This document shows positions 1-24,000 of a stretch of 24,000 nucleotides of DNA, piece by piece; positions within the stretch are counted from its first letter, which is position 1, and every line of letters begins with the position of its first letter. Made by a program: the position numbers and the translations under genes. This stretch comes from an uncultured Methanomicrobiales archaeon (lineage in GTDB: Archaea > Halobacteriota > Methanomicrobia > Methanomicrobiales > Methanospirillaceae): positions 22,026 to 46,025 of the forward strand of contig CAIYHQ010000110.1 in the NCBI GenBank assembly GCA_903926075.1. Direction: 5' to 3'. Under the pieces are notes generated by a model. The model did not search any database. It was given only the letters and a program-made list of their open reading frames with translations, and had not been told where the DNA came from.

Positions 1-63
1 GAAGAGATCCTTCCAGATAGAAAAACAGCTAAAACATTGAAGAAAGATATTATTGAGTTATAA
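1..63 (+). CDS. 3' end of an unidentified CDS (partial; ...EEILPDRKTAKTLKKDIIEL*)
   Basis: Frame 1 is open from the window edge to TAA at 61-63 and is followed by a T8 run. Too short to identify. Confidence 0.35.
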   Translation, partial: EEILPDRKTAKTLKKDIIEL

Positions 64-83
64 AGCTGCAAAAGAGATCTTCC

Positions 84-91
84 TTTTTTTT
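84..91 (+). terminator. Oligo-T archaeal terminator candidate
   Basis: T8 run 21 nt after the stop at 61-63. It is flanked by the 7-bp inverted repeat ctgcaaa (66-72) / tttgcag (95-101). Confidence 0.4.
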
Positions 92-192
92 GAATTTGCA
101 GGAAAAGGGTTGGAGGTAAACTTCCCGGCAAATTCACAGAGTCTTTTGATTATAGGAAATCCTTTTCTTTTTCTAAATATGAAATGTAGACA

Positions 193-1410
193 ATGAAAAA
201 GAAGTTATTAGCGTCTTTATTCACAATAGCATTTATTTTGTTTTTTATCCTCGCATTCTCTACGGTATATTCGGTCACGATAAAACCCACCTTAAATTCT
301 ACTGTATCAGAAAAAGGAAATATTTCCCAGGCATTGACTGCAACATCCAGGATTTTACCAAATGTTTCAAAGACAATAAAATTGACCCAGACAACGTCAG
401 TAAAAGGGAAAACGCCACTACCTACCCAAAAACCAACTGAACCTGATGTAAATGTCAGTTATATGGGTTCAATAATGAGTGCTGTATATAATGAGTTTCC
501 TGATTTTAATATAACATTTGCAGATTTCGAAGTAACAAACCCTGGAAAAAGTCCGGTAAAAATTACAATCGAATCTGAAATACCAGGGTATTCTGAACTG
601 GCAGTTACAACTGCAATAGTACCGGCAAATACAACCGTTGTTTTTGGGCAGACTCCACTTCTTGTAATGTCAAAAATCCCTGCGACACTTAAGACAGTTA
701 GCTTCCATTACCGTGTAACTGCAGACGGCAAAAATGTCATTGATGAGCAGACTCCGTTATTGAAACTTTTTGCAAAAGATACAATGGTATGGTCGGTTAT
801 AGATGGCGACAAAAAAGTCTCTCAGTCTCAGTTTATTGCTGCATGGGTAACACCACATATCCAGGGAATTCAGGACCTCCTGCGTATCGCTGCCGAGTAC
901 AGTCCAGATCATAGCATAACCGGATATATGTGTAGTGACTGTATTACAGAGGAAGAATGGAGAAACTCCTCAAATAATCAGGTAAAAGCAATTTATGATG
1001 CCCTGAAAAATGAATACAAGATAACGTACATAAGCTCAACCATTGCATTCGGACCCGGTTCAAATGCATATCAACGGGTCCATCTTCCGGAACAGACACT
1101 TATGGACAGCTCTGCGAACTGTATTGACGGTACTGTTCTCTTTGCTTCTGCAATTGAAGCCATGGGTATGAATCCGCTAATTGTCATTATTCCGGGTCAT
1201 GCTTTCGTAGGCTGGAAAATATCCCCTAATTCCGAAGAGATGGAGTTCCTTGAGACAACAATGATAGATACGAATTCTTTTGAAGATGCACTTCAAAGAG
1301 GGGCAAAAGAGTACCAGGGAGAGATAGATAATGGTAACTTTGAAACGAATATGTCAGAAATTATTGATATATCAGAACTAAGAAAAGTGGGAATTACTCC
1401 AATGGAGTGA
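193..1410 (+). CDS. Secreted or membrane-anchored transglutaminase-fold (Cys-His) protein, paralog A
   Basis: 405-aa ORF. N-terminal hydrophobic anchor (LLASLFTIAFILFFILAF), then a T/P/K/S-rich linker and a beta-rich middle region. C-terminal core QRVHLPEQTL..NCIDGTVLFASAIEAMGMNPLIVIIPGHAFVGW..EFLETT fits the transglutaminase-like pattern (G/N-C..a.lfa..l.a.Gi.....HAW/F.....D/E-x-T). Confidence 0.65.
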   Translation: MKKKLLASLFTIAFILFFILAFSTVYSVTIKPTLNSTVSEKGNISQALTATSRILPNVSKTIKLTQTTSVKGKTPLPTQKPTEPDVNVSYMGSIMSAVYNEFPDFNITFADFEVTNPGKSPVKITIESEIPGYSELAVTTAIVPANTTVVFGQTPLLVMSKIPATLKTVSFHYRVTADGKNVIDEQTPLLKLFAKDTMVWSVIDGDKKVSQSQFIAAWVTPHIQGIQDLLRIAAEYSPDHSITGYMCSDCITEEEWRNSSNNQVKAIYDALKNEYKITYISSTIAFGPGSNAYQRVHLPEQTLMDSSANCIDGTVLFASAIEAMGMNPLIVIIPGHAFVGWKISPNSEEMEFLETTMIDTNSFEDALQRGAKEYQGEIDNGNFETNMSEIIDISELRKVGITPME

Positions 1411-1416
1411 AAAAGT

Positions 1417-2649
1417 ATGAGAAAGTTCAATGCAATTATTTTTTTTGCTTTGATAATTCTTGTTCTTGGAATTATTTTAGCAATCACTGGAAATGCTGCC
1501 ACAATATCAAAACCGTCGCCAATCCTGACATTAAAACCAGAAAAAAATTTTACACCATCAGTTTCTGCAACTCTGATAACATCAAAGACGATTCAGGTAA
1601 AGGGAACTCATACAATTCAGCCAAGCCTCAAAATAACGACCAGAGGGCAGGTGACAAGACCTGCAACGATTTCCCTCGCCCCGGTTGTGAAAGTCCGGCA
1701 CATGGATAGTATCATGAGTGGAATTTACAACCAGTATCCTCATCTGAACTATAGCTTTGCAAACTATATCCTTTCGAATCCAGGCAAATCACAAGCTTTG
1801 GTCACTGTTGAATCAGAGATTATTGGTTACTCAGAGAAATCAGTTAATACAATTACCCTCGCACCAGGCGGAAAAGTTCAATTTAATGATACACCCCTCC
1901 TGGTTCTCTCAAAAATACCAAATGAGACTACAACTGCAAGCTTCCATTATAAAGTGTCCGGGCCTGATGGAAGAGTCATTGATGAGAAAACGATTCCTGT
2001 TGAAATATACCCAAAGGATACAATGGTATGGGCAATCTATGATGGAAATGAGTACGTTGATCAGAGCGCATTTATTGCTGCATGGATAACACCACACATT
2101 AGTGCAATCGAAAAAATTCTCAGAGATGCAGCTGAACTCAATCCGGATCATTCAATTGAAGGATATCAGTGTGACTACTGCGTTGATGATCATGACTGGG
2201 AAGGTTACACAAATGGTCAGGTGAAGGCTATCTATGATGCCCTTGCAAAAGATTATAAAATAGCCTATGTTGACTCAAGCATTGCATTCGGCAGGAATGA
2301 GGATGATATACAACGGGTGCATCTTCCAGAAGAGTCCCTGGCATCAAATTCAATTAATTGCATAGATGGTACTGTCCTTTTTGCCTCAGCCCTGGAAGCT
2401 GCAGGTTTAGATCCAGCTATTGTGCTTACACCTGATCATGCATTTGTCGGTTGGTGGATAAGTCCTGACTCAGATTCAATGGATTTTCTCGAGACTACCA
2501 TGATTGGCGAAGCACCATTTTCAGATGCACTCGATGAAGGATCCGCTGAATATGATGATGAACAATCAAATGGAAATTTTGAGACTAATGCTTCTCTTTT
2601 CCTTGATATCTACGAATTGAGAGAGATGGGTATAAGACCAATGGAATAA
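1417..2649 (+). CDS. Secreted or membrane-anchored transglutaminase-fold (Cys-His) protein, paralog B
   Basis: 410-aa ORF starting 7 nt after paralog A, with GGAG overlapping the upstream stop. Same architecture, and by eye roughly half the residues are identical over the last ~320 aa (KDTMVW, FIAAW.TPHI, NPDHSI.GY.C, QVKAIYDAL, QRVHLPE, NCIDGTVLFASA, DHAFVGWWISP, FLETTMI, NGNFETN). Confidence 0.65.
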   Translation: MRKFNAIIFFALIILVLGIILAITGNAATISKPSPILTLKPEKNFTPSVSATLITSKTIQVKGTHTIQPSLKITTRGQVTRPATISLAPVVKVRHMDSIMSGIYNQYPHLNYSFANYILSNPGKSQALVTVESEIIGYSEKSVNTITLAPGGKVQFNDTPLLVLSKIPNETTTASFHYKVSGPDGRVIDEKTIPVEIYPKDTMVWAIYDGNEYVDQSAFIAAWITPHISAIEKILRDAAELNPDHSIEGYQCDYCVDDHDWEGYTNGQVKAIYDALAKDYKIAYVDSSIAFGRNEDDIQRVHLPEESLASNSINCIDGTVLFASALEAAGLDPAIVLTPDHAFVGWWISPDSDSMDFLETTMIGEAPFSDALDEGSAEYDDEQSNGNFETNASLFLDIYELREMGIRPME

Positions 2650-2725
2650 TTTTTATTTTAATATTCATTAATTTTGTTTAAATGTTACACTCGTGAGAGA
2701 ACCAACACAAACAGGTGGGGCTATT

Positions 2726-3226
2726 ATGACGATTCCTTCGACTATAAAAACCAATCCAAAATCTACCAGTTTTTCACTTGAGAGCCAAGACTTTAATTCG
2801 GGTACAAAGATTCCAGATGAATTAACCTGCAGCGGTTCTAACGTCTCTCCAGCTCTTGAATGGATGAATGTTCCTGAATCAGTAAAGAGCTTTGCAATTT
2901 TTATGGACGACCCCGATGCACCCCGAGGTTCATTTACACATTGGCTTATTGCTAATATCCCTGCAAAGACTACAACATTAAAAAAAGGTATTTCGACCGC
3001 AACTACATTGCCAAATGGAAGCATACAGGGCAAAAATGATTTTAACACAGCGGGATACAGAGGGCCATGCCCCCCTCCGGGTAAAGCACATAACTATGTG
3101 ATTCATCTCTATGCTATTGATAACATACTTCCACTAAGTGACTCATTTACAAAGTCTGAATTCGAATCAGCACTGGAGGGACATGTCATTTCAGAAGCTA
3201 AAATTACCGGCTCTTTCGGGAGATAA
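2726..3226 (+). CDS. YbhB/YbcL family phosphatidylethanolamine-binding (PEBP, Raf-kinase-inhibitor-like) protein
   Basis: PEBP motifs DDPDAP..FTHW and GYRGPCPPPGKAHNYVIHLYAID. The ORF track starts at GTG 2693; I prefer ATG 2726 because GGTGG (2714-2718) lies 7 nt upstream. Confidence 0.85.
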   Translation: MTIPSTIKTNPKSTSFSLESQDFNSGTKIPDELTCSGSNVSPALEWMNVPESVKSFAIFMDDPDAPRGSFTHWLIANIPAKTTTLKKGISTATTLPNGSIQGKNDFNTAGYRGPCPPPGKAHNYVIHLYAIDNILPLSDSFTKSEFESALEGHVISEAKITGSFGR

Positions 3227-3237
3227 CCCGGTATCAC

Positions 3238-3244
3238 TTTTTTT
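3238..3244 (+). terminator. Oligo-T terminator candidate after the PEBP gene
   Basis: T7 run 12 nt after the stop at 3226. Confidence 0.4.
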
Positions 3245-3276
3245 CATATTACATTTATTTTAAGGCTCAGTGAGGG

Positions 3277-3286
3277 TTTTATATAG
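3277..3286 (+). promoter_or_regulatory. TATA box candidate for a leaderless transcript starting at about 3308
   Basis: ttttatatag is centred ~26-27 nt upstream of ATG 3308, and no Shine-Dalgarno sequence lies between. This is typical archaeal leaderless geometry. Confidence 0.45.
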
Positions 3287-3307
3287 TTTACCGGGGATTA
3301 TCTCTCT

Positions 3308-4045
3308 ATGGAAGATACTGTTTTTAAAGTTCAGGTAAGGACATTTCCAAGTAAGGGACGTGCCAGGGTCCATATCGACGCGCTTGATCAGATAGGTCTC
3401 AAAGAAGGCGATAGTGCTCTTATTGTGAACCTCTCATCCTCAAAAGAGGTGAAGGTTGCAATAGTTGCAGACAGCCTGGTGGAATCAGGATATATCCGGA
3501 TGAGTCCAGAAGACATGACTGAACTTTCAATCCTTGAAAATGATGAAGTCGTGGTCAGGCGATACATTCCAATCGGAGAAAAAATATCAAAAAACCTGAA
3601 AGATGGAACTGACAATGTCAAAAAAAGTCTTGGTGATACAAAAGATACAATATCAGATAAAATCGGGTCAGCATCCCACGGAATAACAGAGTCAGCATCT
3701 GAAGCATTCGGCAAAGTTGGAGATAGTCTTCCCACGCGTGATGATCTATCAGGTGTTGTTGAGCGGGCAAAACTTCACCTGGCGCCCGGTGAAGAGAAGA
3801 AACTGAAACAAATGCTCGAGAAGAATGAAGGTGCAATCAAATCATATAAGGTATCACAGAATTACAAAGAAATTTCTGGAACTGGCGGAATCTCCCTTCC
3901 CGATGAAGTCCTTATAGCCGCAGTTCAAAGAGGAGAGAAAGTCATTATCCCTGGGCCAGGTCTCAAATTAGAGTCTGAAGATATAGTTTTTCTTGTGGGT
4001 AAAGAGAAGGGGCTAAAAGAGGCTAAATTAATCTTTGAGGAATAG
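3308..4045 (+). CDS. CDC48/VAT-N-like double-psi barrel + 11-residue periodic linker + TrkA-C (RCK_C) domain protein
   Basis: N-terminus FKVQVRTFPSKGRARVHIDALDQIGLKEGDSALIV...GYIRMSPEDMTELSILENDEVVV resembles the VAT-N/CDC48 N-domain. C-terminus ISLPDEVLIAAVQRGEKVIIPGPGLKLESEDIVFLVGKEKGL resembles TrkA-C. Confidence 0.65.
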   Translation: MEDTVFKVQVRTFPSKGRARVHIDALDQIGLKEGDSALIVNLSSSKEVKVAIVADSLVESGYIRMSPEDMTELSILENDEVVVRRYIPIGEKISKNLKDGTDNVKKSLGDTKDTISDKIGSASHGITESASEAFGKVGDSLPTRDDLSGVVERAKLHLAPGEEKKLKQMLEKNEGAIKSYKVSQNYKEISGTGGISLPDEVLIAAVQRGEKVIIPGPGLKLESEDIVFLVGKEKGLKEAKLIFEE

Positions 4046-4046
4046 A

Positions 4047-4442
4047 ATGGATTTTAATTCGATTTTTGGAATGACATCACAGGATTGGATGATTCCCTTT
4101 GTTATAATTAGTGCAACAATAATTATTATTATAATTCTGCTCTTTGCATGGCGTAAAATGACAACCGGGACAAAAAGACTGGAACTTGAACTTGAAAAAG
4201 AAAAAGTCGGGCTCCTGAAAAGAGACCTTGAAATAAAAGGTCATCCTGTGACAAAACTGACCCCTGAGCAATCACACCAGATTCGGACAGTAGAGGATGA
4301 AAATCAAATACTCGAAGTTGAATTGTACGCAAAGCACCGCATTGTTGAGTCCCGGATAAAGAGACTTGAGTATTATGTTGAGATAAGTAAACTTGAGCGG
4401 ATGCTTATAAAACTGGATAACGAAGAGAAAAAGTCAAGGTGA
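4047..4442 (+). CDS. Single-pass membrane protein with cytoplasmic coiled coil
   Basis: TM segment MIPFVIISATIIIIIILLFAW followed by heptad-rich KRLELELEKEKVGLLKRDLEIK...RIKRLEYYVEISKLERMLIKL. ATG 4047 is preceded by GAGGA and lies 1 nt after the upstream stop; the track start TTG 4035 is less likely. Confidence 0.6.
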   Translation: MDFNSIFGMTSQDWMIPFVIISATIIIIIILLFAWRKMTTGTKRLELELEKEKVGLLKRDLEIKGHPVTKLTPEQSHQIRTVEDENQILEVELYAKHRIVESRIKRLEYYVEISKLERMLIKLDNEEKKSR

Positions 4443-4450
4443 AAAGAAAA

Positions 4451-4753
4451 ATGTACGGTTATTCTGATATTACTAATGCTGGAAACAAAGTTTCCACAAG
4501 TTTTCAGGGTTTTTTTACTAATTCGCTGCCTACATTTGAAAAGAGACTCGACCGGTATTTTCTTGAAAATTTTGAAGCAATTATTGATGAATGGGCACTC
4601 CTTACAGAGGATGACCTCCTTGAATTAGAGAGGAGACTGGATAAAGCAATAGATTCTCTAAGAAAACTGGAAAAAAGTCGTTCAGAGATAGAAGATGATC
4701 TTATGGAAATTCAATCGCTGATTAGTGAACTGGAGACAGAGCATGGGAATTGA
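4451..4753 (+). CDS. Small soluble coiled-coil protein, paralog family member 1
   Basis: Core RLDRYFLENFEAIIDEWALLTEDDLLELERRLDKAIDSLRKLE. The start is either ATG 4451 or GTG 4439 (GTGA overlap with the upstream stop). Confidence 0.55.
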   Translation: MYGYSDITNAGNKVSTSFQGFFTNSLPTFEKRLDRYFLENFEAIIDEWALLTEDDLLELERRLDKAIDSLRKLEKSRSEIEDDLMEIQSLISELETEHGN

Positions 4754-4961
4754 TAACTATTTAAATGCCTACGTTGACCGGAGAATGGCACTTCTTATCG
4801 ATGAATATGGAATTACAACAAAAGCCGACCTGGCAGATCAGACCCAGAAAATAAAAAAACTGGAGCAGGCAGTTGAGAAATTTCACACGTTTGACAAGGA
4901 TGCAAAAAAGAGAATAACAAATCTTAAAGAGAGAGTAGATAACCTGAAGGTGAAGGGATAA
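4743..4961 (+). CDS. Small soluble coiled-coil protein, paralog family member 2
   Basis: Core YLNAYVDRRMALLIDEYGITTKADLADQTQKIKKLEQAVEKF. ATG 4743 is preceded by GGAG (4732-4735) and overlaps the upstream gene by 11 nt. Confidence 0.55.
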   Translation: MGIDNYLNAYVDRRMALLIDEYGITTKADLADQTQKIKKLEQAVEKFHTFDKDAKKRITNLKERVDNLKVKG

Positions 4962-5302
4962 TGACTCCGTTTGAAATAATTCTCGTTATTCTTATAATTG
5001 TCGTTATCTGTTTTCTTCTATATTACTTCCTGAAAGGTAGGACTGGGAAAATCAATTTGTCAAGTCCTATTGAGAGCCGACTTGATCAATATCTTGATGT
5101 CAAGTTTGAGGAAATGATAACGGAGTGGTCACTTGTCACAAAAACAGGTCTTGCGAAGTTCGAACTCCTAAACAACGCACGGATCAAAGACGGGGAGGCG
5201 ATTGCAAAGAATTACGGACAATTTGAAGATTCTGTAGGAAAAACCCTTTCAGAACTGGAGGAGAGACTTGAATCTCTTGAAAGGGAGATTAGGAAGCGCT
5301 GA
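4961..5302 (+). CDS. Membrane-anchored coiled-coil protein, paralog family member 3
   Basis: N-terminal TM FEIILVILIIVVICFLLYYFL, then SRLDQYLDVKFEEMITEWSLVTKTGL...LSELEERLESLEREIRKR. The start overlaps the upstream stop (TAATG). Confidence 0.6.
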   Translation: MTPFEIILVILIIVVICFLLYYFLKGRTGKINLSSPIESRLDQYLDVKFEEMITEWSLVTKTGLAKFELLNNARIKDGEAIAKNYGQFEDSVGKTLSELEERLESLEREIRKR

Positions 5303-5660
5303 ACCTCAAAAACATGAAGAAGAGAGAGATCTTTTCCATGTTTTAAGAGAGGTTGTAAAACCCTTGAGGTTTCAGGGAGATCCACCCGGTCGGGACCCGC
5401 ATACTTTCTCGAGGTTTCTTTGTGATCTCTGTCACCTTTCAATACAGATAGAAGGACTAAGGCAATGTGTTATCTGTGGACGGTGGTGCTGCCCTTCATG
5501 CTGGAACGAGGAGTTATACGTCTGCAGGTCATGCAATGGAATTATAAAACTCTATTCCATGAAGATGAAAAGGGATGGAGATGATCCTGGAGCAAGATGC
5601 CACAGTCAAAATACTAATGATCAAATTGATAAGATGTATGAGAGTAAAGAGAAACAATGA
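5268..5660 (+). CDS. Cys-rich zinc-finger protein (four CxxC knuckles, FYVE/RING-like or double zinc ribbon)
   Basis: C52-x2-C55-x11-C67-x2-C70-G-x2-C74-C75-x2-C78-x7-C86-x2-C89. The start is uncertain: the only in-frame ATG is 5268, a 35-nt overlap with the upstream gene, and an internal TTG start is possible. Confidence 0.5.
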   Translation: MNLLKGRLGSAEPQKHEEERDLFHVLREVVKPLRFQGDPPGRDPHTFSRFLCDLCHLSIQIEGLRQCVICGRWCCPSCWNEELYVCRSCNGIIKLYSMKMKRDGDDPGARCHSQNTNDQIDKMYESKEKQ

Positions 5661-5677
5661 AAAGGGGATAAAAGACA

Positions 5678-5836
5678 ATGGCTGATTATCACTGTGACCG
5701 TTGCGGATACAAACTCAGTCATGAAAACTTTTTCATAGTTGATGGCTGTGAAACAGGTTATCATTGCCCACATTGTGGTAATGAAGTTGACTGGGATATC
5801 GATAGTTGTGAAGACCCTCTTGAAGGAGATATCTGA
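5678..5836 (+). CDS. 52-aa zinc-ribbon protein (not in the supplied ORF track)
   Basis: My own translation: MADYHCDRCGYKLSHENFFIVDGCETGYHCPHCGNEVDWDIDSCEDPLEGDI*. It has CxxC...CxxC knuckles, an acidic tail and a purine-rich aaaggggataaaagac directly upstream. Confidence 0.5.
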   Translation: MADYHCDRCGYKLSHENFFIVDGCETGYHCPHCGNEVDWDIDSCEDPLEGDI

Positions 5837-5858
5837 AGAAATAAGATGCGATTGACTC

Positions 5859-6560
5859 ATGGATTATCCCAATATTAGTAGAAAAAAGCCGGACGCTATA
5901 CTCTTTGATCTGGATAATACACTATATGACTTTTACAATGCAAAAATGAAAGCGTGTTGTAGCGTGATTGATATTTTCGGGAAAGGAGAACCTGATACTC
6001 TTTTCTCTTACTTCCTCTTTGGTTCCCATGGCTTTGAAAACCACAAAAATATCCATGATTACATGAAAGACCTCAATATTAATGATGAAGGTCTTTTAAA
6101 ATCAGCATGTGAATGCTACGAGAGCGTAAAACTTGAAAACATCAAAACGTATCCTGGAGTGAAAAAAACTCTTGCTTTTCTTGTAAAAGAAGGTATCAAA
6201 ATGGCAATTGTTACGGATGCCGATATTAAGCAGGCATCACTGAGATTGGATAAGGCAGGCATTACCCGGTTCTTCCAATTTATAATAACCCCCGAAATAT
6301 CCGGAAAAAGAAAACCAAACCCTGAATCGTTTAATTTGGCCTTAAAACGACTATCGGTCAAACCTTTCGGCACATGGATGGTAGGCGACAGTTTGCACAG
6401 GGATATTGAACCCGGAAATCGACTCGGACTTACAACTTTTCATGCTAAATATGGGGAGATGAAAGGAATACGATCATCGAATGTAAAGCCAGATTTTACT
6501 CTTCAGAAATTCGGGGAATTATCTGAAATACTTAGACTTTCAACCCAGGTTCCAATTTAG
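5859..6560 (+). CDS. HAD-superfamily hydrolase (subfamily IA-like phosphatase)
   Basis: HAD motifs: I DLDNTLYD, II VTDA, III KRKPNPE, IV GDSLHRD. Confidence 0.85.
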   Translation: MDYPNISRKKPDAILFDLDNTLYDFYNAKMKACCSVIDIFGKGEPDTLFSYFLFGSHGFENHKNIHDYMKDLNINDEGLLKSACECYESVKLENIKTYPGVKKTLAFLVKEGIKMAIVTDADIKQASLRLDKAGITRFFQFIITPEISGKRKPNPESFNLALKRLSVKPFGTWMVGDSLHRDIEPGNRLGLTTFHAKYGEMKGIRSSNVKPDFTLQKFGELSEILRLSTQVPI

Positions 6561-6572
6561 TATCTGAAAACA

Positions 6573-7001
6573 TTATAATAATTCCTCTTCAGTACACCAC
6601 ACTTCAAAAACAAGTGATCCTTCGCTTGGAAGGGGGAGATTCTCATTGCGGTTGAGAGCAATTCGTTTTGTAATTTTCCGTCCTTCAATAATGTATGCTT
6701 TTCGCAGAGGCCACTCTGGCTGCACTGAAATGTCTTTATCATAAAGAAACCTTTGCGCAAGTAAAGGAGTACAATGAATTTCAGGTGAAATCTGGAGAAC
6801 TGCCTCCTCAACATATCGCCTGATATACCAGCGGAGTTCACTAATAAGTGCGAGAGAACTGCCTAATGAGCCGGTTATGAGAGTTATTCCATAAATTTCT
6901 TCAGTCGGCCGATAAAATTTCAAAGCGTCTCTTGAAGTTTCAGAAGAGACGAGAATGTTATAGAGATTTAAATTCTCTTTTGCAAAGAAAGTGATACGCA
7001 T
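6573..7001 (-). CDS. Hypothetical protein (142 aa), family not recognised
   Basis: Long ORF with coding-like composition, located 48 nt downstream of PAN on the same strand. I could find no recognisable motifs. Confidence 0.5.
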   Translation of the reverse strand: MRITFFAKENLNLYNILVSSETSRDALKFYRPTEEIYGITLITGSLGSSLALISELRWYIRRYVEEAVLQISPEIHCTPLLAQRFLYDKDISVQPEWPLRKAYIIEGRKITKRIALNRNENLPLPSEGSLVFEVWCTEEELL

Positions 7002-7049
7002 TATCGGGAAAAGCAGATGAAATATGGGGATTGAATTTTTAATTAATAT

Positions 7050-8216
7050 TTAGCGATACATACTTAGATCTAAATCTGAATCATCAGCAATGACTTTTCC
7101 GGTCGCTTCCAGAAAGTCTACCTGTTCAATCTTTTTTGCTTCTCTTCTTACGGCAATCATACCTGCTTCCCTGCAAATTGCTTGGATCTCAGCTCCCGTC
7201 GTACCTTCAGTCAGTTCAACAATATCCGTAAGATTTACAGATTTATCCAGATGAAGTTTTTTTGTATGGATTTTTAAGATCGCAATTCTTGACCTCTCGT
7301 CAGGGAGTGGTATCTCAATTATACGGTCAAATCGACCAGGTCTAAGTAATGCAGGGTCAAGCATATCAACCCTGTTTGTTGCCGCCATTATACGGATCTC
7401 CCCACGGTTATCAAACCCGTCCATCTCGGCAAGAAGCTGCATAAGCGTCCGCTGCACTTCAGCACTCCCGGAAGTGCCGTCGTTGGTCCTCGTACTTCCT
7501 ATTGCATCAATTTCATCGATAAAAACAATTGATGGAGCTTTCTCACGTGCAAGCAGGAAGAGTTCGCGCACCAGCTGGGCACCTTCACCGATATATTTGT
7601 GAACAAGTTCACTTCCTGACATCCTGATAAACGTAGCTTTGGCCTCATGGGCTACAGCTTTTGCAACAAGAGTTTTTCCAGTGCCTGGAGCACCATAAAG
7701 AAGAATTCCTTTGGGTGGTTCAACGCCCAGTCGCTCAAAGATATAGGGTTTAGTCAGAGGATATTCAACTGATTCGCGTACCTCTTCAACCTGGTCTTCC
7801 AGGCCTCCGACCTGTTCAAAGGTAACATCGGGTGACTCTTCAAGTTCCATGATCCTTACCCTTGAGTCAAAAATATTTCCAACAATTCTGACGACCGAGA
7901 GTGCATTATTGACTGCAACTTTTATCCCGGGTTTGAGGAGCAGTTGCATCTCTTCTGATACAGAAGTAATGTATTCCTGGTTATTTCCCATCTGACGCAG
8001 GTATACTTCGCCATTTTCAAGGATATCTACAACTACTGCAACAAAAAGCGGGATTTTTTTTAACTGGCTTATCTCTTTGCGAAGTTGGTTGTTTTCCCTT
8101 AAAACCTCTTCAAAGCGTACTTTTACTTCGAGTGCGTGTGCCTCAAGTTCCTGAAGCCGCAGCTGGAACTTAAGTTCATTTTCATTGATTATGTTTTCAG
8201 GAATACTCTCCTGCAT
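7050..8216 (-). CDS. pan: Proteasome-activating nucleotidase (AAA+ ATPase PAN)
   Basis: N-terminal coiled coil; Walker A GAPGTGKT; Walker B IVFIDEIDA; second region of homology; C-terminal hydrophobic-Tyr-X tail (MYR). The maximal ORF extends to 8282, but that start would overlap the divergent gene. ATG 8216 has a TATA-like taataaat 28-35 nt upstream. Confidence 0.9.
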   Translation of the reverse strand: MQESIPENIINENELKFQLRLQELEAHALEVKVRFEEVLRENNQLRKEISQLKKIPLFVAVVVDILENGEVYLRQMGNNQEYITSVSEEMQLLLKPGIKVAVNNALSVVRIVGNIFDSRVRIMELEESPDVTFEQVGGLEDQVEEVRESVEYPLTKPYIFERLGVEPPKGILLYGAPGTGKTLVAKAVAHEAKATFIRMSGSELVHKYIGEGAQLVRELFLLAREKAPSIVFIDEIDAIGSTRTNDGTSGSAEVQRTLMQLLAEMDGFDNRGEIRIMAATNRVDMLDPALLRPGRFDRIIEIPLPDERSRIAILKIHTKKLHLDKSVNLTDIVELTEGTTGAEIQAICREAGMIAVRREAKKIEQVDFLEATGKVIADDSDLDLSMYR

Positions 8217-8221
8217 AGCAC

Positions 8222-8251
8222 TTATTAGATAATCACTCGCCACATTTATTA
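8222..8251. promoter_or_regulatory. Bidirectional promoter region (two AT-rich TATA-like elements)
   Basis: ttattagataat (8222-8233) lies ~27-38 nt upstream of ATG 8260. atttatta (8244-8251), read on the minus strand, lies 28-35 nt upstream of ATG 8216. Confidence 0.35.
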
Positions 8252-8259
8252 GGTTTGAT

Positions 8260-8658
8260 ATGCGCATAAGTGGAAGAAGCATCGCACGCGGGCATGGAAA
8301 AGGAGAAATACTCGTTAGTCATGAGCCAATCTCATTTCTTTCCGGGGTTGATCCTGATACAGGTACAATAATTGAGAAGGGAAATCCTCTTGAGGGGAGA
8401 TCAATTACAGGAACGGTTTTTGTATTCCCTGAAGGAAAAGGATCAACAGTAGGTTCATATATCCTCTATGCACTGGGGAAAAACGGTCATGGACCTGCAG
8501 CGATAATTAACCGCGATACCGAACCTATTGTTGCAGTAGGGGCTATAATTGGAGGAATCCCACTTGTCGACCGTCCGGACGTCCCGTTTTCAGCTTTCAA
8601 AAATGGAGTCATTGCTGAGGTAAATGGAGATACAGGGGAGATAATTCTCTTTTTATGA
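8260..8658 (+). CDS. Aconitase-X small (swivel, DUF126) subunit; probable phosphomevalonate dehydratase small subunit
   Basis: 132 aa. G.GKGEILVS.EPISFLSGVDP.TG.I.......EG.SI.G.V.VFP.GKGSTVGSY.LY......GP.AII matches the DUF126/AcnX small-subunit pattern. This family acts in the modified archaeal mevalonate pathway. Confidence 0.65.
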   Translation: MRISGRSIARGHGKGEILVSHEPISFLSGVDPDTGTIIEKGNPLEGRSITGTVFVFPEGKGSTVGSYILYALGKNGHGPAAIINRDTEPIVAVGAIIGGIPLVDRPDVPFSAFKNGVIAEVNGDTGEIILFL

Positions 8659-8710
8659 ACAAGGATATGTTTCATATTTTATAAATAGAAGTTCTTCTGA
8701 TTGAAGAGGT

Positions 8711-9256
8711 ATGGACAACTTGGCTGATTTGGTTGGAACAGTTGCGGGACTCATGACAATCTCTGCGAGAACCGCCCCTAAAGCTAAAGGAATTGATATG
8801 CTTTCATACCGGATACTGATGGGTGAAGATCTGATTAAACTGGCTGCCGAAGTTAAGCGATATGGAGAAGAAATGCATCTGAACTTTTTTTTAAGGGATG
8901 CAAAAAACATTGAGAGTTCTGATGCCTGTGTAATTATCGGACTTAATTCAAAAAGTATTACCGATTTAAACTGCGGAGCATGCGGATTTGCCAGATGTGA
9001 AGATATGCAGAATGCGCCCACTTTTACAGGTGGTCCTTTCAGTGGACCAAACTGCCAGGTAAGGGTTACTGATCTGGGAATTGCCGTAGGTTCGGCGGTA
9101 AAGACCGCACAAATGCATAATATTGACAACAGGGTGATGTTTACTGCAGGTGTAGGTGCAATAAAACTGGGATTTCTCCCTGGATGTAACATGGCGTACG
9201 GCATCCCCCTTAAAGCCGGAGGTAAGAATATTTTCTTTGACAGGATACAAGGATAA
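8711..9256 (+). CDS. DUF2148-like protein with a Cys cluster (ferredoxin-domain-containing protein, COG4739-like)
   Basis: ARTAPKAKGID...NCGACGFARCEDM...GPNCQ...GSAVKTA fits my recollection of DUF2148. The antisense 183-aa ORF is rejected. Confidence 0.6.
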   Translation: MDNLADLVGTVAGLMTISARTAPKAKGIDMLSYRILMGEDLIKLAAEVKRYGEEMHLNFFLRDAKNIESSDACVIIGLNSKSITDLNCGACGFARCEDMQNAPTFTGGPFSGPNCQVRVTDLGIAVGSAVKTAQMHNIDNRVMFTAGVGAIKLGFLPGCNMAYGIPLKAGGKNIFFDRIQG

Positions 9257-9260
9257 TGCG

Positions 9261-10334
9261 ATGACTGTTATGAAGATACGCGGGGGAGATCTTGACCTTG
9301 TTGAATACCATTTTACGTCATTTCTCCCTGGTGAAATAATCAATCCTCTCCCTACAGAGAAAAAAATAACATTGACACCAAAAAGTGGCAAGGTAACCGC
9401 CGAAGCTCCAGCCAGGATACACCTCACTGTCCTTGATATGAACCGGTTCTCACCTCGACGTCCTGGAGGAGGCGGAGTGGGGTTTGCAATACAACTTTAC
9501 TCAAAAGTTGAAGTTTCGTGTACAGAGAATGATATAGAGATAGATTATACTCGTCCGGGAATTCTCACTCATCTGGCCTTTGTTATGAAGAAAATAACCG
9601 GGTACAAAGGCGGATTTAGAATAAAAGCTTACGAACATGAGCACACCCATGTGGGACTTGGTTCGACAAGTACTGTAATGACCGCGAGCGCTCTTGCAAT
9701 GAACCACATACTTGGAGAGCCACTCTCCAATTCAGAAGTAAGAAATTTAATCGGATATAATTATGTTGAGGAAACTGAGGAAGGAAAAGTAATCTTCGGG
9801 TTTGAAACCGGTGTCGGGCCTGCAGTCTGTTCTCTTGGGGGAATGGCAGTTATGGGCGATGAACTGACGCTTATTTTCCAGCATCCTTTTGCTTTTGGAA
9901 AAAATGTGTTTATTGTAATCCCTCCAATCGTCATTTCTTCTTCAGGCGAGCATGAGTTTGATCTCCTTATGAACAGAGCGAGATCCCTTGATTATCGTGA
10001 CAGGGAGTTAAAAGCCTATATGATGATGATGGATTTAATCCCTGCTCTTGAAAAAGGAGATCTGAAAAAGATAGGCGAAGTTATTTGGGAAACAGAGTTC
10101 AGAGGCTCAAAAAGGGCTGAGATCGAGCACCATGGATTTGGCATTTACCAGTATATGGCAAAGATGCGCGACTCCGGACTAGAATTTGTAGGTATGAGTT
10201 CAGTAGGGCCATCAATAGCAATTGTTACTGAACGGACAGAGGAGGAGGTCGGAAAGATTATTGAAAAAATTGGTCTTTCAATTACAATTGCAACAAAGGT
10301 CGATAATACAGGTATTATAATAAAATCCGGTTAG
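9261..10334 (+). CDS. mptG: Beta-ribofuranosylaminobenzene 5'-phosphate (beta-RFAP) synthase, first committed step of methanopterin biosynthesis
   Basis: GHMP-kinase-fold signature (APARIHLTVLDMN..., GLGSTSTV). Length and N-terminus are typical of archaeal RFAP synthases. ATG 9261 is preferred over the track start TTG 9237. Confidence 0.75.
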   Translation: MTVMKIRGGDLDLVEYHFTSFLPGEIINPLPTEKKITLTPKSGKVTAEAPARIHLTVLDMNRFSPRRPGGGGVGFAIQLYSKVEVSCTENDIEIDYTRPGILTHLAFVMKKITGYKGGFRIKAYEHEHTHVGLGSTSTVMTASALAMNHILGEPLSNSEVRNLIGYNYVEETEEGKVIFGFETGVGPAVCSLGGMAVMGDELTLIFQHPFAFGKNVFIVIPPIVISSSGEHEFDLLMNRARSLDYRDRELKAYMMMMDLIPALEKGDLKKIGEVIWETEFRGSKRAEIEHHGFGIYQYMAKMRDSGLEFVGMSSVGPSIAIVTERTEEEVGKIIEKIGLSITIATKVDNTGIIIKSG

Positions 10335-10360
10335 TAAAAAAGGGGAAAAATAATTTTTTT
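10335..10360. terminator. Bidirectional oligo-T/oligo-A terminator region between convergent genes
   Basis: gtaaaaaaggggaaaaataattttttt gives a T7 run on the plus strand and T5 + T6 runs on the minus strand. Confidence 0.4.
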
Positions 10361-10859
10361 ACTGTACATTAATATTCAAAACATAGGTCGTATCACCTGC
10401 AGTCGGTGTCTCCCAGGAACGGCGGTATACTGCCGAAAATTTCTGTGATCCTTTTTGCATAGCGACGAGGTCCCATGTATGTGTACCGCTTGCACCTGCA
10501 AGATTTGAATTAGGGGCATTATATACATCTTTCATGACTGTAAGACCTGGAGTTACGGTTGCATTCCACATATATCCGGTTGTAGGGTTTTCATTCAGAG
10601 TTATTGTAATGTGATTCGTCACTGGTACGGCAACGGTTTTTCCGTTGTCAGCGTCAGTGTATGAATATGTTTCAGATCCTGCAGTCGGAATTGAGGCAAC
10701 CATAGTATTTTGCACTACCGTTTGTTGTGTTGCAGGTACGCTTGTTCCGGTAGAGCTTCCCGTTGTGCTCGGCGCACTACATCCCGCGGCCAGTAGGAGA
10801 ACTACCAATGAAACTGCGATGAACAGTACCTTGTATTTTTTCTCAACCATCTTTCTCAC
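10359..10859 (-). CDS. Chagasin-family (I42) cysteine-peptidase inhibitor, predicted lipoprotein
   Basis: Signal peptide with lipobox LAAGC. The three chagasin loops are NPTTGYMW, AGASGTH and YRRSWE. Confidence 0.75.
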   Translation of the reverse strand: MRKMVEKKYKVLFIAVSLVVLLLAAGCSAPSTTGSSTGTSVPATQQTVVQNTMVASIPTAGSETYSYTDADNGKTVAVPVTNHITITLNENPTTGYMWNATVTPGLTVMKDVYNAPNSNLAGASGTHTWDLVAMQKGSQKFSAVYRRSWETPTAGDTTYVLNINVQ

Positions 10860-10983
10860 ACCTTTATGTAATGCATAAAAAGGTAAAAGTTTAACCTTCT
10901 ATACTGTTTCGAGTGAAAATAGTAATTTTGAATTTTTTATCTCTCCGGAAAAAAAGTCTGGTGATAACAGACGGGAACTTCTA

Positions 10984-11325
10984 ATGCATGAATATAGCAT
11001 TGCTTACGACATTTTTGCAACCGCAAAGAAAGCAGCACTTGAAAACAATGCTCTCACTGTGCAAAAGATACATGTTGAAATCGGGGAGTTAGCTATGGCA
11101 AGTAAAGATCAAATTGAGTTTCTTTTTACGGTTATTGCAGCTGATGACCCTCTTTTTACTAATTCAATAATAGTTTGTACTGAAGGTAAACTTCAGTCTG
11201 TTTGCAGATGCGGCTATGAAGGAAACGAGAGGTTTATATGCCCTGTCTGCGGGGCTTTGCCGGAAATAAAGAAGGGCAGAGAGATTCTTGTTCAGAACGT
11301 CGAGATAGAGGTGGAAGATAAATGA
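10984..11325 (+). CDS. hypA: Hydrogenase nickel-insertion protein HypA
   Basis: N-terminal MHE nickel motif; zinc site CRCG...CPVCG; 113 aa. Confidence 0.9.
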   Translation: MHEYSIAYDIFATAKKAALENNALTVQKIHVEIGELAMASKDQIEFLFTVIAADDPLFTNSIIVCTEGKLQSVCRCGYEGNERFICPVCGALPEIKKGREILVQNVEIEVEDK

Positions 11326-12317
11326 AAGTCTCATTAATGCATGGCGCAGGTGGTGAAGTTATGGGAGAACTCCTCCAGACACTTACAAAATTCACGCACA
11401 ATAATGCTGGTGGAATTGGACTTGAAGCCCTGGACGATGGAGCAGTTATTCCTATTAACGGTCTTAATATTACTTTTACCACAGATTCACATGTAGTAAA
11501 ACCGATATTTTTCCCGGGCGGGGATATTGGAAGGATTGCTGTATCCGGGACAATAAACGATCTGGCAGTAATGGGAGCAAAACCAATTGCACTTTCCTGC
11601 GGGATGATAATTGAAGAGGGTTTTTTGATTGAAGATCTTGAAAGGATAGTTAAATCAATGGATGACGCACTTGGAGAGGCTGGTGCGAACCTAGTAACAG
11701 GCGACACGAAAGTTGTAGAGAAAGGAGCTCTCGATTCAATCATCATAAATACTGCAGGGATCGGTATTGCAGAGAGAATCATTCGTGACAACGGACTGGT
11801 CCCGGGTGACAGGATAATTTCAAGCGGTACATTAGGTGATCATGGGATTGCAATACTTGCACACAGGGAAGGATTTGATCTTGGTTCGCAGATCCATTCT
11901 GACGTTGCTCCTTTATGGGGTCTTATTGAAAATGCCCTCAGATCAGGTGAAATTCATGCCATGAAAGATCCTACGAGGGGTGGATTTGCAAGTGTTATAA
12001 ATGAGATGGCAAGAAAATCCGGTGTTTCTGTTAGGATTCAGGAGGAATCCCTGCCATTTCGAAAGAATGTTGCAAGTGCAGCAAAAATGCTTGGTATCGA
12101 CCCACTTGAAGTGGCAAACGAGGGAAAAGTAATCATGGGTGTTCCGGAAAGGGATGCGGAAGCTGTCCTGAATGCACTTAAGTCGCACAAATATGGAAGA
12201 GACGCTGCAATTGTCGGCATTGTGACAGAGGGGTCCCATGTCATTCTTGAAACGGCAATTGGTGGTGAGAGGTTCATTGAACCACCAATGGGAGACCCGG
12301 TTCCAAGGGTCTGCTGA
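11322..12317 (+). CDS. hypE: Hydrogenase maturation protein HypE (carbamoyl dehydratase)
   Basis: AIR-synthase-like fold motifs; C-terminal PRVC with the catalytic terminal Cys; ATGA overlap with hypA. Confidence 0.9.
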   Translation: MKVSLMHGAGGEVMGELLQTLTKFTHNNAGGIGLEALDDGAVIPINGLNITFTTDSHVVKPIFFPGGDIGRIAVSGTINDLAVMGAKPIALSCGMIIEEGFLIEDLERIVKSMDDALGEAGANLVTGDTKVVEKGALDSIIINTAGIGIAERIIRDNGLVPGDRIISSGTLGDHGIAILAHREGFDLGSQIHSDVAPLWGLIENALRSGEIHAMKDPTRGGFASVINEMARKSGVSVRIQEESLPFRKNVASAAKMLGIDPLEVANEGKVIMGVPERDAEAVLNALKSHKYGRDAAIVGIVTEGSHVILETAIGGERFIEPPMGDPVPRVC

Positions 12318-12322
12318 TTGAA

Positions 12323-12895
12323 TTAAAGAGATGAAAACCCAAGATAATTCATTAATAATTTAAGAGCCTCCTGCTCTCCTGGTCCACCACATCGCCTGAC
12401 AATCGATGCATGATGGATAATTAACTTTTTTAATTCTATGTCCTTATTCATGAGGAAACGTGTCCCGTGTACCGATGCTTCGATTATGCTATTGAAACCA
12501 CGGTTTATAGGGCGAATTCGGTTTTCGAGAATCTCTTCCTTTAGAGGTTGAAGATTTATTACAACAGCATTTTCAGTCTCTTTTTGAATAGTAGTACGAA
12601 ATGCAATCCAGGCATCTGTATTAACAAGACGATCTATGTTCAATCCATCAACAACCTCATCTTTTAGAGAGGATGCTTCCAGATCAGAGAAGGCGGTCTT
12701 CACATAGATGCAGGGGTCATAACTAATGTTTGCAACAACCCAGCCTTCCGACCTCACCCGTTCAAACGTGTGTGTCCCCCGAAACAGGATCATTTCAAAT
12801 GAATTATCTTTCCTGATAACGCCTATTGGTGCGGCATTTCCTTTGGTCGTTGCAATTACTTCATTAATTCCTTCATTCAAAATTCCCAATTCCAA
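12323..12895 (-). CDS. DUF447 family protein (H4MPT-biosynthesis-linked, biochemical role unassigned)
   Basis: N-terminus GINEVIATTKGNAAPIGVI...FRGTHTFERV...GWVVANIS fits DUF447. It overlaps the upstream CitG-like gene by 19 nt. Confidence 0.65.
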   Translation of the reverse strand: MELGILNEGINEVIATTKGNAAPIGVIRKDNSFEMILFRGTHTFERVRSEGWVVANISYDPCIYVKTAFSDLEASSLKDEVVDGLNIDRLVNTDAWIAFRTTIQKETENAVVINLQPLKEEILENRIRPINRGFNSIIEASVHGTRFLMNKDIELKKLIIHHASIVRRCGGPGEQEALKLLMNYLGFSSL

Positions 12896-13707
12896 CCCTC
12901 CCCCAGAGCCAGATATATCCCTGCAATAATTAGATCTGCTGTTGATCCAGGGTTAATGTGTTTACATATGCACCACTCATCAAAATCCTCTATAGAATAA
13001 ACACCTTTAATAACTTCATTTGCCTTTTTAAGGACCTCATATGCAGTATCTTTCCCGTGTTTCTTCTGAATAAATGTATCAGGTTCAAGAGCAAGGAGCG
13101 AGATAAAAGCGGATGTTATTGCACAACGACCTGTGCCGGAAGAAAGTATGAGATCGCGTGCTCTCCCTGTCAAAGGAAATCCGTTCACCCATTCACGCGC
13201 AATCATGTCATTCTCTTTTGAGTGCTGCATAATATCAAAAAGAGTCAGTCCCTCTCTTTCGATTGCTTCAACTGCGCCTGGGTCGTTTACATCGATAGAA
13301 TCGCTGGGCAATATCCTGACTTCTGTGAGGCCGAAGGCCTTGTAAAAAAAAACAGCATCTTTAACTGTTGTATTACGGACCAGATAGTACGCCTCCTTAA
13401 GATCTGATGTACGCATTAGTGGAACGAGAAGCAGAAATGCACCGAAATGCGTATTACCTCCATTATGGCGGTGTGTTGTTTTAACGAGCCGGTATAATTG
13501 TTCTCCAATGGAATAACCTGAATATAGAACTTCATCAAGTGCAGGTCGTGCAAAAATTATGGACGCGAGGAAATGTTCAAGTTTTGTGCCTTCATAGTCA
13601 TGACAGCGGTCAACATTCCCGGGTTTTGGATATGCCGTCACCTCAAGGACCATTGCGAGCTGGGCCTGTTCAGCTTTCGTCTGGAATTTCGTCTTTTGAA
13701 AAGACAT
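12877..13707 (-). CDS. Triphosphoribosyl-dephospho-CoA synthase (CitG/MdcB)-like protein, H4MPT-linked paralog
   Basis: LEVTAYPKPGNVDR..D...T...F..S and GGNTHFGAFLLL match CitG family motifs. Confidence 0.75.
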   Translation of the reverse strand: MSFQKTKFQTKAEQAQLAMVLEVTAYPKPGNVDRCHDYEGTKLEHFLASIIFARPALDEVLYSGYSIGEQLYRLVKTTHRHNGGNTHFGAFLLLVPLMRTSDLKEAYYLVRNTTVKDAVFFYKAFGLTEVRILPSDSIDVNDPGAVEAIEREGLTLFDIMQHSKENDMIAREWVNGFPLTGRARDLILSSGTGRCAITSAFISLLALEPDTFIQKKHGKDTAYEVLKKANEVIKGVYSIEDFDEWCICKHINPGSTADLIIAGIYLALGEGWNWEF

Positions 13708-14818
13708 AATCGAGAATTTTTTCTGAAAGTTCCTGCTTCATCTTCATATACCGAGCCATTGGAATTTTTTGTTCCTTTAACACCATATCGCGAAACATAC
13801 AGGGGGATGAATCTTTACAACACCACGAAAGGCTACCAAAACAAGTCTCTTTCCCTTTTTCGAGTTGTGTACCTTTTACAAGCTCACTTTTTAGGTCCAT
13901 ATATTCGCGTGGAGATAGGTGAATCCTCTTTAAAAACGGCATAAGAGGGCACTCCTTCACCGGCATGCAACAAAATGCAAGTGCCCTGATATCTCCTCCC
14001 CTGCAGAGTTGTTTAGGAGCGTTGTACCATCCATGGCCTTGGGCATTACTTCTGGCCCATTCATCAAGTGTTGATAGTGTATTTACATCAGAATGGCGCG
14101 CGACAGATACCAGGTCTGCTCCATGTGACAACATTTCTTTCATCACATGCGGTGTGTTAATCGAGTTATTTGCTATGAGGGTCATTGGTACACTGTTTCG
14201 TATCTGCCTGATGCGCTGATAACCAAAATCCATCAGGTCTACATGACAAATATCTACCCCTTCCTTCCAGAGTGACTTTGCAAGCAGACTATCATTTTGA
14301 CTTACTCCTGCGCGTATCTTTACTGATACTGTAACTCCCTCCCTTTTTAAGGCTTTTATAATCTCTCTAAGTTTTTCAGGGTGGGTGAGGAGATATTCGC
14401 CGCTTCCTGCCCTGATAAATGCTTCCTGCCTGCAATGCGCGTCTATCTCATAGATTATCTTGTCACCAAGGGCGAAAACAGCCTCAAGAAATGGTTCCGG
14501 ATTGGTTGCACGCAAATTAAATCCGGTAACTACTCCACTGCCCTGCATTGCACCAGCCTGTATTGATATTTCATCAAAAGGCTCGTCTGGCAGAAATTCA
14601 GCTCGTCCGCTATCTGCAAGCTCGCGTCCTGCTGCAATAGTTGCGGTATCAATCGAGTAACCCCCGAGGAATGCAGCTCCAATGTGTTCTTTTCTCTCCA
14701 GAGCATATCGGGCATCTACAATTCCTGCCATGGATGAAAGGGCAACAGGCGTCTTTAGGGTAGTTCCTTCAAGAAGAATGGGAAAATTCCCGGACTCTGG
14801 ATTCATGATTTTATACAT
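13670..14818 (-). CDS. Dus/DHOD-like FMN TIM-barrel protein with C-terminal eight-Cys domain (resembles methanogenesis marker domain 9)
   Basis: PVALSSMAGIVD...GAAFLGG and EIDAHCRQEAFIRAGSGEYLLTHPEKLREIIKALK..GVTVSVKIRAG parallel dihydrouridine-synthase motifs. The C-terminus carries C-x10-FCC-x5-C and C-x6-WCC-x5-C. Confidence 0.65.
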   Translation of the reverse strand: MYKIMNPESGNFPILLEGTTLKTPVALSSMAGIVDARYALERKEHIGAAFLGGYSIDTATIAAGRELADSGRAEFLPDEPFDEISIQAGAMQGSGVVTGFNLRATNPEPFLEAVFALGDKIIYEIDAHCRQEAFIRAGSGEYLLTHPEKLREIIKALKREGVTVSVKIRAGVSQNDSLLAKSLWKEGVDICHVDLMDFGYQRIRQIRNSVPMTLIANNSINTPHVMKEMLSHGADLVSVARHSDVNTLSTLDEWARSNAQGHGWYNAPKQLCRGGDIRALAFCCMPVKECPLMPFLKRIHLSPREYMDLKSELVKGTQLEKGKETCFGSLSWCCKDSSPCMFRDMVLKEQKIPMARYMKMKQELSEKILDYVFSKDEIPDES

Positions 14819-14897
14819 ATTTGTAAGAAGGGGAACATTATTCCTTTCTATTGAACATGTAATAATTTTTAATTGTAATAGTACTACCTTTTAAGAT

Positions 14898-15299
14898 ATG
14901 TCAAAGTCAGGAATGTTACTCGTAGGCCATGGTAGTAAACTCCCTTATAACAAAGACCTTGTTTTGTCAGTAGGAGACCTTATTGCAGAGAAATCAGACG
15001 ATTACATTGTGAGGTGTGCATTTATGAACATGAACACTCCCTCAATTAAAGAAGCTCTAGAGAGTTTTTCAAACGAGGACATTGTTAACATCGTAGTAGT
15101 ACCACTTTTCCTGGCAAAAGGAGTTCATATATTAAAAGACATTCCTGAACTCATTAACCTCCCAGAGGGCCAGACGAAAGGAACGCTCCAGTTAAATGGA
15201 AAAACAATACCTCTTGTGTACGCTGACCCGATTGGAAGTGACCCGCTTCTTGCTGATCTTATGCTCAAGAATGCAAAGGTTGCCCTTTCAGCACTTTAA
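14898..15299 (+). CDS. cfbA: Small CbiX-type chelatase: sirohydrochlorin nickelochelatase CfbA
   Basis: 133-aa CbiX(S) protein (LLVGHGSKLPYNK...VVPLFLAKGVH) sitting directly upstream of cfbE, cfbD and cfbB. Confidence 0.85.
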   Translation: MSKSGMLLVGHGSKLPYNKDLVLSVGDLIAEKSDDYIVRCAFMNMNTPSIKEALESFSNEDIVNIVVVPLFLAKGVHILKDIPELINLPEGQTKGTLQLNGKTIPLVYADPIGSDPLLADLMLKNAKVALSAL

Positions 15300-16508
15300 A
15301 TGAGAATTCTTATTCTGGATTCAATCCACGGTGGCACAGAACTTGAAAAATATATTTCTGTCATGGGACACACTACCACAGTTATTGATGTTTACAGGGG
15401 ACAAACAGAGCTAGTCCCTTCTCAATTCCTTACCCAGGATTATGATCTTGCAATTGTCCCTGTTCACCTTGACCCGCAAAATCCCTGGCTGAAAGCATAT
15501 AACGGTCCGGTAATAACCCATCATGCTGCAGTGAAGTGGCTGATTGGAGAGAAACCCACTTCACCTATGATAGAAATTACAGGTTCGCATGGAAAAACTA
15601 CAACAGCTTTTGCCCTTGCGTCTGTTTTCAATGGGCCTGGTATATTGCACACCTCTGCGGGTGACTGGGAATACCCTGAAAAAAGGTACCTCGGGCGTAC
15701 TGGCATCACACCTGCGTCATCCATTAAATTTGCACGTGAAACTGCAGAGAAGTCATGGTGGTTCATATCCGAGATGTCACTTGGCCTCTCCGGTGCCGGC
15801 TCACTTGGTATCATAACGTCAGATGAGACATACTCCTGTGCTAATGAAAAAAGAGATGCCCTTTCAATAAAGCTATGTGAATCCTCAAGATGTGACAAGC
15901 TTATTGTTGCAGGGAAAATTCCGGATATTAAAAGGGAAACAGTCCACGTGGAAAAATGCACATCGGTTGAAGGTGATAATCTCAGGTATAACTTTAACGG
16001 AATAACAGGTTCAATTAAAAACCCACTCCTTTTTCTTAAAGCCTATAAGACTCCTATGGCACTCGCTGCGGCTGCGGCATGCATGTTTTCAATTGATCCC
16101 TCCGGACTTTCTTTTTTTTCCCCTGTTACCGGCAGGCTTTCAATCAGAGAAGGGGATGAGAGAGTAATTATAGATAATTCCAATTCGGGTACGTCTTTAT
16201 CGACAACAGTTGATGCAATGGAATACGCACGTAATCTGGGTAAAGAAAAAAACATTTCACTTGTAATTGGACAGGACGGACATGCAGTATGTGAAAAATT
16301 TAACGAAAGAGATATTATTGAAGCAATAATTATTACAAAACCGGATTATGTGATCCTTGTGGAAGGAGATGAATCGATTCAATGGGCTCAAATTGAAGAG
16401 AAAATCGTAGAGAATAAGATCCCTTTTTCCACAACAATTTCACTTAAAAAGGCAAATGAAATTCAGTTGGATGGAACAGTAGTGCTCTCAGTAAAGACAT
16501 GGAGGTAA
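15300..16508 (+). CDS. cfbE: Coenzyme F430 synthetase CfbE (Mur-ligase-like)
   Basis: Mur-ligase P-loop ITGSHGKTTT. The start abuts the cfbA stop (TAAATG). Confidence 0.85.
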   Translation: MRILILDSIHGGTELEKYISVMGHTTTVIDVYRGQTELVPSQFLTQDYDLAIVPVHLDPQNPWLKAYNGPVITHHAAVKWLIGEKPTSPMIEITGSHGKTTTAFALASVFNGPGILHTSAGDWEYPEKRYLGRTGITPASSIKFARETAEKSWWFISEMSLGLSGAGSLGIITSDETYSCANEKRDALSIKLCESSRCDKLIVAGKIPDIKRETVHVEKCTSVEGDNLRYNFNGITGSIKNPLLFLKAYKTPMALAAAAACMFSIDPSGLSFFSPVTGRLSIREGDERVIIDNSNSGTSLSTTVDAMEYARNLGKEKNISLVIGQDGHAVCEKFNERDIIEAIIITKPDYVILVEGDESIQWAQIEEKIVENKIPFSTTISLKKANEIQLDGTVVLSVKTWR

Positions 16509-16510
16509 AA

Positions 16511-17575
16511 ATGCAGTTCATGCAGCCCAGACCAAGTTCAATAGTTGCAGCTTTGTATACCGCAAGAGATCTTGGCGTCGGAGTCGCAGTTCTCCATGGT
16601 CCTTCCGGTTGTTCATTCAAGCATGCACGTCTTCTTGAAGAAGATGGTATGAGGGTTCTCACAACCTCTCTTGCTGATAATGAATTCATATTTGGTGCTC
16701 ACGAATCACTTGTCAGAGTACTAAAATATGCAGAAAAGACATTTTCTCCTGATAAAATAGCCGTCATCGGGACATGTGTCTCAATGATAATAGGAGAAGA
16801 TTTAAGAGCAGCAGTTGCAAGCGCAGACCTTATTGCATCAGTAATATCTGTTGATATTCATGCCGGGTATACAGAAAATATTGAGGGCGTAATTCAGACC
16901 CTGGAAGCAGCTGAGGAAGCAGGATGGATATCAGGTGAAGAGCTTTTTAGGCAGAGAAACCTACTCGCGAAAGCAAATGAAGTAGAACGGCTTAGAGGTG
17001 CGGCATCGGTAGAATATATTGAACCCTCAAGGGGCGACCTTAAACATATAGCCGCATCAAGACTTATTGAACTTATAAAAACCGGTAAACGTGGAATTGC
17101 GGTATTGAACGCAAAAAAAGAGACTGCATACATATTTGCAGATATCATTGTTGCAATTAATGAAGTCTATCCTCTCGCGGATATAAAATACGTCGCAAAC
17201 CTTGAACCAAGAGGTCTTCCTAAAACTATAAAAGACTCTAATAATATCAGGAAAGGTCTTTTAGAGAGAAAAATACAATTCACGTGCATTGGAGCTCTTG
17301 ATGAATATGGAGCCAATGGGGACAGGATCGGCGAATATATTCGGGATTACTCCCCGGATTATGCCATTTTAATCGGTGTCCCGCATGCAATACCAAAAGA
17401 ATATCTCCAGAACATCGAGTGTTTCTCAGTAACAAACGGACCCAGGCAGGTTAAACCACTAAAAGACCAGGGGCATGCCCATGTAATTGTTGAAATTGAT
17501 CTCCATCCACGTTCACTTGGCATTACATCAATCCACCCATCAGAGTTCGGTGATGTCATCCGGAGCTTTTCATGA
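16511..17575 (+). CDS. cfbD: Ni-sirohydrochlorin a,c-diamide reductive cyclase subunit CfbD (NifD/K-like)
   Basis: Nitrogenase component-1-like N-terminus (VAVLHGPSGCSFKHARL). ATG 16511 lies 4 nt after a strong GGAGGT; the alternative ATG 16499 overlaps cfbE. Confidence 0.85.
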   Translation: MQFMQPRPSSIVAALYTARDLGVGVAVLHGPSGCSFKHARLLEEDGMRVLTTSLADNEFIFGAHESLVRVLKYAEKTFSPDKIAVIGTCVSMIIGEDLRAAVASADLIASVISVDIHAGYTENIEGVIQTLEAAEEAGWISGEELFRQRNLLAKANEVERLRGAASVEYIEPSRGDLKHIAASRLIELIKTGKRGIAVLNAKKETAYIFADIIVAINEVYPLADIKYVANLEPRGLPKTIKDSNNIRKGLLERKIQFTCIGALDEYGANGDRIGEYIRDYSPDYAILIGVPHAIPKEYLQNIECFSVTNGPRQVKPLKDQGHAHVIVEIDLHPRSLGITSIHPSEFGDVIRSFS

Positions 17576-18942
17576 AAGGTTTTATGATAGCAGGTGACCG
17601 ATCAGGAACAGGTAAGACGAGCGTTACTCTTGCAGTCGCCGGAATATTGTCAGAAAAATACTGTGTCCAGACTTTCAAGGTCGGCATGGATTACATTGAC
17701 CCTTCCTATCATACTGCTGTTACTGGCAGGCCTTGTCGGAACCTGGATAGTTTTGTGATGGAAACAGATACAATTAAAAGTATTTTTGCCGAGGGTTGTG
17801 AAGGTGCAGATATTGCAATTGTGGAAGGGGTTCGCGGACTGTATGAAGGATCTGAGGCTACGGGAGATGAAGGCAGTTCTGCATCAATCGCAAAATCACT
17901 TGACCTTAACGTGCTTTTGGTTATAGACGCAAAAAGTATAACACGCAGTGCGGCTGCAATTGTAAAAGGTTTTCAGTCGCTTGACAAAGGGGTTAAAATT
18001 ACAGGGGTGATTCTAAACAATCTCCATGGCAAAAGTCACACAAAAAAAGCAGTTGCTGCAGTTGAATATTATTGTAATTTGCCGGTTATTGGGGCTATCC
18101 CGAGGACACCTGACCTTGGACTTAGGATGAGGCATCTGGGCCTTGTCCCTTACCTGGAAGGAGAAGCTTCTCTGGAATTTAGAGACAGAATATCACACAT
18201 AAAAGAATCGATTGGATCATACATTGATATGGATAAACTTCTCACGGCTGCATCATCATTTATTAATCAAATTCCTTTCTCCCGTAAAGGTTCTGATTCG
18301 TTTTCACAGTTAAAGATTGGAATTGCTCTTGATAAGGCCTTTAATTTTTATTATGCCGACCTGTTTTCACTTTTATCATCCACTGGAACAGAGGTCACAT
18401 TTTTCAAACCGACCGAAGGAAAGCTTCCCGAAGCAGACGGATATATAATTGGAGGAGGTTATCCAGAACTCTATTTGGCAGAACTTGAAGCTAATGAAGT
18501 ATTGAGATCTGCAATCCAGGAAAAGGCACAGAATGGAGTCCCATTTTATGCAGAATGTGGAGGTCTGATGTATCTCACGCAGGAGATCCAATTAAAAGAA
18601 GGGTGGCAAAATGTAAAAAATGAGGAAACTTTCTATATGTGTGGTGTTTTTCCCGCAAAGACCAGAATGCCAGGGAGACGTGTAGTTTCATATGTAGAGG
18701 GGGTGTCACTTAAAGGATCAATTATGGGTGAATTTAGTTTTAAAGGGCATGAATTTCATTACTCAGAAGTAATCCCGGTTGATGAACTGCATTATACATA
18801 CAGGTTGAGAAGAGGTTTCGGCATTCGTAATGGTCTCGATGGGATATACATTAAATCAGTCATTGGCAGTTATACTCACCTGCACCCTCTTGCTTCGAAA
18901 CCCATGTTCATGCAATTCTTGAGAGCCTGTGAAAATGCTTAA
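17572..18942 (+). CDS. cfbB: Ni-sirohydrochlorin a,c-diamide synthase CfbB (CbiA/CobB family)
   Basis: P-loop GDRSGTGKTS; C-terminal glutamine amidotransferase motif AECGGLMYL; ATGA overlap with cfbD. Confidence 0.9.
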   Translation: MKGFMIAGDRSGTGKTSVTLAVAGILSEKYCVQTFKVGMDYIDPSYHTAVTGRPCRNLDSFVMETDTIKSIFAEGCEGADIAIVEGVRGLYEGSEATGDEGSSASIAKSLDLNVLLVIDAKSITRSAAAIVKGFQSLDKGVKITGVILNNLHGKSHTKKAVAAVEYYCNLPVIGAIPRTPDLGLRMRHLGLVPYLEGEASLEFRDRISHIKESIGSYIDMDKLLTAASSFINQIPFSRKGSDSFSQLKIGIALDKAFNFYYADLFSLLSSTGTEVTFFKPTEGKLPEADGYIIGGGYPELYLAELEANEVLRSAIQEKAQNGVPFYAECGGLMYLTQEIQLKEGWQNVKNEETFYMCGVFPAKTRMPGRRVVSYVEGVSLKGSIMGEFSFKGHEFHYSEVIPVDELHYTYRLRRGFGIRNGLDGIYIKSVIGSYTHLHPLASKPMFMQFLRACENA

Positions 18943-20284
18943 ACCCGGTCATTCAAAAAAAATACAAACACGGCCTAAAAAATTATTAAAAAAGGATAGA
19001 ACATCCAATACAGTCCCTTCCAAGACTTTTGACGATGAAAATCTGAAATGTTTTTTCCGGGCTCCTGTAATTCCAAACAAACTAGAGGAAAGTATACTCG
19101 CTTATATCTCCAAAAAAACAGGAAAACCCTGGAACGATCCTCAAACAATCTCAAAAATTCAGCATTACATCCGGATACAAAAAGATGAATACTGGCAGGA
19201 AGCGGGTAAGAGAAAGATCTCGTATGTAAAAGGGTACAGAGTCTTTTCATACCTGACTTACCACCTGCCGGTCTATTTTATTCAGTTTGAGCATTTGCTC
19301 TTCCGGCTTATTTCAGGGAGCTATATCCCGGAAAAGTTTATTCTTGTAGATATGGGTTCTGGTCCAGGGGTAGTCACTCTTGCAACCGCCGACCTTATTC
19401 ACAGGAGAGGAAAAGGTTACGCAGAGATATATGCCTTTGAAAAGGCTCCTGAAAATATTGAGGCATATAATTTCCTTGTCTCGTCGTTTACCGGAAAGCG
19501 GGAAGACTTGCGGATACACAATCCAGTTGAAAAAGACATTACAACTCTGCAGACCGAAGATCTCCCTCAAAAGATCGATCTGTTAGTATTTCAGAATGTT
19601 TTATGTGAACTCTCCGATATCTCAATAAAAGAAAAGGCGCTACTCATTCGACGTTTCAGGGAGAACCTGGGTAAAGAAGGAATATTACTTCTTGTTGAAC
19701 CGGCAGAACTGGAAAACTCCACTAAACTGAGAGAGATAGAGAGGGAATTGAAGAAAAACGGTTTTAAAACTATCAGTCCCTGCCCAAAAATAATGGGAGA
19801 CAGATGCACAGACCCTACATGTTGGACTTTTAAAACAGAATATCCATTATGGGCGCCTGAATTTGACAAAGTACTGGCAGCCGGTGCAGAAGGTTACAGG
19901 TTCATGAATACCGATATAAAATATTCATATTCAATTTTAAAACAGGACGATGGATTTTTTTTTCAACCGGGTTATAAAAATTACATACCTTGTTCAAGTC
20001 TCAAATTATATGTCGGAAGAAGAGTGAGGATCATCGGATCTGTAATGTCACAGGACATCGGAGATAAAAAGCACCATATCTTTAAAGTCTGTGATGGGAC
20101 AGCACGTAATTCTGTATATGTAATCCTCCCGCACTACCATATTTCACAAAATAACAATGCCCTGTTAAAATCCTCCTACGGAGAGATCTTCCGTTTTGAC
20201 CCGGTTTTTGTCAGGATAAACAAAGCATATGGCTCAATTAATCTTCTTATCTCAAAAGAGACCAGAATATCCAAAGAGAAATAA
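18935..20284 (+). CDS. Rsm22-like class I SAM-dependent methyltransferase with a possible C-terminal OB-fold-like domain
   Basis: SAM motif I VDMGSGPGVVTLA, preceded by the Rsm22-type YLTYHLPVYF segment. Acidic post-I and motif IV-like LLVFQNVLCEL. The start overlaps cfbB by 8 nt (ATG 18935) or 14 nt (GTG 18929). Confidence 0.6.
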   Translation: MLKPGHSKKIQTRPKKLLKKDRTSNTVPSKTFDDENLKCFFRAPVIPNKLEESILAYISKKTGKPWNDPQTISKIQHYIRIQKDEYWQEAGKRKISYVKGYRVFSYLTYHLPVYFIQFEHLLFRLISGSYIPEKFILVDMGSGPGVVTLATADLIHRRGKGYAEIYAFEKAPENIEAYNFLVSSFTGKREDLRIHNPVEKDITTLQTEDLPQKIDLLVFQNVLCELSDISIKEKALLIRRFRENLGKEGILLLVEPAELENSTKLREIERELKKNGFKTISPCPKIMGDRCTDPTCWTFKTEYPLWAPEFDKVLAAGAEGYRFMNTDIKYSYSILKQDDGFFFQPGYKNYIPCSSLKLYVGRRVRIIGSVMSQDIGDKKHHIFKVCDGTARNSVYVILPHYHISQNNNALLKSSYGEIFRFDPVFVRINKAYGSINLLISKETRISKEK

Positions 20285-20325
20285 CCGATCCAGTAGAAAA
20301 CTGATAATATCGCGGGGAATTTCAC

Positions 20326-21249
20326 ATGTCTGAATCTTTCAAAAAAACATATCCATTTAATATAATTTCGATAAAAGATCTCGGCCGTAAAGAGATTGAG
20401 AGTATTCTTGATGATGCCTCGAGGATTGCAGACGGTTTATATCCAGATAATGCATTAAATGGAAAAATTTTAGCGCTTCTTTTTTTTGAACCCAGTACAC
20501 GTACCAGGATGTCATTTGAAGCAGCTATGGCAAGACTTGGAGGGAGAAGTATAAATCTTGACAGTATTGAAGCCAGTTCTCTTGCTAAAGGAGAGACTCT
20601 CGCCGATACGATAAGAGTTGTAAGCGGATATGCAGATATCATAGTCCTACGTCACCCGTCTGAAGGTGCAGCGCGCCTGGCAAGTGAATTTGCACGAGTG
20701 CCTGTAATAAATGCGGGAGACGGGGCTGGTCAGCATCCCTCTCAGACACTGCTTGACCTATATACAATTAAACAGGCAATGCCGATTGATAAAATTGACA
20801 TAGGGCTACTTGGAGACCTTAGATATGGAAGGACCGCTCATTCACTTGCGTATGCTCTCTCATTGTTTAATGCAAGAATTCATACGCTATCACCAAGAGG
20901 CCTGGAACTTCCTGATAGCATCCTCAATGAATTAGAAGAGAATGGTACTGAGGTTATTCCTCATGAAGAAATTAACGAGGTAATCCCATTGCTTGATGTT
21001 CTTTATGTTACACGCCTCCAGAGAGAGCGTTTTCCTGATTCAGCATCATACGTGAATATAGCCAAAAATTTCAGGATTACGCCTGAAATACTGGAATCTG
21101 CAAAAGATCACCTTATTCTTCTTCACCCACTACCCAGAGTTGATGAAATTGATCCGCAAGTAGATGAACTCCCTTGTGCAAAGTATTTTGAACAGTCAAA
21201 AAACGGTGTCCCTGTCAGGATGGCAATGCTTATGGAGATGTTCAGGTGA
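20326..21249 (+). CDS. pyrB: Aspartate carbamoyltransferase catalytic subunit
   Basis: FFEPSTRTR, HPSQ..LD and LHPLPR motifs. Confidence 0.95.
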   Translation: MSESFKKTYPFNIISIKDLGRKEIESILDDASRIADGLYPDNALNGKILALLFFEPSTRTRMSFEAAMARLGGRSINLDSIEASSLAKGETLADTIRVVSGYADIIVLRHPSEGAARLASEFARVPVINAGDGAGQHPSQTLLDLYTIKQAMPIDKIDIGLLGDLRYGRTAHSLAYALSLFNARIHTLSPRGLELPDSILNELEENGTEVIPHEEINEVIPLLDVLYVTRLQRERFPDSASYVNIAKNFRITPEILESAKDHLILLHPLPRVDEIDPQVDELPCAKYFEQSKNGVPVRMAMLMEMFR

Positions 21250-21704
21250 ATGAAGACGATTCTCTCCGTATCCGCCCGATTGAGAACGGGACAGTTATCG
21301 ACCATATCACAGCAGGTGAAGCTCTGAATGTGCTTCGCATTATCGGGATAACCGGGACAACAAAGGAGTCAATAAGTGTTGCAACAAATGTCCAATCAGG
21401 CTTAATGCCAAAGAAGGATATCGTAAAGATTGATAACAGGGAGCTTCTGAAAGAAGAGGTCGACAGAATCGCACTTATCTCTCCAAAGGCAACCATAAAC
21501 ATAATCAGGAATTATAAAGTATTTGAGAAAAAAGGAGTCCAGATACCCAAAGTCATTACAGGTATTGTAAAATGCCCAAACCCCAGGTGTATTTCAAATG
21601 CAAATGAACCAATTGAGAGCAGATTTGAGGTCCTGGAATCCGGAATCCGGTGCCTTTATTGCGAGGGCGTTATTACCAAAGATATTAGCCAGCATTTTAT
21701 GTGA
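21246..21704 (+). CDS. pyrI: Aspartate carbamoyltransferase regulatory subunit
   Basis: IENGTVIDHI allosteric domain; zinc domain CPNPRC...CLYCE; 4-nt GTGA overlap with pyrB (GTG start at 21246). Confidence 0.95.
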   Translation: MNEDDSLRIRPIENGTVIDHITAGEALNVLRIIGITGTTKESISVATNVQSGLMPKKDIVKIDNRELLKEEVDRIALISPKATINIIRNYKVFEKKGVQIPKVITGIVKCPNPRCISNANEPIESRFEVLESGIRCLYCEGVITKDISQHFM

Positions 21705-22155
21705 TCAATTTTCCATGGGTATCAATTTCGCCCCTGTAAATCCGGGTACTCGAAATCCAGCGGTGGTCTTCAGCAAGTACACAGGTGATCTGGTGAACAT
21801 CAACTTTTTTCAAACCCTTCTCGTGTCTTAATCTGTTTATCTCAATTGCCGTATCAAGTGTTTCTTCACTCACAACAAGCGCATCAAAGTCGGTTTCAAG
21901 AGTTGAACCAATCCGGTCCAGCAGTGGCTCGATGGAGTATGATGCAGAAAATCCGCATTCCAGAATAAAATTTTTTAACCCTTCACTGCGCTCTTCAAAG
22001 GTAAGTACAGGATGTGATTTTTTCCTTGCAAAGTCGTCTGTCGTGATACCAATAACGACATTCCCGAGTTCCCCCGCGAGTTCGAATGAGCGTCTGATAA
22101 GCTGTTTATGTCCGTCGTGAAGAGGGGAGAAGGTGCCTCCCACCATAACCTTCAT
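21697..22155 (-). CDS. coaD: Archaeal phosphopantetheine adenylyltransferase (cytidylyltransferase-like)
   Basis: GGTFSPLHDGHKQL nucleotidyltransferase (H/T)xGH motif and ISSTRI motif; ~150 aa. It converges on pyrI with an 8-nt overlap. Confidence 0.8.
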   Translation of the reverse strand: MKVMVGGTFSPLHDGHKQLIRRSFELAGELGNVVIGITTDDFARKKSHPVLTFEERSEGLKNFILECGFSASYSIEPLLDRIGSTLETDFDALVVSEETLDTAIEINRLRHEKGLKKVDVHQITCVLAEDHRWISSTRIYRGEIDTHGKLIT

Positions 22156-22186
22156 TCATCCTGATTGTTAACGCTCTGGATATAAT

Positions 22187-22678
22187 ATGGCTGTTGAATT
22201 GAACCGGGGGAAAGCACTGTTCATCGCAGAGAATGCAACGGTAATCGGTGATGTTACACTTGAAGAAGATGTGAGTATATGGTTTGGAGCAGTAATAAGG
22301 GCTGATAAAGATAAGATAAGTATCGGTTATAGATCAAACATCCAGGATAACTGTGTTATTCATACAAGCGCGGGTTACCCGATCAAAATTGGTTCGAATG
22401 TCTCTGTTGGACATGCGGCTGTCCTGCATGGATGCACTGTTGGGGACCGGGTTCTCATTGGAATGGGCGCAATAGTCCTGAATGGTGCCTTCATAGGTGA
22501 AGATTCAATAATTGGAGCTGGTTCAGTAATAACCGAAGGTAAAATAATACCCAAGGGTTCACTCGTCCTTGGAGTTCCTGGAAAAATCATCAGGGAAACG
22601 AACGACGAACAGAAACAGAATATTTTAAAAAATTCAAATAATTATAGAGACCTCGCAAGGAAGTATTGCAATGACTGA
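22187..22678 (+). CDS. Gamma-carbonic-anhydrase-like / hexapeptide-repeat (left-handed beta-helix) protein
   Basis: Hexapeptide repeats throughout (IGDVTLEEDVSIWFGAVIRAD...IGSNVSVGHAAVLHGCTVGDRVLIGMGAIVLNG), as in the YrdA/PaaY family. Confidence 0.85.
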   Translation: MAVELNRGKALFIAENATVIGDVTLEEDVSIWFGAVIRADKDKISIGYRSNIQDNCVIHTSAGYPIKIGSNVSVGHAAVLHGCTVGDRVLIGMGAIVLNGAFIGEDSIIGAGSVITEGKIIPKGSLVLGVPGKIIRETNDEQKQNILKNSNNYRDLARKYCND

Positions 22679-23945
22679 TGTCCTTATCATAGGAGGAGGG
22701 GTTGCAGGTATCGAAGCAGCACTGAAGACTGCTGATAATGGAATCCACGTTCATCTTGTCGAAAGGGAGCCTTCAATTGGCGGAAGAATGAGCCAGCTCG
22801 ATAAGACATTTCCTACTAACGACTGCTCGATGTGTATCCTTTCACCAAAAATGGTAGATGTTGTCAGACACCCGCTTATCACTGTCTATACCTGTAGCGA
22901 AGTGACGGATGTAACAGGAGAAAAAGGAAATTTTATTGCAACTATTCGAAAAAACCCTAGATACATCGATGAGGATATCTGCAATGGTTGTGGGGACTGT
23001 ATAGAAATATGTCCTGTTGAAGTATACAACAGATATGATGCAGGAATGGGTATAAGAAAAGCCATTTACAAACCACATCCCCAGGCAGTTCCTGATATTG
23101 TCGTTAAAGATGAGGAGCATTGTATCGAGTGCGGGCTATGTTATGATGTATGCGGGCTCAACGCAATAAAAAAGGAAGATACCCCCAGGGTTATTACAAT
23201 CCATGCTTCTGCAATAATCCTCGCAACCGGCTATCAGGTTTTCAACCCTGAAACTCGTCCTGCATTAAATTATAAAACTCATCCTGACGTTATCACTGGA
23301 ATCGAACTTGAGCGGCTCATCAATGCATCAGGCCCGACAAAAGGAATAATAAAATGCCCTTCAAGTGGGAAAGAACCTGAAAATATTGCATTTATTCAGT
23401 GTGTAGGTTCAAGGAATATGGCCATTGGAAGGCCTTACTGCTCGTGTGTATGTTGCATGGCAGCCATAAAAAATTCAATTCTTATCAGGGAAAAACACCC
23501 TGAAACAAGCTTAACAATTTTTTATATAGATATCCGGACATATGGAAAAGGTTATGAAGAATATTATAACAGGGCTATCAGTCTTGGTGTAAAATTTATC
23601 AGAGGTCTTCCATCCGAAGTGACAATAGGGAGGGAAGGCCTTACAATTGTTGCTGAAAATACAGAGAATGGCGAGATTATCACTATGCATCCGGACCTTG
23701 TTGTCCTCTCCGCCGGAATGGAGCCATCCGGTACTACATTCAGAATGGCTGAAATGTTGGGAATAGATATTGACTTAAATGGATTTGTTGCTGTAAAAAA
23801 TGAAGCTCTGGACCCTGTTGCAACTTCTATACCTGGTATTTACGTTGCCGGAACTGCAACTGCCCCCAAAGATATTCCTGACTGCGTTGCATTTGCGGGA
23901 GCTGCAGCATTGCGAGCAGTGACCGATGCAAGGAAGGTTAGTTGA
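22671..23945 (+). CDS. HdrA-like FAD / iron-sulfur oxidoreductase (short, 424-aa form)
   Basis: GGGVAGIEAAL dinucleotide fold; HdrA-signature LDKTFPTNDCSMCILSPKM; two ferredoxin motifs CNGCGDCIEICP and CIECGLCYDVC. It overlaps the upstream gene by 8 nt. Confidence 0.8.
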   Translation: MTDVLIIGGGVAGIEAALKTADNGIHVHLVEREPSIGGRMSQLDKTFPTNDCSMCILSPKMVDVVRHPLITVYTCSEVTDVTGEKGNFIATIRKNPRYIDEDICNGCGDCIEICPVEVYNRYDAGMGIRKAIYKPHPQAVPDIVVKDEEHCIECGLCYDVCGLNAIKKEDTPRVITIHASAIILATGYQVFNPETRPALNYKTHPDVITGIELERLINASGPTKGIIKCPSSGKEPENIAFIQCVGSRNMAIGRPYCSCVCCMAAIKNSILIREKHPETSLTIFYIDIRTYGKGYEEYYNRAISLGVKFIRGLPSEVTIGREGLTIVAENTENGEIITMHPDLVVLSAGMEPSGTTFRMAEMLGIDIDLNGFVAVKNEALDPVATSIPGIYVAGTATAPKDIPDCVAFAGAAALRAVTDARKVS

Positions 23946-23950
23946 AGATT

Positions 23951-24000
23951 ATGGATAAGACAATATGGTGGGAACAAACTACTCATTCCATACACTACAT
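23951..24000 (+). CDS. 5' end of an unidentified CDS (MDKTIWWEQTTHSIHY...)
   Basis: ATG 5 nt after the HdrA-like stop, open to the window edge. Too short to identify. Confidence 0.3.
   Translation, partial: MDKTIWWEQTTHSIHY

Follow-up and report, generated by a model that had tools for sequence, protein, structure and literature searches.

A conserved archaeal gene cluster for a predicted FYVE/PHD-like zinc finger, a Cdc48-N-type barrel and membrane-anchored coiled coils

Introduction

Binuclear RING, PHD and FYVE fingers and Cdc48-N barrels are hallmark modules of eukaryotic signalling and proteostasis, and to our knowledge the prokaryotic roles of these domains are almost entirely unexplored. 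One family of prokaryotic fingers, Pfam Prok-RING_2 (PF14445), was reportedly defined from work of Burroughs, Iyer and Aravind (Mol Biosyst 2011), the abstract of which reportedly mentions that a link to ubiquitin systems is missing for some prokaryotic RING fingers. Its members are archaeal and few, with 32 representative clusters among 1.8 billion proteins, and a literature search for Prok-RING or PF14445, or for a RING finger in Methanospirillum, returned nothing relevant.

Here we analyse a 24,000-nucleotide stretch of DNA from an uncultured Methanomicrobiales archaeon (the window), in which a member of this family is encoded together with a barrel of the Cdc48/VAT-N type and several small coiled-coil proteins. 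Other described systems that the products resemble in part are the TrkA, KtrA and KhtT regulators, the PspA/B/C proteins and the phasins. A sequence-only reading of this locus had described seven genes (g1 to g7) as one module and had stated that none of the products matches a described system. The latter statement was too strong, as a profile search places g6 in a Pfam family that dates from 2011.

Results

Seven plus-strand open reading frames are present between positions 3308 and 5836, as originally described. Their junctions are also as reported: a 1-nt gap (g1-g2), a GTGA overlap or an 8-nt gap (g2-g3), an 11-nt overlap (g3-g4), a TAATG overlap (g4-g5), a 35-nt overlap (g5-g6) and a 17-nt gap (g6-g7). 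These reading frames are not chance occurrences, because the gene set of the window is also found on identical contigs and in a relative at 71%, because dN/dS against this relative is low for g4 to g7 (0.10-0.20; singly, 0.20 for g4, 0.10 for g5 and 0.19 for g7), and because 19 further loci carry homologues of g1 to g6 in unchanged order. In these loci, which belong to Methanospirillum, Methanoregula or related Methanomicrobiales and comprise all those with enough upstream DNA (19/19), the genes are separated by gaps or overlaps of 1-4 nt, and both the order and the coupled junctions are kept across genera at 20-50% identity. Contig L086 has the same g1-g6 order, and the Thermoplasmatales locus L063 carries the same parts rearranged. 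Synteny and coupled junctions thus uphold the proposed co-inherited, translationally coupled module for six genes, g1 to g6, in several methanogen and Thermoplasmatota lineages, but not for g7, which occurs in the window's lineage alone. The locus scan used a pattern built from a narrower RING alignment, the first broad one having been too diverse. It recovered the Methanospirillum and Methanoregula lineages and some Thermoplasmatota, and no other Methanomicrobiales; a genome scan with g1 alone as the query gave no relatives.

The last gene, g7 (5678..5836, plus strand), encodes an acidic zinc-ribbon protein of 52 aa with weak zinc-ribbon matches (DUF7575, 3e-6). Its homologues are found in L001-L003 only, the loci of the window's own lineage, and a different small protein follows the finger gene in other lineages. 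Judged by this distribution, g7 is a lineage-specific accessory gene outside the conserved core. The genes for PAN, DUF5804 and the HAD protein were considered as parts of the module and rejected, since they adjoin it solely in L001-L003; PAN, the proteasome-activating nucleotidase, is encoded on the opposite strand, 1.2 kb downstream. In the window the HAD gene begins 22 nt past the end of g7, and it had been suggested to share the transcript of the module. This suggestion did not hold up, as the HAD gene is absent from other lineages and lies 213 nt away, behind its own AT-rich box, in the 71% relative.

Upstream of the module, just past a PEBP gene, there is a T7 run (3238..3244, plus strand), which would be a likely archaeal oligo-T terminator, and a terminator-like match at 3216-3231 is followed by a T tail. 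To judge from these elements, the T7 run likely separates the module from the PEBP gene. The TATA-like box ttttatatag noted earlier is present at 3277..3286 (plus strand), centred about 26 nt ahead of the ATG of g1, and A/T-rich boxes are found at equal distance before g1 in the Methanospirillum and Methanoregula relatives. No Shine-Dalgarno (SD) motif precedes g1, either in the window or in the relatives, and SD-like motifs precede each of g2 to g6. The box position and the missing SD motif fit a predicted leaderless or near-leaderless g1 transcript. A bacterial sigma-70 scan stayed at background level, which is irrelevant for an archaeon.

Both start versions of g3, ATG 4451 and GTG 4439, are called in public assemblies. 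ATG 4451 appears more likely because it has AGGTGA 5 nt before it. The TTG start of g6 is preceded by AGGAG. A programmed +1 frameshift joining g5 to g6 was considered and rejected: the overlap has no recognisable frameshift motif, the TTG has its own AGGAG, and gene callers separate the two products in all lineages. In one locus (L084), an apparent fusion or split of g5 and g6 looks like an assembly error.

The product of g1 (3308..4045, plus strand; 245 aa) consists of a double-psi beta-barrel (residues 1-88, 3308-3571; Foldseek and AF2), a long amphipathic helix (residues 89-172, 3572-3823; periodicity) and a TrkA_C/RCK_C domain (residues 173-245, 3824-4042; Pfam). The AF2 model has a pLDDT of 80 overall, 91-98 over residues 1-80 and 90-95 in the TrkA_C domain. 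The VAT-N-like barrel proposed from the sequence scores below the cut-off of Pfam CDC48_N (PF02359; 2.1e-5, 25.1 bits, cut-off 35.1), yet it is confirmed by structure: Foldseek matches the model to p97/CDC48/VAT N-domains (E 2e-7, probability 1.00, 1.1 Å over 82 residues), superpositions on Cdc48/p97/VAT N-domains give 1.0-1.4 Å over 82-86 residues, and the GRARV psi-loop motif is conserved. Unlike those proteins, g1 is modelled as a single barrel followed by helices, that is, the Nn sub-domain without the Nc beta-clam and without AAA+ domains, and it is fused to the amphipathic helix and an RCK_C domain. The periodic character of the linker of about 85 residues was likewise verified (hydrophobic periodicity 3.6-3.67, z about 11; z 10-15 across four species); 11/3 amphipathic helices of the g1 type are 84-117 residues long, and the linkers of g1 homologues show apolipoprotein matches (PF01442). 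The TrkA_C assignment (PF02080) exceeds the Pfam cut-off over residues 195-243 (2.6e-9, 37.3 bits vs 27), and sources name g1 homologues TrkA-C domain proteins. In contrast to the K+ transport regulators TrkA, KtrA and KhtT, g1 has no RCK_N domain and no channel or transporter partner. Its RCK_C domain is dispensable in some lineages.

Hydropathy confirmed the transmembrane (TM) segments that had been assigned to g2 and g5. In g2 (4047..4442, plus strand; 131 aa), a bitopic membrane coiled-coil protein, the N-terminal TM helix spans residues 15-33 (hydropathy 3.08), and the predicted cytoplasmic coiled coil carries a conserved E-x-R-x2-RLE motif. Homologues of g2 are found in Methanomicrobiales and Thermoplasmatota (hhalign 97.6%). 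In g5 (4961..5302, plus strand; 113 aa), an N-terminal TM helix at residues 6-24 (hydropathy 3.37) precedes a helical domain of the same type as g3 and g4, which are soluble helical proteins (g3, 4451..4753, plus strand, 100 aa from ATG 4451 or 104 aa from GTG 4439; g4, 4743..4961, plus strand, 72 aa). By profile-profile comparison, g3, g4 and g5 are paralogues (hhalign 98.3% for g3-g4, 98.0% for g4-g5 and 95.8% for g3-g5), a relationship missed earlier. The product of g4 is a minimal copy of the shared domain, with the motif D-x-YLDR-x7-EEW-x-L-x-T-x2-DL ... LE-x-R. That g2 might be a fourth paralogue was considered and rejected (hhalign probability at most 36%).

Relatives of g5 lie at or just under the Pfam DUF7607 cut-off (26 vs 27 bits). 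Weak Phasin (PF05597) matches occur in 6 of the 21 members of the g3-g5 family, always to the same C-terminal region of the profile; the best reaches 20.7 bits against a cut-off of 28.8, with only the C-terminal 40-60 profile positions aligned, and g4 itself shows this similarity below threshold. Some sources label g3-g5 homologues "phasin". The likeness to phasins (PF05597/COG3937) lies in a helix-turn-helix with L-x-T-x2-DL-x2-L-x2-RL, whereas the scores stay under the cut-off and one of the paralogues is TM-anchored; we know of no PHA metabolism in these methanogens. PspB and YtxH matches were all under cut-off as well (PspB, E 0.022, to the TM segment only), the weak coiled-coil matches to EzrA, DivIC and Uds1 are generic (E 0.01 or worse), and a g3-g5 profile run against PDB sequences found generic coiled coils alone.

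That g6 (5268..5660, plus strand; 130 aa) is a Cys-rich zinc-finger protein had been recognised, but its family had not: it matches Prok-RING_2 at E 3.2e-27 (94.9 bits vs a cut-off of 22.4) over profile positions 1-55 of 56. The ligand cysteines (C52, C55, C67, C70, C75, C78, C86 and C89), spaced as C-x2-C-x11-C-x2-CG-x3-C-x2-C-x7-C-x2-C, show little or no variation across 30 sequences, and g6 is predicted to be a binuclear treble clef with eight metal ligands. A conserved R-x-QG-x-P-x2-D motif precedes the finger, a helix and a charged tail follow it, and the AF2 pLDDT is above 95 for residues 30-100. Although filed as Prok-RING_2, the finger is FYVE/PHD-like in its cysteine spacing and in its best, non-significant, structural neighbours as predicted from the model: FYVE and PHD fingers head the Foldseek list (none significant, best E 0.47), and E3 RINGs stand far lower. 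An HMM search against the PDB gave MLL PHD3 as the best match (E 0.03), and one family member weakly matches PHD and FYVE Pfam models. Further likenesses are a C-terminal helix as in FYVE fingers and Q-C-x2-C-x-RW as in MLL PHD3. On the other hand, g6 does not have the RRHHCR PI3P-binding motif, its fifth ligand is Cys rather than His, and no match is significant.

The finger also has other partners. In 16 Thermoplasmatota loci the genes coupled to it encode a coiled-coil zinc-ribbon protein and a pair of g2-like TM coiled-coil proteins; in at least 24 other loci it is coupled to a TM protein of 63-94 aa. At about 31 Thermoplasmata loci it sits amid housekeeping translation genes (FtsJ, ThrRS, ribosomal proteins) with no g1-g5 nearby, and therefore it can work outside the g1-g6 operon. 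The scan of families that recur as neighbours across 80 related loci turned up no E1, E2, Ubl or JAB protein, and the genes called on the contigs identical to the window include none either.

Discussion

We tentatively favour, with somewhat less than even confidence, the view that g1 to g6 are one operon whose products form a single complex at the cytoplasmic face of the membrane, serving there as an adaptor or scaffold by which a client protein is held or released. The bitopic proteins g2 and g5 would be anchored by their N-termini and extend coiled coils into the cytoplasm, and g3 and g4 would most likely hetero-oligomerise with the cytoplasmic domain of g5, giving a g3:g4:g5 helical bundle. 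The 11/3 amphipathic helix may lay g1 on the membrane surface, where its barrel could serve as a protein- or peptide-binding head, and g6 may be a cytoplasmic recognition module docked on this membrane platform. In the window's lineage, the RCK_C domain of g1 could render the assembly sensitive to a small ligand, for example K+ or a nucleotide. Ligand gating cannot be the core mechanism, however, because the TrkA_C domain is missing from g1 in L086, in L063 and in about 25 short homologues. A membrane-associated scaffold or signalling assembly had been proposed from the sequence; the two TM anchors, the amphipathic helix, the soluble paralogues of the anchored subunit and the membrane partners of the finger in other lineages are consistent with such a function.

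The complex would hold or release its client and would not be a ubiquitin-type ligase. A ubiquitin- or SAMP-like quality control of membrane proteins, in which g6 is an E3-like RING, the g1 barrel mimics or recruits Cdc48/PAN-type unfoldases and the TM coiled coils keep an ERAD-like machine at the membrane, seems quite improbable to us. The Prok-RING_2 score, the structural identity of the barrel, the PAN gene downstream and a hydrophobic residue before the second Cys of the finger (CDLC), which may be read as in E2-binding RINGs, all argue for it. It is opposed by the absence of E1, E2, Ubl and JAB proteins from the recurrent neighbour families scanned, by a PAN adjacency limited to the window's lineage, by a g1 that has an Nn sub-domain and no ATPase domain, and by the C-x2-C-G-x3-C-x2-C spacing and FYVE/PHD neighbours of the finger. 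Unlikely, too, is a structural system for membrane protection or stress, in which the g1 helix and a phasin-like g3-g5 bundle would coat or stabilise a stressed membrane, as do Psp, LEA or phasin proteins, under regulation by the finger. The length and 11/3 periodicity of the helix, the apolipoprotein-repeat matches and the weak Phasin similarity point in this direction. So does a functional analogy, and no more than that, to PspB/PspC with PspA, namely small bitopic, leucine-zipper-like subunits with a peripheral amphipathic partner at the membrane; RCK_C domains, moreover, commonly sense K+ or nucleotides. Yet the module has no homology to the Psp proteins, the Phasin, PspB and YtxH matches all fall under their cut-offs, and the operon contains no gene for a PspA/ESCRT-III-like protein.

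Very improbable, in our estimate, is a scaffold for the cell envelope, division or polarity, with membrane-anchored coiled coils organising a cytoskeletal or envelope machine in the manner of EzrA- or DivIC-type proteins. It would suit the topology of an N-terminal TM helix with a cytoplasmic coiled coil, as well as the weak EzrA, DivIC and Uds1 matches, but these are generic, the neighbourhood has no conserved gene for division or the envelope, and a patchy distribution argues against a core role in cell biology. That the genes are mere neighbours, or a mobile or defence island without a common cellular function, has a next to negligible probability and is already largely refuted by synteny. 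The products are all small, most have no Pfam family and their occurrence across archaea is patchy, as such an island would have it; against this stand the gene order and coupled junctions kept across genera. In addition, PADLOC gave no match except a coiled-coil match of g3 to LmuB (E 0.0037), no viral relatives were found, the base composition of the module is like that of the flanks, and there is no integrase, tRNA or repeat signature, the Rfam and tRNA scans of the window being empty.

The analysis defines a compact operon, kept across lineages and phyla, which ties a RING/PHD/FYVE-like finger to a Cdc48-N-type barrel and membrane-anchored coiled coils. It also gives names and boundaries to four protein families (the g2, g3, g4 and g5 types), which have no Pfam match at threshold and are annotated as hypothetical. 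As the operon has no link to ubiquitin machinery among the recurrent neighbour families scanned, it offers a testable system for the role of such domains before their recruitment to the ubiquitin system. A long shot is that the RING/PHD-type finger and the Cdc48-N-type barrel cooperate in substrate selection, either as the first E3-like factor in the SAMP/Ubl conjugation of archaea or as an adaptor that delivers membrane proteins to the proteasome and Cdc48/PAN; if true, the RING-Cdc48 (ERAD-type) logic of eukaryotes would have a prokaryotic antecedent here.

Results

Gene calls and translation signals

The seven plus-strand ORFs of the sequence-only reading are present in the window where that reading had placed them (3308-5836), and the junctions it described match exactly, at +1, −4 (or +8), −11, −1, −35 and +17 nt; the HAD gene likewise begins 22 nt after g7. 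The seven can be taken as genes because the same calls are made on contigs identical to the window, because g4 to g7 are retained in L003, a relative with 71% identity, at dN/dS values of 0.10-0.20, and because homologues of g1-g6 with 20-55% identity occur in many genomes. At 35 nt, the overlap of g5 with the TTG-initiated g6 (5268-5302) is longer than coupled junctions usually show. Its equivalent in Methanospirillum lacunae is about 47 nt, and overlaps in other relatives may be similar or greater by longest-ORF calls, the g6 starts there being putative.

Directly after the upstream PEBP gene lies a T7 run (3238-3244), followed 5' of g1 by a TATA-like box, ttttatatag (3277-3286). Most species carry an A/T-rich box about 22-32 nt 5' of the g1 ATG, and no Shine-Dalgarno (SD)-like motif precedes g1 in the window or its relatives. 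Within the window, AGGAGGTGATC is matched over 5 nt or more ahead of g3 (ATG 4451), g5 and g6 (TTG 5268), and over 4 nt ahead of g2 and g4; in relatives, 5-8-nt matches precede most internal genes (background 8% for at least 5 nt). This pattern of SD-like motifs favours ATG 4451 over GTG 4439 as the start of g3 and supports the TTG start of g6. From these sequence signals we infer a leaderless first gene, g1, followed by SD-led, coupled internal genes, which is the usual archaeal pattern.

A six-gene core

Eighty loci were retrieved from species-representative genomes with an alignment of the zinc-finger protein. Among the Methanospirillum, Methanoregula and unclassified Methanomicrobiales loci, all 19 that have enough upstream DNA (the rest of that group being cut by contig ends) have the arrangement g1-g2-g3-g4-g5-g6, and neighbouring genes are separated, or overlap, by a few nucleotides. 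The proposed module of seven genes thus holds for g1-g6, which are conserved together, but not for g7, which is limited to the window's own lineage (L001-L003). The suggestion that the HAD gene may belong to the same transcript was not supported, as this gene adjoins the block only in that lineage and in L003 lies 213 nt away with an AT-rich box of its own. The HAD-family hydrolase (+), DUF5804 (−) and PAN (−, 557 bits to NF003069) genes lie 3' of the module at 5859-8282; like g7, all three accompany the block only in L001-L003.

The six genes also occur in window order on a JGI metagenomic contig (3300060621; L086, 5001-7296), where g1 consists only of the barrel and a Lys/Ala/Gly-rich tail, without TrkA_C, and where the finger gene is followed by one for a zinc-ribbon protein of 56 aa that has a TM helix at its C-terminus. 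A distinct small protein 3' of the finger gene recurs in several lineages. At another locus with the same operon (L084, 6427-7057), g5 is truncated and the finger gene is split between frames, which looks like indel errors of long-read assembly rather than biology.

Two tandem paralogues on the plus strand, at 193-1410 (405 aa) and 1417-2649 (410 aa), share 51% identity over 378 residues and each have an N-terminal hydrophobic segment; contigs identical to the window keep them 5' of the module. Neither has a PADLOC match, and the second has no Pfam match. The genes at 8260-12317, which by the annotation of identical contigs include AcnX-swivel-like, DUF2148, GHMP-kinase-like, chagasin-type peptidase inhibitor (I42), HypA and HypE-like AIR-synthase-fold genes, are unrelated to the g1-g6 operon.

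The g1 protein

AF2 modelling of g1 with 34 sequences gave an average pLDDT of 80. In the model, the first 88 residues fold as a double-psi beta-barrel. This barrel matches the N-domains of p97/CDC48/VAT (Foldseek E 2e-7), with 82-86 residues superposed at an rmsd of 1.0-1.4 Å; g1 lacks both the Nc sub-domain and the ATPase of these proteins. Residues 89-172 are modelled as a helix with low confidence. In four species the hydrophobicity of this linker has a period of 3.6-3.67 residues (z 10-15) over 84-117 residues, the sequence signature expected of an 11/3 amphipathic helix that runs without a break, as in helices resting on lipid surfaces, and Pfam apolipoprotein-repeat matches are found in the linker of g1 homologues. 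The C-terminus is TrkA_C, exceeding the Pfam cut-off. A profile search returned some 30 homologues of full length, from Methanomicrobiales, besides some 25 of 141-166 aa that have the barrel alone.

Coiled-coil proteins and g7

In both g2 and g5 a single strong TM helix at the N-terminus precedes charged helices, and the positive-inside rule would place their coiled coils in the cytoplasm. A domain of about 70 residues, D-x-YLDR-x-F-x3-IEEW-x-L-x-T-x2-DL ... L-x2-LE-x-R, is common to g3, g4 and g5, which are paralogues by profile-profile comparison (g3-g4 98.3%, g4-g5 98.0%, g3-g5 95.8%). In every genome each of them falls into its own orthologous line, suggesting a fixed hetero-oligomer of the three. 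The profile-profile comparison sets g2 apart (no more than 36% to any of g3-g5) as a family of its own, which is also found in Thermoplasmatota (97.6%). No Pfam model passed at threshold for the four coiled-coil families; matches to Phasin, PspB, DivIC, EzrA and YtxH were all under threshold, and relatives of g5 are at or just below the DUF7607 cut-off. All 418 database homologues are unnamed or "hypothetical". The 52-aa g7 is an acidic zinc ribbon.

The g6 finger

The earlier view that no product could be recognised as part of a described system needs amending for g6, which scores 94.9 bits to Pfam Prok-RING_2. This is a small family, with 32 clusters reaching E ≤1e-3 among 1.8 billion representatives. 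Eight Cys are conserved in g6, C-x2-C-x11-C-x2-CG-x3-C-x2-C-x7-C-x2-C, preceded by a conserved R-x-QG-x-P-x2-D segment. The model is confident (pLDDT >95 for residues 30-100), and Foldseek found no significant neighbour for it in the PDB; the best non-significant ones are FYVE (endofin, RUFY, CARP2, Hrs) and PHD fingers, whereas E3 RINGs stand far down the same list. When the family profile was compared with PDB sequences, MLL PHD3 ranked first, also non-significantly (E 0.03), because of a Q-C-x2-C-x-RW motif common to both. A short member of the family matches PHD and FYVE Pfam models weakly and no Pfam RING model.

Partners of the finger in other lineages

Sixteen Thermoplasmatota loci encode, in order, a g2-like TM coiled coil, a coiled coil ending in a zinc ribbon, another g2-like TM coiled coil, the finger and a membrane-anchored double winged-helix protein, every junction being a 4-nt overlap. 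Loci of one clade illustrate the overlap of the finger gene with the start of this last gene, whose product has two winged-helix DNA-binding domains (L028 533-1330, L029 7346-8089 and L035 7345-8151). This partner hints at signalling, and at a membrane-tethered transcription factor as an output. At a Thermoplasmatales locus (L063), the finger has beside it, in divergent orientation, three genes of the g3-5 type, of which one carries a TM helix, together with one g2-type gene and one for a coiled-coil zinc-ribbon protein; also encoded there are a protein with two TM segments and a barrel on its own with a tail rich in Lys. About 31 other Thermoplasmata loci (within L037-L083; for example L039, 6308-9348) have the finger between FtsJ (divergent) and ThrRS, with the ribosomal protein genes S13, S4 and S11 close by. 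No g1-g5 homologues are near the finger in these loci; a TM protein of 63-70 aa follows it in at least 24 of them.

Discussion

The common denominator across lineages is the finger, binuclear and presumably cytoplasmic, together with membrane-held proteins, and for this reason we interpret the products of g1-g6 as parts of a single complex at the membrane face. The anatomy of the genes and proteins and their co-inheritance are demonstrated; the assembly, location, ligand and output of such a complex we infer tentatively, as a real possibility that falls somewhat short of probable. In it, g5 would anchor a helical bundle that it forms with its paralogues g3 and g4, and g2 would be a second membrane anchor. 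The g1 protein would lie on the bilayer via its amphipathic helix, presenting a Cdc48-N-type binding barrel, and g6 would be the module that recognises peptides or proteins in the cytoplasm. In this lineage g1 may add ligand control by way of its RCK_C domain; being absent elsewhere, this domain would be an accessory input rather than part of the core. The likely output would be a client protein recruited, retained or released at the membrane.

Other explanations must be weighed. A structural coat responding to membrane stress would fit the amphipathic helix of g1 and the phasin-like helices, but it draws on sub-threshold similarities, and we regard it as unlikely. An ERAD-like or E3-type machine is brought to mind by the RING label of g6, the Cdc48-N fold of g1 and the adjacent PAN gene. 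However, PAN is not conserved nearby, the finger is FYVE/PHD-like in character, and the context holds no conjugation machinery (no E1, E2, Ubl or JAB protein among the recurrent neighbour families scanned), which makes such a machine improbable. A scaffold for division or the envelope is decidedly improbable too, as the coiled coils lend it generic support only.

Chance neighbours or a mobile island can hardly account for the genes, as synteny effectively excludes this. Base composition is not unusual; no PADLOC matches or viral relatives were found, nor any tRNA or Rfam element in the window.

The operon is a case of a prokaryotic treble-clef finger with membrane-protein partners, apparently unrelated to ubiquitin. 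The finger family was reportedly catalogued by Burroughs, Iyer and Aravind (2011). No experimental study of any member was found in the searchable literature, and the partner set, in which a Cdc48-N barrel is joined to an amphipathic helix and RCK_C and accompanied by four coiled-coil families, is without a characterised counterpart. The system is well defined, conserved and testable, and its domains are prominent in eukaryotes; the finger family itself had already been recognised.

Follow-up and report, generated by a model that had tools for sequence, protein, structure and literature searches.

Three adjacent genes of the window, by which the whole stretch of 24,000 nucleotides is meant, encode small coiled-coil proteins, here referred to as A, B, and C, which by sequence comparison are true, old paralogs of one uncurated archaeal family. 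A modest preference is given to the interpretation that the three proteins would assemble at the cytoplasmic side of the membrane into a hetero-oligomer with parallel, in-register strands; the narrower assignment, a membrane-tethered A-B-C heterotrimer within this hetero-oligomer, is held more tentatively, at somewhat less than an even expectation. A hetero-oligomeric coiled coil at the membrane had been suggested in the first-pass annotation, and this suggestion is supported by the presence of exactly three paralogs, the old triplication, translational coupling, charge differences at the heptad g and e positions, and a charge swap between A and B. What is new here are an in-register trimerization motif, the charge asymmetry among the paralogs, the cross-gene swap, and a two-gene ancestral core; this core and the six-gene cassette around A, B, and C go beyond the first-pass annotation in genomic scope.

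In the window, all six cassette genes (3308-5660) lie on one strand in the order Cdc48-N-like, TMcc, A, B, C, and Prok-RING_2 (Table 1). The coordinates, ATG start codons, and peptides first given for A, B, and C proved correct when checked against the sequence. Longer GTG starts are offered by the list of open reading frames at positions 4439 and 4725, but the ortholog alignment favors the ATG codons at 4451 (A) and 4743 (B). TMcc and A are separated by an 8-nt spacer containing GGTGA, A and B overlap by 11 nt, the B stop codon and the C start codon are fused in TAATG, and C overlaps gene 6 by 35 nt, provided that TTG 5268 is the start codon of the latter. The cassette genes are translationally coupled, and they would presumably be co-transcribed. 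The TATA-box-like element upstream may function as a promoter, and the sequence suggests that the first cassette gene would be leaderless.

Table 1. Features of the six-gene cassette, with positions counted from the first nucleotide of the window.
Feature	Position	Strand	Remarks
TATA-box-like element TTTATATA	3278..3285	+	Archaeal type, 22 nt upstream of the first cassette ATG; read from the sequence
Gene 1	3308..4045	+	Cdc48-N/VAT-N-like beta-barrel, linker with 11-residue periodicity, TrkA_C domain
Gene 2 (TMcc)	4035..4442	+	Single-pass membrane protein with predicted cytoplasmic coiled coil
Paralog A	4451..4753	+	100 aa, soluble; based on open reading frame and ortholog alignment
Codon for A Asp83	4697..4699	+	Heptad g, layer 1; Arg in the other 87 of 88 distinct cassettes
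Paralog B	4743..4961	+	72 aa, soluble; motif helix, then coiled coil
Codon for B Lys62	4926..4928	+	Heptad e, layer 1; Glu in the other 87 of 88 distinct cassettes
Paralog C	4961..5302	+	113 aa; membrane helix, motif helix, 4-residue insertion, coiled coil
C trimerization motif R-L-E-S-L-E	5264..5281	+	Residues 102-107; R102 at g, E107 at e
Gene 6	5268..5660	+	Prok-RING_2 zinc finger protein; TTG 5268 possible start

The shared core of the three paralogs, which had been noticed by eye, is now statistically established by BLASTP, shuffle tests, and profile-profile comparison. Pairwise BLASTP yielded E-values of 1e-7 (A-C), 0.005 (A-B), and 0.002 (B-C). Smith-Waterman scores, when compared with those of 3000 shuffles, gave z-values of 5.1 for A-B (score reached by 1 of 3000), 10.0 for A-C, and 10.7 for B-C (0 of 3000 for either pair), that is, the pairwise scores are well above those of shuffled sequences; TMcc, an adjacent coiled-coil protein of like composition, remained at z-values of at most 0.3 against each of A, B, and C. 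When the ortholog alignments of the three proteins (A1, A2, A3) were compared by hhalign, E-values of 6.8e-10 (A-C), 3.9e-14 (A-B), and 4.5e-14 (B-C) were obtained.

Members of the family share three elements, first an amphipathic motif helix (consensus h-D-x-Y-[LF]-D-x-x-[FM]-x-x-[IV]-[IV]-x-E-W), next a turn of the capping-box type with the pattern L-x-T-x-x-D, and last a heptad coiled coil some 45 residues long. According to the ortholog alignments, it is the motif helix and not the heptads that is most conserved, with an invariant Tyr and near-invariant Asp and Glu-Trp; A, B, and C follow this pattern of Tyr, Asp, Glu-Trp helix, turn, and heptad coil across the whole profile. The heptad-rich coiled coil that had been assigned downstream of each core is borne out by hydrophobic periodicities of 3.5 in A (reached by 2 of 500 shuffles), 3.5 in B (11 of 500), and 3.6 in C (14 of 500). 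Endings of the LE..LE type, which had been attributed to all three proteins, are present in A and C, while B ends in LK..LK; the description of one membrane-anchored copy (C) and two soluble copies (A and B) holds. In the AF2 model of A (m9260e903435c), a disordered stretch (residues 1-27) is followed by a helix (30-48), a break (49-52, A-L-L-T), and a long helix (53-99) with pLDDT values above 90. The membrane helix of C comprises residues 3-28 according to AF2, and downstream of this anchor the model is a single continuous helix; both models are monomers and carry no information on partners. Basic residues are found after the membrane helices of both C and TMcc, which would place both coils in the cytoplasm alongside A and B, and an N-out/C-in topology is predicted for C. 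When PDB and the AFDB clusters were searched by Foldseek with the model of A, no match below E 3 was returned, and just generic or designed coiled coils were retrieved from PDB sequences with profiles A1 and A2.

For delineation of the family, 1.84 billion representatives were searched with a profile of all 42 sequences (A4), which matched 432 proteins at E<1e-3, of which 76 reached E<1e-10. Among the 150 matches listed of the 432, about 130 are small proteins (60-200 amino acids) matched once over motif helix and coil; the other 20 or so are long, generic coiled coils of many stretches, to which only profile positions 45-89, the heptad half, were matched. The matches listed are mostly small, full-profile proteins and not solely generic coiled coils, the outcome about which the first-pass annotation had been concerned. 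The motif helix is retained in distant family members, and a second family search gave 720 homologs. No curated family from Pfam, NCBIfam, PADLOC, or PHROGs exceeds its threshold for the A/B/C family, the Atlas neighbors of the family are without a common Pfam 38.1 family, and nothing on either the family or TMcc was found in the literature. A defence or phage origin was dropped from consideration, with no family from PADLOC or PHROGs being matched. Longer homologs, scanned for fusions, contain only extra membrane helices, apart from one probable intein or chimera artefact, and sub-threshold matches to DUF4446 and DUF948 in Methanobrevibacter members are located over the membrane helix.

In a locus scan covering one genome per species, 136 loci were found, which by title belong to Methanoregula, Methanolinea, Methanospirillum, and unclassified Methanomicrobiales MAGs; 80 of the 136 were fetched and examined, and the six-gene order is kept in about 75 of these 80. 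Conservation of the genes flanking the six does not reach further than close kin. When 301 genomes, sampled evenly across the phylum, were examined, strong matches to Prok-RING_2 occurred in the same 18 genomes in which exactly three matches to the family were found per genome. A, B, and C are each single-copy in every cassette, including the divergent ones, and divergent archaeal cassettes again combine two soluble members and one anchored member with TMcc, Cdc48-N-like, and RING proteins. A divergent cassette from a marine metagenome encodes, in this order, TMcc, A, B, C, RING, and a Cdc48-N-like protein without TrkA_C. Another variant order is Cdc48-N-like protein, soluble member, anchored member, TMcc, second soluble member, zinc-ribbon protein, and PRC-barrel protein, with Prok-RING_2 located upstream. 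A link to cell division is faintly suggested by the PRC-barrel genes of the variant cassettes.

Methanobrevibacter and a Methanopyri-like MAG possess only a two-gene core, consisting of TMcc and one anchored member. In the phylogenetic tree, A, B, and C form well-supported clades, and the divergent A-like and C-like members are attached to these clades at 89/77, from which it follows that the triplication is older than these lineages. TMcc aligns end to end with the partner proteins from Methanobrevibacter, from the Methanopyri-like MAG, and from the variant cassettes; together with the two-gene lineages this points to an anchored member plus TMcc as the core, to which the soluble paralogs, the barrel protein, and the RING protein would be additions. 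Judged from these comparisons, the ancestral family member is a protein anchored by an N-terminal membrane helix and encoded beside TMcc.

Of the partner genes, gene 6 is a clear member of Prok-RING_2 (PF14445, 94.9 bits versus a cut-off of 22.4), a family that co-occurs one-to-one with A/B/C. The gene neighborhoods of Prok-RING_2 were reportedly defined by Burroughs, Iyer and Aravind in 2011 in work that concerns the zinc finger, and we know of no experimental function for this family; literature searches on Prok-RING and PF14445 yielded nothing relevant. Gene 1 scores 37.3 bits with TrkA_C, over the cut-off, and 25.1 bits with CDC48_N, under the cut-off; most of its orthologs are without TrkA_C. 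Its lag-11 autocorrelation lies 4-7 SD over shuffles in six of six orthologs. The 691 TMcc homologs are all unnamed proteins, one record bearing the species name M. smithii, and a Pfam family was found in none of the 691. A PAN AAA+ gene of the window (7050-8282, minus strand) was considered as a partner of the Cdc48-N-like and RING proteins and rejected, as it adjoins the cassette in only one of 80 loci. A match to UQ_con (E2) was not found in the genome, which is a weak negative, since the control matched nowhere.

The motif Arg(g)-h(a)-x-x-h(d)-Glu(e), or R-hxxhE, specifies parallel three-stranded coiled coils; examples are coronin-1, ccbeta, and engineered GCN4 and cortexillin-1, and the variant R-L-D-A-L-E is a strong trimer determinant (PMC3653964). 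In the A/B/C family, the same combination of Arg at g, aliphatic residues at a and d, and Glu at e is found in heptad register in two consecutive heptads, namely, the last two, near the C-terminus. R-hxxhE is present in 13 of 13 C orthologs (0.2 expected), including the R-L-D-A-L-E reading, and in 28 of 54 distant relatives (0.8 expected), while A and B carry one-charge variants of it. TMcc has the motif as well, in the form R-I-K-R-L-E, in 11 of 13 orthologs. Among proteins encoded as the single family member, 108 of 109 carry a basic residue at g and an acidic one at e in both layers; they are self-complementary, as a homo-oligomer requires.

In the cassettes, of which 92 were compared, a different charge of the motif is absent from each of A, B, and C. 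A has Arg at g1 in 91 cassettes, Arg or Lys at g2 in none, and mostly Asp, not Glu, at e1. B has Arg at g2 in 91 cassettes, and in 72 the Glu at e2 is replaced by Lys or Arg. C has Arg at g2 in all 92 cassettes, with Arg at g1 in none and Lys at g1 in three. The described R-hxxhE systems are homotrimers (PMC3653964), whereas A, B, and C, each without one charge, would be suited to a heterotrimer with fixed strand order. If g-to-e' pairing is combined with the cyclic order A->B->C->A, the defective positions would face each other in both layers. This order leaves four Arg/Lys-Glu bridges, while the opposite order sets Arg against Lys; the agreement of both layers on one cyclic order amounts to only an approximately 1-in-2 to 1-in-3 coincidence.

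The window cassette is the sole one of 88 distinct cassettes with Asp at A-g1 and also the sole one with Lys at B-e1. In its two closest relatives (67-71% identity), A-g1 is acidic (Glu or Asp) and B-e1 is Lys, and a mixed state of the two charges was found in 0 of 90 cassettes. Asp83 of A and Lys62 of B would represent the compensating swap that is expected if A(g) and B(e') form an ion pair within a coil whose strands are parallel and in register. The swap is probably a single evolutionary event, so that the coincidence counts for no more than about 1 in 88; as read from the cassette sequences, it argues for a direct parallel contact between A and B and would fit an A-B-C heterotrimer. When the coils are taken as a whole, A (-9) and B (+5) have complementary net charges in the window, but the orthologs do not retain this complementarity, and it was dropped as an argument.

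In the scenario that fits best, an anchored, homo-oligomeric ancestral member would have been triplicated in Methanoregula-type methanogens, and the resulting A, B, and C would form a 1:1:1 three-stranded coil in the cyclic order A->B->C->A. This coil would be tethered through the membrane helix of C, it would be associated with TMcc, and the A-B-C rope would be inherited together with the Cdc48-N-like barrel protein and the RING-type zinc finger, for which it would probably act as a membrane docking scaffold. The invariant Y...E-W helix would be the foremost candidate for the site of docking. The sequences themselves show the paralogy, conservation, gene order, charge pattern, and cross-gene swap; contact geometry, stoichiometry, topology, and scaffold role of A, B, and C are what we infer.

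An assembly other than the A-B-C trimer, for instance one in which TMcc joins the paralogs in a four-helix bundle, or one made up of an A-B dimer and a complex of C and TMcc, is considered unlikely, even if TMcc accompanies the family in all lineages examined and also carries R-hxxhE, and even if the charge swap proves merely that A and B are neighbors. In the two-gene lineages, furthermore, any complex has to consist of TMcc and the one member present. Such an assembly would leave unaccounted for that there are exactly three paralogs and that one defective g and one defective e position per layer close into a three-membered ring; moreover, TMcc is without sequence relation to A, B, and C and differs from them in length and layout. 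Rather improbable is the interpretation of A, B, and C as separate homo-oligomers, diverged or partly redundant, whose adjacency would merely reflect tandem duplication. All three are kept as single copies in every cassette, the divergent ones included, a B homotrimer would oppose Arg(g2) and Lys(e2) in 72 of 92 cassettes, and the A-g1/B-e1 swap is hard to explain without contact between A and B; these points outweigh that C has a canonical motif in layer 2, by which it could still self-associate, and that single-member relatives are self-complementary. The parallel A-B-C hetero-oligomer is retained as the preferred reading.

With regard to known protein families, a loose likeness to phasin/PhaF and BMFP/UbiK proteins had been proposed, with the reservation that it was merely pattern-level; this reservation was justified, with scores under the Pfam cut-offs and an hhalign probability of 38%. 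PF05597 is the commonest sub-threshold Pfam family, being matched by 11 of 15 A orthologs, 4 of 14 B orthologs, 0 of 13 C orthologs, and 6 of 54 distant relatives, with a best E-value among orthologs of 9.4e-5. In the window, B reaches 17.8 bits with PF05597 (cut-off 28.8 bits) and 16.8 bits with TIGR01837 (cut-off 94.7), and A and C have no match to either at E<=1. In the hhalign comparison of the family profile A4 with archaeal PF05597 proteins (A6), a probability of 37.8% and an E-value of 3.4e-4 were obtained over 44 columns at the C-terminal end of A6; with A1 and A5, the probabilities were 8% and 34%, respectively. What is similar, by HMMER as well as by hhalign, is a short helix, an L/V-x-T/S-+-x-D-L turn, and an L-E-x-R-L...L-E stretch opening the coil, all in the same register, and both groups of proteins are small and helical. 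The N-terminal G-x-G-x-W-A-x-T-E-E-K of archaeal PF05597 proteins is missing from the A/B/C family, and the Y-x-D...E-W helix of A/B/C is missing from phasins. Genuine PF05597 proteins are found in another family of the phylum, in 18 of 21 genomes; the archaeal proteins of this kind are COG3937-like and come from Methanosarcina-type genomes.

That A, B, and C are true phasins of the PhaF/PhaI type (PF05597), coating polyhydroxyalkanoate or another hydrophobic inclusion, is very improbable. In line with this idea would be the frequency of sub-threshold PF05597 matches, the pairing of the L-x-T-x-x-D-L...L-E-x-R-L stretch with archaeal PF05597 proteins by hhalign, the 11-residue, amphipathic-type repeats in the tail of gene 1, and PhaE and Phasin clusters listed by the Atlas feature search at 0.78-0.79, although Atlas scores below 0.9 are within noise. 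It is opposed by the window proteins all scoring below 28.8 bits, by the restriction of the matches to profile positions 84-124 of 126, by hhalign probabilities of 38% or less, and by the membrane-anchored ancestral form of the A/B/C family. PhaC_N was not found in the 96.9%-complete genome, with the control being matched in Caulobacter; PhaE was likewise not found in this genome, which is a weak result given that its control matched nowhere.

Hardly any weight is given to an interpretation as UbiK/BMFP-like accessory factors of lipid or quinone metabolism. BMFP/UbiK proteins (PF04380) have in common with A, B, and C the small size and the pattern of a turn, here L-V-T-R-x-E/D, followed by a coiled coil, and PF04380 was matched by 1 of 14 B orthologs (E 0.032) and 1 of 54 distant relatives (E 9.4e-4). 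None of the window proteins matches PF04380 at E<=1, the quinone pathway context is absent, with no biosynthetic enzyme among the neighboring genes, and Methanomicrobiales are, to our knowledge, not known to make ubiquinone. Based on these sequence comparisons, the likeness to phasins and UbiK is that of a common turn-plus-coil motif and not of family membership. Practically no credence, finally, is left for the similarity of A, B, and C being a by-product of generic coiled-coil composition, since, even with profile searches of PDB sequences yielding only generic coiled coils, it is ruled out by the profile-profile E-values, the shuffle tests (z 5-11, with the neighboring coiled coil of like composition being dissimilar), and the family search, in which hundreds of small homologs align along the whole profile, with strongest conservation in the non-heptad motif helix (invariant Tyr, near-invariant Glu-Trp).

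The A/B/C family and TMcc are uncurated and unnamed, yet they are conserved in at least three methanogen lineages. As a paralog set that would assemble into an A-B-C hetero-oligomer, the window offers a rare natural experiment, in which a homo-oligomeric coil apparently was turned into a fixed-order hetero-oligomer via complementary charge loss. At the same time, the functions of prokaryotic RING finger family 2 and of stand-alone Cdc48-N-like proteins can be approached through the cassette. With regard to a possible mode of action, FtsB/FtsL/DivIC may be compared, which are small, single-pass proteins whose coils pair in a fixed hetero-oligomer that recruits others to the membrane. The coils of the latter are outside the cytoplasm, whereas a cytoplasmic location is predicted for those of A, B, and C, and there is no sequence relation between the two systems (DivIC, E 0.07-0.34 only).

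It would be a long shot to regard the cassette as an unrecognized archaeal membrane machine, in which an obligate A-B-C stalk, evolved from a homotrimer by the loss of one salt-bridge partner per strand, would hold a Cdc48-N-like substrate or adaptor barrel and a RING-type finger at the inner membrane face. Such a machine could be a counterpart of the eukaryotic membrane-bound RING/Cdc48 quality-control platforms or else a new cytoskeletal or division element, and the two-gene core would be a widespread membrane structure of methanogens; if true, this structure would extend to Methanobrevibacter smithii of the human gut. As to the environmental distribution, DNA of the source stretch is present in freshwater and lake metagenomes.

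Features in and around the six-gene cassette, and its variants, are listed in the table. The zinc-ribbon ORF adjoined the cassette in none of the 80 related Methanomicrobiales loci, at the ORF and score thresholds used, and is therefore probably not a member of the module. The proximity of the proteasome-activating-nucleotidase-like AAA+ gene looks coincidental, because this adjacency recurs in only one of these loci.

Within the cassette, the tail behind the Cdc48-N-like barrel displays a clear 11-residue periodicity, the lag-11 autocorrelation being 4-7 SD above that of shuffled sequences in the window protein and in all five orthologs tested. In the majority of the orthologs, the protein stops past this periodic tail without a TrkA_C domain; hence, the domain is an optional extra.

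Features of the window and variant cassettes of other archaea
Feature	Location	Remarks
Linker of gene 3308-4045, after the Cdc48-N-like barrel	window 3584-3748	11-residue periodicity
Zinc-ribbon ORF	window 5678-5836	52 codons; downstream of RING gene; own Shine-Dalgarno-like AGGGGA
Proteasome-activating-nucleotidase-like AAA+ gene	window 7050-8282	minus strand; 1.4 kb from cassette
Variant cassette	L148:1676-4304	archaeal
Variant cassette	L149:516-872	archaeal
Variant cassette	L101:994-4023	archaeal
Variant cassette	L147:1-2365	archaeal

In the variant cassettes, the gene for TMcc, the single-pass membrane coiled-coil partner, is located between the paralogs, and two extra proteins are found, one bearing a zinc ribbon (C-x2-C...C-x2-C) at its C-terminus, the other PRC-barrel-like (faint Pfam match). 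A phage-type integrase is encoded 2 kb from the L147 cassette.

Some members of the A/B/C coiled-coil family (P0133, P0146) contain several predicted membrane helices, not one, upstream of the conserved core; thus, membrane anchoring is a recurrent theme of the family. One Methanobrevibacter-type member (P0184) carries the precomputed Pfam accession PF28206.1, which is absent from the Pfam copy used and may represent a newly created family covering A/B/C-type proteins. In 18 of the 21 Methanosarcina-type genomes sampled, a protein of 105-125 amino acids (loci L128-L146) with a conserved N-terminal G-x-G-x-W-A-x-T-E-E-K reaches or just exceeds the cut-off of Phasin PF05597 and is phasin-like. 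PHA storage is not known from such organisms.

Concerning copy number, one 400-contig MAG (G017) contains three cassettes on separate contigs (C131, C343, C181), possibly reflecting mixed strains, and another MAG (L051) contains a lone C-like gene apart from the cassette.

Follow-up and report, generated by a model that had tools for sequence, protein, structure and literature searches.

A conserved methanogen operon that may combine enzymes of the methanopterin and F420 side chains

Methanogenesis relies on methanopterin as its central one-carbon carrier and on F420 as its central hydride carrier. To our knowledge, the reduction of the ribofuranosyl ring, the ribosylation and the attachment of hydroxyglutaryl phosphate in methanopterin synthesis have no assigned enzyme. 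In Methylobacterium extorquens, the 2005 mutagenesis by Chistoserdova reportedly linked homologues of a CitG-like protein and of DUF447 to the synthesis of dephospho-H4MPT. Several genes of that study were later moved to methylofuran synthesis (PMC8141765), and gene orders have been given for the “archaeal-like” H4MPT islands of bacteria (PMC3615186). Our literature searches found nothing linking DUF447, CitG or triphosphoribosyl-dephospho-CoA to methanopterin.

In the F420 pathway, no enzyme has been assigned to the archaeal supply of 2-phospho-L-lactate (the hypothetical “CofB”), the route to this compound is not known, and a dehydro-F420 reductase with genomic coupling was sought without success (PMC8498797; PMC8305020 supplement). 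Archaeal CofC prefers 2-phospholactate (PMC8764529). In bacteria, the C-terminal FMN domain of FbiB is the dehydro-F420-0 reductase (PMC8498797), and in the literature searched we found no description of an archaeal dehydro-F420 reductase. Here, we analyze an operon whose genes offer candidates for steps in both pathways.

Anatomy and conservation of the operon

The window, a 24,000-nt stretch of DNA from a freshwater methanogen whose genome is 97% complete, carries three overlapping genes on its minus strand. Gene 1 (13670..14818; 382 aa by the ORF listing and domain matches) encodes a predicted Dus/DHODH-like FMN TIM barrel joined to a methanogenesis marker 9 domain. Gene 2 (12877..13707; 276 aa by the ORF listing and PF01874) encodes a CitG-like protein, and gene 3 (12323..12889, or from 12895 in the longest ORF, which gives 190 aa) a predicted DUF447 FMN-binding split-barrel protein. 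By longest ORF, genes 1 and 2 overlap by 38 nt and genes 2 and 3 by 19 nt. Homology indicates that the 38-nt overlap is real, because homologues align from residues 6-13 of ORF 2 and no alternative start codon precedes M19. DUF447 more probably starts at the TTG at 12889, with a GGAGG 7 nt upstream, so that its overlap with the CitG-like ORF would be about 13 nt, not 19. Apart from this second overlap, the ORF listing and the domain searches agree with the first-pass annotation, which had described three overlapping minus-strand genes with these domains. Beyond the operon lies a 79-bp intergenic region (14819..14897), common to gene 1 and the divergent cfbA (14898-15299), which presumably holds the promoter. 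The divergent cfbA is kept in Methanoregula-type loci, and the arrangement is absent from Methanocorpusculum-type loci; the neighbors of the operon in the window are hyp and cfb genes.

The order Dus-marker 9, CitG-like, DUF447 is kept in all 24 Methanomicrobiales genome loci and in 52 of 52 Methanomicrobiales metagenome loci, the latter count taking in loci with room downstream. This conservation is far beyond chance. We conclude that the three overlapping genes are a real, widely conserved, co-translated operon, which bears out the earlier description of tightly coupled genes whose proteins have no assigned function. Searching genome contigs for related loci with a single protein returned close Methanomicrobiales relatives only, and scanning metagenomes with the family alignment returned Methanomicrobiales-like loci only, which inform on the conservation of the operon rather than its diversity. 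The source organism’s sequence was found in freshwater and lake DNA metagenomes only. A transcript was also sought, and the sequence was in none of the RNA runs listed.

A plus-strand gene elsewhere in the window (9237..10334), given here as context only, had been taken for mptG at a distance of about 2 kb. It is a paralogue from the GHMP/beta-RFAP-synthase family, to which TIGR00144 gives 74-77 bits where its cut-off is 113.5, and NF040726 gives 85 bits where its cut-off is 328. The genome’s real beta-RFAP synthase, MptG, scores 354 bits, is 26% identical to this paralogue and lies on another contig (G000:C42:6109-7074). The below-cut-off scores and the real mptG elsewhere rule out the mptG identity, and the supposed proximity goes with it.

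The CitG-like and DUF447 genes

ORF 2 matches PF01874 (CitG) with 214 bits over the full length of the profile (positions 1-284 of 284). Against TIGR03125, NF007503 and NF002315 it scores 38, 25 and 23 bits, reaching none of their cut-offs (272, 477 and 280), and its sequence sets gene 2 apart as a subfamily distinct from true CitG/MdcB. CitX (PF03802) was not found in the 97%-complete source genome and among the controls was matched only in E. coli; the annotated 8-19 kb stretch around gene 2 contains no citrate lyase or malonate decarboxylase gene. The absence of CitX and the failed equivalog scores rule out a citrate-lyase CitG identity for gene 2. Its nearest relative in the PDB is 3h9p, and CitG-like proteins are present in 145 of the 151 genomes of the phylum sample. 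By analogy with CitG, we propose that gene 2 may act in methanopterin side-chain synthesis as an ATP-dependent triphosphoribosyl transferase. White reportedly found PRPP, not ATP, to be the ribosyl donor in cell extracts, which fits the proposed reaction less well.

Gene 3 matches the Pfam models DUF447_N (PF04289, 99.5 bits) and DUF447_C (PF20766, 59 bits). Its AF2 model (pLDDT 94) superimposes on 2nr4, titled “FMN-bound MM1853”, with a TM score of 0.90, and it also matches 2iml and 2ptf, which are both FMN-bound, and 3b5m from Rhodopirellula. HpaC-type flavin reductases match its N-terminal barrel only (TM about 0.5). Guided by the model, we propose that gene 3 encodes a predicted FMN-binding split barrel that could carry out a flavin reductase step in assembling the methanopterin side chain.

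The contexts of these two genes in other genomes point to the same cofactor. DUF447 directly follows the CitG-like gene in about 30 of 33 family-representative loci, and in one archaeon (L035) the two are fused into a single 501-aa protein. They cluster with genes for a DmrX-type flavoprotein/2x[4Fe-4S] protein and a DHPS-like protein (DUF6513), as seen in L034, L035, L042, L044, L049, L055, L064 and L156. The H4MPT island of Aquabacterium olei pTB101 holds mptG, mch, a CitG-like gene, afpA, DUF6513 and DUF447, and both the Dus-like gene and cofD are absent from it; a tblastn search of plasmids with DUF447 returned one haloarchaeal record only. Among the control genomes, DUF447, the CitG-like protein and RFAP synthase match in the same four archaea. 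The Sulfolobus control has MptG, CitG-like and DUF447, and the Dus-like gene was not found there. Finally, a haloarchaeal genus represented by two 99%-complete genomes (g39) lacks the CitG-like gene, DUF447 and the MptG homologue together. Taken together, these patterns of synteny and loss indicate that the CitG-like and DUF447 genes are genuinely linked to methanopterin. The methanopterin link suggested in the first-pass annotation therefore stands for genes 2 and 3, through the H4MPT island, the fusion, the DmrX/DHPS clusters and the co-loss, as does the expected co-clustering in other H4MPT genomes. The methanopterin link does not extend to gene 1, and in bacteria gene 1 does not co-cluster with them.

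The Dus-like gene and its F420 context

On the minus strand, gene 1 joins a TIM-barrel domain (residues 1-262; 14033..14818) to a marker 9 domain (residues 263-370; 13709..14032). PF01207 matches the Dus-type barrel over residues 125-243 (35 bits, with partial coverage of the model), and TIGR03277 matches the marker 9 domain with 160 bits against a cut-off of 96.2. The barrel bears the signature E-x-[ND]-x-HCRQ (residues 124-131; nt 14426-14449, minus strand) with a putative catalytic cysteine, Cys129, and this motif is kept across representatives of a library of 1.84 billion proteins. Alignments A1 and A2 show invariant columns at E124, A127, H128, C129, R130, Q131, K167 and R169, and further ones at H192, D194, N217, N218, G233, D235, S238 and R241. 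The invariant E-x-N-x-H-C lies at what we take to be the position of the catalytic cysteine loop of Dus, DHODH-1A and DPD. In the marker 9 domain, eight cysteines are laid out as two C...[FW]CC-x5-C repeats and are conserved in all long forms. Short forms (haloarchaeal and L045) lack this domain and end right after the barrel, and in L156 a gene of its own encodes it (163 aa; 108 bits against this domain), directly after a short Dus-like gene. We propose that marker 9 may be an electron-input module; searches of the literature on marker 9, MJ0144 and the COG numbers gave nothing useful on function.

The nearest solved folds to the AF2 model of gene 1 (pLDDT 87.9), as found by Foldseek, are DusB, DusC and Tth Dus on top, along with DHODH, DPD, OYE and FabK; by its model, gene 1 thus falls in the fold class of C=C reductases. 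It scores 25 bits against the Dus equivalog TIGR00737 (cut-off 293) and 107.7 bits against TIGR00736, the MJ0144 family (cut-off 218.7), so that it is related to that family without qualifying as a scored member. In the profile search with the gene 1 family, the scores of true Dus proteins are clearly lower. Because short forms stop at the end of the barrel, they have no helical tRNA-binding domain of the Dus type; in gene 1 the eight-cysteine domain stands in its place. The genome yielded no second member of the gene 1 family. In some NCBI and JGI records the Dus-like gene is labeled “tRNA-dihydrouridine synthase”.

Across distant lineages, the Dus-like family shows conserved linkage with cofD, cofC or cofE. 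Among the 12 representative contexts looked up, cofD lies directly upstream of the Dus-like gene in nine and cofC directly downstream in six; one context has cofE-cofD upstream and another GTP cyclohydrolase III. Loci with the Dus-like gene between cofD and cofC carry Heimdallarchaeota names, and CitG-like/DUF447 genes were not found in them. In haloarchaea the Dus-like gene overlaps cofD, and the genus g39 keeps the two as an overlapping or abutting pair. Only one CofD is present in each of the five genomes tested, which rules out a second, methanopterin-specific paralogue there, and in four of the five it is the CofD of the cofactor gene cluster discussed here. In the source genome, cofD is unlinked to this window and lies on contig C52.

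The distribution of the Dus-like gene is patchy. It was not found (E<1e-40) in 22 of the 61 sampled genomes. These 22 belong to nine families. Eight of them, all in the phylum sample, are wholly without it (f11, f12, f15, f16, f17, f18, f20 and f22), and in the ninth (f8) it is absent from one genome only. Five of the genomes without it, rechecked at E 1e-3, gave only matches of about 20 bits. All eight families have the CitG-like gene and most also have DUF447. Because cofD was found in the representatives of f16, f18, f20 and f22 in which it was checked, the Dus-like gene cannot stand for an F420 step common to all archaea. In two loci (L042 and L153) cofD directly adjoins the CitG-like gene without any Dus-like gene, so its adjacency partly reflects a mixed cofactor supra-operon, and in two lineages (L151 and L154) the Dus-like gene is solitary. 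A substitute of the FbiB C-terminal type was looked for in lineages without the Dus-like gene; its model, TIGR03553, matches generic nitroreductases in almost every genome, none of which reaches the cut-off. Among Methanomicrobiales, Methanosarcina-type and Methanocella-type loci, Dus-marker 9 is never apart from the CitG-like gene. This inseparability could reflect shared function in methanogens rather than operon inertia.

A composite operon, its rivals and known systems

We think it probable that the operon is a composite of two cofactor modules: module A, the CitG-like and DUF447 genes, would serve the methanopterin side chain, and module B, gene 1, the phospholactyl part of F420. From the gene anatomy, folds, synteny and co-loss patterns observed, we infer every substrate and every reaction in this scheme. 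Module A would belong to the beta-RFAP-derived side chain of methanopterin. DUF447 would reduce the ribofuranosyl ring of an RFAP-derived intermediate to give the 1-deoxyribityl chain, and the ribitol 5-phosphate would be removed. The CitG-like protein would then transfer a 5-triphospho-alpha-D-ribosyl group from ATP to the ribitol 5-OH with release of adenine, which amounts to CitG chemistry on a new acceptor. The triphosphate would be available in archaea to form the hydroxyglutarate phosphodiester and would be hydrolyzed in bacteria that make dephospho-H4MPT. In module B, gene 1, whose HCRQ cysteine is conserved, may be an FMN-dependent ene-reductase of the Dus/DHODH class. It belongs with cofD and cofC and would reduce the enolpyruvyl C=C from which the lactyl group of F420 arises. 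Most likely it would convert phosphoenolpyruvate to 2-phospho-L-lactate, with dehydro-F420-0 to F420-0 as the alternative, and in methanogens the eight-cysteine marker 9 domain would feed electrons to the FMN. Lactate was reportedly incorporated into F420 in White’s cell extracts, which fits the proposed gene 1 reaction less well. The full scheme, in which the Dus-like/marker 9 protein is the missing archaeal F420 lactyl reductase with Fe-S or metal electron input through marker 9, and the same operon provides ATP-derived alpha-ribosylation by the CitG-like protein and ring-opening reduction by DUF447 for the methanopterin side chain, we advance tentatively, giving it somewhat less than an even chance.

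The first-pass annotation had instead read all three genes as consecutive or complexed steps of H4MPT synthesis, in which case the Dus-like protein could reduce the ribofuranosyl ring and DUF447 have another role or act as its flavin partner. The genes are translationally coupled with an invariant order in methanogen lineages, and in L035, L049, L064 and L156 the Dus-like, CitG-like, DUF447 and DmrX-type genes form one string; White’s methanopterin pathway is also said to need a flavin-dependent reduction. However, the Dus-like gene persists with cofD where the MptG-like, CitG-like and DUF447 genes have been lost, and the Heimdallarchaeota-type cofD-Dus-like-cofC loci have neither CitG-like nor DUF447. 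Conversely, the bacterial H4MPT island lacks it, as do the Sulfolobus control, with its MptG, CitG-like and DUF447, and the eight families that retain the CitG-like gene and mostly DUF447. These distributions argue against the proposal of three consecutive steps, and we regard an all-methanopterin operon as unlikely.

A still less probable reading has gene 1 serving both cofactors. It might pass reduced flavin or electrons both to DUF447 and to the side-chain chemistry of F420, or act on a common 2-hydroxyacid/enol-phosphate precursor for the phosphodiesters of both cofactors, lactyl in F420 and hydroxyglutaryl in methanopterin. Both cofactors do bear a 2-hydroxyacid phosphodiester, the Dus-like gene stands at the cofD/citG-like junction in many lineages, and the eight-cysteine domain resembles an electron-input module. 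Yet the CitG-like/DUF447 module occurs without the Dus-like gene in bacteria and Sulfolobus, and in g39 and the Heimdallarchaeota-type loci the Dus-like gene occurs without that module; since each occurs without the other, each can work alone. We give very little credence to the idea that gene 1 is an archaeal RNA dihydrouridine synthase merely in an operon with cofactor genes. The Pfam Dus and TIGR00736 matches, the nearest solved folds (DusB, DusC and Tth Dus) and its place as the only Dus-family gene found in the genome agree with such a role, but its scores fall far below the Dus equivalog (25 versus 293) and below the MJ0144 family (108 versus 219). The missing helical tRNA-binding domain, replaced by eight cysteines, the clearly lower profile scores of true Dus proteins and the persistent coupling to cofD, cofC, cofE and GTP cyclohydrolase III across phyla also argue against it.

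Under the composite reading, several missing steps of both cofactor pathways gain candidates that are named, small and expressible, and our analysis shows against which cofactor each gene should be tested. If true, an F420 role of the Dus-like enzyme would assign a function to marker 9, replace the “tRNA-dihydrouridine synthase” label with a correct one and make heterologous F420 production simpler. Methane mitigation is another field in which the candidates could serve as targets.

The closest described relatives of gene 2 are CitG and MdcB (EC 2.4.2.52), with which it shares the full-length PF01874 domain and a predicted chemistry in which ATP donates the ribosyl group, adenine is lost and an alpha-linked 5-triphosphoribosyl group results. 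Unlike them, it fails the equivalog models, has no CitX and travels with RFAP synthase, DUF447 and DmrX-type genes, and its acceptor would be the ribitol 5-OH of a pterin intermediate, not dephospho-CoA. In Aquabacterium olei pTB101, the CitG-like gene follows mch and a RimK-type gene, which is the orf5-orf7 position of the methylotroph islands, and DUF447 adjoins the afpA and DUF6513 genes; the known counterparts of the two genes are orf7 and orf19 of those islands. The bacterial H4MPT islands differ from this operon in having no Dus-like gene, marker 9 or cofD and in keeping CitG-like and DUF447 apart; their product, dephospho-H4MPT, is without the phosphate and hydroxyglutarate of methanopterin. 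Gene 3 resembles the DUF447 entries 2nr4, 2iml, 2ptf and 3b5m, structural-genomics structures without an assigned reaction, three of which are FMN-bound by title. Gene 1 shares with Dus, class 1 DHODH and DPD the FMN TIM-barrel fold, the E-x-N-x-x-C loop and the V-K-x-R and N-N/G-D motifs, in positions that we take to resemble theirs. In contrast to those enzymes, its signature is HCRQ rather than GCP or SCP, it has no helical tRNA-binding domain, its methanogen form adds the eight-cysteine domain, and its partners are cofD and cofC rather than RNA or pyrimidine genes. Its likeness to the C-terminal FMN domain of FbiB is a functional analogy only: like that domain, gene 1 may reduce the enolpyruvyl-derived side chain of F420 in an FMN-dependent reaction, but gene 1 is a TIM barrel, and the FbiB domain has the unrelated nitroreductase fold.

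Three overlapping genes on the minus strand

The source genome, a member of the Methanomicrobiales, was assembled from freshwater and lake metagenomes, and the closest protein relatives, at 55-61% identity, bear the names Methanoregula or Methanolinea. The first-pass annotation had described three overlapping minus-strand genes, and an ORF listing bears out this arrangement, coordinates included. Gene 1 (13670-14818, minus) encodes a Dus-type FMN TIM barrel ahead of a methanogenesis marker 9 domain (TIGR03277, 160 bits). Gene 2 (12877-13707, minus) encodes a full-length PF01874 CitG family protein that failed every one of the CitG/MdcB equivalog models, and gene 3 (longest ORF 12323-12895, minus) encodes both DUF447 domains. 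Genes 1 and 2 do overlap by 38 nt: in gene 2, alignments with homologues begin at residues 6-13, before the next start codon, M19. The probable start of DUF447 is TTG 12889, preceded by GGAGG at a distance of 7 nt; this would make the overlap of genes 2 and 3 about 13 nt. Upstream lies a divergent group of four genes, cfbA, cfbE, cfbD and a fourth at 17572-18942; hypE and hypA are convergent downstream. The order of Dus-marker 9, CitG-like and DUF447 genes recurs in all 24 Methanomicrobiales genome loci and in all 52 metagenome loci with downstream room.

The same annotation had placed the operon about 2 kb from mptG, and here it was mistaken. The ORF at 9237-10334 does not reach the cut-off of either RFAP-synthase model, and the true mptG of this genome (354 bits), with which it shares 26% identity, is on contig C42. 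Between 8260 and 10334, this GHMP/RFAP-synthase-family paralogue is co-directional with genes for an AcnX swivel-domain protein and a DUF2148 ferredoxin-domain protein; another locus, L003, has a fragment of this paralogue at its edge.

CitG-like and DUF447 proteins linked to methanopterin synthesis

The CitG-like gene is present in 145 of 151 genomes sampled from the same phylum. Among 33 loci fetched as representatives of 26 families, DUF447 directly follows it in about 30, and most have the Dus-like gene ahead of it. The Dus-like protein has two forms: a long one (~380 aa) in methanogen-type loci, which includes the marker 9 domain, and a short one (~250 aa) in high-GC haloarchaeal loci and in locus L045, which lacks it. 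Locus L156 reads cofE, cofD, Dus-like, marker 9, CitG-like, DUF447, flavoprotein; at 4001-5259, a gene of its own (163 aa) encodes the 8-Cys marker 9 domain and overlaps the end of the short Dus-like gene, so the two constitute a fusion/fission pair.

Genes 2 and 3 go with methanopterin. Plasmid pTB101 of Aquabacterium olei has an annotated C1 island, linked to H4MPT, that contains RFAP synthase, mtdB, mch, a RimK-type ligase and the CitG-like gene, along with dihydroneopterin aldolase, an AfpA-type flavoprotein, DUF6513, DUF447, MfnB, fhc genes, fae and pabB; neither a Dus-like gene nor cofD is on this island. Its gene positions match the methylotroph islands mch-orf5-orf7-fae and orf19-orf20-afpA-orf21-orf22 (PMC3615186). 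Because orf5, orfY and orf17 have been reassigned to methylofuran synthesis and Orf9, Orf21 and Orf22 are Mfn homologues (PMC8141765), orf7, orf19 and orf20 remain, by elimination, as methanopterin genes without an assignment.

In archaea, locus L035 has the two genes fused, encoding one 501-aa protein, and in several archaeal families they cluster with genes for a DmrX-type flavoprotein/ferredoxin, the DHPS-like DUF6513 and a PHP phosphoesterase. The DmrX-type gene directly follows DUF447 in many other lineages; a tblastn search with the L035 sequence found no match in the source genome (G000, 97% complete). Across 14 control genomes, DUF447, the CitG-like protein and RFAP synthase were detected in the same four archaea, and Escherichia coli, the only control genome with CitX, also gave a CitG match. 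Structural-genomics entries with bound FMN from Methanosarcina, Archaeoglobus and Methanothermobacter superpose with the DUF447 model, as does an entry from the planctomycete Rhodopirellula. White reportedly proposed PRPP as the ribosyl donor, and alpha-ribosyl logic lies behind the proposed assignment of the CitG-like protein.

A PHP-family phosphoesterase lies between the DHPS-like and DmrX-type genes in two families (L035:7506-8171 and L044:7645-8316), and a calcineurin-like phosphoesterase precedes the CitG-like gene in L036; both are candidate enzymes for side-chain dephosphorylation in the methanopterin pathway. Radical SAM genes that flank methanopterin-type clusters (L044:5140-6141 and L042:6896-7909, one with SPASM/DUF3463) could encode pterin C-methylases.

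Dus-like genes beside cofD and cofC

A search of 1.84 billion representative proteins with a profile of the barrel domain delineated a compact Dus-like family of 71 clusters below 1e-30, with the signature E-x-[ND]-x-HCRQ; true Dus proteins scored clearly lower. Genomic context was obtained for 12 representatives: cofD is directly upstream in 9 and cofC directly downstream in 6, in most cases with its start codon overlapping the preceding stop codon. One of the twelve contexts is the cofE-cofD string of L156, another has the gene behind GTP cyclohydrolase III, in a third it stands alone, and a fourth, which lacks the HCRQ motif and sits among glycosyltransferases, is an outgroup. The locus of representative P0172, whose relatives bear NCBI names of Heimdallarchaeota, has the form cofD-X-cofC, and neither CitG-like nor DUF447 genes were found near loci of this form.

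On a very AT-rich contig, L158:70-1271, the GTP cyclohydrolase III gene, whose product starts archaeal riboflavin/deazaflavin synthesis, directly precedes the Dus-like gene, a pair that presumably matches MJ0145/MJ0144 of Methanocaldococcus jannaschii. In P0154 (349 aa), an HCRQ Dus-like barrel continues at its C-terminal side into a GGACT/AIG2-like gamma-glutamyl cyclotransferase domain; F420 has a gamma-glutamyl tail. The cofD of the clusters was also considered as a methanopterin paralogue. This was ruled out: five genomes were tested, and only one CofD-family gene occurs in each, in four of the five the cluster's own, which makes it the ordinary F420 cofD.

A probable composite operon

The first-pass annotation suggested that all three proteins act jointly in methanopterin synthesis, and in methanogens the Dus-marker 9 gene stays attached to the CitG-like gene. 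This interpretation is supported for genes 2 and 3 but not for gene 1. Two genomes of a single haloarchaeal genus (g39), each 99% complete, are without the CitG-like gene, DUF447 and the MptG homologue, yet retain cofD and, overlapping or abutting it, a Dus-like gene of 57% identity; in sister genera all five are present. This co-loss sets gene 1 apart from genes 2 and 3, and we assign the lower probability to joint action of all three. Eight of the families sampled, all with the CitG-like gene, gave no Dus-like match; the representatives checked for cofD, from four of the eight (f16, f18, f20 and f22), carry it. At L153:8572-10450 (genome G051), a locus with no detected DUF447, and at L042:8947-10727 (G011), cofD is directly followed by the CitG-like gene, and neither genome has a Dus-like gene anywhere; part of the cofD signal thus reflects a mixed cofactor supra-operon. 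The favoured reading is a composite operon in which a methanopterin side-chain module is joined to a candidate for the F420 side chain, two parts that address long-open enzyme gaps.

To our knowledge, folate, and not methanopterin, has been reported from haloarchaea. An operon of cofD, Dus-like, CitG-like and DUF447 genes occurs in haloarchaeal loci L038, L039, L047, L051, L053, L057 and L058 (and genomes G041 and G092), and haloarchaea carrying it also have an MptG homologue above the family cut-off. Together with the joint loss in one genus, this suggests synthesis of an RFAP-derived compound in most haloarchaea.

We infer every reaction assigned in the two modules. A literature search found no functional assignment for the Dus-like and marker 9 families, which NCBIfam release 20.0 names "RNA dihydrouridine synthase-like" and "marker 9 domain-containing". 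In archaeal F420 synthesis, reviews trace 2-phospho-L-lactate to an unidentified "CofB" (PMC8498797), CofC and CofD prefer 2-phospholactate and LPPG (PMC8764529), and a genomically coupled dehydro-F420 reductase was searched for in archaea and not found (PMC8305020 supplement). For an FMN ene-reductase encoded between cofD and cofC, conversion of PEP to 2-phospholactate would be the best fit; alternatively, gene 1 may reduce dehydro-F420-0. The AF2 model of gene 1 (pLDDT 87.9) has Dus, DHODH, DPD, OYE and FabK as its closest folds, all of which reduce or oxidise a C=C adjoining a carbonyl, and its invariant Cys129 presumably lies on the loop that bears the catalytic cysteine in Dus/DHODH/DPD-type families.
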